A DNA stretch of 64,000 bases from Candidatus Marinacidobacterales bacterium (GTDB lineage Bacteria; Acidobacteriota; Vicinamibacteria; Marinacidobacterales; SMYC01). Below are positions 1 through 64,000 of the stretch, one piece after another. The translations under genes and the position numbers were made by a program. The notes under the pieces were generated by a model, which was not told the DNA's origin, ran no database searches, and worked only from the letters and a program-made list of their open reading frames with translations. Numbering within the stretch: position 1 is the first letter of the stretch; each line of letters begins with the position of its first letter. Location: the NCBI GenBank assembly GCA_965237955.1, contig OZ250169.1:7648001-7712000 (forward strand). The letters are read 5' to 3'.

Positions 1-2
1 GG

Positions 3-845
3 TTCAAGAGCAGCGTCTTCTTCACGCTTGACGACGATGGGTTCATCGAGCCCGGGAGTTCGAAGATGGCGGGCCTCGAGGCGCTACGGACGGCCGACCT
101 GTTGATCATCGGCCTGCGCTTTCAGGACTTTCCGGCCGAGGAGATGCGGCACGTCGTGGACTACGTCGAGCGTGGCGGCCCGGTCATCGGAATCCGGACC
201 TCGACGCACGCGTTTCGGATCGAGGACGGGCCCTTTGTGCAATACACGTGGGACAACGAGGACGAGGACTACGCGGGCGGCTTTGGCCGCCAGGTGCTCG
301 GCGAGACATGGGTCGGACACTACGGCACCAACCACGAGCAGAGTTCGCTGATCGTTCCCGTCGCCGATCAGGTGGGGCACCCGATTCTGCGCGGCGTGCG
401 CGACGTCCACGTCCAATCCGGCGGCTACCGCGCGGACCCGATCTCTGGCTCGGTGACGCTCGCCCGCGGAACGGTGCTCAACGGCACGGAGGCCGATGCT
501 CCGCCGGATTCCAACAAGGAGCAGCTTCCCGTCGCATGGACACGCAGCTATGCCGGTGCAGACGGCGCGGCTGCGCGCGTCTTCACCACGACACACGGTG
601 CGTCCGAGGACTTTCTCAACGCCGGGTTCCGCCGCATGCTGGTCAACGCCGCGCTTTGGGCTGCCGGCCTGGAGGCCGCGATCACCGCAGGCCTCGACGT
701 GTCGCTCGTTGGCCCGTATCATCCGGTCACATACGGTTTCGACGGCTACCGGCGCGGCGTGCGACCCGCCGACCTGGCCGGATGGGACACGCCCATCATG
801 GACCCGACCAAGCCGACCCAGGAGCCAACGGGCGGGCGGAGGTAG
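3..845 (+). CDS. ThuA-like (class I glutamine amidotransferase-like) domain protein, 5' partial
   Basis: Frame is open from the window edge. Motifs GGPVIGIRTSTHAF, W.GH.G, HPILRGV, PVAWTR, RVFTTTHG, FRRMLVNA are typical of ThuA-like proteins. Confidence 0.75.
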   Translation, partial: FKSSVFFTLDDDGFIEPGSSKMAGLEALRTADLLIIGLRFQDFPAEEMRHVVDYVERGGPVIGIRTSTHAFRIEDGPFVQYTWDNEDEDYAGGFGRQVLGETWVGHYGTNHEQSSLIVPVADQVGHPILRGVRDVHVQSGGYRADPISGSVTLARGTVLNGTEADAPPDSNKEQLPVAWTRSYAGADGAAARVFTTTHGASEDFLNAGFRRMLVNAALWAAGLEAAITAGLDVSLVGPYHPVTYGFDGYRRGVRPADLAGWDTPIMDPTKPTQEPTGGRR

Positions 846-851
846 ACCGAG

Positions 852-3728
852 ATGACGGCACAGAACGCCCCAGCGACGATGAGACCGCTGGCCTGGTTCG
901 CGCGAATCGCCACGATTGGATTCGCCATTGGGGCCACCGCGTGCGGATCCAGCCAGACGACCTTTGAACCAGGCGACCACGTTGTCATCGTCGGCAGCGG
1001 TCTGGCCGACGGGATGCAGCACGACGGATGGCTCGAGGCCTATCTACAGTCCGAACTGCCGGATCTCGAGCTCGTCATTCGCAACCACGGCTTTTCCGGC
1101 GATCGCATCGACCATCGTCCGCGCGTCGAAGGGTTTCCGACCGCCGACGAATTGCTCGCGACCTCCCAGGCCGACGTAATTCTCGCGATGTTCGGCTACA
1201 ACGAGTCGTTCGATGGCGACCCGGCGCAGTTCGGCGCCGCGCTCGAGGAGTGGATCGACCACACGCGCGCGCAGAACTACTTCGGCGAGGGGGCACCGCG
1301 CGTCGTCTTGTTTTCGCCGATCGCCCACGAGAACCTGAGCAATCCGAATCTGCCGGATGGTCGCGACAACAACCCGCGCCTCGCGGCCTACTCCGAGGCC
1401 ATGGAGTCCGTCGCGGACGACAGGGATGTGCAGTACGTCGACCTGTTCGGTCCGTCGCAAGCGCTCTACCATGGAGCAGCGTCACCGCTGACCGTCAACG
1501 GCGTCCACCTCAACAGCGACGGCAATCGTCAGATTGCCGAGGTGATCGTCGAGTCGTTGCTCGGGAGCCGTCCTGAGATCAACGAGGACCCGCTCGAGTT
1601 GATTCGCCAGGCGGTTCTCGACAAGAACTGGCACTGGTTCAATCGGTTCCGCGCGACCGACGGCAACGATGTGTGGGGCACCCGGTCGACGCTCAAGTTC
1701 ACGGACGGACAAACCAACCGCGTCGTGCTCCAAAACGAGCTCGCCCAGCTCGACATCATGACCGCCAACCGCGACCGTGTGATCTGGGCCGCCGCGGGTG
1801 GCGAGTCGATCGAGCCAGACGATTCCAACGTGCCGGCGCCGATCGAGGTTGTCAGCAACCTCGCCAAGCCCCAGTTCCAGGATGGTGTCAGCAAGACCGG
1901 GACGCTTGAGTATCTCAGCGGCGAGGCCGCGATCGAAAAGATGACGCTCGAGGCAGGGATGGAGGCGAACCTGTTCGCCTCGGAAGAAAGGTTTCCGGAG
2001 CTCGTCAACCCTGTGCAGCTCGGCGTCGACACCGGAGGCCGGCTCTGGGCCGCGACGTGGGCCACCTACCCCAAATGGGAGCCGATGGGTGAGATGAACG
2101 ACCGGTTGCTCATTTTCCCCGACGACGACCGCGACGGCGTCGCCGACCGGGCCATCACGTTCGCCTACGTGCACAACCCAACTGGATTCGAATTCTGGAA
2201 CGGCGGAGTGGTCGTCGCGTCAGTGCCCGATCTCTGGTTCCTCAAGGACACGGACGGTGACGATGTCGCGGACGTGCGGATTCGGATGATGGGCGCGCTT
2301 GGATCAGCCGACACGCACCACTCCGCCAACAATTTCGTCTACGGTCCCGACGGCTTCATCTACTACCAGCGCGGCGTCTTCAATGTCTCCAACGTAGAGT
2401 CGCCCTGGGCGGCGAACCAGGAGTCGAATGTCTCCGGGATGTACCGCTTCAACCCGCGCACATTCGAGTTCAGCTTCCACGCCGCGATACGTCCCAACCC
2501 GCACGGCATCAGCTTCGACTACTGGGGCTACCACTACGCGACCGACGGCACCGGTGGCTCGACCTATCAGGTCAAACCAACGGGTGACGGTGCCTTCGAG
2601 ATGCGCCGATTGCTTCAGCACACGGTTCGGCCCGTTCCCGCGAGCGGGATCCTGTCCAGCGCCCACTTTCCGCAGAGGAATCAGGGCAATTTCATGATCC
2701 TCAACGTCATCGCGTTTCTGGGGATCAAACAGTACCAGCTGACCTTCGACACCGACACCGGTGACGTGTTCGGCACCGAGACCGCCGACCTGCTGGTGTC
2801 CTCCGACCCGAACTTCCGGCCTGTCGACTTCGAGATTGGCGACGACGGCGGGTTGTACGTCGCTGATTGGGCCAACGCGATCATCGGTCACATGCAACAC
2901 AACGTCCGCGATCCTGCCCGTGACCATGCCCACGGCCGGATCTACCGGATCACGGTTCCCGGGAGACCCCTGCAAGATCACGCGGAGATCGACGGGCAGC
3001 CCATTCCCGCACTGCTGGCCGCCCTCGAGAGCCCGATCAACGGCATCCGCCATCGCGCCCGCGTCGAGCTGTCGGAGCGCGACAGCGCCGAGGTGATCGC
3101 CGCCACCGAGGAGTGGCTGCAGCAGTTCGACGCGACGACCGAGCGGGACGCACACCACATCCTCGAGGCCCTCTGGGTGCACCAGCAGCACAACGTCGTC
3201 AACCGCGAGTTGCTGAATCTGGTGCTCTTCTCTCCGTCACCGCATGCGCGGATCGCCGCGGAACGAGTGCAGCAGTTGTGGGACCACAACGCGTCAGAGC
3301 CGTTCGATGTCACCGCAAATCTCACTTCCGCAGCCGCCGAGAGCGTGGAGCCCGATCCTGACGCGATCGTCATCCGGACCCTCGTCGACCAGATGAAGTT
3401 CGACACGGAGTCGTTCACGGTCACGGCCGGGCAGCCGGTCAAGATCTGGTTCGAGAATCCCGACTACTCGCCACACAACTTGATCTTTGGCGAGCCGAAC
3501 TCTGCCGCGGAGATCGCGGCGGCCGCGAAGGGCCTCGGGCCGCTTGGTTTCGCGCTGGAGTTCCTTCCGGACAGCGACAAGATCATTGCCGCGTCGGAAA
3601 TGCTGAACTATCGCGAGTACCAGGTGATCGAGTTCACGGCGCCGGCGACGACGGGCGACTACGATTTCCTCTGCACTTTCCCGAATCACTGGCTGACTAT
3701 GCGAGGCGTCATGCGCGTCCGGGACTAG
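852..3728 (+). CDS. Secreted multidomain protein: SGNH-like domain + PVC-type dehydrogenase-like beta-propeller + HEAT + C-terminal azurin/auracyanin-like cupredoxin
   Basis: Lipoprotein-like N-terminus (ATAC); MFGYNESF and NGVHLN (SGNH); DDDRDGVAD, DTDGDDVAD and FRPVD..IGDDGGLYVADW (propeller); PHN...CTFPNHW..M type-1 copper ligands. Confidence 0.75.
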   Translation: MTAQNAPATMRPLAWFARIATIGFAIGATACGSSQTTFEPGDHVVIVGSGLADGMQHDGWLEAYLQSELPDLELVIRNHGFSGDRIDHRPRVEGFPTADELLATSQADVILAMFGYNESFDGDPAQFGAALEEWIDHTRAQNYFGEGAPRVVLFSPIAHENLSNPNLPDGRDNNPRLAAYSEAMESVADDRDVQYVDLFGPSQALYHGAASPLTVNGVHLNSDGNRQIAEVIVESLLGSRPEINEDPLELIRQAVLDKNWHWFNRFRATDGNDVWGTRSTLKFTDGQTNRVVLQNELAQLDIMTANRDRVIWAAAGGESIEPDDSNVPAPIEVVSNLAKPQFQDGVSKTGTLEYLSGEAAIEKMTLEAGMEANLFASEERFPELVNPVQLGVDTGGRLWAATWATYPKWEPMGEMNDRLLIFPDDDRDGVADRAITFAYVHNPTGFEFWNGGVVVASVPDLWFLKDTDGDDVADVRIRMMGALGSADTHHSANNFVYGPDGFIYYQRGVFNVSNVESPWAANQESNVSGMYRFNPRTFEFSFHAAIRPNPHGISFDYWGYHYATDGTGGSTYQVKPTGDGAFEMRRLLQHTVRPVPASGILSSAHFPQRNQGNFMILNVIAFLGIKQYQLTFDTDTGDVFGTETADLLVSSDPNFRPVDFEIGDDGGLYVADWANAIIGHMQHNVRDPARDHAHGRIYRITVPGRPLQDHAEIDGQPIPALLAALESPINGIRHRARVELSERDSAEVIAATEEWLQQFDATTERDAHHILEALWVHQQHNVVNRELLNLVLFSPSPHARIAAERVQQLWDHNASEPFDVTANLTSAAAESVEPDPDAIVIRTLVDQMKFDTESFTVTAGQPVKIWFENPDYSPHNLIFGEPNSAAEIAAAAKGLGPLGFALEFLPDSDKIIAASEMLNYREYQVIEFTAPATTGDYDFLCTFPNHWLTMRGVMRVRD

Positions 3729-3753
3729 AAGGTCGTTCTAGAGTGCGAAGAGC

Positions 3754-3846
3754 CTCTGGAAACTCATGCTATTCGGTGAGAGGTCGCTTCACCTGGCGCT
3801 GAAGGAGTACGTCACCCACCATCACCACGAGAGGAATCATCAAGGA
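3754..3846 (+). pseudogene. Remnant of rve-type (IS481/IS3-like) transposase C-terminus
   Basis: Translates LWKLMLFGERSLHLALKEYVTHHHHERNHQG, matching [25 protein letters not shown] of the transposase at 8813-9412. Confidence 0.7.
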
Positions 3847-3866
3847 ACCGAAGAGGAGCACGAGTC

Positions 3867-5615
3867 ATGAGCATGCGAACGGAACGAACACTGTTTGTGT
3901 GGGCTTCGACCCTTCTCTTCGCCGGACTCGCTCATGCCGGGCAGGAAGGTAAAAACTCTTCCTACGATGTTCTCATCCGCGGGGGACAGATCGTGGACGG
4001 GAGCGGCAATCCCTGGTTTCACGGTGATGTGGGAATCCGCGACGGCCGCATTAAAAGCGTCGGACGATTGGTGGATGCAAAGGCCTCCCGCATCATCGAA
4101 GCCGAGGGCCTGGTGGTGGCGCCGGGATTCATCGACCTGCACACACGCTCCGACTACGCCCTGCTGGCCGACGGGCTGGCACAGAGCAAGGTGCGGGAAG
4201 GCGTGACGCTCGACGTGCTGGGAGCATCTACGACGGTGGCGCCGCGCGACGGCTTGAGCGAACGCATGGGTCGGCGTTTCGTTCTTCCAGGCTCATATTC
4301 GCTATCTTCCTCCCTCGATTTCGCTGAAATCAGCGGCGGCATCGAGATCGACTGGACCGACTTCACCGGCTACTTCCAGAGATTGAAAAGGCGAGGGATC
4401 TCCATGAACGTGATCTCCCACGTTTCCGCCGGTCAAGTTCGGCGTGTGGTAATGGGCGACGAGACGCGGCCCGCCACCGAAGTCGAGCTCGAGGGAATGA
4501 CCAGCCTCGTGGCGCGCTCCATGGAGGAGGGGGCATGGGGGCTCGTGACCCGCTTCGAGAGCGGCGGGCCGGCCCATCCTGATGAGATCCTCGCCATGGC
4601 CAGAGTGACCGCTTCGTACAGTGGCAATTACGCCTCGCACCATGGAGGCCAAGGCTTCGAGCATGAAGAGGAGATCAACTTCGCGATTCGCGTGGCCGAG
4701 GAGGCGCGGATTCCCGTACACCTCTTTCACTTGAAGGTAAGGGGCCGCGACAACTGGGGAACCATAGGCCGGTTTCTCGATCAAATCGAGGCGGCCCGTG
4801 CTCGGGGACTCGATATCACGGCGAACCAGTATCCCTACACGGCGCTGTTTCATCGATGGAGCTCTGTCTTCCCGTTGTGGATGAGAGAAGGGGGCCCGGA
4901 GAAATTCGCGGAGCGGCTCCGAGATCTTTCGCTGCGGGAAAAGACCAAACGGGATCCGGAATTCATCACCTGGTCCAAGGAGCACGGTTGGTGGGAGGGC
5001 ATCGCGATGGTGTGGGCCAGCACGAGCGAGAACGAGAAGTACGAGGGGATGAGCGTCGCCAAGATCGCGGAGCTTCGGGGTGATGCCGACCCGGCCGATA
5101 CGTACATCCATCTCATGGCCGAGGAGGGCGACAGGATCTCGGGTATCTTTCATGCCATGTCCGAGGAGGACGTTCGAAAGGTGATGCGAAAGTCCTGGGT
5201 GGCGATCGCCAGCGACGGGTCGGCGATCAACCTGGATGCGCCCGGCGTTCCCCATCCACGCAACTACAGCACCAATCCACGGGTGCTCGGTCACTACGTT
5301 CGAGACGAGAACGTGCTAGCGCTCGAAGACGCGATAAGGAAGATGAGCTCCCTACCCGCCCAAATTCTAGGATTGCGCGACCGGGGACAGCTCCGGGAAG
5401 GCTTTGCCGCCGACGTCGTGGTGTTCGATCCGGAAAAAGTGCGGGGGACCAACTCCTTCGCGAATCCCAAGTCCTATCCCGAGGGCATCCCCTACGTGCT
5501 GGTCAACGGGGTGCTCGTCATCGACGGCGGCGAGCACACGGAAGCGCGACCGGGCAAGGTGATTTACGGCAGGGGCTACAAAGGAGCATGCAGGACTTCG
5601 TCGAGCGGTAGCTAG
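3867..5615 (+). CDS. N-acyl-D-amino-acid deacylase (D-aminoacylase) family amidohydrolase with signal peptide
   Basis: YDVLIRGGQIVDGSGNP, VAPGFIDLH, IASDG, PHPRNY, LEDAIRKMSSLPA, DRGQLREGFAADVVVFDP. Confidence 0.85.
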   Translation: MSMRTERTLFVWASTLLFAGLAHAGQEGKNSSYDVLIRGGQIVDGSGNPWFHGDVGIRDGRIKSVGRLVDAKASRIIEAEGLVVAPGFIDLHTRSDYALLADGLAQSKVREGVTLDVLGASTTVAPRDGLSERMGRRFVLPGSYSLSSSLDFAEISGGIEIDWTDFTGYFQRLKRRGISMNVISHVSAGQVRRVVMGDETRPATEVELEGMTSLVARSMEEGAWGLVTRFESGGPAHPDEILAMARVTASYSGNYASHHGGQGFEHEEEINFAIRVAEEARIPVHLFHLKVRGRDNWGTIGRFLDQIEAARARGLDITANQYPYTALFHRWSSVFPLWMREGGPEKFAERLRDLSLREKTKRDPEFITWSKEHGWWEGIAMVWASTSENEKYEGMSVAKIAELRGDADPADTYIHLMAEEGDRISGIFHAMSEEDVRKVMRKSWVAIASDGSAINLDAPGVPHPRNYSTNPRVLGHYVRDENVLALEDAIRKMSSLPAQILGLRDRGQLREGFAADVVVFDPEKVRGTNSFANPKSYPEGIPYVLVNGVLVIDGGEHTEARPGKVIYGRGYKGACRTSSSGS

Positions 5616-5698
5616 CTGCTTCTCCGGATCGCTGCCACATGGGACTCGAAAAAAGCAACGCCGGAGGAGACCGGTCACGCCACGACCGTCACCTATGG

Positions 5699-5905
5699 CT
5701 AAGGTCGTGGCGCTGTCGAGAGTGGGTGGACTGCACCATCGCTATGAATGGCGCGACGCCGCGTAGCGCAGTTTTCTGTAACGAACGACTGGTGGCCGCA
5801 GCCGTCGACAATGGCGTTCACCAGCTCCTGAACGGCTGGCCCTGTAGTCCCGGGACCGTTTCGCGTGCGTCGCCCTCGTTTTCGTCCTCGCTTCTCGCTT
5901 CGCAT
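5699..5905 (-). pseudogene. Possible remnant of an rve-family transposase N-terminal region
   Basis: KRGRRTRNGPGTTGPAVQELVNAIVD resembles the RRKPGPKGPSxELIxAIV segment of such transposases and lies at the GC/AT boundary. Weak. Confidence 0.3.
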
Positions 5906-5978
5906 GGCCTACTTTCTCGATTGGATTAATAATGACGAGGCACAGCTAATTTCAACATCAACAGAAGGAGCAAGAAGC

Positions 5979-8489
5979 GTGAAAGAAAACAGATTCATGA
6001 TGAAAACCATAATTGTTACGATTATTTTTTGCACCCTTTTTTCATTGAGCCTCTATGGACAGGAGAGACTTTCAATGAATAAGGGATGGAGCTTTAAATA
6101 CATTGCTCCGGATAGTAAAGAAATAGAACCAGTCTTCAACAAGTACTTCTATAAGAATGCTCAGATGAACCCTATAGGGTGGAGCCGGGATGAGCTAATG
6201 CAACTTTCTTACGATGGTTCTACATGGAGAACAATCAATGTTCCTCACGATTTTGTTATTGAAAGTGTACCGCTTAAAGGTATGACTGATGCAAATCGGG
6301 GATTCTTTGAAAGAGGCATAGGGATATACAGGAAGATATTCGATATTTCCGCATCTGATAAAGGAAAACGCATCTGGATCAGATTTGAAGGAGTAACTCG
6401 TGATGCCCAGGTATTCCTTAATGGATTTAAGTTATTGGAACACAAAAGTGGTTACACCCCCTTCAGAATAGATATAAGTGATGTAGTACGTTACGGACAT
6501 CAGAAAAACGTTTTGCTTGTGGTATGCGATTCCCGCCAATGGGAGGGTTGGTGGTATGAAGGAGGCGGTATTTATCGTCCGGTATATATGGAAAAGTCAG
6601 GAGGCTCTCTTTATTTTGAGCCGGATAGTATAGCAGTTAACCCAATTCTTTCAGCAGATTATACCTCGGCGAATGTCGAAGTTCACTATACAGTTCAGAA
6701 CAGGGAAAGAAGAAGCAGGACATTCGCACTCGTAACAAGAATTATCGACCAGGAAGGGGAAGAGGTTAATTCTTCTTCAGCAATATTTGACATTGAACCA
6801 TGGAGAAAAATAGATCGCCGGATGGCGCTGAAAATAAATTCCCCAAAACTTTGGTCCTTGGAAGAGAGGGACCTGTATTTTGTTGAATCTGAGATCAAAG
6901 AATCCGGTTTAACGGTTGAAAGAAACAAAACCCGTTTCGGTATCAGACAAATTGTTTTTGATGCTGATAAAGGACTTCTCCTCAATGGCAAACACGTCAA
7001 AGTTATGGGAGCAGCCGCACATCAGGATAATGGAAGTGTTGGAGTTGCGGTTCCTGCTGAAATAATACGCTATAGAATACAAACCATGAAGAACTTTGGA
7101 TTCAATGGTTATCGTAGTGCACATAACGCTGCAGCTCCGGCATTGTTAGATATCTGCGATGAAGAAGGTATGCTGGTTATGAATGAACAGAGAATACCTG
7201 AGACCAGCCCCAGGTATCTCGAAGAGATGCGCGAAATTATCAAGAGCTCGAGAAATCATCCATCAGTCTTTATCTATAATCTTGCGAATACAGTGACCCC
7301 AGTTGCCGATACCGATTTTTCATTCGTTGAAGGATCGATCTCAACCTTAATGCAGGAAATTGCGAGATTAGATCCACAGAAAAGGGCTGCAACAATGAAT
7401 GCTAATTTAAGGAAGCCCCATGAAGAAGGTGAAAAGAGTGTAAGCCGTAAAGAATATCTGAGACCTACAGGTCGAATCCTGGATGTTGTCAACTATTACG
7501 GTGGTGACAAGTATGCTTATGAAGGCAAACCGATAATTAAGGTTGAAACAGGTGCCGGGAGGTTTACAAGAGGAATTTATGAGACGAACAAGGAAAAGTT
7601 GTGGGTCTCTTCGATTCCGAACTGGAAAACCCACGAACGGATAAAACGATTTATGACGACTGACGAGGTCTCAGGGGCATTTGTGTGGACCGCTTTCGAT
7701 TATCGTGGGGAGCCTACACCATATAGATTCTTCCCAGGAGTCAGCAGTCAATGCGGTTTGTTTGACTTATGCGGTTTTCCTAAAGATCTGGTCTACTTTT
7801 ACAAAGCGGTTCAAACTCATGAACCGGTGCTTCACCTTTTTCCCCATTGGAATTGGAAAGGCAGGGAAGGAGAAATGATCAAGGTTTTTTCATATTCAAA
7901 CCTTGAGGAGGTTGAATTATTACAGGACGGAAAAAGTCTTGGTAAACAAAAAGTTATGCCTTTCGAAAATCAAAGCTGGGATGTAAAGTACAAACCTGGA
8001 ACACTGATTGCCAAAGGATACAAAGATGGCAAACTCGTTCTTACCGATAAGGTTGTAACATCAGGAGAACCTTATTCTGTGAGGGTGTCCGGGTATAAAA
8101 ACAACTTAAAAGCTGATGGAGAAGATGCAGTTACCTTAGAATTTGAAATTCTTGATAAGAACGGTACTGTTTGTCCGAATGCAGATAACATTATTAACAT
8201 TACAATCAAAGGTAATGGTCATTTACTGGGTGTTGATAATGGCAGTCCCACTAATCTTAATCCGACAAAACTTCCTAAAGTCAGGGCTTTTAGCGGGCTC
8301 TGCTCAGCCATTGTACAGTCAAACGAAGAAGCCGGAAGTATAGTTATTACAGCCACTTCAGATGGCTTAAAAACCGGAGTTCTTGAGATAGAAACCATTC
8401 CGGCTGAAATTAGGCCTGCCGTGAAATCAGAACTGATGGTAGAGGATTATATGTTCTTCAGGAAACCAGATGGTTGGAGTTTTAAGTGA
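5979..8489 (+). CDS. Glycoside hydrolase family 2 (beta-galactosidase-like), secreted, AT-rich
   Basis: AAGGAG RBS 8 nt before GTG 5979; signal peptide; INVPHDF, WWYEGGGIYR, GFNGYRSAHN, RNHPS, FVWTAFDYRGEP, HLFPHWNW; DUF4982-like C-terminus. Confidence 0.9.
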   Translation: MKENRFMMKTIIVTIIFCTLFSLSLYGQERLSMNKGWSFKYIAPDSKEIEPVFNKYFYKNAQMNPIGWSRDELMQLSYDGSTWRTINVPHDFVIESVPLKGMTDANRGFFERGIGIYRKIFDISASDKGKRIWIRFEGVTRDAQVFLNGFKLLEHKSGYTPFRIDISDVVRYGHQKNVLLVVCDSRQWEGWWYEGGGIYRPVYMEKSGGSLYFEPDSIAVNPILSADYTSANVEVHYTVQNRERRSRTFALVTRIIDQEGEEVNSSSAIFDIEPWRKIDRRMALKINSPKLWSLEERDLYFVESEIKESGLTVERNKTRFGIRQIVFDADKGLLLNGKHVKVMGAAAHQDNGSVGVAVPAEIIRYRIQTMKNFGFNGYRSAHNAAAPALLDICDEEGMLVMNEQRIPETSPRYLEEMREIIKSSRNHPSVFIYNLANTVTPVADTDFSFVEGSISTLMQEIARLDPQKRAATMNANLRKPHEEGEKSVSRKEYLRPTGRILDVVNYYGGDKYAYEGKPIIKVETGAGRFTRGIYETNKEKLWVSSIPNWKTHERIKRFMTTDEVSGAFVWTAFDYRGEPTPYRFFPGVSSQCGLFDLCGFPKDLVYFYKAVQTHEPVLHLFPHWNWKGREGEMIKVFSYSNLEEVELLQDGKSLGKQKVMPFENQSWDVKYKPGTLIAKGYKDGKLVLTDKVVTSGEPYSVRVSGYKNNLKADGEDAVTLEFEILDKNGTVCPNADNIINITIKGNGHLLGVDNGSPTNLNPTKLPKVRAFSGLCSAIVQSNEEAGSIVITATSDGLKTGVLEIETIPAEIRPAVKSELMVEDYMFFRKPDGWSFK

Positions 8490-8503
8490 AATGACTGTCC
8501 AAT

Positions 8504-8583
8504 TCAAGTTCGGAGATGTTCGGTGATGAAGGTGATCACGCGGAGCTCGCCGCCACACTGACATTTCAAAAACTCCAAGACCC
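8504..8583 (-). pseudogene. IS91-like (Y2) transposase C-terminal fragment
   Basis: LEFLKCQCGGELRVITFITE resembles the C-terminal CPxCGGxMRVIAFIT motif; truncated by the neighbouring IS end. Confidence 0.5.
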
Positions 8584-9845
8584 CGTCCTGTGCCAAAACT
8601 CGGCCCTTTTGAAATAGGCCATAAATCAGCAACTTAGTGTCTGTGTTTGCGACCGGGCCAAGGGCCGTGGGCTTTACAATCGTCTTGGGCGGGCGGGTCG
8701 TCACCATGCAGATGACCACCTAGTCGAGAGCGAATATCGAAGCGTGTGCCTGAAGCTGTTTTCACGCTACGCCGAGCGGGCCCACCAAGGGGCTACCGTC
8801 GCCGGCGACCATCTACGCGGCACGGCAGTAGTAGTTGAGAATGCCCCCCAGTCGCTCTCGCGACACGATGGGGCCAGCGTCATTCGCGCTTGCCGGCAGA
8901 GGTGTGAGGAGCTCGTTGCGGAGACCTTGGTGGTTCCGTTCTGTGTGATAGTGCACTACGTATTCGGTTACCGCTGTGCGCAGGTGTCGCTCACTGAGAG
9001 GTACGAAGCGGTCGAGACACTCTCGACGTATGGAGAGAACGAATCTTTCCGCGTATGCGTTCAGATTCGGACTATTGGCGGGAAGGCGAAGGGGCTTCAC
9101 GCCTGAATCTCTCAACAGCCCACGTATTGCCTCGGTGAATAGCGGGTCCCGGTCGTGGATGAGGTATCGCTTGCCAAGGAGGAAACCATCCCACATGTCA
9201 GTGAGGTTTCTTGCAACCTGCTTCATCCACTCCCCGTTGGGGTCCGACGTTATCCCACCGATGCACACGCAGCGAGCGCAGCGAGTGGCGATATCGATGA
9301 CAAACAGGACATGGTAGCGGACGAGCCCGAACGGGTTCACAACCTCGACGGTGAACAGGTCTGTCGCAGCGATGGCGCCCCAATGAGCCTTGATGAAGGT
9401 GCTCCACGACATGCTCTTGCCCCGCTCCGGGGCAGGAGCGATACCGTGGTCGGCGAAGATCCTCTTGATAGTGTTGCGTGCAGAAGCGTAGCGGGTGTGG
9501 CAACGGACGCAATCTGGGCCAGCGCCTCGCGGCCCAAAGACTGGGCCTTGACCGCGAGCCTGCGCCGCTCGTCGTCCGAGAGCCTGAGACGCTTGCCCCG
9601 AAGCCCGGCTCGGAGCACACGGTTCTCCTCTTGCAGGTAGTCGATCACATCCTGCTGCTGGCGGTTGACCCAGCCAGCTAGAACGAGCAGTAGGAATTGC
9701 ACGTGGTACGTCATCATGGACCTGAAGATAACACCCTCGGGCCAGACGATTGTAAAGCCTACGGCCCTTGGCCCCAGCGCAAACACAGACACTAAGCTGC
9801 TGATTTATGGCCTATTTCAAAAGGGCCGAGTTTTGGCACAGGACG
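8584..9845 (-). mobile_element. rve-type (IS481-like) insertion sequence bounded by 102-bp inverted repeats
   Basis: IRs at 8584-8685 and 9744-9845 (CGTCCTGTGCCAAAACTCGGCCC..., 5 mismatches) enclose the transposase. No target duplication is visible. Confidence 0.8.
8813..9717 (-). pseudogene. rve integrase-core transposase with internal deletion/frameshift near 9480
   Basis: N-part [36 protein letters not shown] and C-part with DDE core ([33 protein letters not shown]) are in different frames; the HTH linker is missing. Confidence 0.85.
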
Positions 9846-9955
9846 CGGTTCTCCTCTTGCAGGTAGTCGATCACATCCTGCTGCTGGCGGTTGACCCAGC
9901 CAGCTAGAACGAGCAGTAGGAATTGCACGTGGTACGTCATCATGGACCTGAAGAT
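9846..9955. repeat. 110-bp direct repeat of 9620-9729 (second copy of the transposase 5' end)
   Basis: Identical sequence cggttctcctcttgcagg...catggacctgaagat at both places. Confidence 0.9.
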
Positions 9956-10115
9956 TGCGTATTCCGGGGCATCGTGAACGCAGATTCCAGCCGAAGGTGA
10001 ACATCCATTCCAAAGCATCGTGAACACGGATTCCGGGGATCGTGAACATCGATTCCGGGGAAGGTGAACACGGATTCCAGGCAACGTGAACGCCGGTTCC
10101 GGCATCGCGAACGCT
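9956..10115 (+). mobile_element. IS21-family left end with seven 20-23-bp tandem transposase-binding repeats
   Basis: Begins TGCGT, then ATTCC(N4-5)A(T/A)(C/G)GTGAAC units starting at 9961, 9984, 10007, 10030, 10052, 10074 and 10096 (last two more degenerate); followed by the istA 5' end. Confidence 0.85.
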
Positions 10116-10175
10116 CATCGATAGCACGTTTCAAGGCAACTCTAGGTCGTACCCGGAAGGAGGACGATCCAGGAA

Positions 10176-10355
10176 ATGGCAGCTAAGAGGTTATCGATGA
10201 GAAAAATACGAGAGGTTCTAAGGTTAAAGTACGAGCTGGGTTTTACTCACCGCATGATCGCAAAGGCACTTCGCGTGGCGGTCAAATCCACTGCCTTGCG
10301 GCGTTGTCGATTGCGAGGGCAGCGGTTCCAGCGTTCGGACTCCAGTGCTCCATAG
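10176..10355 (+). pseudogene. istA: Truncated IS21 transposase IstA (N-terminal HTH only)
   Basis: GGAAGGAGG upstream; MAAKRLSMRKIREVLRLKYELGFTHRMIAKALRVA is a typical IstA start; homology is lost after about 35 codons. Below the ORF-track size cut-off. Confidence 0.8.
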
Positions 10356-10375
10356 CTTCTCATCTGGGGTTGTCG

Positions 10376-10647
10376 TGAGTGCGGGCGGCCTGGCGCAAGC
10401 CCGAGATTCGGCCAGTAGATTCGATTCGAAGCGACCGACGACCTCATCTACGTCACGGTCAATTCTTGTCGATGCCGCTGAACTAGCGCGCATGCTAGGC
10501 ATCAAACTCTCCACCGTCAGAGCCTGGACGAGCGAAAAACGAATCCCGTTTCGAAAATTTGGAAGAAATGTTCGCTATGAACCGGCGAAGGTGCTAGAAC
10601 TTTGGGAGGAAGTATCTCCAGATGGCTCTCTACCGTCGGACAACTAG
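10376..10647 (+). CDS. Excisionase-like HTH (Xis/HTH_17) protein; start uncertain
   Basis: LVDAAELARMLGIKLSTVRAWTSEKRIPFRKFGRNVRY; overlaps the integrase start. Confidence 0.75.
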
Positions 10648-11693
10648 CGGACCATGGTACGCCGATTACTTCGACCAATTCGGCAAGCGTAAACGCCAAT
10701 CGCTCAAGACGACCAACAAGAGAGAGGCTGAACGAAGACATCGTCGCATTCTCAATCGAGTCGAGGATATCAAGCTTGGTGTGGCGCGCCCCGAACCCCC
10801 GAAGCTCCTGACCTTCTGTGAGTTCGCCGACAAGTACCTTCGTGACCATGCCTCGAAGAAGCAGGACGGCGGAAGAATGGACCGCATCCGGCTACAAAAA
10901 CATCTCCGTCCGCGATTCGGAACGAGACCTCTTGCAGAGATACACCGAGAGGATATTGCCAGATACCAGGCCGATAGAATGATGGAGAAAGCAGCGCCCG
11001 CAACTGTCAATCGAGAGACGCAGTTACTGAAGAGTATCTACTCCAGGGCAATCGACTGGGGCTTTGCCTACGAGAATCCAGCTCGAGGCGTGAAGCTTCT
11101 ACGCGAGAACAACAACAAGGAACGGGTGCTATCGCAGGAGGAGGAAGAGGCGTTGCTTGGCGCCGCGCGCACGAGTCGTCAGCCGAAGTTGGCGGCGTTC
11201 ATTATCCTTGCTCTCAACACTGGCCTTCGTAGAGGAGAACTGCTACGACTGGAATGGCGCGATGTTGACCGAGAACATCGCCACCTTGTCGTGCAACGGT
11301 CCAAAAGCGGGAAGTCTCGGCGGGTGCCGCTGAACTCAGTCGCGATGGACGCGGTCGAAGAGTTGCAGCCGGAAGCCTCAGGGAGGTTGTTCGATTTCGG
11401 CACGCAGGTATCAAAAACAACAACCAAGGCTGCCGAGAGGGCGGGGCTCAAGGGCGTCACGCTCCATACGTGCCGTCACACATTCTGCAGTCGGCTCGTA
11501 GCTCCGCGGGGCAGACCTCGTAACGGTGCAGACTCTGGCGGGTCACGCCACTATCGTGACGACGATGCGATATGCTCACGACGTGGCTACGAAAGAAGCG
11601 GTCGAACTACTGGAGCCTGCGCGCAACGACATGTCACACAAGCGTCACAAAGTGCTTCAGTTCAAGAAAGCGAAGACGAAGAACGCTTCATAA
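10622..11693 (+). pseudogene. Phage-type tyrosine integrase with +1 frameshift at about 11501
   Basis: TGLRRGEL, SKSGKSR and HTCRHTF are in one frame; LRGADLVTVQTLAGH...TTMRYAH (catalytic H and Y) continues in the +1 frame to TAA 11691-11693. Confidence 0.9.
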
Positions 11694-11713
11694 GTGCCTG
11701 CATTCATTCATCT

Positions 11714-11811
11714 GGAAGTGACTGGGGTCTGGTGGCCTCCTCGGACTTCAAATCCGGTGGTCCTTGGTTAATCCCTGGGACGGTGGGTTCGATTCCCACG
11801 CACTTCCGCCA
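11714..11811 (+). tRNA. selC: tRNA-Sec (anticodon UCA)
   Basis: GGAAGTG/CACTTCC-GCCA acceptor, 6-bp D stem with TGGT loop, GGACTTCAAATCC anticodon arm (TCA 11748-11750), long variable arm, GTGGG-TTCGATT-CCCAC T arm. Confidence 0.95.
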
Positions 11812-11818
11812 ACGCGCG

Positions 11819-12106
11819 ATGAGCGAGAACGACGGACCGGTCGAGCTTCCCATCGAGGACAGCATCGATCTCCACACGTTTGCTCCACGGGACATCCCGG
11901 ACGTCGTGGAGTCCTACCTCGAAGCAGCGCACGAGGAAGGGCTCGAAGAAGTCCGCATCATCCACGGTCGTGGGAAAGGCGTTCAAAAAGAACGCGTGCG
12001 TCAGGTCCTCGAAAAGAACGACCTCGTAGCGCATTTCGAAGAAGCAACATACGACCGCGGAGGCTGGGGCGCTACGGTGGTGATCTTGAAGCGCGGCGCG
12101 CATTGA
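11819..12106 (+). CDS. Smr/MutS2 C-terminal domain protein
   Basis: IDLHTF, VRIIHGRGKG, GGWGATVV; ATG 7 nt after the tRNA CCA. Confidence 0.9.
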   Translation: MSENDGPVELPIEDSIDLHTFAPRDIPDVVESYLEAAHEEGLEEVRIIHGRGKGVQKERVRQVLEKNDLVAHFEEATYDRGGWGATVVILKRGAH

Positions 12107-12131
12107 CAATATACTCAATATGATGCAAAAT
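12103..12131 (+). promoter_or_regulatory. Candidate sigma70 promoter for the TA operon
   Basis: TTGACA-17 nt-CAAAAT in an AT-rich patch; predicted +1 falls at about ATG 12138 (leaderless). Confidence 0.45.
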
Positions 12132-12137
12132 AAATAC

Positions 12138-12401
12138 ATGACCAAGGATGCTGCTATGACGATCCGAATTCCCTCGTCTCTGAAACGGAGGCTCGAGGCG
12201 CGTGCCGAGGAGCAACATCGATCGCTCTCGGCCCAGGTTGCCGCGGATCTGGAAAGCGTGCTCGATTCGCTCACACAGAGTGGTGTGGAGGGCCGGTTTC
12301 TCGGACTTTACGAAGGAACGGCGGTACCGACAGATGACGACATCGAAGAGGTTCGTAGCCTGCTGTGGGGGAGCATGAGCCGTCTCGAGGAGCGTGTCTA
12401 G
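12138..12401 (+). CDS. Ribbon-helix-helix antitoxin
   Basis: MTIRIPSSLKRRLEARAEEQHRSLSAQV RHH motif; overlaps the PIN gene. Confidence 0.75.
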   Translation: MTKDAAMTIRIPSSLKRRLEARAEEQHRSLSAQVAADLESVLDSLTQSGVEGRFLGLYEGTAVPTDDDIEEVRSLLWGSMSRLEERV

Positions 12402-12789
12402 CTACGTTCTGGACACGCATGCGTGCGTGTTCTCTCTCGCCGCTCCGCGCAAGCTAGGACCCAAGGCGAGAAAAGCATTGGTCTCGGTCGAGGCGGGTGG
12501 GAGTGAGGCGTGGATTCCCGCCGCGGTCGTCGCGGAAGTCGTTTTGTTGAGGGAGCTCGGGCGAATCGAGATCGGTCTTTCGCACCTCAAGACCGCCATG
12601 GAGGAAGCTCCCGGATTGCGCTTCCTTCCTATGGATCTACGTCAGCTGGATGAGTTCGCTGCGCTCGGCGCGATTCGGGATCCGTTCGACAGACTCATTG
12701 TGAGTGCTTCCCGAGCTGTCGGGGCTCGACTCATCACGAAGGACGACTCCCTGCAGGAACAAGGTCTGGTTCAGACGGTGTGGTCTTGA
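12394..12789 (+). CDS. vapC: PIN-domain (VapC-type) toxin
   Basis: YVLDTHA, E in VVAEV, DPFDRLI, LITKD. Confidence 0.85.
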   Translation: MSSYVLDTHACVFSLAAPRKLGPKARKALVSVEAGGSEAWIPAAVVAEVVLLRELGRIEIGLSHLKTAMEEAPGLRFLPMDLRQLDEFAALGAIRDPFDRLIVSASRAVGARLITKDDSLQEQGLVQTVWS

Positions 12790-12992
12790 TGTCACCGCTT
12801 TCCACGACGAGTTCGTCAAGATCGCAAGAGCTGAAGCGCGTCAGCCTGAAACCGTGACTGTTGGCGCGTGATAAAATATACTGTGACTTCACGAATGACC
12901 GAGGTGGAAAAGCGCCGCCAACGTCGCACGTCGGCTCCGACCCGTGTTCTCCGAGGTACGCCAGAGCCGCGTCAAGACGACGTGATGCCTCG

Positions 12993-13436
12993 ATGTCACC
13001 GGCTGAGCGGATGGCAATGGTGTGGCAGCTTACGGTCGAGTGCCTCGCTTGGGCAGGTGCGGATGCAAACGAACTCCGACTTCAGGGGCACGTTCGCGCC
13101 ACCAAAGAGCTGGGTGTGTGGGTAGAGGCGTCGCCGGAGAATGCCGAGCGGGTATACCGAGCGCTCGCCGTCTTTGGGGCTCCACTGGACGATCTGACGG
13201 TGAAAGACCTGGCCTCCTCGGACCTGATCTTCCAGATTGGAGTTCCTCCACTGCGCGTCGACATCATCACGTCCATTGATGGCGTTGAGTTCGTCGATGC
13301 CTGGCCCGAGAGAGTGTCGTCGGAGTACGGGGATCAGCCGGTTCACGTACTGTCGCGCCGCGATCTCATCCAGAAGGCTGCCGGTCGACTCCAGGATTTG
13401 ACCGATGTCGACGCCTTGGAAGGTGGCGGCGACTAG
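12993..13436 (+). pseudogene. Deletion-fused remnant of a small protein and a nucleotidyltransferase (MNT-like)
   Basis: MSPAERMAMVWQLT...LRLQ is joined directly to GHVRATKELGVWV...GVPPLRVDIITSIDGV...KAAGRLQDLTD; the NTase N-terminal GG/GA motif is missing. Confidence 0.6.
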
Positions 13437-14716
13437 GCTGGCCTCGTCAGGAGCTCCGGGAGCCAGAGGCTCAGCGCCGGGAAAAACGTCACCAGCAGCA
13501 ACACCACCGCGAGTGCGAGGATGAAGAAGATGTTCACGCGCATCACCTCGGACATCGGGACGTCGGCAATCGAGCAGGTCGTGATGAGCACCGACGCCAC
13601 TGGCGGCGTTTGCTGGCCGATCGCTAGGCTCACGGTCACCATCAACCCGAAGTGAATTGGGTCGATGCCGAGTTGGTTCGTGAGCGGCAGTAGGATCGGC
13701 ACGAGCAAGACGATGGCGGCGGCGCTGTGAAGGATCATCCCGGCTCCGAGAAGGATGGCGTCGATCAGAAGTAGCGCCGCCACCTGGCCGGTGACGTTCG
13801 TGAGGATGAACGTTGCCAGACGCTCGGGGACCTGTTGGTTGGCCAGATACCATCCCAGCACAGCGGAACCAGCCACGAGGATCATCACCACGGCGGTTTG
13901 CCGGGCGGATTCGACGAGAATCTTCCCGAGGGCATTCACCGCCATGCCCCGGTAAAGAAAGAGCCCGAGGCCGAGCGCGAGGAACACCGCAACGGCGGCG
14001 GCTTCAGTCGCGGTGAAGATGCCCGCGAAGATGCCGCCGAGAATGACGATCGGTAGGCTCAGGGCAAAGAATGCACGCCGGAAGCTGGTTGTGACCTTCT
14101 TGATAGCGAACGGCTCTGACTCCGCGAAACCGCCTCGTCCGGCAAGCCAATAGCTCGTCGCCATGATCGCGACGCCGGCGAGGATCCCGGGAATCACGCC
14201 GGCAATGAAGAGCTTCACGATCGACTCACCGGCGATCGCGCCGAATAGGATCATAGGGATCGATGGCGGGATGATGATCGCGATGGTGGCGGACGACGAC
14301 AACACCGCGGCGGCGAAAGGGGCAGGATAGCCGCGTTCTTTCATCGCGGGAATGAGCACGCTTCCAAGCGCGGCGGCATCGGCGACGGCGGAGCCGGAGA
14401 CTTCGGAGAAGAACATGCTCGAAAGCGTTGTCGTCATCGCCAGGCCGCCGCGGACGAACCCCACCAGGCTCGCGGCGAAGTCGATGAGACGTTTCGAGAT
14501 CCCGGCGTAGTTCATCAGCGCGCCGGCCAGAATGAAGAGTGGCACCGCGACCATTGGGAAGTTGTCGGTGCCGTTGAAGAGGCGTTGCACCACGACGACG
14601 AGTGGCGTCGACGTCGTGGTCGCGATGACCACGATGCCGGCTGCGATCAGTGCGTAGCCGATGGGGACTCCGATGGCGATGAGGACTAGGAGCAGCGGGA
14701 GCAGCAGAAATTCCAT
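13433..14716 (-). CDS. dctM: TRAP transporter large permease
   Basis: Many TM helices; AVPLFILAG, SGSAVAD, IIIPPSIPMI, GIFTATEAAA, IGQQTPPV. Confidence 0.92.
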   Translation of the reverse strand: MEFLLLPLLLVLIAIGVPIGYALIAAGIVVIATTTSTPLVVVVQRLFNGTDNFPMVAVPLFILAGALMNYAGISKRLIDFAASLVGFVRGGLAMTTTLSSMFFSEVSGSAVADAAALGSVLIPAMKERGYPAPFAAAVLSSSATIAIIIPPSIPMILFGAIAGESIVKLFIAGVIPGILAGVAIMATSYWLAGRGGFAESEPFAIKKVTTSFRRAFFALSLPIVILGGIFAGIFTATEAAAVAVFLALGLGLFLYRGMAVNALGKILVESARQTAVVMILVAGSAVLGWYLANQQVPERLATFILTNVTGQVAALLLIDAILLGAGMILHSAAAIVLLVPILLPLTNQLGIDPIHFGLMVTVSLAIGQQTPPVASVLITTCSIADVPMSEVMRVNIFFILALAVVLLLVTFFPALSLWLPELLTRPA

Positions 14717-14724
14717 CTAGTCTT

Positions 14725-15210
14725 CTAGTCTGAGTCTGGTGAGGCGAAAAGCCGCGCGATCTGGATTGCCTCGATCAGCAGCATGAAGACCGCTGAAAGC
14801 GGGATCACCAGATAAACGAGACCCGCGGGAATGTCGATGGTGATGGCGCGTTCCGTCAGGAACCGCAAAACAAGCTGAGCTCCGTAGATGAGGAGAACGA
14901 CGTGGACGGCCACCATAAGACCGTGTGCCGTGAGCTCGAGGATGCGGCGCGCACCAGGGGAGACACTCTCGAGAAGGTTGTCGATCCCGATGTGCTGGTG
15001 GTACGAGCGCGCCAGTACCGCGCCCAAAAACGTCAGCCACACCAGCAAGTAGCCGACGAACTCGTCGTACCAAACGAAGCTTCCACCGAACGGCCTGCGA
15101 GCGACCTCGATGAAACAGATCGACGCAATCGCACCGAGGATGAGGGCGACCGCGATCGTGAGGAACGAGCGCAGCGCGCGTTCGATGCGCCCGACCGAAA
15201 AAAGATGCAC
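14725..15210 (-). CDS. dctQ: TRAP transporter small permease
   Basis: 4 TM helices; WYDEF..YLLVWLTFLGA, HIGID; GTG start right after the dctP stop. Confidence 0.85.
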   Translation of the reverse strand: MHLFSVGRIERALRSFLTIAVALILGAIASICFIEVARRPFGGSFVWYDEFVGYLLVWLTFLGAVLARSYHQHIGIDNLLESVSPGARRILELTAHGLMVAVHVVLLIYGAQLVLRFLTERAITIDIPAGLVYLVIPLSAVFMLLIEAIQIARLFASPDSD

Positions 15211-15211
15211 G

Positions 15212-16195
15212 CTAGTCTTGAGCTCGATAGGAGCGGATCGTCGTAACGAGCTCGGGGCCGTAATGGTCGTTGAACTCTTCGTAGAGCGACTCTGTTCGGG
15301 CGGCGAACGCGTCGCGGTCGATCTCGGTAATCTCGAGCTGATCCTCCAGCATCGTCCGGTATCGGACGTCTTCTTTCTCTCCGAGCTCTCGGTGAAGACG
15401 CCCGACTTCTTCGGCAACCTCCAGAATCGCCTGTTGGACGTCCGCGTCGAGCGAGTCGAAGTAGCGGCGGCTCATGAGGGGGTAGGCCGGCGTGTAGACG
15501 TGGCGCGAGATGGAAAGGTATGCCTGTACTTCGTGAAACCGCGCAGGGACGATCTGCGAGAACGGATTTTCCTGGCCGTCGATAACGCCTTGCTTGAGAG
15601 CTGAGAAGACTTCGCCGTAGCTCATCGATGTGGGGTTGGCGCCAAAGGCTTTGAAGAGTTTCACCCGCTCCGGGTCTTTCGGAGTGCGGATCTTGATGCC
15701 TTCGAGGTCTTCCGGTCGCACGATGGGACGGACGTTGTTGGTGATCATCCGGAAGCCGTTCTCCCAGAACGCGAGGAGGACGAGATCGTGCTCGAGAAGT
15801 TTTTCTTTCAGCTTCTCGCCGATCGGTCCTTCGGCGATGCGAGCCATCTGCTCGCGATTTTCGATGAGGAACGGCAGGTCGAAGACGCCGACCATGGGCT
15901 CGACCGAATGGAGCACCGACGAGGGAACGTGCATCTCGACGGTGCCGAGACGCAAACCCTCGAGCATCTCCTTGTCTTCGCCGAGTTGGCCGGAGCCAAA
16001 GATACGCACTTCGACGCGGTCCGGCATCCGGGCCTCGAGGAGCTCCTTGAACTTTCGCGCGCCGCGATCGAACGGGGACTCGGGGAAGCCGATATGGCCC
16101 AAGCGGATGACGAGCCTGTCTTTGTCAGTACCACGGTCGGGTCCACCGCATGAGAGCGATAGCAGGAGCAGCGACAATAGCCACCAGCGTTTCAC
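15212..16195 (-). CDS. dctP: TRAP substrate-binding lipoprotein
   Basis: LSLSC lipobox; SGQLG, FDLPF, ENGFR, DLEGIKIRT, GANPTSMSYGEVFSALKQGVIDGQEN. Confidence 0.9.
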   Translation of the reverse strand: MKRWWLLSLLLLSLSCGGPDRGTDKDRLVIRLGHIGFPESPFDRGARKFKELLEARMPDRVEVRIFGSGQLGEDKEMLEGLRLGTVEMHVPSSVLHSVEPMVGVFDLPFLIENREQMARIAEGPIGEKLKEKLLEHDLVLLAFWENGFRMITNNVRPIVRPEDLEGIKIRTPKDPERVKLFKAFGANPTSMSYGEVFSALKQGVIDGQENPFSQIVPARFHEVQAYLSISRHVYTPAYPLMSRRYFDSLDADVQQAILEVAEEVGRLHRELGEKEDVRYRTMLEDQLEITEIDRDAFAARTESLYEEFNDHYGPELVTTIRSYRAQD

Positions 16196-16255
16196 GGGGG
16201 TGAATTTAGCACAGTCAGCATCGGTCGGCACACCAGGCTGATAAGATGTCCCGCT

Positions 16256-19096
16256 ATGACGCTTGCGGAGGAGTTGCGAGGGCGGATCGAAGGTGAAGTC
16301 CGTTTTGATCGCTACACCAGGATGTTGTACTCGACCGACGCGAGCATCTATCAGATAGAGCCGATTGGTGTCGTGATCCCGCGCCACGTTGGTGACGTCG
16401 AGGAAACGATGCGGCTTGCGGCTCGCGAAGGGGTTCCCGTTCTTCCTCGCGGCGGTGGTACGTCGCTTGCCGGCCAAGCCGTCGGCGAAGCGATCATTCT
16501 CGATCTCTCCAAGTACATGCGGGAGATCGTCGAGGTTTCGCCGGAAGAGGGCTGGGCCAGAGTGCAGCCGGGCGTGGTCCACGACGTGTTGGGCGCTCAT
16601 CTCGAACCATACGGTTTGCGCTTCGGACCCGAGACCGCGACGAGCAATCGTGCAAACCTCGGCGGCATGATCGGCAACAACTCAGCCGGCGCACGCTCGC
16701 TCGTCTACGGCAAGACCGTCGACAATATCCTCGAAGTTCGTGCGGTGCTCTCGGACGGAACCCAGGCCACGTTCGGACCGGTGAAGCGAAGCGAGCTATC
16801 GTCGAGGCTCAACGGTGACAGCCTTGAGGCATCGATTTACCGGACAGCGTTGGCACTCGCCGACGCTCACCGTGACGAGATCGACCGTCGCTACCCCAAG
16901 ATTCCGCGGCGGGTCAGCGGCTACAACCTCGACGAGCTTCTCGATCCGGATGAAGTCAACCTGGCGAAGCTCGTCGTCGGATCCGAAGGAACGCTCGCGA
17001 CGGTCGTCGAAGCCAAGCTGAAGCTCGTCCCGCTGCCGCCGGCCGTCGGTCTCGCGGTACTCCATTTCGATAGCCTCCTTCCCGCGCTCGAGACCGGTAC
17101 CGAGATTCTCGAGCTCGAGCCTTCCGCGGTCGAGCTCGTGGACGAGATGGTCATGGACTTGGCGCGGAAATCGCTCGAGTACTCACGCCTCATGCATTTC
17201 GTTCAAGGCGAGCCGAAGGCCCTTATCATCGTGGAGTTTTCGGGCGAGAACGACAACGAAGTTCTCGCAAAGCTCGACGCTCTCGAGGCGCGCGTCGGCT
17301 CACAGGCGTTGCCGATGGTGCGCGTACTCGACGCCGCTGGTCAGGCGAACGTGTGGAACGTACGCAAGGCGGCGTTGCCCCTGCTTCTGGGGCTCCCCGG
17401 CGATCACAAGCCCATCGCATTCGTGGAGGACACCGCGGTCGCGCCCGAGCGGATCCCGGAGTTCATTCGCCGCTTCGAAGAGATTCTGGGCAATCACAAC
17501 ACGATCGGATCTTTTTATGCCCACGCCGGCGCCGGCTGTCTTCATATCCGTCCGCTCGTGAATCTCAAACACGGTGCCGAGGTTACCAAGATGACTACGA
17601 TCGCCGAGGAAGTTTTCGACCTCGTGATCGAGTTCGGTGGCTCGATGAGCGGTGAGCACGGCGACGGTCTCGCGCGGAGCCACTTCAACGAGCGTCTCTT
17701 CGGCGAGCAGATTTACGGTGCTTTCAAAGAGCTCAAGGCGGCGTTCGATCCGAAAGGCATCATGAACCCAGGCAAAGTCGTCGATGCTCCGGCGATGGAT
17801 AAGAACTTACGCTACGGCGACGAGTATCGCGCCCGCGAACCGGAGACGGTGTTCCCGTACGCGGCCGAAGGTGGCTTTGCGCGGGCGATCGAGCTTTGTA
17901 ATGGCGCCGGCGTCTGCCGCAAGAGCCTCGAAGGCACGATGTGTCCCTCGTTCATGGTCACCCATGACGAAGAGCACTCGACGCGGGGGCGGGCGAACGC
18001 GCTCCGCGCCGTACTCGACGGACGCCTCCCGCCGGAGGAGATGACGAGCGATCGGCTCCACGACGTCATGGACCTCTGTATCTCGTGCAAAGGCTGCAAA
18101 GCCGAGTGTCCGTCCAATGTGGACATGGCACGTCTGAAGTCGGAGTTTCTGTCTCTCTACCACCGCGAGCGCGGCTATTCGCTACGCGATCGCCTGTTCA
18201 CGCGGCCCGATGTCGCCGGCCGCTGGGGCGTCGCGACGCGGCCCGTCGCGAACTGGATCATCCGGCAGAAGTGGTTTCGGGCGCTCCTCGAGAACGTCGC
18301 TGGAATCGATCGCCGGCGGAGCCTCCCGGCGTTTGCGAGCCAAACGTTCGCGAGCTGGTTCCAAAGCCGTGGCACCAAGCGCCCCGACAAGAAAGTCAAG
18401 AAAGTCGTGCTGTTCCACGACACGTTCATGAACTACCACGAGCCCGACATCGGCAAAGCGGCGGTAGCGGTCTTGGAAGCGTCTGGCTACGAAGTTGTGC
18501 TCGCGAAGAAAGTCTGTTGCGGGCGTCCGGCGATTTCGAAAGGGATGCTCGACCGCGCGCGCGCGCTAGCGCGGCAAAACGTCGAAGCGTTGACGGGGCG
18601 TGCTCGGGACGGCGTTCCCATCGTGGGACTCGAGCCCTCGTGCATTCTCAGCCTGCGCGATGAGTACCCCGACCTCGTTCCCGGCGACGACGCGAAAGTA
18701 GTAGCGGAGAAGAGTGTACTGCTCGAGGAGCTAGACGGTCTGGAGATCGAGTTTCGAAACCCACATGCGAACGTACTCGTGCACGGGCATTGCCATTCAA
18801 AGGCCCTCGTTGGAATGGAGCCTCTGATGGCATTCCTGAAGAAGATGGCGAGCGACGTTACCTTCGTCGATTCGGGCTGTTGCGGCATGGCGGGCTCGTT
18901 CGGCTACGAGCGAGAGCACTTCGACGTATCCCTCCAGATGGCGGAGCGCCGCCTGTTACCCGCCGTCAGGGATGTTGCTGACGAGACCGTGGTCGTAGCC
19001 CCCGGCACTTCATGCCGGCATCAAATCGCGGATGCGACCGGCCGGCACGCGTTGCACCCAGCGGAACTCGCCGCTCGGGCTGCGGGCCTGATATGA
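16256..19096 (+). CDS. FAD-binding and Fe-S-binding oxidoreductase (GlcD+GlcF fusion, YdiJ/2-hydroxyacid dehydrogenase-like)
   Basis: PRGGGTSLAGQ, GSEGTL, SGEHGDG, CNGAGVC, CISCKGCKAECP, two CCG domains. Confidence 0.9.
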   Translation: MTLAEELRGRIEGEVRFDRYTRMLYSTDASIYQIEPIGVVIPRHVGDVEETMRLAAREGVPVLPRGGGTSLAGQAVGEAIILDLSKYMREIVEVSPEEGWARVQPGVVHDVLGAHLEPYGLRFGPETATSNRANLGGMIGNNSAGARSLVYGKTVDNILEVRAVLSDGTQATFGPVKRSELSSRLNGDSLEASIYRTALALADAHRDEIDRRYPKIPRRVSGYNLDELLDPDEVNLAKLVVGSEGTLATVVEAKLKLVPLPPAVGLAVLHFDSLLPALETGTEILELEPSAVELVDEMVMDLARKSLEYSRLMHFVQGEPKALIIVEFSGENDNEVLAKLDALEARVGSQALPMVRVLDAAGQANVWNVRKAALPLLLGLPGDHKPIAFVEDTAVAPERIPEFIRRFEEILGNHNTIGSFYAHAGAGCLHIRPLVNLKHGAEVTKMTTIAEEVFDLVIEFGGSMSGEHGDGLARSHFNERLFGEQIYGAFKELKAAFDPKGIMNPGKVVDAPAMDKNLRYGDEYRAREPETVFPYAAEGGFARAIELCNGAGVCRKSLEGTMCPSFMVTHDEEHSTRGRANALRAVLDGRLPPEEMTSDRLHDVMDLCISCKGCKAECPSNVDMARLKSEFLSLYHRERGYSLRDRLFTRPDVAGRWGVATRPVANWIIRQKWFRALLENVAGIDRRRSLPAFASQTFASWFQSRGTKRPDKKVKKVVLFHDTFMNYHEPDIGKAAVAVLEASGYEVVLAKKVCCGRPAISKGMLDRARALARQNVEALTGRARDGVPIVGLEPSCILSLRDEYPDLVPGDDAKVVAEKSVLLEELDGLEIEFRNPHANVLVHGHCHSKALVGMEPLMAFLKKMASDVTFVDSGCCGMAGSFGYEREHFDVSLQMAERRLLPAVRDVADETVVVAPGTSCRHQIADATGRHALHPAELAARAAGLI

Positions 19097-19130
19097 CATG
19101 ACATGATATGATATGATATGATATGATATG
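19091..19130 (+). repeat. Pentanucleotide microsatellite (AYATG)x8
   Basis: atatg acatg acatg atatg atatg atatg atatg atatg; spans the upstream stop and the downstream start. Confidence 0.95.
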
Positions 19131-19787
19131 AGCGCGCTGGTTCTGGATATCGAGACCGTCAGCCAACCGGTGGAGGAGATTCCCGAGCGCGCTCTCGAGT
19201 ATCTCTTCAAGAGTCTCGCACGCGACCAGCCAGATGAAGAGGAGTTGGAACGACGCCGCGACGACATGATCTCGCGCTTCGGGCTCGATCCGACGACCGG
19301 ACGCGTCATCGTCATTGGCCTTCTCGACGTCGACACCCGCGCCGAGACGGCGTTCTCTGACGACTCCGAAAAGGAGCTCCTGACGAAGTTCTGGGACTGG
19401 CTTGCCGCAAACGAGCACGAGCCTTATGTGACGTTCAACGGCAAGCGCTTCGACATACCGTTTCTGAACGTCCGAAGCGCCATCCACGGACTGAACCCGA
19501 GCAAGGTCATACCCGCGGACCCGCTCACGACACGCCCGCACTTCGACGTCCGCGAAGTTTTCGAAGGCAACGAGCGCCGCCGCCGCGGCAGTCTCGATTT
19601 CTTCACCGCGATCTTCGGCATCCCGTCCCCGAAGTCGAAAATGGACGGCGCCAAAGTCAACGACGCGTACGCCGAAGGACGACTGGACGACATCGTCCAG
19701 TACTGTCTCGAAGACTGCCGCGCCACCGCCGCCATTTACGAGAGACTCGCTCCCTTGTACCGCTCTCCAAAACCTGATCAAATCTGA
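19128..19787 (+). CDS. DEDDy 3'-5' exonuclease (PolB-exo/RNase H-like)
   Basis: LDIET, TFNGKRFDIPF, YCLED. Confidence 0.85.
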   Translation: MSALVLDIETVSQPVEEIPERALEYLFKSLARDQPDEEELERRRDDMISRFGLDPTTGRVIVIGLLDVDTRAETAFSDDSEKELLTKFWDWLAANEHEPYVTFNGKRFDIPFLNVRSAIHGLNPSKVIPADPLTTRPHFDVREVFEGNERRRRGSLDFFTAIFGIPSPKSKMDGAKVNDAYAEGRLDDIVQYCLEDCRATAAIYERLAPLYRSPKPDQI

Positions 19788-19792
19788 TCAGG
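19773..19792. terminator. Hairpin at the convergent stop codons
   Basis: CCTGATCA-AATC-TGATCAGG perfect 8-bp stem; no U-tail. Confidence 0.3.
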
Positions 19793-21887
19793 CCCAGGTT
19801 CCTGCTTCATACACATAGAGAAAACTAAAATAGTTCTTCTGGAAGGCTTCGATCGCGGGCAATAGTTCCTGTTGGTCGCGTAGCGTTCCTTGGAACAGGT
19901 CGGCCAACTGGTTGAGGCGGGGCAGGATGGTTTTGATGTTGAACACCGTCGTGTCGAGGTCGAGGTTGAGCTCGTCCCAGTCGAGCGGGGTCGACACCGG
20001 TGCTTTTGGGCGCGGGCGTACGACGTACGCGGGGACGATGGTTTGTCCTTTGCGGTTCTGCAGAAAGTCGATGTAGACCTTGCCGCGCCGGCGGCTCACG
20101 ACGCGCTCGACGGTTGCAATGTCGTCATGCTCCTTGGCGACGTGGATCGCGACCGCTTCACAAAACTGTTTCGTGTGCTCGTAGGTGTAGTTGGGTTTGA
20201 CCGGCACGTAAATGTGAAGCCCGGTCGCGCCTGACGTCTTGAGGTACGGCCGGAGCCCGATGCCGCGAAGAACTTTTCCGAGGGTGCGCGCGATTTTAAC
20301 GACGTCGGGAAACGGCGAGCCGTCCGGATCCAGATCGAAGACGGCCCAATCGGGCGTGTCTTGCGAGCTTCGACGGGAGAACCACGGATGGATATCGATG
20401 CTCGCGAGGTTCGCCATGAGCAGTAGGGTGTCGCGGTCGTTACACACAATGCAGCGGATGGTTGCGCCTTTGCTATCGGAGGCAATCGGCTCGGTCTCCA
20501 CCCAATCGGGGATGTGGCTTGGCGCGTCTTTTTGGTAGAACGCCTTCCCGTGGATGCCGTCCGGGTAGCGGAGCATGTGGCACGGGCGTTCGTAGAGATA
20601 GGGAAGGAGCGCGTCGGCCACTTGCTCGTAGTAGCGGATGAGATCGCCTTTGGTGTATCCCTCCTCGGGCCAGAACACTTTGTCGAGATTGGTGAACTTG
20701 ATCTTCCGCTTGCGCGGTTGTTTGCGGAGCGCCTCGACGAGGTCTTCCTTGGCGACGGCTTCGGCACCTGCGACAGGGACGAGGCGCCAATCGCTCGAGG
20801 GCCCTGCGGTGTACATGCTCGAGCTTCGCTTCGCGAGGACTGCGGGTAGGCCGGCTGCCGCGGTCACGCCGTAGAACTCCTCTCCTCTCGATTGCACGTG
20901 GTCGACGAAGAGCACGTGCTGGAGCTTCGGGAGCACCGTGGCGAGCATTTGTTTGCGATCAAGAAGAGGTAACGGTGCGAGGTCCCACTCCTCGTAGTAG
21001 AGAAGGTCGAACGCGTAGAACACGACGGTCACGGCGGCGGCAGCATCAGTGTCGCCTTGCAACCGGCGCTCGAGGACTTCGCGCGAAGGCCGCTGGTTCT
21101 CGTCGGTCGCGACGAGAACACCGTCGAGATAGCCGTTCTCGCAACGCAAGCTCTTGGCGTCTTCCAAGATCTCAGGCAATGGGTCTCCGTCGACACCGAC
21201 GAGTTGCACGTCGTCGCCCTCGATGCGCAGCCCCGCCCTTTGACCGGCGAACTCAACTTCGAACAGCCAGTCGGGATCGGAAAACGCTTCCACCGTCTCG
21301 CCCGCCACCATGAGATCGAACGCATCCGGCAAGGGTGTTTGCTTGGCAGCGGCGAGATCGAAAAACGGTGCCTTCTCCGAGTCGTCACGCGCGTAACGAT
21401 CCCGCGCTTTGAACAGAATCCACTCTTGTTTCTCCGAGCGGGTCTTCACCATATGCCACTCGCCTCGGAGCTTCGCTCCCCGAAGCCGAATCTCGAGCTT
21501 CCCCGCCTCGACAGCTTGGGGACCGTCGTCGGCTTTCAAAAGCTCGTAGCGCCCGCGATCCCAGATGGTCATCGTCCCGCCGCCGTACTCTCCCTTCGGG
21601 ATCACGCCGTCGAACTCCGTGTACGCGAGGGGGTGATCCTCGGTCCGCACCGCGAGCTTTTTCACCGTCGGGTCGTAGGAAAAACCTCGTGGCACCGCCC
21701 ACGATTTCAGGACGCCTTCCATCTCCAGGCGCAGGTCGTAGTGGAGTCGCCGGGCCTCGTGGCGGTGGACCACGAACGCGGCCGATGTGGGTTGTCGATT
21801 GGTGTCTTCCGGCGGCGGTTCCGGTGTGCGCGCAAAGTCCCGCTTCTCGCGGTAGGTGTTGATGGATTTGTCGCCTGGCTTTGCCAC
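19788..21887 (-). CDS. ligD: LigD-like protein: phosphoesterase + degenerate ligase + primase-polymerase domains
   Basis: PE: HEARRLHYDLRLE, SWAVP, TEDHP. Pol: FDLDP, KTSGATGLH, YIDFLQN, VSTPLDW. Ligase motif I reads EVEFAGQR. Confidence 0.88.
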   Translation of the reverse strand: MAKPGDKSINTYREKRDFARTPEPPPEDTNRQPTSAAFVVHRHEARRLHYDLRLEMEGVLKSWAVPRGFSYDPTVKKLAVRTEDHPLAYTEFDGVIPKGEYGGGTMTIWDRGRYELLKADDGPQAVEAGKLEIRLRGAKLRGEWHMVKTRSEKQEWILFKARDRYARDDSEKAPFFDLAAAKQTPLPDAFDLMVAGETVEAFSDPDWLFEVEFAGQRAGLRIEGDDVQLVGVDGDPLPEILEDAKSLRCENGYLDGVLVATDENQRPSREVLERRLQGDTDAAAAVTVVFYAFDLLYYEEWDLAPLPLLDRKQMLATVLPKLQHVLFVDHVQSRGEEFYGVTAAAGLPAVLAKRSSSMYTAGPSSDWRLVPVAGAEAVAKEDLVEALRKQPRKRKIKFTNLDKVFWPEEGYTKGDLIRYYEQVADALLPYLYERPCHMLRYPDGIHGKAFYQKDAPSHIPDWVETEPIASDSKGATIRCIVCNDRDTLLLMANLASIDIHPWFSRRSSQDTPDWAVFDLDPDGSPFPDVVKIARTLGKVLRGIGLRPYLKTSGATGLHIYVPVKPNYTYEHTKQFCEAVAIHVAKEHDDIATVERVVSRRRGKVYIDFLQNRKGQTIVPAYVVRPRPKAPVSTPLDWDELNLDLDTTVFNIKTILPRLNQLADLFQGTLRDQQELLPAIEAFQKNYFSFLYVYEAGTWA

Positions 21888-21906
21888 GCGGCAGTTTAAC
21901 GGATTG

Positions 21907-22674
21907 CTACTGTTGTTGTTGCTGCTGCCGGCGCCGCTGCTCTTGTTGGTTCATGTCAGGCGGCACCGGAATCGGCCGACCCAACGCATCCATGAACGGC
22001 ATCATGGCCGGCGGCGGCGCGGTCTGGTTCGGTTGCTCCTGGTTTGCACCCGGCGCGACCGACCCCGGCAAACCGGGGGTGAATCTGCTGCGCGGGTACG
22101 ACGGGGGCGGCGGCAGGTAGCTCGGAACCGGCGAGCTTCCTGGCGGTGCGAAGTCAGCCGGCCCATTTTCATTGTCCGGATCGTCGACGAGATCGTCGTT
22201 CATGTCGTCGAAGTCGTCGTCCTCATCCATCATGTCATCGTCCATGTCGTCGAAGTCGTCGTACCCGTCATCGACCGGATCCGCCAGGCGCACCGGCGGT
22301 CGTCGCGGCGGTGGTGCCGCGCGCGCGGGCCCTCCGCCTCCCGCTCCCACGAATATCTTGTCGACCCGTCCCCAATCGCGAGGATCTATCATCACGGCAT
22401 AGTTCACGCCGTTGCCTTCGAGTAACCGCTGAATCGCCATCGCGAGAGGAACATTCTCGAGGTTCGCGGTGAGGCGTTTGTTCTTGACGGCGTCTTCGAG
22501 AATGAGCTCGAGCCCAGCTACCTCTTCGAGCTTCTCGAACACGCTCGCAAGCGGAGCGTTGCTGCAGCTGATGCTCACCAGTCCGCCTTCGTAGCTCGCC
22601 GAGACCGACTGCGCGGACGCTTGTGCCGTGAGGAGGACGAGCGTTGCGAGGAGCGGAAGACACCTCTTGACCAT
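21907..22674 (-). CDS. Secreted protein with STN/secretin-N-like domain and Asp/Pro/Gln-rich tail
   Basis: AAGGAG RBS, signal peptide ending ASA; VSISCSNAPLASVF...LTANLENVPLAMAIQRLL. Confidence 0.6.
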   Translation of the reverse strand: MVKRCLPLLATLVLLTAQASAQSVSASYEGGLVSISCSNAPLASVFEKLEEVAGLELILEDAVKNKRLTANLENVPLAMAIQRLLEGNGVNYAVMIDPRDWGRVDKIFVGAGGGGPARAAPPPRRPPVRLADPVDDGYDDFDDMDDDMMDEDDDFDDMNDDLVDDPDNENGPADFAPPGSSPVPSYLPPPPSYPRSRFTPGLPGSVAPGANQEQPNQTAPPPAMMPFMDALGRPIPVPPDMNQQEQRRRQQQQQQ

Positions 22675-22726
22675 TACCCGGGTTTTCTCCTTATTATGCC
22701 AACGTAGCACTGTCCGACCAGCTCTG

Positions 22727-23809
22727 TCAAAGCGCCTGTCGATACGCGTTCAGAGTCCGCCGAGCGGTGGCTTCCCATACGAAGTCCGGCGCACGAGCGA
22801 GGCCACGCGCTCGAAGCGTCGCTCGAAGTCCCGTATCAGCAAGTATTTGCGTGAGACCATCAGCGATGGCCTCTTCGTCCAAAGGATCCACGTACAAGAC
22901 GGCGTCGCCTCCGACTTCGGGCAGCGCGCCGCGCCTCGTCGTGACGACGGGCGTGCCGCACGCCATCGACTCGAGGACGGGCATCCCGAATCCCTCGGCG
23001 AGCGAGGGATACGCGAGCGCTTCAGCGAGGTTGTAGAGTCCGGGAAGATCTTCGTCGGGAACGGCACCGAGCAGCTTGACCGTGCCATCGGGTAGCGCGT
23101 CGACTTTCTCGAGGATGGGTTCAAAGCGAAAATCCGACACCCCTACTAGCGCCAGGGTGACGTCGCCGTCGAGCTGCGCGATGGCACCGATGAGCCGCTC
23201 CAAGTTTTTCCGGGGCTCGAGGCGGCCCACCGACAACACGAAAGGTCGGTCGAGTCCGTATCGTTTCAAGAGCTCGACCGGCGGCGTGTCCAAAGGTCGG
23301 AAGCGGTCATGATCGACAGCGTCGTAGGTGACGATCACGCGCTCGTCGGGGATTCCGTACGTCTCGAGGATCGCCTGGCGCGAAAACTCCGAGACGGTGA
23401 GCACGGCGCGCGCTCGCTTCGCGGAGCGACGGATGAGCCCTCTCGAGCGTTTCGAGAAAGCCCCCTCGAAGAGCTCAGGATGGGTCTCGAACAACACGTC
23501 GTGGATGGTAACGACTTCGGGCACGAACGAAAGCGGTGGTGCGATGTACTGAGAGTGGAACACGTCGAGACCGTGCACGAGCTCGAGCACGGGAACGACG
23601 AACGGGAGCCGGATTTTGGCCGTTCGGGGAAACACCCGGTGATGCGATCCGTCTATTAGTTGCCGCGTGGCGTCTGGCTCGAAGCTGAAGACACGCAGCT
23701 CGTCGTCCTCCTTGAGGAGGGGCGCGAGAGCGCGGATCAGTTGAAGGAGATAGGTGCGGCTGCCTTGAGGTTTGCCGTTCAGGTGGTGGGCGTCGATGCC
23801 GATGCGCAT
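22727..23809 (-). CDS. Glycosyltransferase family 4
   Basis: MRIGIDA, VTIHD, VGRLEPRKN, PSLAEGFGMPVLESMACG. Confidence 0.9.
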   Translation of the reverse strand: MRIGIDAHHLNGKPQGSRTYLLQLIRALAPLLKEDDELRVFSFEPDATRQLIDGSHHRVFPRTAKIRLPFVVPVLELVHGLDVFHSQYIAPPLSFVPEVVTIHDVLFETHPELFEGAFSKRSRGLIRRSAKRARAVLTVSEFSRQAILETYGIPDERVIVTYDAVDHDRFRPLDTPPVELLKRYGLDRPFVLSVGRLEPRKNLERLIGAIAQLDGDVTLALVGVSDFRFEPILEKVDALPDGTVKLLGAVPDEDLPGLYNLAEALAYPSLAEGFGMPVLESMACGTPVVTTRRGALPEVGGDAVLYVDPLDEEAIADGLTQILADTGLRATLRARGLARAPDFVWEATARRTLNAYRQAL

Positions 23810-23828
23810 CCGAAATTAAGGGGGGAAT

Positions 23829-24710
23829 CTAGGGTTGACGCCGTTGATTACGCTGTTGCGGGCCGGCCGTGCCCGGTTGTCTGAAACCAGGCCGTTGACC
23901 GGGACCCACCGGTTGGCCGACGTTGGGTTGACCGGGACGCGCACCCGAGCCCGGTTGACCCGGAAGAATCTGCCCGGGTTGGCCTTGTTGCACACCGCCG
24001 GGACCCGTTGGAGCCGATCCGAAACGAAAACTGGTCAGGCCCGGCGGAGGCGGAAGGCCGGGGAACGGGCTTTGAGCTCCTGCCTGTCCGCCCGGCTGGA
24101 CGCCAAGCTGAACAGAGGGCGCGGGACGGCCCGCTTGTTGCTGCCCGCCATAGACGAAGAGCCAGTCTTTGTACTTCTCCTTGCCCGGCACTTTGTAAAA
24201 CGTTTCTTCGTCGCTCGCGCTCGCGACACCGACGATACCGCCCATGCTTTGATCGGACGCTCCGCGCCCCATCGTCGATTGGAAACGTCCGCCGGTGGGC
24301 TGGCCAGGTGTTCTCAGCCGTGCGCGCGAACGATTCAAGTCGGTGATGCCGGCGGCGCGTGCCGCCGCTTCTTGTTGCTGCTGGGCGCCCTGTTGGAGCT
24401 CCGGAGACAGTTGACGGATCAAACGGAACGAACCGTCTTCGGTTTCGGCGAACGGGTCTTTGTACTCCCTCCGCAGGAACTTCCCCTCGATGAGGATCTC
24501 CATGTTCGGAGGATACGCGCCGGGAAACTTACGCTGGTAGAGCTCGATCGCTTGCATGTACTGATAGCCGCGAAAGATGAGCTCTTTCTCGCGCTCGCGC
24601 TGGACGATCTTCTGCCACAGCGGCACGGCGGCCGTCATCGAGATACCGAGGATCACGAGACCGATGGCAATGCCGAACAAAACGTACCCGGCTTCGCGAT
24701 CGCGTCTCAT
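23829..24710 (-). CDS. Minor pseudopilin-like protein with Gln/Pro/Gly-rich tail
   Basis: EAG/YVL class III-like signal lacking Glu5; REREKELIFRG, FLRREYKDP, YKDWLF. Confidence 0.75.
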   Translation of the reverse strand: MRRDREAGYVLFGIAIGLVILGISMTAAVPLWQKIVQREREKELIFRGYQYMQAIELYQRKFPGAYPPNMEILIEGKFLRREYKDPFAETEDGSFRLIRQLSPELQQGAQQQQEAAARAAGITDLNRSRARLRTPGQPTGGRFQSTMGRGASDQSMGGIVGVASASDEETFYKVPGKEKYKDWLFVYGGQQQAGRPAPSVQLGVQPGGQAGAQSPFPGLPPPPGLTSFRFGSAPTGPGGVQQGQPGQILPGQPGSGARPGQPNVGQPVGPGQRPGFRQPGTAGPQQRNQRRQP

Positions 24711-25345
24711 TCGTCGGCCTCCCGAGCGCGCTCGTACACGCGCAGTACTCTCCCGACGTAGTCCCGCGTTTCTCGATAAGGCGGCACGCCTCCGTATTTA
24801 CGCACGGCGTCCGGGCTGGCATTGTACGCTGCGAGTGCTAAGGACAGATCGCCGTCGTGCTCGTCGAGCATGCGCCGGAGGTAGTGCGAGCCGCCGTCGA
24901 CGTTTTGTCCCGGGTCGAGGACGTTACCGACGCCGAGCTCGCGCGCCGTCGCCGGCATGAGCTGCATCAGGCCCCGCGCGCCTTTTTTCGAGACCGCGTT
25001 GGGATCGCCGCTCGACTCGGCCCAAATCACCGCCGCAACGAGATTGGGATCGAGGTCGTATTTCGCCGCCGCCGGTTGGATCACGGACTCGAGATGCGGA
25101 AGCAAGCGCACTTCCTCCGGATCCGCGCTCTCGTTCTCGACGATCTCGTTCGGGACGATGTTCGCGACGAGGTCCGCGGGGACGGTGACCTCTCCGCCAC
25201 CGGTGAGAAACAACGTGAGCTCTTCGTCCGCTCTCTCGAAGCGATCGATATATAGAATCTTCCCGCTCGACATGACCGCGATCTCGGCCGACGCCGATAC
25301 CGCAACCACTGAGCACGACACGAGCAGCAAGAGTCCGAGCTTCAT
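24707..25345 (-). CDS. Lytic transglycosylase (SLT domain)
   Basis: Signal peptide; AES, GARGLMQLMP, ALAAYNA, ETRDYV. Confidence 0.9.
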   Translation of the reverse strand: MKLGLLLLVSCSVVAVSASAEIAVMSSGKILYIDRFERADEELTLFLTGGGEVTVPADLVANIVPNEIVENESADPEEVRLLPHLESVIQPAAAKYDLDPNLVAAVIWAESSGDPNAVSKKGARGLMQLMPATARELGVGNVLDPGQNVDGGSHYLRRMLDEHDGDLSLALAAYNASPDAVRKYGGVPPYRETRDYVGRVLRVYERAREADE

Positions 25346-25830
25346 TCCGATTTCGTAGCCTCCCACGTACCGTTCGAGGGACCGCACACACCGAGATTGT
25401 CAGCCTGTTTCTCGGTGACGCTGTTAATGAAAGCGCCGTTCGCGATCTCATCACCCATGAACGTGCCGGACACCGTCAACGTGCCGACATAGTACTTCCC
25501 GCCCTCCTCGTCCCTGCGCCAGATCACGGTACCGGAGAACGAGTCGGCGCTGACCACGGACTCGTAGCCGTTGAGGTTCAACACGAGCCGGCCGCCGGTG
25601 CAGTCATGGTGAAGCGTCAGGGTTGTGCGCACCACGTTGCCGCTGGCGCGCACGTCGTAGCGAAGGGTACGTCCTTGATCGGTCAAACCGTCCCATCGCC
25701 CGGCGATATCGAACTGCGTCGGAGGCACGTCCGGCACCGTCGGCGACGGCGGTGGTGGGTCTTCGAACTCGTTGCACGAAGAGACGGCGGCTGCGACTAA
25801 CAGGCAAGTCAGTAATACTTTGAGTTTCAA
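25342..25830 (-). CDS. Hypothetical beta-rich lipoprotein
   Basis: VSSC lipobox; translationally coupled at both ends. Confidence 0.6.
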   Translation of the reverse strand: MKLKVLLTCLLVAAAVSSCNEFEDPPPPSPTVPDVPPTQFDIAGRWDGLTDQGRTLRYDVRASGNVVRTTLTLHHDCTGGRLVLNLNGYESVVSADSFSGTVIWRRDEEGGKYYVGTLTVSGTFMGDEIANGAFINSVTEKQADNLGVCGPSNGTWEATKSE

Positions 25831-26786
25831 TCGAATACCCTAAACGCGTCGGTGAGCGTGTCGGTCCCATTGTCGGGGTTCGTCACGATGACGTCGCGCG
25901 GTCCACTTGTGGTTGTTGGATCGATCGTGATCTTGACCGAAAGCGTCTCCGCGTTGACGAAGGTGATGACGTCGATCGCGATGCCCACACCGAAGCTTAC
26001 CGTGGCGCCGGGTTGGAATTTCTGGCCTCCGATCGTCACGGTAAGCGAACTATCTTTGGTGCCGGAGCTCGGCGCGACGAAGTCGATGAGAGGTGGGTCG
26101 AAGACTGCTCGGGAGACGATCACCGTTCCTGACGACGCGCCGGAGGTCACGGTCACCGTTGCCGACGTCGTTCCGTCGTCGAGGAGCGTCAAGCGATCGA
26201 ACGCTTGCCCGCTGGCGTTGGTCCGGAGGATGGAGCCTTGCGATGCCATCGTTCCGGCATCAGTGCTGAAGATCACGATCACGTCGGGAAGCAAGTTGCC
26301 GCGGTTGTCGGTGACCGTGGCAACGATCTCCGAGGTGAAGTCGGCCGGACCGAGAAGCGACGGGTTCGCGACGACAGTGATGACGAGCTCGCCGGCATCG
26401 CCAGCGCCGATCTCTACCGTCACCGTTTGAGCGGAGAGGCTTCCGGAGCTCGCGGTCACCGTCGCCTGTCCTGCTCGGCCGTTACTCTGAAGTGTGGCGC
26501 GGGCGATGCCGTTCTCGGTCGCCACGCGCTCTTCGATGGCTCCGAGGCTGGTGGTGAAAAAGATCTGGGTGCCGTCGGCGACCGTGCCACCACCGTCGCC
26601 TGCGGCCTTGAACAAGGTGGCGGTAATCGTCGAAGCTCCGCCTATTACAGCGATCGATTGGGGGTTGGCTTGGATCGTCATCGTGGCTTCGTTCGGCGCC
26701 GTCAACGGCACGGGCTTGCATGCTGATAGCGCCAACGCGCTCACGAACAGAACTAACCCCGTGAAAGTCGTTCGGTTCAGGTTCAT
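25827..26786 (-). CDS. Lipoprotein with invasin/Big-1 Ig-like domains and an IPT/TIG domain
   Basis: LSAC lipobox; DGTQIFFTTSLG, NGIARATL, TVTDNRGN, TNASGQA, GPRDVIVTNPD. Confidence 0.7.
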   Translation of the reverse strand: MNLNRTTFTGLVLFVSALALSACKPVPLTAPNEATMTIQANPQSIAVIGGASTITATLFKAAGDGGGTVADGTQIFFTTSLGAIEERVATENGIARATLQSNGRAGQATVTASSGSLSAQTVTVEIGAGDAGELVITVVANPSLLGPADFTSEIVATVTDNRGNLLPDVIVIFSTDAGTMASQGSILRTNASGQAFDRLTLLDDGTTSATVTVTSGASSGTVIVSRAVFDPPLIDFVAPSSGTKDSSLTVTIGGQKFQPGATVSFGVGIAIDVITFVNAETLSVKITIDPTTTSGPRDVIVTNPDNGTDTLTDAFRVFD

Positions 26787-29140
26787 GGACGCACCTCGAT
26801 GCGAAGCGAGGCAAAGCTCGCTGGGAGGCTTGCTCCGGTTGGATCTCTCAATGAGCCGCGCGCGCTCACCACGCGCGGCGGACTTTCGGCCAAGACTTCG
26901 AAACCGAGCCGGACGAGGTGTCCGGAACCGCGGAGCCCGGTGGTATCTTGCTCGCGAGCGAACGCGATGGTGACCGAGCCCGGGTTGAAGGTCGGCATGA
27001 AGGTGACCGGTTTGCCGTCGATCGACAGAAACGCCCCCGCCTGAACGTCGAAAAGACGCAATACGTTCTCGTCGTACGAGATCGTGATCTCGCCCGCCGA
27101 CAGACCGCGCGCGCCTCCCGCGAGGAGCACGACTGCCACCTGGTCTCCTACTGCGGCGGAGGCGGTCGGTGGGCTGAAGAGGATCGAGACCGGGCCCCCG
27201 GGCTCCGGCCCGGCCGTCGGCTCCGGCGAGATTGCGGGTGGAGGTAGGGGGGGGACGACGACCTCGTCCGGGTCGTCCTCGAAATCATCGAGCTCGTCGC
27301 TGACTTCGTCGATTTCGTCGTCATCGATTTCATCGGGGATTTCATCGGGGACCCGCTCTTCGGGGAGGACCGCTGCGTCCCGCACCGCGTCGAAGATGAA
27401 AGGTCGCGCCCCGGGAACTTTGATTTGCTGCTCGGTTCCCATGGGCAGCGGTGCGAGATCCATCTCGGTAACCCTCGGCGCGCGCACGATGTGCGGCGTC
27501 ACCGAGAAAACGATGTCGTTGCTGGAAGTCTCTGCGTCGTTGTCCGCGAACAGCTTGCTGAGCAGAGGAATGTCGGTCAGCCCGGGAAGGCCGGCGACGC
27601 TTCGAATGTCCGATTGTTGGATGAGCCCTCCGATGAGGTTCGTCTCTCCATCTCTGAGTCGCACCATGGTGTTGACGTTCCTGGTACCGAAGACGGGAAG
27701 CTCGATGCCGCCGATGACGCGCGTATCGAGTTGCGTGCTCGTCTCGAGCGAGATCTGCAACTCGATCTCGCCGTCGATGAATACCTTGGGTGTGATGGTG
27801 ACGTTGATACCGATGGTCCGATACTGGAACGACGTCACTGGTGTCGAGGGTATGCCGCCGGTGCCGAACTGGGACACGAACGACGTCACCGGGATGGGAA
27901 TGTCGGAACCGAGCCGGAGCTCCGCGGGCTGTCCTTCGCTCGCGCGGAGCTTGGGCGCGGACAGGATCCGAGCCTCCGACTTGCTCTTGAACAACCGGAA
28001 CGAGGCGCCGGTCGGGAAGCTGATCACGAAATCGGACGAGTCGACGGACACGAGGCGATTGAGTCTCAATGCGGTGAGCCCGGTTCCCGCCTCGCCGTCA
28101 CCAGAGACGCCGCCGCCGGCAGGTGCGAACCCGAGCCCGATCTCGTACTCCGCGGCGCGCAGCCCGTATTCGAACATCTTGTTGCGGTTGACCTCGAGGA
28201 TCTCGATGTCGAGCATGATCTCCGATTTCGTTTTGTCGTTGAGATCGACGATGCGCTCGGCGACAGCGACCTGGTCGGGAGTCGCTCGGACCGTAATCGA
28301 CTTGAGCTCCGGATTGGGTTGAACGCGCTGGATCCCCGCGATGGTGCGTAGCATGTTGGCGATGGTGTTGACTTCCGCGTTGATGATGAAGAAGGTGCGG
28401 AGCACGAGGTCGTCGTATTTGCGATGCTTTTGCGCGTTGTCGGGGACGATGATGATCGTGGACGAATCGACGACCTTATAGAACAGCCGGTTGATCAGGA
28501 CGAGCTTGTCGAGCGCCTCCACGAACGAGACATCGACGAGATCGATGGTGACCCGCTTGTCGCCGAACGATTCGTCGAACAAGACGTTGATCCCGGAAAG
28601 CTTGGACAGAACTTCGAAGATCTTTTGCAAGCTCGTATCTTCGGCGAAACGGAGCTGGATCGGAGCTGCCGACGACGGCTCGAGGATCGGGCGTTGGCCG
28701 AAGAGCTCGCGGGCGCGGCGCCGGCGGCTCTCGAAAGTCTCTGCCTCATCCCGCAACGCTTCGCGTTCCTTGAGTCGTTCTCTGGTTTCGTTGAGGATCG
28801 ATTGCGCGTAGCGGTTCGTCGGATCGAGATCGACCGAGAGCTCGAGCTCCGCGATCGCCTCTTCCAGATCCTCGGCGGCAAGACGTTTTTGTGCCTGCTG
28901 CACGTGATAGGCGGCCGATTCGATGAGGGCGCGTTCGAGGCCGAGCCGGTACTCGATGTTCTCGGGGTCTTCGTTGACGGCGCGGGTGTAGTGCACGACC
29001 GCGACGTCCCACTCGCCCTGCCGCGAAGCTGTCCGTGCCTTCTTGTGTGCGCTCGATCCGGCACTGCAGCTCACAAGGCCCAAGCCGGTCAAAAGACTCA
29101 GGAGAAGGAGCAATGCAAGTTGGGGTGTTCGTCTTCTCAT
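26783..29140 (-). CDS. gspD: Secretin with N-terminal TPR and C-terminal cohesin-like domain
   Basis: Lipobox VSC, TPR helices, ILSAPKLRA, VRLRDGETNLIGGLI, PGLTDIPLLSKLF, FSVTPHIV. Confidence 0.9.
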   Translation of the reverse strand: MRRRTPQLALLLLLSLLTGLGLVSCSAGSSAHKKARTASRQGEWDVAVVHYTRAVNEDPENIEYRLGLERALIESAAYHVQQAQKRLAAEDLEEAIAELELSVDLDPTNRYAQSILNETRERLKEREALRDEAETFESRRRRARELFGQRPILEPSSAAPIQLRFAEDTSLQKIFEVLSKLSGINVLFDESFGDKRVTIDLVDVSFVEALDKLVLINRLFYKVVDSSTIIIVPDNAQKHRKYDDLVLRTFFIINAEVNTIANMLRTIAGIQRVQPNPELKSITVRATPDQVAVAERIVDLNDKTKSEIMLDIEILEVNRNKMFEYGLRAAEYEIGLGFAPAGGGVSGDGEAGTGLTALRLNRLVSVDSSDFVISFPTGASFRLFKSKSEARILSAPKLRASEGQPAELRLGSDIPIPVTSFVSQFGTGGIPSTPVTSFQYRTIGINVTITPKVFIDGEIELQISLETSTQLDTRVIGGIELPVFGTRNVNTMVRLRDGETNLIGGLIQQSDIRSVAGLPGLTDIPLLSKLFADNDAETSSNDIVFSVTPHIVRAPRVTEMDLAPLPMGTEQQIKVPGARPFIFDAVRDAAVLPEERVPDEIPDEIDDDEIDEVSDELDDFEDDPDEVVVPPLPPPAISPEPTAGPEPGGPVSILFSPPTASAAVGDQVAVVLLAGGARGLSAGEITISYDENVLRLFDVQAGAFLSIDGKPVTFMPTFNPGSVTIAFAREQDTTGLRGSGHLVRLGFEVLAESPPRVVSARGSLRDPTGASLPASFASLRIEVRP

Positions 29141-29146
29141 GACTCC

Positions 29147-29689
29147 TCAGTTGGCCTGAAGGGGGATGCGCTGGGTAGCGCTCGACCCTTCGGCGGAAAC
29201 GGTGACCGATTCCAGGCCGATCTCGACCACGGTGAAACGGTTCGCGATCGTGTCTCCTTCGGCGCCTGCGAAAATCTCGTTGCCGTCGAGAAAAATGGCG
29301 TACTTCGATTTGTCTCCGGACGCTTCGGTCTTCTCGACGAAGCCGGCGTATTTGACGTTCACTCGGGTGCCGGGTCGCGTCGGTGCCGTTCGCGGGATCG
29401 TCGTCGTCGTCTGGACCTGGGCTCGCGCCGTTGTCGTGGGCGTCGGCCGCGTCGGGGTGGGTCGCCGCACGGGTCCGTAGGCGAACAAGTTCCTGCCTTG
29501 CCCCTCGTATTCCGGGACCGGCGGCAGCATCGCTCTCAAATCGAGATCGCCTTTCACGGGAGCGGATGCGGGTCCGCCGCGCCGCCGAGTGCTCGTGTCG
29601 GCCGGCGCGTCCGCTGGTGCGTCCGCCGGCGCACAGGAGTACCCGAGTCCTATTGCGAGACATATCATCGCGATCGCTTGCCTACGCAT
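29147..29689 (-). CDS. PilP/GspC-like lipoprotein
   Basis: GYSC lipobox; RNLFAY, KYAGF...AIFLDGNEIF..EGDTIANRFTVVEIG. Confidence 0.6.
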   Translation of the reverse strand: MRRQAIAMICLAIGLGYSCAPADAPADAPADTSTRRRGGPASAPVKGDLDLRAMLPPVPEYEGQGRNLFAYGPVRRPTPTRPTPTTTARAQVQTTTTIPRTAPTRPGTRVNVKYAGFVEKTEASGDKSKYAIFLDGNEIFAGAEGDTIANRFTVVEIGLESVTVSAEGSSATQRIPLQAN

Positions 29690-29691
29690 CC

Positions 29692-30120
29692 TCACCACTC
29701 GCTGTAGGGTCTTCCGTCCGTGCCGACGTCGGCCGATCGGCTGCGCACGTCCTCGATCCCGGGCTTGGCGTCGGGCTCGTTGGGGTCGTAGTCGGAATAG
29801 ACTTCTTCCCACTCGGCAAGGCCGCTGATGGGATCCTCCGGAATGTCCCTCAGGTAACCGCCGTCGACGAGCTCCTGCAGACTGTTCGGATACTTGTTGC
29901 GGTCGGCCCTGAACTGATCGAGCCGCTCTCTCATGATGGCGAGGTTATTCTCGAGAACTCCCTCGCGGGTCACACGCACCTGGGCGATATAAATCGGAAT
30001 CGCGATGGTCAACAGGATCGAAAGCATGACCATAACGATCACCATCTCGATAAACGTGAACCCACCGATGGCCGATGGCCGATGGCCGACGGCGCCGCGC
30101 TTCACAAATTTACCAATCAC
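29692..30120 (-). CDS. gspG: GspG-like pseudopilin
   Basis: GFTFIEMVIV, DQFRADRNKYPNSLQELV..GYLRDIPEDP, YSEW. Confidence 0.85.
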   Translation of the reverse strand: MIGKFVKRGAVGHRPSAIGGFTFIEMVIVMVMLSILLTIAIPIYIAQVRVTREGVLENNLAIMRERLDQFRADRNKYPNSLQELVDGGYLRDIPEDPISGLAEWEEVYSDYDPNEPDAKPGIEDVRSRSADVGTDGRPYSEW

Positions 30121-30574
30121 GATATTTGGTTCCATCCAGCGCCGTGCCGGTGCTCTTCGAGTACACGTCGTACACGTTTTGCCCGCCCCAGAAACGAGAA
30201 TCATGCTCGTCCTGATAAGAACGCTGGCCCCACTCGTCGCTGTTCGTCATCGGGTCGACCGGAATCCGCCGGAGAAACTTCAGCGTCTTCCCGGGCGTTC
30301 CCACTTGCTCGACGCCCTCGACCAGCACCTCGAGCTCCTTCGGGTATCCCTCGCTTCCGAGCTGGACGTCCACGCCACCGATGAGACCCAGGTCGACCGC
30401 ACGCTTGTACTCGTCGATGCCGGCTCGCATCATGCGCAGGTTGCGTCGAAGCTCCATTTCCTTGGCCCGTTTGGCGCTGACCTGCGCGACGGGAATGATG
30501 GCGGAAGCGAGGATCGCGAGCAGCATCGTGGCGATGATGAGCTCGAGATAGGTAAAACCGCGCTCTTGCCTCAT
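30110..30574 (-). CDS. gspG: GspG-like pseudopilin
   Basis: RGFTYLELII, GYPKELEVLVEG, FLRRIPVDPMT, DVYSKS...YRDW. Confidence 0.85.
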   Translation of the reverse strand: MRQERGFTYLELIIATMLLAILASAIIPVAQVSAKRAKEMELRRNLRMMRAGIDEYKRAVDLGLIGGVDVQLGSEGYPKELEVLVEGVEQVGTPGKTLKFLRRIPVDPMTNSDEWGQRSYQDEHDSRFWGGQNVYDVYSKSTGTALDGTKYRDW

Positions 30575-31179
30575 GGCCCCGCCGTCTCCGGTCCCGTGTC
30601 TTCCTTGTCGGGCGATTGGCTCTTCAAATAGAACGAAATGCTGCAATCGAGGCGGATCGTCGTGTCGTCGCTCTCGCGTTGCGACAGCCGCACCTCCTCC
30701 ACGAGAAAAAACCGCGGTGAGCGCTTGAGCCGGTTGATGAAACGGACGAGGTCGAAGTAGTTGCCTTCGACCGGCATCGTTGCCTTGATCTGCTCCAACC
30801 CGACGTCCAGGAGATCGCGGTCGTAGCCGGTCCTGCCTTTGACGACGTTGGTCTCGTTTGCGAGGCGGGCGATCTCCTCCCACGCTTCTGTCAGGCCGGG
30901 GACGCGGGTCTTGACGGTGTCGGTCCAGAACTCGGTCACCGCGGATGCGTTCTCGGCCACCCGGCCTTCGGCCGTCGTGAGTCGCTCGAGCTCTTCGGTC
31001 TTGTGCGCGAGATCCGCGGAAAGCTGTTCCTGATCCGCGGCCAGGCGGTCCTGTTTGTTGGCGAGACGGAACGTAATCCCTGCGAACACGACGGCGTTGA
31101 CCACAAGAAGAATGGCCAAGCGGACGAACCCTTTCTGACGTTTCTTCAAGTTCTCGATGAAAGCACGGAACGCCCTCAT
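30571..31179 (-). CDS. pilO: PilO/GspM-like assembly protein
   Basis: Single TM + coiled coil; PVEGNYFDLVRFINRLKRSPRFFLVEEV. Confidence 0.7.
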   Translation of the reverse strand: MRAFRAFIENLKKRQKGFVRLAILLVVNAVVFAGITFRLANKQDRLAADQEQLSADLAHKTEELERLTTAEGRVAENASAVTEFWTDTVKTRVPGLTEAWEEIARLANETNVVKGRTGYDRDLLDVGLEQIKATMPVEGNYFDLVRFINRLKRSPRFFLVEEVRLSQRESDDTTIRLDCSISFYLKSQSPDKEDTGPETAGP

Positions 31180-31880
31180 GATTTCGGCCGAGGCCCCGGC
31201 GGAGAAGGCTCCGCGAACACTTCTTCGTCGTCTAGCAGCTCGTCTTCGTCGGTCGTGTCTATCTCAGAGGGCTCAGCAGATTCAGCAGGCTCAGCAGTCT
31301 CCGGGGGCGGTGCAACGTAGCGAAGTCGCAGCGTAGCCGCGATCCCGGTCTCCCTTCCGTTGCCGATCTCCGCGAGGTCGACTTCGGTCAGGGGGAACAC
31401 CGTGGCGAACAACATGCTCGCTTCGAGCGCGCTCACCATTTCCAAAACGTTCGTGAGCGTCCGACCGACCAGGGTCATCGTGACCGCGATCTCACCATCA
31501 TCTTCGGACGGCGCAATCGAAGTAATGCGCACCGCCGCTGGCGTGATTTCTTCGAGCTCGTTGAAGAGCCCCGTCCACGAAAAGCCCTTGTGCCGGTAGA
31601 TTCTGGTGAGAAACGCCGTCCGTTCGTTGGCGAGCGCGGTTTGTTGCCGGGCGAGGCTCGCCTCGGTGCGACTGATTGCGGCGTCGGTGGCTTCGAGCTC
31701 GTCGCGAAGCTCGCCGACTTTGATGTCGAGAGCCTCCTGCTCGCGCACGAGAGAGCGGCCGAGGAAAAAACCGTGGACGAGCGTCACGCCGAGGACGAGG
31801 GCGGCCGCGAGCATGAACACGAGCCGCGGCAACCGATCGTTGCCGAACGGAGCGCGCGAGAAGTTGAAATCGTTCGCCAT
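31176..31880 (-). CDS. pilN: PilN-like assembly protein
   Basis: N-terminal NF motif, TM, coiled coil, FSWTGLFNELEEITPAAVRITSI. Confidence 0.75.
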   Translation of the reverse strand: MANDFNFSRAPFGNDRLPRLVFMLAAALVLGVTLVHGFFLGRSLVREQEALDIKVGELRDELEATDAAISRTEASLARQQTALANERTAFLTRIYRHKGFSWTGLFNELEEITPAAVRITSIAPSEDDGEIAVTMTLVGRTLTNVLEMVSALEASMLFATVFPLTEVDLAEIGNGRETGIAATLRLRYVAPPPETAEPAESAEPSEIDTTDEDELLDDEEVFAEPSPPGPRPKS

Positions 31881-31896
31881 GACGTGTCTTCAGATG

Positions 31897-32892
31897 CTAC
31901 GCGACCCTTCCGAACGCCGCCCCGGCCGCAGCGCCCACCGAGTCGGCGAGAGTTGCATCCATTTGGAGGTCGCTCGCGATACCCACCGCGCTCATGAGGT
32001 TGAGCGGCTCGGAGGGAGCTTCGAACTGCTCTTCCAAGATCTCGCGCAGGTGGATCAAGTCCGGCCGCAGCGAGCGGTAGTAGACGCGTTCGAGCGACGT
32101 GCCTTGGAGTTTCTCCCGATAGTAAATCGCCGTCGGGATGACGTCCTGCAAGAGATCCTCCTCGCTGTAGGCGACCGGCGGTCCGTCCGACGCGCGCAGC
32201 CCTAGGGTCCGGATCAACACCGGAACACCGCGCTCGCGCACCAGGCTCACGGTGAAGTACTCGCGCTCGACGTTGACGAAGAAATAGTCGGCGCCGGGGG
32301 AGAGATTTTGCTCCGCGAGAGGGCTCAGGATGCGGAGGAGGCTAACGCTCGCGGGAACGACCAGCCCGATGTGAAAACCCAAATCGGTAAAAAAATCTTC
32401 GTACTGGCTGACGACGGCTTCGTGCATGACGCCGGTGAGATAGGTCGGCGTCGCTGCGGCTAGGGGCTCGTAGGCGAGTCGTGCCTGGTCGACGTCGAAC
32501 GGAAGCGATTTTTTGAGACGGAATTTCAAGACGTCGACGGTCTCGGCGCTCGAGCGCGGAGCCTCGGCGAGCTCTACCACGGACACGCGGGCGAGATAGT
32601 CGGGAAGCGTCAACGCGATCCGCTTCGAGCCCGCGGCTCCGGAGCGAAGAAGCACGCTCTCGATGACTTGCGCCAACGTGTCGCCGTCGCGGATGTTGGG
32701 CTCGAGCATGTTGAACTGCAAACAACCCGGCGGCAGCGGCGACGTCACGCACAGGTCGAGCTCGGCCTTACCTCGCTTGGCGGCGAGCCGCGCAAGCGAA
32801 AGCTCGGTCGCGCGCAAGTCGAGGCCGAGGCCCGGAGGCTCGGGCTCGAGCAGCCAGCGCATGAGCGAACTTCGGGCAATGGGCTTCGACAT
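31897..32892 (-). CDS. pilM: PilM-like actin-fold assembly protein
   Basis: LGLD, LTLPD, KFRLKKSLPFD; located between the ATPase and pilN. Confidence 0.7.
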   Translation of the reverse strand: MSKPIARSSLMRWLLEPEPPGLGLDLRATELSLARLAAKRGKAELDLCVTSPLPPGCLQFNMLEPNIRDGDTLAQVIESVLLRSGAAGSKRIALTLPDYLARVSVVELAEAPRSSAETVDVLKFRLKKSLPFDVDQARLAYEPLAAATPTYLTGVMHEAVVSQYEDFFTDLGFHIGLVVPASVSLLRILSPLAEQNLSPGADYFFVNVEREYFTVSLVRERGVPVLIRTLGLRASDGPPVAYSEEDLLQDVIPTAIYYREKLQGTSLERVYYRSLRPDLIHLREILEEQFEAPSEPLNLMSAVGIASDLQMDATLADSVGAAAGAAFGRVA

Positions 32893-32895
32893 GAT

Positions 32896-34560
32896 TCAGT
32901 TCGTCTCCACGAAGGTGACGCGGTTGATCTCCTCGAGGGTCGAGTCGCCCGAAAGCGCTTGCGCGAGCGCCGACTCTCGGAGAAACACCATGCCCGACTT
33001 CTTGGCCGCGATCTTGATCTCTATCGCGGCACTCCGGTTGATGAGCATCTCGCGGATCTCGTCGCTCAAATCCAAGAGCTCGCTGATCGCGTGGCGGCCC
33101 TTGTAGCCGGTACCGGCGCATTGAATGCAGCCTTCGCCGCGGAAAAACGTATGTCCTCCGTACCGCTCCAGATTCAGCCCCGAATCTTCGAGCAGTGCGA
33201 TGTCGGCTTTGAACGGCCGCTTGCAGAACGGGCAGATGGTACGCACGAGTCTCTGCGCGAGGATGCAGTTGAGCGAGGACACGAAGTTGTAGGCCTCGAC
33301 GCCCATGTTCAGAAAACGTCCGATGACGTCGATGACGTTGTTGGCGTGTACGGTGGTGAACACGAGATGCCCCGTGAGCGCGGCGCTGATGGCAATTTGC
33401 GCGGTCTCGGAATCGCGGATCTCTCCGACCATGACTTTGTCGGGGTCGTGGCGCAGGATCGATCGCAGCCCGCGGGAAAACGTGAGGCCTTTTTTCTCGT
33501 TCACCGGAATCTGGGTGATGCCTACGAGCTGGTACTCGACCGGGTCTTCGATGGTAATGATCTTATCTTCTTCGTTGTAGATCTCCGAAAGCGCCGCGTA
33601 GAGCGTCGTCGTCTTGCCGCTTCCGGTCGGGCCGGTGACGAGGAACATCCCGTAGGGCTCGTGGATGAACCGGCGGATGCGTTTCACTTCGTCGTCGGCG
33701 AAGCCGAGGATGTCGAGCCGGAGCTCGCTGAAACGCTCGCTGATCGATTCCTTGTCGAGGATACGGATGACAGCGTCTTCGCCGTGGATGCTGGGCATGA
33801 TCGAGACGCGAAAATCGATGCGGCGGCCCTTGACCTTGAGACGAAAGCGACCGTCTTGCGGGACTCTCTTCTCCGCAATATCGAGCTCCGACATGACTTT
33901 GATGCGGCTGATGATCTCCGAGTGGTGCGCCTTGGGGATGGGCTTCATCGCCCGCGTCAGGGCACCGTCGATGCGGTACTTGATGACGACTTCTTCGTCC
34001 CGGGTCTCGATGTGAATATCCGAGGCACGTCGGTTGAGGGCGTTGTAGACCGCGGAGTCGATGAGGCGGATGATGGGAGACGACGTGTCGGTGAGCCGGT
34101 CGATGGAAAGAGTCTCTTCGCCGTCATCATCCTCCCGGATGATCTCCATGTGGAAGCTCTCAGATGCTTCTTCGAGCACGCGCTGTGCGCTCTGGCTTTT
34201 CTTCAGGAGCTCCTGGATGGCGGAATCCGTTCCCACGGCCGCCCGCACCGGCATCTTCAGAATTCCGGCGAGCTCGTCCATGACGGGGACGTTGGTCGGA
34301 TCCGCGGTGACGACGACGAGCTTCCCGTCTTCTTTTTTGTACGGGAGGAAGTTGTAGCGGAACATCAAGTCCACGGGAACACTGCGGAACAGATCCTGGT
34401 CGGGCTGAAAGCTCGTGAGGTCGATGAACTCGAGCCGGCATCGCGCGGCGAGACGTTTGGCGTCGTCGAGCTCTCTGTTCTGGGCTTGTTCCGGAGTGAG
34501 CGACGCGCCTTTTGGGTCGAGCTCGGGGACGAAGTTGTCGGCGTCGAGGTGGCTTGCCAT
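32896..34560 (-). CDS. gspE: GspE/PilB secretion ATPase
   Basis: ASDIHIE, PQDGR, GPTGSGKTT, TIEDPVEY, DPDKVMVGEIRD, CPFC...CIQC. Confidence 0.95.
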   Translation of the reverse strand: MASHLDADNFVPELDPKGASLTPEQAQNRELDDAKRLAARCRLEFIDLTSFQPDQDLFRSVPVDLMFRYNFLPYKKEDGKLVVVTADPTNVPVMDELAGILKMPVRAAVGTDSAIQELLKKSQSAQRVLEEASESFHMEIIREDDDGEETLSIDRLTDTSSPIIRLIDSAVYNALNRRASDIHIETRDEEVVIKYRIDGALTRAMKPIPKAHHSEIISRIKVMSELDIAEKRVPQDGRFRLKVKGRRIDFRVSIMPSIHGEDAVIRILDKESISERFSELRLDILGFADDEVKRIRRFIHEPYGMFLVTGPTGSGKTTTLYAALSEIYNEEDKIITIEDPVEYQLVGITQIPVNEKKGLTFSRGLRSILRHDPDKVMVGEIRDSETAQIAISAALTGHLVFTTVHANNVIDVIGRFLNMGVEAYNFVSSLNCILAQRLVRTICPFCKRPFKADIALLEDSGLNLERYGGHTFFRGEGCIQCAGTGYKGRHAISELLDLSDEIREMLINRSAAIEIKIAAKKSGMVFLRESALAQALSGDSTLEEINRVTFVETN

Positions 34561-34567
34561 AACGCGT

Positions 34568-35788
34568 CTACATTCCCGAGCGGGCCGCGTTGATCAGATC
34601 GAACATCGGTAAATAGATCGCGAGAAGGATCATAGCGACGAGGCCGCCCATGAACATGAGTACTACCGGCGCCAGCATCGACAGCATCAGGTTCAATCGG
34701 TTGTCGATCTCCTCGTCGGCGAAATCGGCGACGTTTTCGAGCATGTCCGCGAGCCCTCCGGTGTTCTCGCCCACTTTCACCATCTCGATGGTCAAGTTCG
34801 AGAACTCGCCCGTCTCGTCGAGGCTCGACGAGAACGCTTTGCCTTCGCGCACGCGGTCGGCCACGGGGATGACGGCCCCGCCGATGTGGCGATTGCCGAT
34901 CGAGCCCGCGGAAATGTCGATGGCCTGGACGAGGGGGATGCCGCCGCTCAAAAGCGTCGCGAGCGAGCGCGTCAGCTGGGATGTCGCGAACAAATGGAGG
35001 ATGTGTCCGAGAAACGGGAGCTTCAACAAAAAACGGTCGATGACCGCGTTCGAGCCGGGGCGCTTCGACCACGCATAGAAGAACGCGCCCGCGCCGGCGA
35101 CGATGATGAGGATGATCAGAATATGGTCGCGCAGCGTTTGCGCGACCGTGAGCAGAATAACGGTCAGGATCGGGAGCTCGGCATCGAAGCCTTCGAAAAA
35201 TCCGGCGAAGCGGGGGATGACCCAGAGCAGGAGAAACGCCGCGGCGCACACGAGCGTGCCAAAGAGAAACGCCGGATAGACGAGCGCCGCGACCACTTTC
35301 TTGCGCGTGGCCTCGCTGAGCTTGAGGTATTGGACGTAGCGTGCGATGACGGTCTCGAGGCCGCCGCTTTTCTCGCCGGCAACGAGCGAGGCGGAGTAGA
35401 TGTGCGGGAACAGGTCACCGTGGGAGCGGAACGCGTCGGAGAGAGCGGTCCCCGATTTGACTTTGTTCCGGATATCCGTGAGCACCCGATTGAACAGCGG
35501 GTTCTTCATGCGCTCGAGCATGATGTCGAGCGATTGCAAAAGCGGCAGCCCGGCGCGTAGCAGCGCCGCGAGCTCCTGGTTGAACAAGGTAAACTCGGTG
35601 TGGGTGATGCGCTCGCGGGCACTGAAGGGGTTTCGGAGGGCGCCGAACCCGAAGCTCTTCCGGACCCAAAAGACGTGGAAGCCCTTGTCTTGAAGCTCGT
35701 CGCGCAGGACGCTTTCGCTGTCCGCGGTCAGAGCTAGCTCCTCGATGTCACCGGCAAGCGTTCCCACCTTGGCGAGGAACTGCGTCAT
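34568..35788 (-). CDS. gspF: GspF/PilC inner-membrane platform protein
   Basis: AGLPLLQSL, AGEKSG, YP, SGGIPL, VGENTG, AIYLPMF. Confidence 0.93.
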   Translation of the reverse strand: MTQFLAKVGTLAGDIEELALTADSESVLRDELQDKGFHVFWVRKSFGFGALRNPFSARERITHTEFTLFNQELAALLRAGLPLLQSLDIMLERMKNPLFNRVLTDIRNKVKSGTALSDAFRSHGDLFPHIYSASLVAGEKSGGLETVIARYVQYLKLSEATRKKVVAALVYPAFLFGTLVCAAAFLLLWVIPRFAGFFEGFDAELPILTVILLTVAQTLRDHILIILIIVAGAGAFFYAWSKRPGSNAVIDRFLLKLPFLGHILHLFATSQLTRSLATLLSGGIPLVQAIDISAGSIGNRHIGGAVIPVADRVREGKAFSSSLDETGEFSNLTIEMVKVGENTGGLADMLENVADFADEEIDNRLNLMLSMLAPVVLMFMGGLVAMILLAIYLPMFDLINAARSGM

Positions 35789-35876
35789 TCTCGCAAGTCT
35801 CCCTGCGCCCCGCGCGCGGCACGCGCGACCATAAGATCTGATTCACCGTGGGTTTACGGGGCAGAAGTTAAAGTAT

Positions 35877-35885
35877 AGTATACCA
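35877..35885 (-). promoter_or_regulatory. Candidate extended -10 for the T2SS-like operon
   Basis: TGGTATACT on the minus strand in an AT-rich intergenic patch. Confidence 0.35.
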
Positions 35886-35977
35886 TATTAGGGCGATACG
35901 GCCCCGGAGCCAAGGGTCTCCATCACGCTCTCAAAAGATACCCCTCGACACCGATTTTCTTCCAAGGTTATGACCCG

Positions 35978-36523
35978 TTGGGCAAAAAAAGGACTAAATC
36001 CGCCAAGTCTCGAGCTCCGGGCAAATCGGCCAGGCCGGACAGGCCAGACAAGCCAGACAAGGGTGGCAAGAGTGAAAAAGTAGTCGCCGAGAACCGGAAG
36101 GCGCGCCACAGCTACGAGCTCCTCGAGCGGCTCGAGGCCGGGCTCGTTCTCGTCGGCACCGAAGTGAAGTCGGCGCGCGCGGGCGGGGTGAACCTCAAGG
36201 ACAGCTACGCCTCGGTGCGGGGTGGGGAGCTCTTTCTGATGCAGGCCCACATCAACCCCTATTCCCACGGTACCCACGAGAATCACGAAGCGCTGCGGCC
36301 GCGAAAGCTCCTACTTTCGAAGCGCGAGCTCCGGCGATGGATTGGCAAGATCAACGAGCGCGGGTTCACCGTCGTGCCCATCCGAATGTACTTCAAAACA
36401 GGGAAACTGAAGGTCGAGCTCGCCCTCGCGCGCGGCAAGCGTTTACACGACCGCCGAGCGGCCGCCAAAGAGCGCGACATCGAACGAGACGTTCAGGCCG
36501 AGTTGAAGGAGAGAAACCGGTAA
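35978..36523 (+). CDS. smpB: SsrA-binding protein
   Basis: NRKARHSY, EAGLVLVGTEVKS, RKLLL, KVELALARGK..DRR. Confidence 0.95.
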   Translation: MGKKRTKSAKSRAPGKSARPDRPDKPDKGGKSEKVVAENRKARHSYELLERLEAGLVLVGTEVKSARAGGVNLKDSYASVRGGELFLMQAHINPYSHGTHENHEALRPRKLLLSKRELRRWIGKINERGFTVVPIRMYFKTGKLKVELALARGKRLHDRRAAAKERDIERDVQAELKERNR

Positions 36524-36526
36524 GGG

Positions 36527-36853
36527 TCAATCGTGGTCCGAGGAAGGATTCGTTTCTTCGGATTCTTTATAGAGGTACTTGATGTTGTGTTTCAGTAGCA
36601 CGAGATTCGGCCGGTTGTTGCGATTCAGCTTGAGGCAGTTCTTGTCGTACCATTCGATGACGCCGCGGATCTCTTCGCCGTCTTGCAAGACCACCACCAT
36701 GGGGGTCTTGCTGTTCATTTGCTTGAGGTAGTAGAAACTCTCCGCGTTCGTCTGCTCGGGGGGCACCCGTTTCGTACTACTACGAGGTCCGCCCTTGGGC
36801 CCCATCTGATCTTTCAGATCGGCCAGGTTCGGCCGAATCAGCTTGCGATTCAC
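36527..36853 (-). CDS. hfq: Hfq-like Sm RNA chaperone
   Basis: [19 protein letters not shown] (Sm1), LLKHNIKY (Sm2). Confidence 0.8.
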
Positions 36854-37027
36854 GGATTTACCTCGGGTTTCCCCATCCCAAAGCTCTGACGAGAACCCCT
36901 CTACCGCTGGGCGGCGAAACTTCTAGCAGCCGTTGAAGCGTGGCCACCGACGCGCCCGGTCCCGCCTCGAATCCGGCCGGAGAAACCTTCGGTAGGCTCG
37001 TTTCAGAGATATAGCACTGAGAAACTA

Positions 37028-38210
37028 GTCCCATGGAACAGAAAAAGCTAGACAACACCGGCCCTTCTGTGATCTGCTAAATGCATGAAACACAAGGGCC
37101 GGCGAAAAGCCGAATTGAAGCTGTCGTCTCAAGAAAGCGAAGCGCTGACGCGACTGGCGCGACGCAGCCGTAGTTCGCCGCACCAAGCCTTCCGAGCGAA
37201 GATCGTGCTGGATTGCGCGGCGGGTCTGACGAATATGGAAGTTGCTAGGAAGATGCACACCATGAGGAGCACGGTGGGCAAGTGGCGAAGACGCTTTGTA
37301 GAACAACGAATGGAAGGGTTGTACGACGAACCTCGGCCGGGAGCGGCTCGCAAAATCGGCGATGACCAGATCGAGGAAGTCGTGACCAAGACGCTGGAGA
37401 CGACTCCAAAGGGGAGAACCCATTGGAGTACGCGCTCGATGGCCAAGCATCTTGGGCTGAGTCATTCGACGATTGGACGTATTTGGCGAACGTTCGGGCT
37501 TCAACCGCACCGCTCGGAATCGTTTCGTCTCTCGCAAGACCCACAACTGGTCGAAAAAGTACGCGACGTTGTTGGCCTGTATATGAACCCACCGGATAAC
37601 GCGGTCGTCCTGTGCGTCGACGAGAAATCGCAGATTCAAGCGCTCGAGCGTGCTCAACCTGTCCTGCCCATGAGCTTGGGCCAGCCCGAGCGACAAACCC
37701 ACGACTACATTCGGCATGGAACGACTGACCTGTTTGCCGCACTCGACGCCGCAACAGGTGAAGTCTTCGGAAAGTGCTACGCGCGACATCGAGCGCTAGA
37801 GTTCAAGAAGTTCCTCGCTGAGATCGAAGCAGCCGTTCCCAGCGAGTTGGACATCCACGTCGTGCTCGACAATCTCGCCACGCACAAGACACCGGCGATC
37901 AAATGCTGGCTTTCCAAGCGACCTCGGTTCCACTTTCACTTCACACCGACACACGCCTCTTGGCTCAACTTCGCTGAGCGCTTCTTTGGCTTGCTCACCG
38001 AACACGCCTTGCGACGAGGCTCGCACACGAGCGTGCCTCAGCTCCGCGTTGCGATACAAGACTATCTCGATGCTCACAACGAGAACCCAAAGCCGTTCAA
38101 GTGGACGAAATCCGCCGACCAAATCCTCGAAACCATCGCTCGGTTCGCCCAGCGAACGCTCGATACACATGACAAATCGAATTTGGACAGTAATTAAAGA
38201 TCCAGGGGAC
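37028..38210 (+). mobile_element. IS630-family insertion sequence, apparently intact
   Basis: Ends cTA|GTCCCATGGA and TCCAGGGGAC|TAg (terminal IR, TA duplication in CTAG). Confidence 0.9.
37085..38197 (+). CDS. IS630 transposase
   Basis: [51 protein letters not shown]. Confidence 0.95.
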
Positions 38211-38265
38211 TAGCGATATTGAATTCAGTCTAACACAGCTATCGGCTGAAAGCAGCCCGCCTTCG

Positions 38266-39291
38266 CTAGTAGCTAGCCCTGCGCGAAGGCGGACTGGCGA
38301 CTGGCGGCGGCGGCCGGATCGCGGCGAGCGAAGCGAGCAGGCAGGACGTCGTAATCCTTTTATTTAGATAACGATCGCGCAAGTCCTGGAGGGATTGTTC
38401 GGCGAGGTGGTAGGCATGAAGCCAAACGGGAAGGGGTGCGCCAGAGGCCAGCTTTTCGATCTCGGGTTCGAGGTCTCGATGCACGATCGCTCCGCCTCCG
38501 AGCGTCGTTACGACGTCACGGACGATGCCGATGACGAGGTGCAGGAGCAGCAGCAGACGATCGTCTTTGGCCAGTTGGTCCGCCCAGGGCACCATATCTT
38601 GCTCGCGCGCCCCGTCGACGACGACGCTCGCGACCCGAAGCGCCTCGTTGCGAACGTCGACGAGGGATTCTTCTTCCAGCTCGAGTGCTTTTAGCAGGCT
38701 ACCCCCGGAGAGGGCGGCAAGAAGCGTGGCTCGTTCGCGATCCATCTCGTGTTGGGCGACGAGCTGGTCGATGAGATCGTCGATCGCGAGAGGTGCAAAT
38801 CGATAGATCTGGCACCGTGACAGGATCGTCGGCAGGAGCGCGGCTGCGTTCGAGGTAATGAGGATGAGGATGACCCACGCCGGGGGCTCTTCGAGTGTTT
38901 TGAGGAGCGTATTGGCAGCGGTGGGATTCATGCGCTCGGCGTCGACGAAGATGGAAACGCGCCGGCGTCCTTCGAACGGCCGGAAAGGCGATTCGCTGAC
39001 GACTTGCCGCACGCTTTCGGCCTTGAGCTGGCGACCGGCCCCCTCGGGCCGCGCGATGCGTACGTCCGGATGCTCGCCCCGCCCGGTGCGCACGCATGCC
39101 GAGCACTCGCCACACGCATCTCCGGTCAACGTCAGGCAATTCTGAGCCTGGGCGAGCGTCAGCGCGGCCTCGAGCTTCCCGACACCGGGGGGACCGGCAA
39201 AGAGAAGGCTCGGCGGCACGGTGTCCGCGGCCGCCATTCGAGCCAACCGCGAAACGAGAGCGCGGTTGCCGACTAAGGATTCAAAGGGCAT
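38266..39291 (-). CDS. holB: DNA polymerase III delta-prime subunit
   Basis: GPPGVGK, C..CGECSAC, HPD, AANTLLKTLEEPP, LPTILSRC; next to tmk. Confidence 0.92.
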   Translation of the reverse strand: MPFESLVGNRALVSRLARMAAADTVPPSLLFAGPPGVGKLEAALTLAQAQNCLTLTGDACGECSACVRTGRGEHPDVRIARPEGAGRQLKAESVRQVVSESPFRPFEGRRRVSIFVDAERMNPTAANTLLKTLEEPPAWVILILITSNAAALLPTILSRCQIYRFAPLAIDDLIDQLVAQHEMDRERATLLAALSGGSLLKALELEEESLVDVRNEALRVASVVVDGAREQDMVPWADQLAKDDRLLLLLHLVIGIVRDVVTTLGGGAIVHRDLEPEIEKLASGAPLPVWLHAYHLAEQSLQDLRDRYLNKRITTSCLLASLAAIRPPPPVASPPSRRASY

Positions 39292-39401
39292 GGGGTTTTA
39301 ATTTAGCTCAATTCAGCAGGACCGTGCTTGATACGACGACTCAACTTTCCCGGCACGGCGTGGTGTGAACTGAATGCTGGATGCTGGATGCCACAGCGTT
39401 C

Positions 39402-40061
39402 TCACAGTTTCCCAGTCTTCTTAAGAGCGATCCACAATGCCTCGTGGACTTCGGCTGTCGTTGCCAGGGCGCTTACCGTCACGTACCGCTCGGGTTCGCG
39501 CTTGGCCATCTTCGCGTATCCCTTGCGTACTCGGTTGTGGAACGCGAGCTCTTCCTCTTCGAAGCGGCCTTCTCTGCCGTGCGAGACACTTTCCTTGTTC
39601 CGGCGGCGCGCGCGACGGAGTCCCTCTTCGGCGGGAAGGTCTAAAAGCAGGGTGACGTGAGGTCGAAACCCGCCGGTCATGATCCGATCGAGCGAGCGGA
39701 TTAACCGAAGGGAGAGGCCTCGGCCGTAGCCTTGGTAGGCGAGGGTCGAGTCGGTGAAGCGATCGCACACGACGATCCGCCCGGCCTCGAGTGCCGGCCA
39801 CACCACCTCGCGCAGGTGCTGAGCCCGATCGGAAAAATAGAGCCCCAGCTCGCTCTCAGCGCACAAACGGTGGTTCTTTGGGCTCAGAACGACCTGGCGG
39901 ATCTGGCGCCCGATCGCGGTCGCGCCGGGCTCACGCGTGAGAACACAGTCGTAACCGTGTGCACGAAGTCGCTTCGCCAGCCGCGAAGCTTGAGTCGACT
40001 TCCCCGTCCCTTCGATGCCTTCGAGAGTAATAAAAATGCTCAAGCATTCGGAAGATAGCAT
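39402..40061 (-). CDS. tmk: Thymidylate kinase
   Basis: FITLEGIEGTGKST, TREPG, DRAQH, CDRFTDSTLAYQGYGR. Confidence 0.95.
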   Translation of the reverse strand: MLSSECLSIFITLEGIEGTGKSTQASRLAKRLRAHGYDCVLTREPGATAIGRQIRQVVLSPKNHRLCAESELGLYFSDRAQHLREVVWPALEAGRIVVCDRFTDSTLAYQGYGRGLSLRLIRSLDRIMTGGFRPHVTLLLDLPAEEGLRRARRRNKESVSHGREGRFEEEELAFHNRVRKGYAKMAKREPERYVTVSALATTAEVHEALWIALKKTGKL

Positions 40062-40069
40062 AGCTGTGC

Positions 40070-40203
40070 GCCGTCGGCCATCAGCCGTCGGCCATCAGCT
40101 GCCCGGAGTTGTGCTGAGCCACCAGCTAAACGCAGCTCGGGGCTGAGTTTGAGCTTCCAACTTTGGCAAAGCTGAGGCCTGCTGATGGCTGACGGCCGAT
40201 GGC
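40070..40203. repeat. Inverted heptamer-repeat element (MITE/REP-like)
   Basis: (GCCRTCR)n at 40070-40099 and its complement (GCYGAYG)n at 40181-40203. Confidence 0.6.
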
Positions 40204-40209
40204 AGCGTT

Positions 40210-41358
40210 CTAAACTGCAGTCCCCGCCAACATAGCCAAGTATCTGTGCGACGAGTTCAGAAGCAGAGAACTAGCCAACGTGACCGGCTGGCTTCGGTCG
40301 GTGATGAGCGCGATACCCTCTTCGGTTTCGCGGATGCATTTCACGATCAGGTAGAAGTTCTCGGTGCTCATGGAGAGGATCTCCATGTGGTCGTCGCTGC
40401 GCATGGCCGCGAGGTTCTCGAGGTATTTCACGAATGCGGGGAGTTTGTCGACGATGAGGCGATCGGCGGTCTCTTCGGGTGCGGTCACGAGCTCCGCGTC
40501 GATCTCCTCGGTTTGCAAGTCGAAGAAGAATGCAGCCAGAAGTGACGGCGTTTGGTCGTGGATCTCCGCCAGGATCTGCTCTTGCAGCGGCGTCCGATCC
40601 ATCGTCTTTTCGGGCTCCGTCGGTGGCACGATCTCGGAGACCGGCTCGCGCAGCTGCCCCTCCGCGGGAACGGTTGCGTCGCCTGGGTCGACGACGGGGC
40701 GCCTCGATTCGAGAAGCTCCTGGAGACGGCTGGCGCGACCCTTGGTGCCGCCTTGCTGGCGCGATTTCCAGATGTCCGGCGAAAAGTCGGATTGAAAGAC
40801 CTGGGCGACGGTCTCGTCGCGATCCAAGAGCTCGTAGATTTTGTTGAGAGCCTCTTTCTTCTCGAACGTGACTCCAGCTTCTGTCTCGAAGTAAGCGGTG
40901 GAAAAACGGCCGCGGACCTGGAGGATCATCCCGGTGCCTTTGCTGGTGAGCACCTCGAGAGAGCCGGTGTGGCCTTCGGATTTGAGCTTTGCGGTCAACT
41001 CTTTGAGCGGATCCGACGCGAAGATCTGTCCGAATATTTCCTTGCGGTTCGAAAGCCCTCTTAGCATGTGCGCCATGTCGAGGGGGAGCTCGTAGATCGA
41101 GATCTTGCCTTCCTTCAATTGCGCGGTGTTGCGGAGCTTGAGGGTGGCCTCGCCGGCGAGGAAGATCTTGTTGCCTTGACGATAAATAATGTTGATCTGC
41201 TCTCCCAGGTAGAAAAGAAGGAGTCCTTCGGCATCGCCGAACGCAATCTCCATGTAGCCCGAGAGGTTGACGTCTTCGCAGTGACGGATAATGCTGTCGA
41301 ACGGCGTCGTCTCGGTGGACAGGTCCTGAGAGAGTAGCTTGCTACCGGGAAACCGCAT
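40210..41358 (-). CDS. Hypothetical protein: two PATAN/DUF4388-like domains + roadblock/LC7-like C-terminus
   Basis: Repeated (L/H)(S/T)G.(M/L)E(I/V)...G.(L/I)L...G units; C-terminal AAFFFDLQT...EILSMSTENFYLIVK...IALITDR. Confidence 0.5.
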   Translation of the reverse strand: MRFPGSKLLSQDLSTETTPFDSIIRHCEDVNLSGYMEIAFGDAEGLLLFYLGEQINIIYRQGNKIFLAGEATLKLRNTAQLKEGKISIYELPLDMAHMLRGLSNRKEIFGQIFASDPLKELTAKLKSEGHTGSLEVLTSKGTGMILQVRGRFSTAYFETEAGVTFEKKEALNKIYELLDRDETVAQVFQSDFSPDIWKSRQQGGTKGRASRLQELLESRRPVVDPGDATVPAEGQLREPVSEIVPPTEPEKTMDRTPLQEQILAEIHDQTPSLLAAFFFDLQTEEIDAELVTAPEETADRLIVDKLPAFVKYLENLAAMRSDDHMEILSMSTENFYLIVKCIRETEEGIALITDRSQPVTLASSLLLNSSHRYLAMLAGTAV

Positions 41359-41590
41359 ATTAGACTCTAGTTCTAGTGCTTCGTCGCACGTCGTTCGCGC
41401 GCAGGAACCTCGAGTTGATTGGACAGAATGAACCCGTGTGAAAAGCATAACAGAGGCGTTGGAAAGCCAGCAACTGACCTTGCGTCAGGGGTTCGAAGGG
41501 TTTCGTGATAGGATCAAAGAATCTTGGTTCCGGTGACGGAACGTTGAGCAACCCAAACAAAATCTTAGGCAATCGGTTGAGATACGCCTG

Positions 41591-43054
41591 ATGGTTTTCC
41601 GCAAGAAGCGCAAGGATCCGTTCAAGGAGATCCAGGCGTGCCTCCAAAAGCGCGACTACAAAGGCGCTTTGGATTGGTTCAACACGTTGCTGCAGAAAGA
41701 TCCCAAGAATACGCAGATTCGGCTCCGCTTCGCGGATACGCTGGTGCTCGCGGGAAGCAAGAAAGAAGCCGTGAAACAGTTGCGGACCGTTGCCGACGAG
41801 CTCGCCGACAAGGGCTTCATGATCCGCGCGATTGCGATCAACAAGAAGATCCTCCAGATCGATCCGCGGCAAATCGACGTGCACGAGAAGCTCGCGGAAA
41901 TGAAAGAGGAGCGCTCGACGGCGACATCAGGCCCCTCTTTGGCGGAAGCGTTGACGCAACCGGGTGCGCCGATCCGGCGTGCCAGTGAAGAGGCGCCCGC
42001 ACCCGCACAAGCTTCACCGCCCAAGGTTTCACCGCCCGAGGCGCCACCGCCCAAAGCAGAAGAACTGCCGCAAACGCTTCCGGATCTCGAAGAGAGCATG
42101 GCCATGGAGTTCGGCGAGACGGGCGAGCTACCGGCGCACGCAACCGAAGCTCTAGAACCCGAACAGCCGGCGACGTCGGGTGGGTTCGAGCTCACGGAGC
42201 AAGCCGAGCCGCCCGCTGCTGAAGTTGCCCCCGTTCCTGAAGCTCCGCTCGATGAAGAGCCGAGCTTCACCGAAGAGCCCATCGAGCTCGACGCGAGATC
42301 CGAGCCCGACGAGCCCGAGCTCGTTACCGTCGACGCGGACACGGAAGAGCCGGCCGTCGAGCTGTCCTTGGATGGTATCGAAGAGCCGCCCTCGTCGCCA
42401 GAGATCGTTCTCGAAGTCGACCAGTCCGAAGAAGTCCCTATTGAGCCTATTGAGGAAGTGGTGCCGGAAGTCGTCGTGGCCGGTGAAGAGATGGAAGTCA
42501 TCGAGCTCGAAGTGGAGAGCGAACCGGAGATGGCAGCCGAGGGAAGCGACCCACTCGTTGGTGTTCTCGGCGAAGACATCGACTCTTTGATCGATTCGAT
42601 CATCGACGACGTTGGAAGCTCTGCCAAGGGCGAGCAGCCCATGGAAGACGAGTCGCCGACCCACATCCCTCTATTCTCGGATCTCACCACCCCCGAGTTC
42701 ATCGATGTGGCGCTCCTTTTGGTGCGCCGCGTTCTGAAGGTGGGCGAGCAAGTGGTGCGCGAGGGCGATCCGGGCGATTCGTTGTTCATCATTAGTACGG
42801 GAGAGGTGCGAGCCACCGTCGAGCGCGACGGCCGTCAAGTCCCGGTTGCGACGCTACGCGATGGTGACTTTTTCGGTGAGATGGCGGTGCTCTCGGGAGA
42901 GCCTCGCACTGCGACCGTCACCGCGGTCAAGAATACGGAAGTCCTCGAGCTGAGCCGTGAGAACCTCCGCGAGATCTGCAGCCGCCACCCACACGTCGAA
43001 GCCAAAATCCGCCTCTCCTACGACGAACGCATTGCGAGTGACCACGACCGCTAG
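41591..43054 (+). CDS. TPR + acidic linker + cyclic-nucleotide-binding domain protein
   Basis: RAIAINKKILQIDP; REGDPGDSLFII..G, GDFFGEMAVL..EPRTATV. Confidence 0.85.
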   Translation: MVFRKKRKDPFKEIQACLQKRDYKGALDWFNTLLQKDPKNTQIRLRFADTLVLAGSKKEAVKQLRTVADELADKGFMIRAIAINKKILQIDPRQIDVHEKLAEMKEERSTATSGPSLAEALTQPGAPIRRASEEAPAPAQASPPKVSPPEAPPPKAEELPQTLPDLEESMAMEFGETGELPAHATEALEPEQPATSGGFELTEQAEPPAAEVAPVPEAPLDEEPSFTEEPIELDARSEPDEPELVTVDADTEEPAVELSLDGIEEPPSSPEIVLEVDQSEEVPIEPIEEVVPEVVVAGEEMEVIELEVESEPEMAAEGSDPLVGVLGEDIDSLIDSIIDDVGSSAKGEQPMEDESPTHIPLFSDLTTPEFIDVALLLVRRVLKVGEQVVREGDPGDSLFIISTGEVRATVERDGRQVPVATLRDGDFFGEMAVLSGEPRTATVTAVKNTEVLELSRENLREICSRHPHVEAKIRLSYDERIASDHDR

Positions 43055-43119
43055 AGACAGCTCGTCCCGTTCGTGGCACAATAGATCGATACACCACCGC
43101 TCCAAAACCGAAGTTACCC

Positions 43120-43911
43120 ATGATCGTCAGTGGCGAGCTCGAGAACGTCCCTGTGTTGTACGTACTCCAAGTCCTGGCCTTTTCGAGCCAGAGCGGCGCG
43201 CTCTTCGTCGAATCCGTTGACACGACGGGCACCGTCCTTTTCGACCAAGGTGGGATCGTATGTGGGGAGTCCCCGGCGACGCGGCTTCTCCTTGAACGTG
43301 CTGCCCGGGAGGTCGATCCGCAAAACCGCCGAGCTTTCCGGCGGGTGCAAGCGCTGGCTTGCCTTACCGAGCTGATGTCGCTCCGGAGTGGAGTCTTCCG
43401 GTTCGAAAAACACGCCGAGCCCATGGCCGAGCTCGCCGGCGTCGATATGAGGTCGTTCTACGCATCGGGAACGATGTCCACCGCCGATCTCCTGCTCGTC
43501 CTGGCGACGGCGGTGGACAAGAAAGACAGCGTACCCGTGTCGACGCCGCAGGAGCGTAGCCAGGCAAGATCGCACCTGCGCTATTCGCCGACGCTCATCG
43601 AGGCCGAGCTTCGTCTCGGCACGTCGAAACTCTCCGGCTATCTCACGAACATGAGCGCCGGTGGCGCGTTCTTTCAAGGCGATGCACTCCCGGAAAAAGA
43701 AACCGTACCGGAGATTAGCTTCGAGCTCCCGGGTGGCATCGGTGCGATCGCGACCAAAGAGCGCGTGGTGTGGCTGCGCTCGGAGGCAACCGACGGTGAA
43801 CGCGGCGTCGGGCTCGCGTTCGAAGGGACATCGGCGGCGGACAAGAAAAAGCTTCACGCTTACCTCGAACGCTTCGAACGGCTCGCCGCCGATATGGACC
43901 TCGCCGGCTAG
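43120..43911 (+). CDS. DUF4388 (PATAN) + PilZ domain protein
   Basis: SGELENVPVLYVLQVL...SGAL...G.VLFDQG...SGVFRF; RSHLR and NMSAGG; GVGLAF. Confidence 0.8.
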   Translation: MIVSGELENVPVLYVLQVLAFSSQSGALFVESVDTTGTVLFDQGGIVCGESPATRLLLERAAREVDPQNRRAFRRVQALACLTELMSLRSGVFRFEKHAEPMAELAGVDMRSFYASGTMSTADLLLVLATAVDKKDSVPVSTPQERSQARSHLRYSPTLIEAELRLGTSKLSGYLTNMSAGGAFFQGDALPEKETVPEISFELPGGIGAIATKERVVWLRSEATDGERGVGLAFEGTSAADKKKLHAYLERFERLAADMDLAG

Positions 43912-44031
43912 CGCGGATCCCCGTAGACTTCGTGCATGGGATCTTCCCAGTACCGGACGTAAGCAAGATATACCTCGAATGTCATGGCGGAAGGATAGCG
44001 CGATCGGGACTTCGTTGATAGATTGCTCACG

Positions 44032-45330
44032 ATGGCACTCGAGGACAAACGGTTTCGTCTATCCGGTGGGGCGCTTCAAAAGCTCGTCAGCGATGCGCGG
44101 GAGCGCACGTTGGCGCTCGTCAGCGACTTGGAGGACGACCGGCTCGAAGTTCCGCCCATGGCCGGGGTCAACCCGCCCCGGTGGGAGCTCGGCCACGTGG
44201 CGTTCTTCTACGAAGTGTTCTTTCTCCGTCTCCTTGGTCGCGAAGGGTCCATACTGCCGCGTGCGGACGAGATGTTCGATTCCTTCCATGTCGAGCACGG
44301 GACGCGTTGGTCGTTGCCGCTACCGGATCGCAAGGGAACGCTCGCCTACATGGAAAACGTGCTCGAAGAAGTGGTGGCGCGTCTCGATGACGGGGAGGCG
44401 AGCGCGAGCGAGACGTATCTAGCGCTTCTGTGCACTCTTCACGAGGACATGCACGGCGAAGCGTTCACCTACACGAGACAAACGCTCGAGTACCCGCCGC
44501 CGCGGTTGGAAACATCGACGGAGCGTCTCGATGCCGGCCCGCTCGACGGCGACGTCGAGATACCCGGCGCTCGGTTCATGCTAGGTGCGAGCGAGGACGT
44601 TCCGTTCGTGTTCGACAACGAGAAGTGGGCGCACGCGGTCGACGTCGAACCCTTTCGCATCGCCCGCGCAGCGGTGACGAACGAGGCGTTCGCCGCCTTC
44701 GTCGATGACGGTGGGTATCGCCGTCGCGAGTGGTGGAGCAACGAGGGCTGGATCGCGCGCGCGGATTCCGGTCGCGAGCATCCGACATATTGGGTGCGCG
44801 GCGCAAACGGGTGGCTCGTTCGTGATTTCGATCGCGTCGTGCCCCTCGCACCGCACGCGCCCGTGATCCACGTGAGCTGGTACGAGGCCGAAGCCTACTG
44901 CAACTGGGCCGGTCGTCGTCTACCCACCGAAGCGGAGTGGGAGATGGCCGCGAGCGCCGAGCCCGACTCGGATCACAAGCGCCGTTACCCGTGGGGCGAC
45001 GCCGAGCCGACGCCGGGCCGCGCAAACCTCGACTCCCGCCGCCTGGGCTCCGTCGACGTTGCGGCGTTTCCGGATGGAGACAGCGCCTTCGGATGCCGCC
45101 AGATGTTGGGAAACGTTTGGGAGTGGACCGCCTCGGCGTTTTATCCGTTTCCCGGTTACATCGTGGATTATCCCTATCGTGAGTACTCAGCACCGTGGTT
45201 CGGGTACCAGAAGGTCCTCAAGGGCGGCGCGTGGGCGACCCGCTCGCGTCTCGCCAACAATACTTATAGGAACTTCTTCCTGCCGCACCGAGCCGACGTG
45301 CTGGCAGGCGTCCGCACCTGCGCGAAGTAA
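44032..45330 (+). CDS. senA: Selenoneine synthase SenA-type (EgtB-like DinB + FGE-sulfatase) enzyme
   Basis: NPPRWELGHVAFFYE, HEDMHGEAFTYTRQTL (SenA-type, not EgtB HEQQH or OvoA HERIH), FVFDNEKWAH, YREYSAPWF. Confidence 0.8.
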   Translation: MALEDKRFRLSGGALQKLVSDARERTLALVSDLEDDRLEVPPMAGVNPPRWELGHVAFFYEVFFLRLLGREGSILPRADEMFDSFHVEHGTRWSLPLPDRKGTLAYMENVLEEVVARLDDGEASASETYLALLCTLHEDMHGEAFTYTRQTLEYPPPRLETSTERLDAGPLDGDVEIPGARFMLGASEDVPFVFDNEKWAHAVDVEPFRIARAAVTNEAFAAFVDDGGYRRREWWSNEGWIARADSGREHPTYWVRGANGWLVRDFDRVVPLAPHAPVIHVSWYEAEAYCNWAGRRLPTEAEWEMAASAEPDSDHKRRYPWGDAEPTPGRANLDSRRLGSVDVAAFPDGDSAFGCRQMLGNVWEWTASAFYPFPGYIVDYPYREYSAPWFGYQKVLKGGAWATRSRLANNTYRNFFLPHRADVLAGVRTCAK

Positions 45331-45429
45331 GTCAGTTCTCTTCGAGCAACGCAGTCCAGTTGAGAAACTCCACTTCACCGTTGCTCTCACGAGTGCGCCA
45401 GCGTCGCGCACGATCGCTAGCACCGATGC

Positions 45430-47034
45430 CTACGGCGTCGTCGCGCCCTCCTCTTCCGGCGGTGGCTTTTCCGGCATGTCTTCGGGTGCAAACCGCGGCA
45501 GGAGCTCGTCGCGCATCGCGAGGTAGTAGACGGCGGAGGCGATGACGGTCGCGGACTTCATCGCGTCGCCCACCACCACGCGCTCGTACGCATCCAGATT
45601 CGAGTGCCACGAGTGTGTGCCGTAGTCGATCGGATCTTGTCCCATCCTGATGCCGGGTAGTCCAGCTTCGTTGAACGACGAGTAATCGGAGCCACCCCGC
45701 CGGCGGCTCTTCGTTGTTGTCGCGCCGAGCACGCCGAGATCTTCGAACGGTGTGAGCGCCACCCGCATGACCTCTGCGGCTTCGGAGGGACCGAAGACGG
45801 TCGCGCCGCGAGCGCGGCCGGGTCCCGCGTCGATGTTGAAGTAGCCGCCGAACTTGGCGTGCTCCGGCTTCGGATCCTCCGCGGTACCGAAGTGCTCTTC
45901 GACGTACGACTTCGAGCCGAGAACACCCTGCTCCTCACCGCTCCAAAGCGCCACGCGGATCGTGCGTCGCGGCTCGACGCCGATGGCGGCGAGAATGCGC
46001 GCTGCCTCCATCATCACCGAGCAGCCGATGGCGTTATCGGTCGCGCCCGTCCACGAGTGCCAGGAATCCAGGTGCCCGCCGAGCATGATGACTTCGTCGG
46101 CTTTGGCCTTGTCAGTGCCCGGTATCTCCGCGATCACGTTGTATGCGGTCTCGCCTTCCGGATAGAAGTGGTTCACGATCTCTAGCTCGAGCTCGATGGG
46201 GCCGTCTGCCAGTAGGCGCGAGATGCGACCGTAGTCTTCGTTTCTCAAGACTAGAGTCGGCGGCGACTTCTCCGGGTCGTAGGTGTGATTCCAGGACGCG
46301 CGGATCTGCCCGTGCGCTCTGGCCGCATCGTTCACCTGCACGAGCGCACCGTTTTCCACGAGAAACAGGGCGACGGCTTTGTCGACCGCTCTGCGATCGA
46401 GCTTCCCGTCGTCGCGAGGTCCACGACGGCCGCGGCGGAAGAGTCGCAGACGGAAGAGGTCGCTCGGTATCGGCTCGACGGGATCGTATTGCGACAGAAC
46501 CTGCGCGTCGTCGCGTCGCATCGTCGGTGGATCGAATGCCACGGGCACGGTTTCGTGCTCGCCGACGAAAACGATCTTGTCTTTTACTTTGTCGGCAACG
46601 GTCGACAAATAGATATCGAGCTCGTCTCGAGTCGGAAGCCGCGGTCGATCGATTTGAACGACTTCGGCGCGGACGACGCCGTCCGTGCCCGGGGTCCATG
46701 CGAGGACCTCCGCGGTAAGAACGTCTTTCACCGGTGAGACGATGTAGGCAGTCAACCGTTCGTTGGCCCAACCGGGATGCCCGAAATCCCACGGCTCGAG
46801 GTGCGCATTCTCGAGCCCCCACTCTGTCATTTGCTCGACCGCCCAGTGGCTTGCCGCTTCGAGATTGGGCGAGCCGGTGAGCCGAGGACCGTAGCGGTCC
46901 GTAAGCATGTGGAGCGTGGACAGAATCTGCGAGTTTTCTTTGGCCTCGCGTCGAATCTTCCACTCGACGTCGGTTTGAGCCGTCAGTGGCGCCGCGAGGG
47001 CGAGACCGGTAAGGAATGCGAACAAGCGCGCCAT
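45430..47034 (-). CDS. Secreted M28 family peptidase (carboxypeptidase Q-like)
   Basis: GPRLTGS, GGHLDSW, GATDNA, WSGEEQG, GSDY, WHSNLD. Confidence 0.9.
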
Positions 47035-47189
47035 GAATCGATTTACCTCCGAGCGGGATTATATGATGATTCTTTTGATCCGCCATCGGCCATCGGCCAT
47101 CCGCCGCTGAACGCCCCGCCTCCGAGCCCGGCGGCCTCCGACTCGCAACGCCGTCGCTACTCTCGAGCAATGACTCTCTAGTGACGTTG

Positions 47190-47344
47190 ACCTCCTTCCA
47201 TCGCGGACGACGACGACGGCGTTCATGAGCACGAGATGAGGTTGGGGGATGACCCCACTCGCATCAGGCTCGGCAAGCTCCCCCTGCGCAAAGACGAGGC
47301 TCGGTACGAGGACGAGAAAAAATCGCGCTAGCGCGTAGTCTCAT
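47190..47344 (-). pseudogene. Frameshifted, truncated remnant of a secreted (amidohydrolase-like) gene
   Basis: ATGA-coupled to the pqqD-like stop; MRLRASAIF, then a shift in a T6 run to LVLVPSLVFAQ...LVLMNAVVVVRDGR. Confidence 0.35.
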
Positions 47345-47688
47345 GGCTTCTCTCCTTTGGATTGGAGCTCCGGGAAAGTGACGAGCTCCTCCCTTTGCAG
47401 GAAGCGAACGAACTGCCCGAGGCGCTCCTCGGCCGGCTCGACCGAGTCGCCGTACTCTGTCCGCAGTGCCTCGGCGATGTCGCCCGCGGTTTGCCGCCCG
47501 TCCATATGACGCCAGCAGAAGCTTCCGGCTTCATCGAGTCGCAGGCGGCGTACGGCAAGGAGATAGATCAACCAGTCGATGGGCCTGCGCAGACCCCGGG
47601 TCACGGGCCGCGGACGGATGACGATGACGCGGCCGTCTTTCTCCTCCGCTTCGGCCACGGCGACGGGCGTGAGATCGAGAAGGTTCAC
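47341..47688 (-). CDS. PqqD-family / RRE domain protein
   Basis: LDEAGSFCWRHMDGRQTAGDIAEALRTEYG...RLGQFVRFLQREELV winged-helix pattern. Confidence 0.8.
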   Translation of the reverse strand: MNLLDLTPVAVAEAEEKDGRVIVIRPRPVTRGLRRPIDWLIYLLAVRRLRLDEAGSFCWRHMDGRQTAGDIAEALRTEYGDSVEPAEERLGQFVRFLQREELVTFPELQSKGEKP

Positions 47689-47709
47689 GCACCTTCCCCC
47701 GGAAATCGA

Positions 47710-49677
47710 CTAATCCGTTTTCGTGCTCGGGAGTCCACCTTTACCCATCTTCTGGAACGGAAGCGCTACGAGCAGATAGAGCATGGCCGGATAGATGAGA
47801 AGACCCGGCCAGTAGCTCGAGCTCACCCCCCCCATGCTCTCCTGGAGCCACGCGAGCGCCGGTAAGCGGTCGGCGCCCAGGACGAGAAACGCGAGCGCTA
47901 CCGCCATCAAGGATTCCCCCGCGATGAATCCTGAAGACATCAACGTTCCCGTGTTCTCGGCGCGCACGCGCTCGTCGGCGCCGGCCTTTTGCCGGTTCAG
48001 AAGCCAATCTAAGAGCGCCTTGATCAAGCCGCCTACGAAGATAGCCGAAGTGGATTCGAACGGGAGATACATCCCGACCGCGATCAACATCGGCGACGGC
48101 GCCTTGATGAGGATCAGACCGATCGCGAGGAACATCCCCACGATCACCAGAGGCCACGCCATGTCGCCACCCACGATGCCGTTGGCCATCAGCGCCATCA
48201 GGCCCGCCTGGGGCGCGGGAAGCTCGGCCGATCCGATCGTGTACACCTCATGAAGCGCCATCAGGGGAAATGCGAGCACGAACGCGGCGAACAGCACGCC
48301 GATGATCTCGCCGACTTCCATCTTCCACGGAGTGCCCCCGAGGAGGTGGCCGACTTTGAGATCCTGCATCATGTCGCCGGCGATCCCAGCGGCGCAGCAC
48401 ACGACGCCGGCAACACCGAGGACGGCGGCGACCCCGTGGACGTCGGTCAGCCCGACCGCCACCATGAGCAGCGCGGAGATCAGAAGTGCGCTCAGCGTCA
48501 GTCCTGAAATCGGGTTGTTGGAGCTTCCGATGAGCCCGACGAGATACCCGGCCACGGCCGCGAACAGAAAGCCAAGGACTACCATCACGGCGGTGAGCAG
48601 CAGCGCGCCGGTGAAGGCCTGGGCGAAGTAGTAATAAAGAGCAAACGTGCCGATGGCCGCGACGCCGACGCCGAGCGCGGTTTTCTTGAAGTCGATGTCC
48701 ACTTCGGTGCGGTCGGCGTCCCTGCCACCTTGGGCGCCAATGTTCTTCACGGCTTTGCTGATGCCGGTGATGAGAGACGTGCGCAGGTTGTAGAGGGTGT
48801 AGAACGCCGCCACGATCATGGTGCCGACGGCGAGAGGGCGGATCTGACGCAACCATATTTGAGTCGCCAAGTCCGAGCTTTGTTGGTCGGCCCACCCAGG
48901 ATTGAGAAACAGTGCCAAGGGAACGAAGACGAGCCAGCCCATGAGCGCGCCCGCGAACAGGATTGCCGAGACGCGGAAGCCGACGATGAAGCCGACGCCC
49001 ATGAGCGCGGGCGACGCCGCCGGTGTGGCTAGATGTAGCCCGCCGGTGTATGCGATTTGTTCCTGCCCGATCTGGATCGTCGAGCGGCCGAACGCCAAGA
49101 AACGGTGCGCGCTATCGGCGATGAAATGGATCCCGTTCGAGTTCTTGAAGAGCTCCCAAAGACCGGCGAGCCCCATCGCGCCGAACACGAACGCCGCGCC
49201 GGTTTGTCCGCCCTGGCCCGCTTTGACGATCTCTGCGGCGGCGACGCTCTCGGGGAAAGGAAGGTCGGCTTCGACGACGAGGGTTCGCCTCAAAATAATA
49301 ATGAAGAGAACGCCGAGGATGCCGCCGATCAGCATGATCGCCGTGCTCTCCCAGTACCGGATCTCCTCCCACGCCCCCGCGATCACGAAGGCGGGGATGG
49401 TGAAGATCGCTCCGGCAACGAGCGCTTCACCGACCGAGGCGGTGGTGCGGGCGATGTTTTCTTCCAGAATCGAGCCGCGCAGCGGACGCAGTGCCGCCAT
49501 CGCGACGACGGCGGCGGGGAACGTCGCGGCGACGGTGAGACCCGCCTTCATTCCGAGATAAGCGTTCGCCGCGCCGAGAACGACCGCCATGATGACGCCT
49601 AGGAACACCGCTTTGAAGGTGAGCTCCGGCATAGTCGACGAAACGGGTACGTAGGGAACGTTCGGCTTTTTATCCAT
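47710..49677 (-). CDS. OPT-family oligopeptide transporter
   Basis: ANAYLGMKAG, FTIPAF, LPFPES.AAAE, GSSNNPISG, MQDLKVG..LGGTP, LPAPQA, SGFIAGES. Confidence 0.92.
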   Translation of the reverse strand: MDKKPNVPYVPVSSTMPELTFKAVFLGVIMAVVLGAANAYLGMKAGLTVAATFPAAVVAMAALRPLRGSILEENIARTTASVGEALVAGAIFTIPAFVIAGAWEEIRYWESTAIMLIGGILGVLFIIILRRTLVVEADLPFPESVAAAEIVKAGQGGQTGAAFVFGAMGLAGLWELFKNSNGIHFIADSAHRFLAFGRSTIQIGQEQIAYTGGLHLATPAASPALMGVGFIVGFRVSAILFAGALMGWLVFVPLALFLNPGWADQQSSDLATQIWLRQIRPLAVGTMIVAAFYTLYNLRTSLITGISKAVKNIGAQGGRDADRTEVDIDFKKTALGVGVAAIGTFALYYYFAQAFTGALLLTAVMVVLGFLFAAVAGYLVGLIGSSNNPISGLTLSALLISALLMVAVGLTDVHGVAAVLGVAGVVCCAAGIAGDMMQDLKVGHLLGGTPWKMEVGEIIGVLFAAFVLAFPLMALHEVYTIGSAELPAPQAGLMALMANGIVGGDMAWPLVIVGMFLAIGLILIKAPSPMLIAVGMYLPFESTSAIFVGGLIKALLDWLLNRQKAGADERVRAENTGTLMSSGFIAGESLMAVALAFLVLGADRLPALAWLQESMGGVSSSYWPGLLIYPAMLYLLVALPFQKMGKGGLPSTKTD

Positions 49678-49720
49678 GCACGCCTCCGAATGGCCGGCAA
49701 TATATCAGCTACGGGTCGCC

Positions 49721-49761
49721 AACAAAAGAAAAGCCACCAGCAGCTCGCGCTGCTGATGGCT
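49721..49761 (-). terminator. Intrinsic terminator after the DUF1501 gene
   Basis: Minus strand AGCCATCAGCAGC-GCGA-GCTGCTGGTGGCT followed by TTTCTTTT. Confidence 0.6.
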
Positions 49762-49778
49762 GATGGCCGATGGCGGAT

Positions 49779-51062
49779 CTAGCTAACGTAGCCTACCGGC
49801 GACACGCTGTGGCCCGGCAAGATCGTTGACAGATCCGAAACGCCCAGGTGATCGATCAACGCCTCGCCCATCACGTCGCGGAAATCCACACTGTGGTTCA
49901 AGTAACGACCGCGCACGGACTGGAGCCCCTCGATCTTGCCGGGGTACGAATCTTCGGCGTTGCCACCCATGTGCGGGTAAATCTGCCCGCCGTTGACCGG
50001 CCCGCCCATCGCGAACCACGTCGTCGCGTGCGCGTGATCGGTGCCCCGACTCCCGTTCTCGATGGATGTCCTGCCGAACTCGGTCATCGTCAGCACCATG
50101 ACACGATCCCTGATGGCATCGATGTCCGTTTGGAACGCCCGGAGCGTATCGGCGAAGCCGGTCAGGCGTGATGCCATACGACCCACCACTGTTCCTTCAT
50201 CCGAGTGAGTGTCCAAACCTCCGATTCCGAGGGAGACCACCTCCAGGCCCACGTCGGCTTTGATGAGCTGCGCCGTTTGTCTCATCTGACGGCCGAATGT
50301 GGACCCGGAATAGGTGGCTCCGGGGGCCGGGGTGTAGGGCGCGGTGATGATGGGCGACAACGTGCTCACATCGTTCACCATGACCCGGCCGGTCTCGATC
50401 ACGAGCTCTCGGGTGAGGCGGGTGGGATCAGCGCCCTGACCATAGGCCGCCGTGAGATCCGCGAGGAGATCCGCCTCTTCCGCGGGAGAGAGGTTGAGAG
50501 AAAAGTTCCCGATGTCGTTGAACGACGACACGACCACGTTGCCCTTCAACGCGTGCGGAAGACCCGACCCAAAACCCGCGGCGCGCAACTGCGCCGCCCG
50601 TGGGTTCTCGTCGAGGTATCGGTTGAGCCAGCCATCGGTGTCATCCGAGTCCTCGCCGCTCTCGATATTCCGCTGTCCCGAGAAGTGGGATCGTGTCGCG
50701 TTCGGGTAGTGGCACGCGGGGAAGACCGCGAGGTTCCCTTCGTCGTAGACGCTCTTGATGGGCCCGAGAGCCGGGTGCAGCCCGAAGAAGCCATCGAGGT
50801 CGATGGCGCTCGTCGGGTCTGTCGTGTCCGGCCTCGGAATCGCGATGTTGGGACGGATGTCATAGTACTCCTGGAGCCCGTGGGGCACGCACTCGTTGAG
50901 CCCGTCCGCCCCACCGCGTTGAAAGACGATGACGAGGGTGTTCACTCCCGCCTGCGCATGGGCGAAGCGCATGCGCGGACGGAAAGGGTCGCCGTAAAAC
51001 GTGGCGGCAAACGTTCCCGCGCCGGCCGCCATGAGGTTTCTCATGAACTCTCTGCGTTTCAT
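49779..51062 (-). CDS. DUF1501 domain protein with Tat signal
   Basis: KRREFM; FQRGGADGLN, GLHP, RSHF, DTH, TEFGR..ENGSRGTDH. Confidence 0.9.
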   Translation of the reverse strand: MKRREFMRNLMAAGAGTFAATFYGDPFRPRMRFAHAQAGVNTLVIVFQRGGADGLNECVPHGLQEYYDIRPNIAIPRPDTTDPTSAIDLDGFFGLHPALGPIKSVYDEGNLAVFPACHYPNATRSHFSGQRNIESGEDSDDTDGWLNRYLDENPRAAQLRAAGFGSGLPHALKGNVVVSSFNDIGNFSLNLSPAEEADLLADLTAAYGQGADPTRLTRELVIETGRVMVNDVSTLSPIITAPYTPAPGATYSGSTFGRQMRQTAQLIKADVGLEVVSLGIGGLDTHSDEGTVVGRMASRLTGFADTLRAFQTDIDAIRDRVMVLTMTEFGRTSIENGSRGTDHAHATTWFAMGGPVNGGQIYPHMGGNAEDSYPGKIEGLQSVRGRYLNHSVDFRDVMGEALIDHLGVSDLSTILPGHSVSPVGYVS

Positions 51063-51077
51063 GTCTTTTCTCCCAAA

Positions 51078-54000
51078 CTACTGGTGTTGAAAACCAGGAA
51101 AAATCAAGACCGTTGCCACGAGTTGGCGGAGACGCGCTTCCGCGTCCGCGCCGTTGATGTCGAACTGCGACGTACCCCTCGCGCTCAAGATGTCGTAGGC
51201 GATCGAGAGCTCGAACGCCGTGAACTCGTTCTGAAGAGCGATCTCGAAAAGGTAGCCGGCGATCCCTTCCGCCGTCTCGAAGCCTTTGTCCTGGAAGTAC
51301 GCTCGGATGTCGAAGTAGGTGTCCGAAGCTCCGTCTTCGCGCGCGACCTCGTTCACGAAGTTGACGCGCGCGAGCAGAAGGCTGGTATCGATCCAGTCGT
51401 CCGCGGTCTCGGAGAAACCATCGGGCGCCCGGTGGCCGAAGAGCTCCATGTCGAGGTCGCTGTCCAGATCCCTTTCGAGGTCGTGACGGTCTTCGACGGT
51501 CGCATCGAGATGGCGTACGGTGCCCGCCAAAAGCTCGAGAGGAGTCTTGACCTTCGCGTGGAAGTTCAACGGGTCGACGAAATCGGGAGCATCGAGGAGA
51601 AACTGCACGACGTCGCGTATCTGGTTGGGGTTGCCGCTCGAGTGCTCGGCCTGGAACACGTCGGCGCAGCCGTTGACGAGGGAAGCAACCGGACTCTCGG
51701 TGATGAAGAGCTTGATCAGCTTTGTGCAGACGAACTCCGCCGTCGACCGATGCTCCGAGAGCATGTCGAGCACGACTTCGCCTTCCACCAGGCCCGATCC
51801 AGCAGGCGTCGGGAAGGTGATACCGAGGAATGTCTTGGCGCCGGTGTCATGGTCGCTCGCGACGAACGCGAAGTTACCGCCGACCTCTTTCCATCCCGTC
51901 AGAATGCGGGCCAACTCCTCGACTTCGAACTGCGTGTAGCCTCCGTCGACGCCCATGGTGGAGAGCTCGAGAATCTCCCTCGCGTAGTTTTCATTGGGCT
52001 CGACGACTGAGTTGTTGGTGAGGTCGAGGTAGATGAGCATCGCCGGGCTCTTCGCACTGATCTCGAGCAAATCGCGGAACCGACCGAGCGCATTCGCACG
52101 GAAGTTGTTGTTTTCCCTCAGCTCGAACTCGGGCACGTCGTGGGAACCCATGTAGGTGCTGAAGTGGTTGTCCCAGAACTGCGTCATCACTTCCTGGAGC
52201 GCGTTCGGGTTGAAGATCGCATGCATCAACGCGTACTCGCGCACTTCATCGTCGGTCGTCGTCGGGAGCCACGCGACGAAGGCATCGAACGCGGGATCGG
52301 GAACCGGGTCCAGCAAGCGATCTTGAAACGCGGTCACACCACTCGACTTGACCTCGTCGAGAAGAGCAGGGGTCGCGCCGAACGTCGCACGGGAGAGAAG
52401 CATCGCTTCCTTGAGATCGAACGCGACGAGGGTGAAGTTGAACGCCAGCGTCGACGTGGCTCCGACACCGTCCGTCCCCACGAGCGTCAAAACCGCTGTA
52501 CCCGGCGACAGCTGCCCCGGTGGCAAGAACACGCTCCACGCGTTGTTGAGCGAGATTTCGACAGGTCTCGCAGCCATGAGCGTGACGCCGTCGATGGCGA
52601 GCTCGGCGGTGAGACTCACCGTTGCCGAGTCCACCGTACCGGAGATGACCTGACCGCCGTCGGCGAGGGTTTCGCCGTCAGTATGAGACGTGACCCGTAG
52701 GGTTGAGGGTGTCGCCGCGACCGTGAAAACGAGCACGTCGCTCGTCGTCATCATCGCGGCCGCGTTCTCAGTGGTGACGGTAAAGTGGTAGCGTCCATCT
52801 TCGAGGTCGAGGCTCGGGGTAGGCGTCACCATGCACCCGGTGGCGTCGCAGGTGAGATCGGCTAACGCGTAGCGCACGTTGTGGCGCTCGGCGGCGGTAT
52901 CGTCGTTGACGACGAGCGTGTAGGCGACGGCTTCGGTGACGACCGTCCACGAGAACACCGGATTGCGTTCGGTGATCGAGCCCACGGGAGACAACGGCGT
53001 CGTCGCCGGCGGTGTTGCGCTGGTGTCGACGGTGAACTCGCCTCGGCCCGGCTCTCCGCTGACGTCGCCTTTCTTCGCGGTCACGAAGCATGTGTAGTTG
53101 CCGTCCGCGAGAACGTCGGGCGGCGTCGCTCGGCACTCGGCGGCGCAGACGTCACTCCCATATTCGTACGTGTACACGACCGGGTCGAACGCGTCTTTGA
53201 CCATGAGCACGTACGACGTCGCCATCGGCACTGGCCGCCATGCGAACGTGGGCGTGGCGGTGGTGACCGTACCCGTCGGGCCGATGAGCGCGGGCATTCC
53301 CGGCGGTGTTGCGCCACCGACCATCACTTTGAAGTTCTTGGCCGCACTCGGGGGTGAGGAGCCGGCGGCGTTGATGGCCTCGACGAAGAACGAGTAGTCC
53401 CCGTTCTCGAGGATCTCCATCGGAGTGACCATGCAACCGTCCGTCGGGGTGCAAGACGCGAAATCGCTCGAGTAGGTGTGGCTGTAGAGCACAGGGTCGA
53501 AGGCATCTTTGACGGTGAGCTTGTACATCGTCGCTTCCGAGACGTGCGTCCATTGGAACGTGGGCGTCTTCGCATCGATGGCGCCGTCGGGTGCTATGAG
53601 CTCAGGTGTTTGTGGCGGAGAACCGCCGCCGGCTTACGCTTCGAAGATCATCCAGTCGCCGGGGCTGCTCGATCGCCGGACGTTGCTGCGGGCGAGGACG
53701 CTCCACTTGTACGTCCCTTCGGGGAGATTGATTCCCAATTCCGCTGAGCACATCGCCTGGTCGCAGATGGACGCGGCCTCGAAGCGTGTCGTCGCGACGC
53801 GGACTCGGTCTTGTCGCAGCCTGAGCACGTAATGGGTTGCATCGGCTACCGGGTACCACTGGAACGTTGGTGCGGTGCCCGTCATGCCCTCGGGCGCGAT
53901 CGCCACGGGCTTGTCGAGGAAGTCACCGACGAGAAACCGCATCGAGCGGCTGGGGCGGCCCGGGCCGGCGACGTTTCTACCGCTGACCTTGAAGCGGTAG

Positions 54001-54887
54001 CGTCCGTGTTCGAGGACGAGGCCAGACGGGGCGACGGCGCAGGTGATGTCAGGGCAAAGCGTCGCGTCCGCGGTGTACCACTGAGCGTGTAGTTCAACGC
54101 CGCGACGTCGGATTTCCAAGTAGTACTTGGTGGCTCGCGCGGTCGTATTCCAAACGAACAACGGTGACGTTTCGGAGTTGCGACCGTTCGGCGAAACCAG
54201 TGTGGGTCGTTCGGGAGGCCTCGGCAATGTCCGCACGTCGAAGCGCATCCGATGCGAGCGCGGCCCGGGGCCAACGATTCCCGAAGCGCGCACCGTCCAC
54301 GCGTATCTCCCGTCGGCAAGGTTCAAGTTCGTGAGTGCCGGCGGCGCGGTGCATAGACCCTCCTGGCACACCGAAGCGCCGGAGTAGACCTGACGGAAGA
54401 ACGTCCGGGGACGACCGCCCTGAACCACCAGCTCGTAGTCCATACCGTCGCCCGCCGCCTGCCACGTGAGCGTTGGTGTCGTCGTGTCGAGCTCGCCCGA
54501 TGGTGCCACGAGCTCCACCCTCCCCGGTCTCAAACCGTCGGGTGAGACGGTAAAGCGCCGGGGACTCGACCACCGATCGAGGCTTCCGGGAATCCGCGAC
54601 AGGACGAGCCAGAGATACGGCCCCGGCGCGAGCGGCTCTGTCGCGGCAAACGAGCACGCGCCGTCGACGCAGCCGTCGGCCGGCGCTATCGACTCGGCGA
54701 TCTGCGGCCCGCCTCTACCGACGACCCATAGGTCGTATTGGGTGGCGGTGTCGACCGCGCGCCAAGTGAACGTGGGCGACGTTTCCGCAATGGTCCCTTT
54801 CGGTTTCGTTAGTCTTGCCGTTCGTCCGGCTGCTTCTAGCATTCCGGGCACGGCAAGAAGGACGAGGAACATCCATCTCGCACGCAT
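51078..54887 (-). pseudogene. Large secreted DUF1800 protein with 7 N-terminal Cys-pair Ig/FN3-like repeats, split by an in-frame TAA at 53634-53636
   Basis: ORFs 53634-54887 and 51078-53528 are in the same frame and the repeat continues across the stop; DUF1800 motifs FWDNHF, SPAMLIYLD, PNENYAREILEL.TMG, KVKTP. Confidence 0.8.
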
Positions 54888-55100
54888 GGAAAACCTCCAA
54901 GTAGCTCAGGAACCAAACGGCGCGTTGGTTCATGGCTGGGTGGATTGAGTCTCAGTCATCGTGAGCGCACGACGATAGCCTAACGACGCCCGTACTTCAG
55001 TGACCGGGTGAGTGTGTTTATTCCAACAAGAGGTGCGGGAAAACCCCTACGCACGATCGCACAAATGGTTGAAAACGCAGATGTTTACAGGGGCAGTTTG

Positions 55101-56510
55101 CTACCGCACGAAATGCTTCTCGATAACGTGCGTGACGCAACAGGTAAGTTTCTTCGCGTAGTCGATGTGAAGAAACTCGTTCGGACCGTGGGCGTTGCTT
55201 TGCGGACCGAGGACGCCGGTGACCACGAACTGGGCTTGGGGAAATTTTTCGCCGAGCATTCCCATGAACGGGATCGACCCACCCTCACCCATGTGGAGCG
55301 CCGGTTTCCCGTAGAACGCGTGCGACGCTTCATCAAGGGCCTTACCGAGCCAGGGCGCAAGCTCGGGCGCGCTCCACCCCGGGGCCGGCTCGTGGAAATC
55401 GAGCGTTACTTTCGCGCCGTAGGGCGGATCCTTGGTCAGAAGCTCTTCGAGCACACTTCTCGCCCGGTTTGGATCGAGCGTCGGCGGGATGCGAAGTGAA
55501 AGGTTCAACGTCGTGTACGGCCGCAACACGTTGCCGGCGTCTTTCAAAGCCGGCATCCCTTCCTGACCCGTCACCGCGAGAGCCGGTCGCCACGTGCGGT
55601 TGAGAATGAGCTCGGTGGAATCATCGCCCACCGCGCGCATGTTGCCGCACCACGGAAACTTCGAGACGACCTCGTCGCTCAAAACTTCGGCGACCTTGCC
55701 GGCTTGGGCGCGTCTTTGCTCGGGGATGTCCACGCTGAGCGCGTCCGGAAGAATCTTCCCCGACGTCTCGTCTTCGAGCCGAGAGATGAGTTGGCGGAGG
55801 ATGCGAAACGACGAGGCCACGATCCCGCTGGCGTCGCCCGAATGAACCCCTTCGTCGAGAACGTCCACTCTGAGGGTCGCGCCTATTAGACCGCGCAGAG
55901 AGGTTGTCGACCAGAGCTGTTCGTAGTTCCCGGCCCCCGAGTCGAGACAGACGATAAGGCTCGGCGTGCCGATTTCTTTTGCGAAGTGCTCGACGTAGGC
56001 CGGGAGATCCGGCGAGCCGCTTTCTTCGGAGAACTCGATGAGGATCACGATGCGCGCGTGATCGATGCCTTGCTCCCGCAGAGCCAATAGCGAGCAAATC
56101 GACGCGAAGACCGCGTAACCATCGTCGGCGCCACCGCGTCCGTAGAGTTTGTCGCCGTCGCGCACGGGCTTCCACGGTCCGAGGCCGTCGCGCCAGCCTG
56201 TCATCTCCGGCTGCTTGTCGAGGTGGCCGTACATCAAAATGGTGTCGTCCGATTTGCCGGGGACATCCAAGAGCAGAAGCGGCGTGCGGTTTTTGAGGCG
56301 TCCGACGTGGAGTGTGGTTCCGTCGGACTTGTGGTCGTCGAGCCAGCTGTGGACGAGCTCGAGCGCTCGCTCGACGTGGCCGTTCTCCTGCCAGTTCGGA
56401 TCGAACATGGACGAGACGTTGGGGATGCGGATGTAGTCCGTGATTGTGGGAACGATCTTCTCTTCCCAGAACGCATCGACGAATTGCTTGGTTTGATCTT
56501 GATCTGCCAT
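55101..56510 (-). CDS. M20 family metallopeptidase
   Basis: YGHLDKQP, LYGRGGADDG, EESGS, HSG, GEGGSIPF, NAHGPNE. Confidence 0.92.
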   Translation of the reverse strand: MADQDQTKQFVDAFWEEKIVPTITDYIRIPNVSSMFDPNWQENGHVERALELVHSWLDDHKSDGTTLHVGRLKNRTPLLLLDVPGKSDDTILMYGHLDKQPEMTGWRDGLGPWKPVRDGDKLYGRGGADDGYAVFASICSLLALREQGIDHARIVILIEFSEESGSPDLPAYVEHFAKEIGTPSLIVCLDSGAGNYEQLWSTTSLRGLIGATLRVDVLDEGVHSGDASGIVASSFRILRQLISRLEDETSGKILPDALSVDIPEQRRAQAGKVAEVLSDEVVSKFPWCGNMRAVGDDSTELILNRTWRPALAVTGQEGMPALKDAGNVLRPYTTLNLSLRIPPTLDPNRARSVLEELLTKDPPYGAKVTLDFHEPAPGWSAPELAPWLGKALDEASHAFYGKPALHMGEGGSIPFMGMLGEKFPQAQFVVTGVLGPQSNAHGPNEFLHIDYAKKLTCCVTHVIEKHFVR

Positions 56511-56532
56511 CGCGTCGTTTCTCCAGCTGGAA

Positions 56533-57921
56533 TTAGATATCGGGATGCCTCGAGTGCCATTCGGTTGCTTGCTCGTATGCGTGGGCCGTTCTCAACAAAC
56601 GCGCCTCGTCGAAGGCACGTCCGGCGAGCTGAAAACCAATGGGTGCGTCCTCGCCGTCGAAGCCCGCAGGAGTCGAGATCGCGGGAAGCCCGAGAAGATC
56701 GTACGGCATGGTGAAGCGGAGCACGTCCATCGAGTCGAGTTGCCTTCCGGAAACCATCGGCAGTCCTCGGTGCGAGCGGCGCACGATCGGGTACGTGGGC
56801 GAGGCGAGAAGATCGACCGTCTTCATCGCTTCGGCGGCGCGTACTTGGAAGACGCGGCGCGCGCGTTGTGCTTTCAGATAATCGGCGGCCGGGATCAGAA
56901 GCGCACCGCGCGCGCCTCCGCCATATTCCTCCGGCCTCTCCCGCATCCATGGTTCGTGAGCGGCGCCCCATTCGCACAAGAAGATGAGGTACATCACCTC
57001 GGACATCTCCTCCGGGCTCGGCAAGCTGACGTCGACGACCGCAATCTGAAGCTCCGTGAGCGTCGCGAGCGCCTGCTCGAACGCGCGCGCCACCGCGGGC
57101 TCCGCGACTCGAAGTAGCGTCTGGTCGACGCCGACCTTCAACTCGGCAACCGGCCGGTCGAGCTCGGCCACGTAGTCGGCCACGTCGTGCCGCGCCGTCG
57201 TCGTGTCGCCGGCGCGATGCCCGGCGAGAACGGTGAGGGCAATGGCGGCGTCTTGCACCGTGCGCGTCAGCGTACCGGCGTGGTCGATCGTGTACGCGCG
57301 CGGGAACATGCCTTCGGTGCTGATACGTCCGTGCGTCGGCTTCAAACCCACGACGTTACACACCGACGCAGGGTTTCTAACCGAGCCGCCGTTGTCCGAT
57401 CCGATGGAAAGCGCCGCGAGCCCGGAAGCGACTTGGGCCGCGGAGCCGCCGCTCGATCCGCTCGGAGAGTATTCGAGGTTCCATGGATTGTTCATGTCCC
57501 CGAAGTCGGGGTTCGTTCCCGACTCGCCTCCGGCGAATTTGTTCAAGTTGGCCTTGCCCATGAGCACACAACCGGCCTCGTCGAGGCGTCGCGTGACCTC
57601 GGCGTCCACCGACGGCGTGTGGTTTCTCAGAAAGCGTGCCCCCGCGGTGGTCGGGATATCGGCGGTCTCGAAAACATCCTTGAGACTGATCGGGATACCG
57701 TGGAGCGGGCTGTCCGCTTTCCCCTGCGCGCGCTCACGATCCCGGCGGCGCGCTTGGTCGAGCGCGCGCTCCGGAAGAAACGTGATGTAGCTGTTGAGCT
57801 CGGGCTCGAGCGCTTCGGGTCTTTCGATCGCGGCGCGGACGAGCTCTTCCGAGGATATCTCGCGTCGCTCGAGAAGAGACGAGAGCTCGTGGAGCGGTGA
57901 CAGTAGGAGCTTGCGCGACAT
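56533..57921 (-). CDS. Amidase-signature family amidase
   Basis: LHGIPISLKD, GSSGGSAA, GSDNGGSVRNPA, GLKPT; no signal peptide. Confidence 0.92.
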   Translation of the reverse strand: MSRKLLLSPLHELSSLLERREISSEELVRAAIERPEALEPELNSYITFLPERALDQARRRDRERAQGKADSPLHGIPISLKDVFETADIPTTAGARFLRNHTPSVDAEVTRRLDEAGCVLMGKANLNKFAGGESGTNPDFGDMNNPWNLEYSPSGSSGGSAAQVASGLAALSIGSDNGGSVRNPASVCNVVGLKPTHGRISTEGMFPRAYTIDHAGTLTRTVQDAAIALTVLAGHRAGDTTTARHDVADYVAELDRPVAELKVGVDQTLLRVAEPAVARAFEQALATLTELQIAVVDVSLPSPEEMSEVMYLIFLCEWGAAHEPWMRERPEEYGGGARGALLIPAADYLKAQRARRVFQVRAAEAMKTVDLLASPTYPIVRRSHRGLPMVSGRQLDSMDVLRFTMPYDLLGLPAISTPAGFDGEDAPIGFQLAGRAFDEARLLRTAHAYEQATEWHSRHPDI

Positions 57922-58178
57922 CAATCGAGCTCGGGATCGAGGCGGATGGCAGGCTCGATGCGCGGGTCGGGAATCGAACGCAGCCATGTCGATAACAGGA
58001 GCGCTCGGACTTGAGCGGGCTCGCCGGGCTGCGGGTCGAGACCGTGGGCGCGCATGAGCTCTTCGACCGCCGCGGGCGAGAGCGCGCCTGTCCGTCCTGT
58101 CCCGCGTGTCTGAGCGGATGCGACGCCGCCCACGCTCGCGACTCCAAACAAAGAGCGCAACACGTCACGGCGTTTCAC
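57921..58178 (-). CDS. Small Tat-signal protein coupled to the amidase
   Basis: GTG KRRDVLRSLFG...ASA; TGATG overlap with the amidase start; C-terminal EPAI. Confidence 0.55.
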   Translation of the reverse strand: MKRRDVLRSLFGVASVGGVASAQTRGTGRTGALSPAAVEELMRAHGLDPQPGEPAQVRALLLSTWLRSIPDPRIEPAIRLDPELD

Positions 58179-58525
58179 GAGATCTGCTCTACTCGAGGCA
58201 GGCGCACGTTGATGGTGCGGGCGACGGCCCAGTCGGCGAGCTTCGGTGAGATCCGTTGCAGCCACGCCAACGTCTTGCCTTTGCCCGTCAGGAAAATCTC
58301 GGCCTTCGGGCGGCGCGCGCACTCGAAGATCACATCGGCGACGACTTCCGCCGCCATCGGGCCCGCGCCCGGACGGCCGCGCTCGACGCCGTAGTCCAGC
58401 ACGTTGTCGGAAAACTCCGTCTTCGTGAACCCCGGACAGACCACGGAGACTTCGACCCCGATTCCGCTCGATGCACCGGTAATGACCACCGAAGGCCGCT
58501 CGGGAAGAAACCAAGGCTTTGCCAT
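58175..58525 (-). pseudogene. SDR oxidoreductase with a large in-frame internal deletion
   Basis: VVITGASSGIG is joined directly to VEVSVVCPGFTKTEF; NNAG and YxxxK are missing. Confidence 0.8.
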
Positions 58526-58643
58526 TTCCCGTAGTCTAGCCGGTCGAACCGCGATCGGCTATCCGTACTACTACTCGTGTGAAAGAGATGAGCTTTTCTT
58601 TTCCAGCGAAGAAGCACTTGGACATTAGTAGTCCAGAGGCTCG

Positions 58644-60107
58644 CTAGCGGTCGAACGATTCGCGTCGGGAGGCGTCCGACAGGGGGATGAGGTACTTCAT
58701 TGGATCCGAGAGGATCTTCTTCCGTGCCGCTTCGAGGGACGTCTCGCCGGCGTAACTGACGGCGGATTGCAAGTGACCTCGAACGCGGTGGAGGACGTCG
58801 ACGACGCTTCCCTTATAGGGCACCTGGATCTGCATGCCTTCGGCGGGGGTGTTCGTCGCGCTCTCGCGATCGGCGCCGCTCTCGCCGTCGTATCGCGATT
58901 GCAACACCGCCTGCGGAGAGGTCATGCCGCGATAGATTTTGCGCTTCTGGTGCGTGGCCGGATCCTCGATGAGGTGTCCAGGCGATTCGTCGGTGCCCGA
59001 AAGCGCACTGCCGAGCATGACCGACGACGCTCCGCACACGAGCGCGAGAAAGATGTCTTTGTCGTCCGCAATACCACCGTCGGCGATGATGGGCACATCG
59101 TCGCCCACCGCGCACCACGCTTCACGGATAGCTTGGAGCTGGGGCACGCCGGCAGCGGTTTCGATCCGGGTGCGACAACCGCGGCCCGGTCCCACGCCGA
59201 CTTTGATGGCATCCACGCCGAGTTCGGTGAGAAAGCGCGCGCCGTCGAACGTGGCGATGTTCCCGCAGATGAGAGGCGTGTCCGGAAACCGGGAGCGGAT
59301 GCCCTCGATGCCTTCGCGCATGACATCGGAATGTCCGTGAGCGATGTCGATGACGAGGACGTCGACTTGAGCGTCCACGAGAGCGGCGGATCGTTCGAGG
59401 AAGTCACCGCGGGCGCCGATGGTTCCTCCGACGAGCAGACGTCCTTTGCGGTCCTTGCTTGAGAACGGTCGGTGGCGGAACAAGAGCAAATCGCGGAGCG
59501 TGATCAGGCCCCGAATGTGTCGTTCGTCGACGACGAGCGGGAGTCGTTCGATGCGCTGCTCGAACATCAGCCGCTCGGCGTCTTCCTCGCTGATCCCGGG
59601 CGGGCTGACGTGCAAACGGTCGAACGGCGTCATGAACTCGTCCACGGGCTCGGAGTCGGCTTCGGCGCGCCGGGGGATGTCTCGGTTGGTGAGGAGACCG
59701 GCGAGGACACCACTCCCCGGTTGTTCTTCGACGAGAAGCGCGGTGATGTGGTGGCGTCTCGCGATCGCTTTCGCCTCACCGATCGTCGTGCCTCGAGGCA
59801 CGCGCCTCGGGCTTTCGATCACCGCGCTATGGCTGCGCTTCACGAAGCGCACCATGTCCGCCTGACGGTCGATGGGGACCGCTCGATGGACGATGCCGAT
59901 GCCGCCTTCGAGCGCCATCGCTTTGGCCATCTCGGCCTCGGTCACGCTGTCCATGTTCGACGAGACCACGGGAAGGCCGAGCGCCAGTGACTCCGTCAGC
60001 TTGCATCCGAGCGAGATTCCGGCGCGCGTCGATACCACGCCTCGCTGTGGCCGGAATAGAAAATCGCTGTAGGTTTTCCCGATGAACCGTTCGTCGAGTT
60101 TGCTCAC
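58644..60107 (-). CDS. guaB: IMP dehydrogenase/GMP reductase family protein with CBS pair (divergent)
   Basis: SSNMDSVTE, GGIGIVHR, IDIAHGHS, KVGVGPG..C.TR, IIADGGI, YRGM.S, VPYKG. Confidence 0.8.
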   Translation of the reverse strand: MSKLDERFIGKTYSDFLFRPQRGVVSTRAGISLGCKLTESLALGLPVVSSNMDSVTEAEMAKAMALEGGIGIVHRAVPIDRQADMVRFVKRSHSAVIESPRRVPRGTTIGEAKAIARRHHITALLVEEQPGSGVLAGLLTNRDIPRRAEADSEPVDEFMTPFDRLHVSPPGISEEDAERLMFEQRIERLPLVVDERHIRGLITLRDLLLFRHRPFSSKDRKGRLLVGGTIGARGDFLERSAALVDAQVDVLVIDIAHGHSDVMREGIEGIRSRFPDTPLICGNIATFDGARFLTELGVDAIKVGVGPGRGCRTRIETAAGVPQLQAIREAWCAVGDDVPIIADGGIADDKDIFLALVCGASSVMLGSALSGTDESPGHLIEDPATHQKRKIYRGMTSPQAVLQSRYDGESGADRESATNTPAEGMQIQVPYKGSVVDVLHRVRGHLQSAVSYAGETSLEAARKKILSDPMKYLIPLSDASRRESFDR

Positions 60108-60148
60108 ATGTTTAGCATCTCAATGAGACGCCCTCGGATCAAGGGAGC

Positions 60149-60583
60149 TCAGGAGCTCTTGATCCGGGGCACGTCGAGGAGCAGCGCGACGACACAGACG
60201 GCGAGGGGAATGTTCGCGGCTACGAGGCCGAGATTCGTTCCCAACACTGGATTGCGCAGCAAGATGATGCCGCAGGTGACGATCGTGCCCGCCAGAATGG
60301 TCCACCACGCCCACACGTCACCGCGGCGATAAGGAACGAGCGCGATGACAAGAAAGAGGAGCCCGTAGCCGGCGCCGAACGCGGCGGCGGTGCCCCGTCG
60401 TGCCCGGAGCATCGTGGCGACGTCGGCACGATCGCCCGCGAGCTTGCTCAGCGGCATGACGTTTCCCATGAGTTCATCTTCGGCGAAGTAAGCGACGCCC
60501 ACCGACGCGAGCGAGCCGAACAGCGTGAGTCCGCCGACGAGCGCCAGAAGGAGCCAGCTAAGCATTTGGAGTTTCGAGCTCAT
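60149..60583 (-). CDS. Hypothetical 4-TM membrane protein
   Basis: Hydrophobic segments; PYRRGDVWAWW. Confidence 0.6.
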   Translation of the reverse strand: MSSKLQMLSWLLLALVGGLTLFGSLASVGVAYFAEDELMGNVMPLSKLAGDRADVATMLRARRGTAAAFGAGYGLLFLVIALVPYRRGDVWAWWTILAGTIVTCGIILLRNPVLGTNLGLVAANIPLAVCVVALLLDVPRIKSS

Positions 60584-60714
60584 GCCTGTCTCCCTGACCA
60601 TTTGACCGCCCAGCCAGTCTGAAGAGTAACTGCCGGCACACTTCCAAAGCAAGTTTGCACGCGCCGTAAAGAATTTACGTCGAGCACACGGTGACGTTCA
60701 ACTAACGATGAGTC

Positions 60715-61782
60715 TCAGTCCGCGACGGCCCCCCAAATATCTCCAACAGTGAAACCGTCGGGGAAGGGGTCGTCGGGGTCCACCACGTACTGCGCGAAGC
60801 CGGTGATCCATGCGGAGCCGCTCAACGTCGGCACCACCGCCGGATAATCACCGACGGTCGTTTCACGGACCAATTTGCCGGTGAAGATGGTACCGAGAGG
60901 ACCTTCATGGCGAAATTCTTCGTTCAACGCGAGCTCGCCCTTCGCGTGAAGCACCGCCATCTTCGCGCACGTGCCGGTGCCGCACGGCGACCGGTCCAGT
61001 GCCCCCGTCCAGGTATCGGGCCGATCCCAATCGAGCGTTCCCGTGGAAACGATGACCGCGTTCTTGCGGTGCGCCTTGGGGTCGAGCGGCGGGCCGGACA
61101 GTTGTCCGATGGTGATGCCCTGGATCTCCGGGTTCTCGGGATGCACGGCCTCTAGCTGTTCCTGTGCGGCTTTTTTGATCATCTCGCCGATGCGGGCGAT
61201 CTTGCCGCCTTCGTCGGCGGTGAGTCGAAGCCCGAATTGCTCCGCGTCGGCGATGACGTAGAACATCCCGCCGTACGCGACATCGACCCGCACCTTGCCG
61301 AGCTCGGGCACGTCGATCTCGCGATCGGTATGGACGGCGAACGCCGGCACGTTCTCGAACGTGACGCTTTTGACCTTCCCGTCTCTGACTTCGGCGGTGA
61401 CTTCGATGAGCCCGGCGGGGGACTCGAGGGTCAGCTTGGTGATGGGCTCCTCCGAAGGCACCATGCCGGTCTCGATCAGCGCGGTGGTGACGCAAATCGT
61501 GTTGGTTCCTGACATCGGCGGGTATTCCACTTGCTCCATGATCACGAAACCCGCGTCCGCCTCGGGACGAGTCGGTGGGAGGATGAGGTTGCAGTTCGCT
61601 GCCGGATAGCCGCGCGGTTCTCGCAGCATGCGCTTTCTGAGGTGGTCCGCGTTCGTTCTCAGATGCGTCATCTTGTCGAACATCGTCGCTCCAGGAACGT
61701 CGAGGACGCCGCCGGTGATGACTCGACCCGGCTCGCCGCAGGCGTGGAGATCCACCGCGTGAATCGTGCTCGCGAACCGCAT
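60715..61782 (-). CDS. Proline racemase family protein (Ser/Cys active-site type)
   Basis: HACGEPGR, EPRG, MSGTN, DVAYGG, DRSPCGTGT. Confidence 0.9.
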   Translation of the reverse strand: MRFASTIHAVDLHACGEPGRVITGGVLDVPGATMFDKMTHLRTNADHLRKRMLREPRGYPAANCNLILPPTRPEADAGFVIMEQVEYPPMSGTNTICVTTALIETGMVPSEEPITKLTLESPAGLIEVTAEVRDGKVKSVTFENVPAFAVHTDREIDVPELGKVRVDVAYGGMFYVIADAEQFGLRLTADEGGKIARIGEMIKKAAQEQLEAVHPENPEIQGITIGQLSGPPLDPKAHRKNAVIVSTGTLDWDRPDTWTGALDRSPCGTGTCAKMAVLHAKGELALNEEFRHEGPLGTIFTGKLVRETTVGDYPAVVPTLSGSAWITGFAQYVVDPDDPFPDGFTVGDIWGAVAD

Positions 61783-61819
61783 GGTTGCGATCATAACCGA
61801 GATTCTCTTACGTTTCGCT

Positions 61820-62032
61820 ATGCGCCTAACGTTTCCCGAGGTCGTCGGCTCCGTCGGAGTATTCCTGCTGCTGGTTGCGTTTTTTCTGAACTGGTTCGGT
61901 CGCATCCGGCATACCGCTCGTACCTATCAGCTCATGAACGCAGTGGGCGCGGGCCTACCGTGCTACGCGTCCTATCTGATTGGGTTCGCTCCGTTTGTCT
62001 TTCTCGAGGGCACGTGGTGGGACGTACAATAG
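61820..62032 (+). CDS. Small membrane protein (CBU_0592-like), possibly C-terminally truncated
   Basis: G.VG..LLL.AF...YQLMNAVGA...FVFLEGTW. Confidence 0.55.
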   Translation: MRLTFPEVVGSVGVFLLLVAFFLNWFGRIRHTARTYQLMNAVGAGLPCYASYLIGFAPFVFLEGTWWDVQ

Positions 62033-62038
62033 GGTCCC

Positions 62039-62770
62039 GTGATTGACAACTGGCCGAAGACGATCCCGACGCTCACGCGCGATCAGATGGTCGAAGTCGA
62101 CCGGTCGATGATCGAGGACTTCGGGATCGAGCTTCTTCAAATGATGGAGAACGCTGGCCGCCACCTCGCGCACCTGACCCGCGATCGCTTCCTCGGCGGT
62201 GATGCCCGCGACAAGGCGGTCACGGTTCTTGCGGGAACGGGTGGCAACGGCGGCGGCGCGCTCGTCGCCGCGCGCCGGCTATCGGATTGGGGTGCCCACG
62301 TCGAAATTGCCCTCATGCGTCCCGAGGACGGCTACATGGGGGCGGCCGCTCATCAACTCGCCATCGCTCAGAAACTGAAGCTGAAACTGAAGCGCGCTGA
62401 CCAGGAAAGCCTCGACGACGCTACCGACGTGATCGTCGATGGCATGGTCGGGTACAGCCTTCGCGGTCGTCCCAAAGGCACGGTTGCCGATTGTATTCGT
62501 TGGGCGACCGCTCACCCGGCCCCGGTGCTCGCGCTCGATCTCCCGACGGGTCTCGACGCCACCACCGGTGAGACCCGCGGGCAGTCCATCAAAGCGACGG
62601 CGACGATGACGCTGGCACTTCCCAAAGCGGGTCTCGCGGTCATGGGCGCAGAGGAGTTCACCGGCGCGCTCTATCTCGCCGACATCGGGGTTCCAGAGGT
62701 GGTCTACCGGCGCATGGGGTTCGACGTGGGCCCGATCTTTTCGGGTTCCGATTTGTTGCGGTTGAGTTAA
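62039..62770 (+). CDS. nnrE: NAD(P)H-hydrate epimerase (YjeF-N)
   Basis: MMENAG, GTGGNGGG, VDGMVGY, LDLPTG, LADIG. Confidence 0.88.
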   Translation: MIDNWPKTIPTLTRDQMVEVDRSMIEDFGIELLQMMENAGRHLAHLTRDRFLGGDARDKAVTVLAGTGGNGGGALVAARRLSDWGAHVEIALMRPEDGYMGAAAHQLAIAQKLKLKLKRADQESLDDATDVIVDGMVGYSLRGRPKGTVADCIRWATAHPAPVLALDLPTGLDATTGETRGQSIKATATMTLALPKAGLAVMGAEEFTGALYLADIGVPEVVYRRMGFDVGPIFSGSDLLRLS

Positions 62771-62796
62771 CTGATGGAGGGTTTCATGAGAACGAC

Positions 62797-63114
62797 ACTG
62801 CTGGACCGACTACGGGATGAGCGGCGGCGAGCGGTTCCCAAGCCGCGGAAAGTCCACGCGGATCTTCGTCAGAGAAGACGGCAAGTGGCTCTGCATCCAC
62901 GGCCACTACACCGCGGTGCCTTGAAGCCACCCGGGTTTGCGGTTAGTCTCTCCGCTACCTGTGGAGCTACCAGGACGACTTCGTGAACGGCAAAGTAGAC
63001 GAGGCGAGAGAGAGCCTCGACAAAGTGCTCGCAGGGAAGTACTGGTCGGCTTTCGGCTACATCGCCGCCGAGGCGGACGTGAAGCGCATGGAGGCCGCGG
63101 GAGCTTCGAACTGA
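62797..63114 (+). pseudogene. Two abutting gene 3'-end remnants (NTF2/DUF4440-like and TPR-like)
   Basis: ...RGKSTRIFVREDGKWLCIHGHYTAVP* followed by ...NGKVDEARESLDKVLAGKYWSAFGYIAAEAD...*; neither has a 5' part. Confidence 0.45.
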
Positions 63115-63635
63115 CACAGGAGAAACGAGCCTTCGCCGCCATCGGCGTCGTGAGCGCCGGGGTCCTCGGCTTTCTGTTTTGGCTGCTCTATTTCCGCTCC
63201 GCCGCAGCCGGCGCTCCGGCGTGGACGAGCTCGCTTCCGACGCTCAACGCGTGCTTGAATTTCTCGAGCGCCGTCCTCTTAACCGCCGGCTTCGTCGCCA
63301 TCAAAAACGGCCACCGCGAGCGGCACAAGAAGCTCATGTTCGCGGCGGTCCTCGTCGCCGGCACGTTCCTCGTGAGCTACATCATCTATCATCACTTTCA
63401 CGGCGATACGCGCTTCGGAGGGGAAGGGCTCATCCGCCCGATCTATTTCTTCGTTCTCATAAGCCACATCGCGCTGTCGATGGTGGCTCTCCCCCTGGTG
63501 TTGACGACGCTCTTCTTCGCCGGCACGGAGCAGTTCCAGCGTCACAAAAAGCTCGCGCGGTTCACGTTCCCGATATGGCTCTACGTGTCAGTCACCGGTG
63601 TCGCCGTGTACTTCTTTTTGAAGCTCTGGGGGTAG
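63111..63635 (+). CDS. DUF420 membrane protein (start uncertain)
   Basis: LPTLNACLN, HKKLM, FLVSY, LISHIALS, HKKLAR..PIWLYVSVTGV. Confidence 0.85.
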   Translation: MTQEKRAFAAIGVVSAGVLGFLFWLLYFRSAAAGAPAWTSSLPTLNACLNFSSAVLLTAGFVAIKNGHRERHKKLMFAAVLVAGTFLVSYIIYHHFHGDTRFGGEGLIRPIYFFVLISHIALSMVALPLVLTTLFFAGTEQFQRHKKLARFTFPIWLYVSVTGVAVYFFLKLWG

Positions 63636-63640
63636 AGGCC

Positions 63641-63832
63641 TTATCGCGTGTGCAGGCCTTGCTTGATCAAGTAGTGCTCGGTGACCATCATCAGGCAGTC
63701 CGTATCGCTGACCTCTCGTCCTGCTAAGCGTCGGCAGATCGCGCGAATTTCTTGCCAGCGGCGTGCGTCGACGCGCATCTCTAACGTCTCGGCTGAGCCC
63801 GGGCGCTCTCTCGTCTCTTTCCAATCCATCAT
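63641..63832 (-). CDS. Small hypothetical protein
   Basis: Strong GAAGGAGG RBS ahead of ATGATG; 63 aa. Confidence 0.55.
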   Translation of the reverse strand: MMDWKETRERPGSAETLEMRVDARRWQEIRAICRRLAGREVSDTDCLMMVTEHYLIKQGLHTR

Positions 63833-64000
63833 CTTGACGACCTCCTTCACTGAATAAGACGAGTTTTCACAGCCTAGCCCTCCCTGTCCCGTCGCCCGCT
63901 GGGAAGCCAGCATCTAATAACAGCTCGACACTCTATTTACCCGATACCACCTGTCGTGGTTCAAGCACCGGAACACCCCTCATTTTGCGGTTGATCTCGA

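Follow-up and report, generated by a model that had tools for sequence, protein, structure and literature searches.

A decayed integrative element of reversed polarity probably supplies the 5' half of the only tRNA-Sec gene in a Marinacidobacterales bacterium

The only selenocysteine tRNA gene (selC) of the Candidatus Marinacidobacterales genome under study (G000; one contig, 8.13 Mb) most probably constitutes the attR of a decayed integrative element whose crossover, of reversed polarity, fell in the anticodon loop. On this view the element donated the DNA upstream of the gene as well as its first 42 nt, and both are now locked in; selC would then be permanently transcribed from element or insertion sequence (IS) DNA. 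We put the probability of this reading at roughly 80%. In the proposed course of events, strand exchange by a tyrosine integrase likely took place within the anticodon loop of selC, as suggested by the point at which identity ends, which would have placed the element 5' of the gene and likely donated the 5' half and upstream DNA. The integrase gene was later frameshifted, and attL may have been lost through IS-driven deletion and rearrangement. With a frameshifted integrase gene and no attL found, the element should be unable to leave its present position. The features of the locus are as follows, in coordinates of the window, that is, the whole 64,000-nt stretch of DNA analysed; positions on the genome contig carry the prefix C1.

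8580-9849, minus strand: multicopy IS with an rve integrase-core transposase (rve_3 match) and long terminal inverted repeats
9956-10282, plus strand: end of a second multicopy IS with a truncated transposase start and 22-bp tandem repeats; 47 genome copies, no Pfam match
10375-10647, plus strand: xis-like HTH_17 gene (PF12728, E 1.2e-9), single copy in G000
10622-11504, plus strand: tyrosine integrase, N-terminal 294 codons (PF00589, E 1.5e-20; PF24624; PF22022)
11505-11693, plus strand: C-terminal part of the integrase, out of frame with the preceding part and covering the region of the catalytic His and Tyr (three-frame translation)
11633-11649, plus strand: arm-type site doublet of 11-bp period, GTCACA-5-GTCACA, 116 bp left of the anticodon loop
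11698-11755, plus strand: att identity block (putative attR), about 16 bp of leader followed by selC nt 1-42, down to and including the anticodon loop
11714-11811, plus strand: intact tRNA-Sec gene, selC (ARAGORN; Rfam tRNA-Sec, 72.6 bits, gathering cut-off 47)
11819-12106, plus strand: smr-domain host gene (PF01713, E 1.9e-22), kept as the 3' neighbour of selC

As a sequence-only reading of this DNA had proposed, the xis-like gene and the integrase gene lie on the strand of selC and run into it, the C-terminal integrase frame ending with a TAA (11691-11693) 20 bp before G1 of the tRNA (ARAGORN, Pfam and frame reading). The HTH_17 gene is likely an excisionase or recombination directionality factor; the gene itself stood up to scrutiny while its start moved from 10376 to a GTG at 10375, and its end (10647) overlaps the integrase start (10622). 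The first integrase frame contains the N-terminal region, the core-binding domain and the catalytic R, K and HxxR, and a one-base frameshift near 11505 falls past HxxR and ahead of the catalytic His and Tyr residues. With P0001, an intact 356-aa homologue of 94% identity and like C-terminus, tblastn splits the match to the G000 gene over two frames; what remains is a pseudogene. Two studies, P1 (runs X1 and X4) and P2 (run X2), yielded contigs that span the frameshift site with 0 differences and 0 gaps, which rules out an assembly error; none of the listed pieces of run X5 covers this point, and G000 may come from the very sample of X1. The frameshift also opens a 494-codon stop-free frame (10622-12106) that spans the whole tRNA and is in frame with smr; this is probably a chance event, and a ribosome on such a frame would cross the tRNA.

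The present left edge of the element remnant is the second IS end, presumably IS21-like, whose debris abuts xis and whose other genome copies continue past 10282 with different sequence. The rve IS (inverted repeat at 8580-8722/9707-9849; transposase segment in 37 genome copies) is foreign to the original element. One contig of run X1 (record 5, 1921 nt) aligned over 1456 nt up to 10279 and left 465 bases unaligned, and alternative left flanks may thus exist in the population. Beside the IS cluster, a glycoside hydrolase family 2 gene (5865-8489) has 40-43% GC in a window of 60-65% GC and was likely acquired recently. On the 3' side, smr starts 7 bp after the CCA of selC, and a smr homologue follows selC in 11 of 20 relative regions. 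Between smr and TRAP transporter genes, positions 12107-13436 hold an RHH and PIN toxin-antitoxin pair with its own promoter (TTGACA-17-CAAAAT) and one more ORF; since the transporter region directly follows smr in G017 and G008, this segment is an insertion 3' of smr.

The displaced counterpart of the selC 5' half was found in a relative, G012, where a homologous integrase remnant occupies the same place before selC. A second selC 5' half (-12 to +42, 54/54 identical) lies 7.3 kb upstream on the other strand, its identity to selC breaking 3 nt past the anticodon loop, and the att block of G000 is 98% identical to this fragment over 57 nt; the block was likely supplied by the element, judging from these alignments. 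Together with the 146 bp before it, the displaced half matches the DNA ahead of selC in two integrase-free congeners of G012, with 91% identity in G018 and 89% in G017. The earlier proposal that the integrase exchanges the 5' part of selC is thus supported for this integrase clade, both by an attL in this relative and by the comparison with island-free genomes; the exchange also cuts the gene off from the DNA that used to precede it. The fragment was present in 1 of 19 family genomes and is inverted there, along with tRNA-Ala and the middle of the integrase gene, between oppositely oriented IS copies (which we take to be IS6-like) that abut both integrase halves. Flipped back, the segment would read tRNA-Ala, upstream DNA, attL, element, integrase and selC; because this sole attL of the clade is inverted, the original layout is a reconstruction.

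GTCACA repeats resembling arm sites had also been pointed out before selC. The exact pattern G[GT]CACA-N5-G[GT]CACA occurs four times in G000 on both strands, and none of the three remaining doublets adjoins selC sequence; with one mismatch allowed, 0.75 matches are expected by chance in the window. The doublet is therefore real but not significant by itself in the window, and its support comes from G012, where both arms bear a doublet, at -116 (attR, integrase side) and +123 (attL arm) from the loop centre.

The geometry recurs among the closest relatives of the integrase. In a class-wide search of 301 genomes, 79 matched P0001 at E 1e-20 or better, and G000, G012 and G015 alone exceeded 60% identity; in this comparison all three integrases are co-oriented with selC and end 21-24 bp before it. 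The two close homologues of known position thus both end before selC, as the reading of G000 had called for, which argues against an integrase aimed at an unrelated site. Together with P0001 and P0002 the three form one clade in a quick tree (SH-aLRT 100) whose deep branches lack resolution and which is silent on the direction of the polarity flip and on the kinship of the G227 integrase described below. A representative search added P0121, P0122 and P0126, of which P0122 matches the G012 piece; like P0001 and P0002, these are sequences without genomic context. No further close clade member was found in a metagenome scan (best 80 of 88 loci), a viral scan (2 loci) or the best 80 of 506 loci of a genome scan, and the selC-half pattern had 0 matches in viral contigs.

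No attL was found in G000 itself by blastn of selC, exact pattern search or an ungapped whole-genome scan, and the displaced fragment predicted for this genome was accordingly not recovered; the best ungapped match to the selC 5' half elsewhere was 27/42. A 16-bp match to selC positions 1-16 at C1:1465930-1465945 (E 0.81) was rejected as chance, as it falls at the start of an opposite-strand gene, presumably oxygenase-like, with no arm doublet. Neither was there a second, full selC at the far end of which the present copy would be a duplicated att, since tRNA-Sec occurs once among the 55 tRNA genes that ARAGORN called in the whole genome. The G000 genome is scrambled around selC and the ancestral upstream neighbours are dispersed: in 15 of 20 relative regions tRNA-Ala(GGC) precedes selC, but G000 has it at 0.92 Mb, the block that came beyond it at 7.80 Mb and selC itself at 7.66 Mb. 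Across relatives, the interval from tRNA-Ala to selC ranges from 0.17 to 16.8 kb, a variability that indicates an insertion hotspot. Classical 3' selC fragments of 24-28 bp were seen at +1213, +1059 and +1585 from selC in G018 (L058), G016 (L064) and G021 (L072), respectively, so selC has been targeted from both sides. G015 (L056) carries, about -2911 to -2810 from selC, the displaced 3' part of some other tRNA gene and, after it, one more GTCACA doublet, the remains of a separate element in the same interval.

Integrase-like scars before selC in several relatives are the new part of this analysis. When leaders were compared with that of G000, all 300 shuffles were beaten by six of the 16 relatives examined from the family (G005, G009, G011, G012, G015 and G018) and by 0 of 6 from the sister family, in a comparison that omits G007 (an assembly without selC) and G014 and that used crude shuffles over about 46 comparisons. 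The protein-level shuffle test was passed only by G009, G011, G012 and G015, and the leaders of G005, G017 and G018 and of the G012 attL did not exceed shuffles at that level. The G011 scar is a piece of the Tyr region with TATGCT at -43, in M-R-Y-A codons, and the leaders of genus g6 have TACACT at -115, in V-T-L-H codons, both -10 candidates. A co-oriented gene in G011 ends at -145 and could read through. The g6 leaders may be older scars, or native DNA copied by the element. That second option belongs to an alternative in which the geometry is as described and the leader is captured host DNA, the g6 'scars' being native leaders that the element mimics. The identity block indeed reaches 12-16 bp upstream of G1 and is common to the integrase-free G005, G017 and G018, the g6 leaders have their own -10-like TACACT, and when they were translated and compared with the integrase C-terminus, 16, 112, 19 and 21 of 200 shuffles were as good. 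We nonetheless consider the alternative unlikely, as the G009 and G011 leaders match integrase coding DNA (z 16.7 and 12.1) and protein (0/200 shuffles), the G011 match spans the catalytic Tyr region and not a host leader, and G018 matches the HxxR-coding DNA of G000 (z 4.7, 0/300 shuffles). A broader proposal, which we advance as doubtful, is that reversed-polarity elements hit selC repeatedly and that the decayed 3' ends of their integrase genes were domesticated as a permanent tRNA-Sec leader and promoter, with -10 boxes in catalytic-motif codons, while intact members would reset selenoproteome output by promoter exchange.

The most far-reaching claim of the sequence-only reading, that excision and integration of the element toggle selC and hence the selenoproteome, appears highly improbable for G000. 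Much would respond to such a switch: selA, selB and selD are over cut-off, of 26 AhpC/TSA matches, eight carry a single in-frame TGA in place of the Cys codon (C1:7196488, 2917207, 7826398, 5653830, 5975066, 4321040, 1530101 and 5215989, two of them identical copies), and an FdnG-type gene reads ARL-TGA-H. The family is selenoprotein-rich, with 4-8 TGA-containing AhpC/TSA genes per relative tested, and this count is unusually high. The selD gene (G000:C1:4040942-4041856) lies inside a 750-aa open frame, a fusion with an N-terminal domain, and has Cys, not Sec, at its active-site motif. The separation of the gene from its earlier upstream DNA, the existence of the intact integrase P0001 and the X1 contig with a different left flank would likewise suit a switch. 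However, the G000 integrase, frameshifted in two studies, lacks in-frame catalytic His and Tyr, its only other tblastn match within G000 is 31% identical, no attL and no directly oriented attL/attR pair was found in this genome, and the ancestral flanks are dispersed. Furthermore, the decayed or scarred G012, G015, G009 and G011 keep TGA-containing AhpC genes, as does the integrase-free G013. Even in an intact element the tRNA would be whole in both states, which limits any effect to changes of level or promoter.

As had been remarked, no native promoter is visible: a consensus scan from 10983 to the tRNA found no sigma70-like site, and with a matrix built from G000 tRNA upstream regions the best site in the 260 nt before selC scored 4.9, equalled or bettered by 43% of random windows. 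No site stood above background before selC in G000, G012 or G015 with this matrix, although several extended -10 promoters that look native escaped it as well. Among the selC leaders of 22 relatives plus the G012 attL, 14 bear a -10-like hexamer no more than 45 nt from G1; G000, G012 and G015 have none closer than TATGCT at -143, in the codons for the catalytic Tyr. Over this candidate, six consecutive synonymous codons are unchanged between G000 and G012 (38/104 overall; p = 0.12, not significant). Read-through from xis or the IS end is an equally possible source of selC transcription. The RNA runs, available as contigs, contained 7%-12% of words. Of the claimed dependence of selC on the element or on its excision, transcription from element or IS DNA is probable in light of the sequence context, and excision falls away, given the frameshifted integrase and an attL that was not found. 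Because selA, selB, selD and TGA-containing genes are retained, selC is probably expressed. That it is instead effectively silent, its promoter removed by insertion and decay, is very improbable: although no promoter rises above background, a terminator-like hairpin lies within the integrase gene (11175-11196) and no stop codon interrupts the frameshifted frame between the integrase and smr, the tRNA remains whole, with the 5' half typical of the family, selA, selB, selD and at least eight TGA-containing genes are kept, and the allele is present in two studies.

Reversed polarity was also found in a complete element. G227 (L192, G227:C1:1085931-1102375) has a 16-kb reversed-polarity island at tRNA-Leu(CAA) with a 35% identical integrase, a directly oriented 5' fragment of 53 bp that lies 16.3 kb ahead of the tRNA, 11-bp tandem repeats on both arms, and TGCTAGGAT, an extended -10, 33 nt before tRNA-Leu(CAA) on the element side. 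Its integrase frame extends into the tRNA, and its cargo includes terminase-like and primase-like ORFs (labels from translations). Among the best 30 class-wide integrase loci, 22 were convergent with a tRNA or tmRNA, four co-oriented and four without one nearby; 21 of 112 class-wide loci had no tblastn match and were left out of the orientation classes. The best 80 of 506 genome-scan loci comprised four co-oriented, 10 convergent, one with the tRNA before the integrase and 65 with no tRNA nearby, and none of these four co-oriented loci had a tRNA fragment within the locus. Distant integrases co-oriented just 5' of tRNA-Arg(CCT), Arg(TCT), Thr(CGT) and Lys(TTT) at L200, L212, L217 and L247, with no fragment inside the fetched loci, are further candidates for the reversed geometry. 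The convergent majority set against the co-oriented few points to one integrase-to-att layout with the target flipped. Such a flip may be permitted by the symmetry of the anticodon stem-loop, whose dyad symmetry is described in PMC8371274.

Several known systems resemble this arrangement in part. The classical selC islands (LEE, PAI I536, SHI-2 and phiR73) share the target gene, but are inserted on its 3' side, so that the native promoter stays where it was. SpyCI/mutL and SXT/prfC are examples of regulated gene integrity. Under that concept (PMC10111431), a host gene can be expressed differently when an element sits at its 5' end, a likeness to the present case, but such elements regulate by excision or lack a replacement piece, whereas the G000 element probably brought a replacement half and is predicted to be unable to excise. 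Of the islands in Islander, 159 of 3919 have a 5' tDNA fragment (Hudson, Lau and Williams, PMC4383910), and 5' recombination is considerably rarer (PMC6563490, citing Zhao and Williams 2002). Islander 5'-fragment islands share with the elements here a tyrosine integrase, a tRNA target, a displaced 5' fragment, a gene restored by element DNA and, we infer, an anticodon-centred site. They differ in that the target here is tRNA-Sec and that G000 has a broken integrase and no attL found, hence the Islander signature is absent from G000; the G012 fragment, being inverted, would fail the Islander orientation filter. We found no report of a 5'-side selC element in the literature, mostly outside subscription papers and outside the Islander per-island lists, and one may be among the 159.

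A further likeness in geometry is with the pTN3/TKV4-like integrases of Thermococcales, whose attB is the 5' half of a tRNA gene (PMC8371274; Cossu et al., PMC5495485). The promoter of the integrase then drives the tRNA, which is described as uncommon among bacteria (review by Badel et al., PMC8371274). In both cases, the restored tRNA is cut off from its original promoter. The likeness concerns geometry: those are archaeal suicidal integrases with attP inside the integrase gene, which integration splits, whereas here attP lies just past the integrase stop, the arm doublets are of lambda-like type, and the integrase gene was broken by a frameshift and not by integration, P0001 being whole.

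The G000 element is a real, decayed member of this known rare geometry (Zhao-Williams/pTN3), with the displaced attL found for its clade in G012 and not in G000, and the switch, the exciting claim, fails in G000. Results here add a clade of bacterial integrases whose target is tRNA-Sec, entered on its 5' side, and provide for it an att map fit for use (putative core in the anticodon loop, doublets of arm sites at -116 and +123) and an intact integrase, P0001, for testing. If the scars before selC are promoters, integrase coding DNA would have been recycled as the promoter of a translation gene. The locus also illustrates a long-term cost of the geometry, as the loss of attL leaves the single selC of the host with mobile-element DNA upstream.
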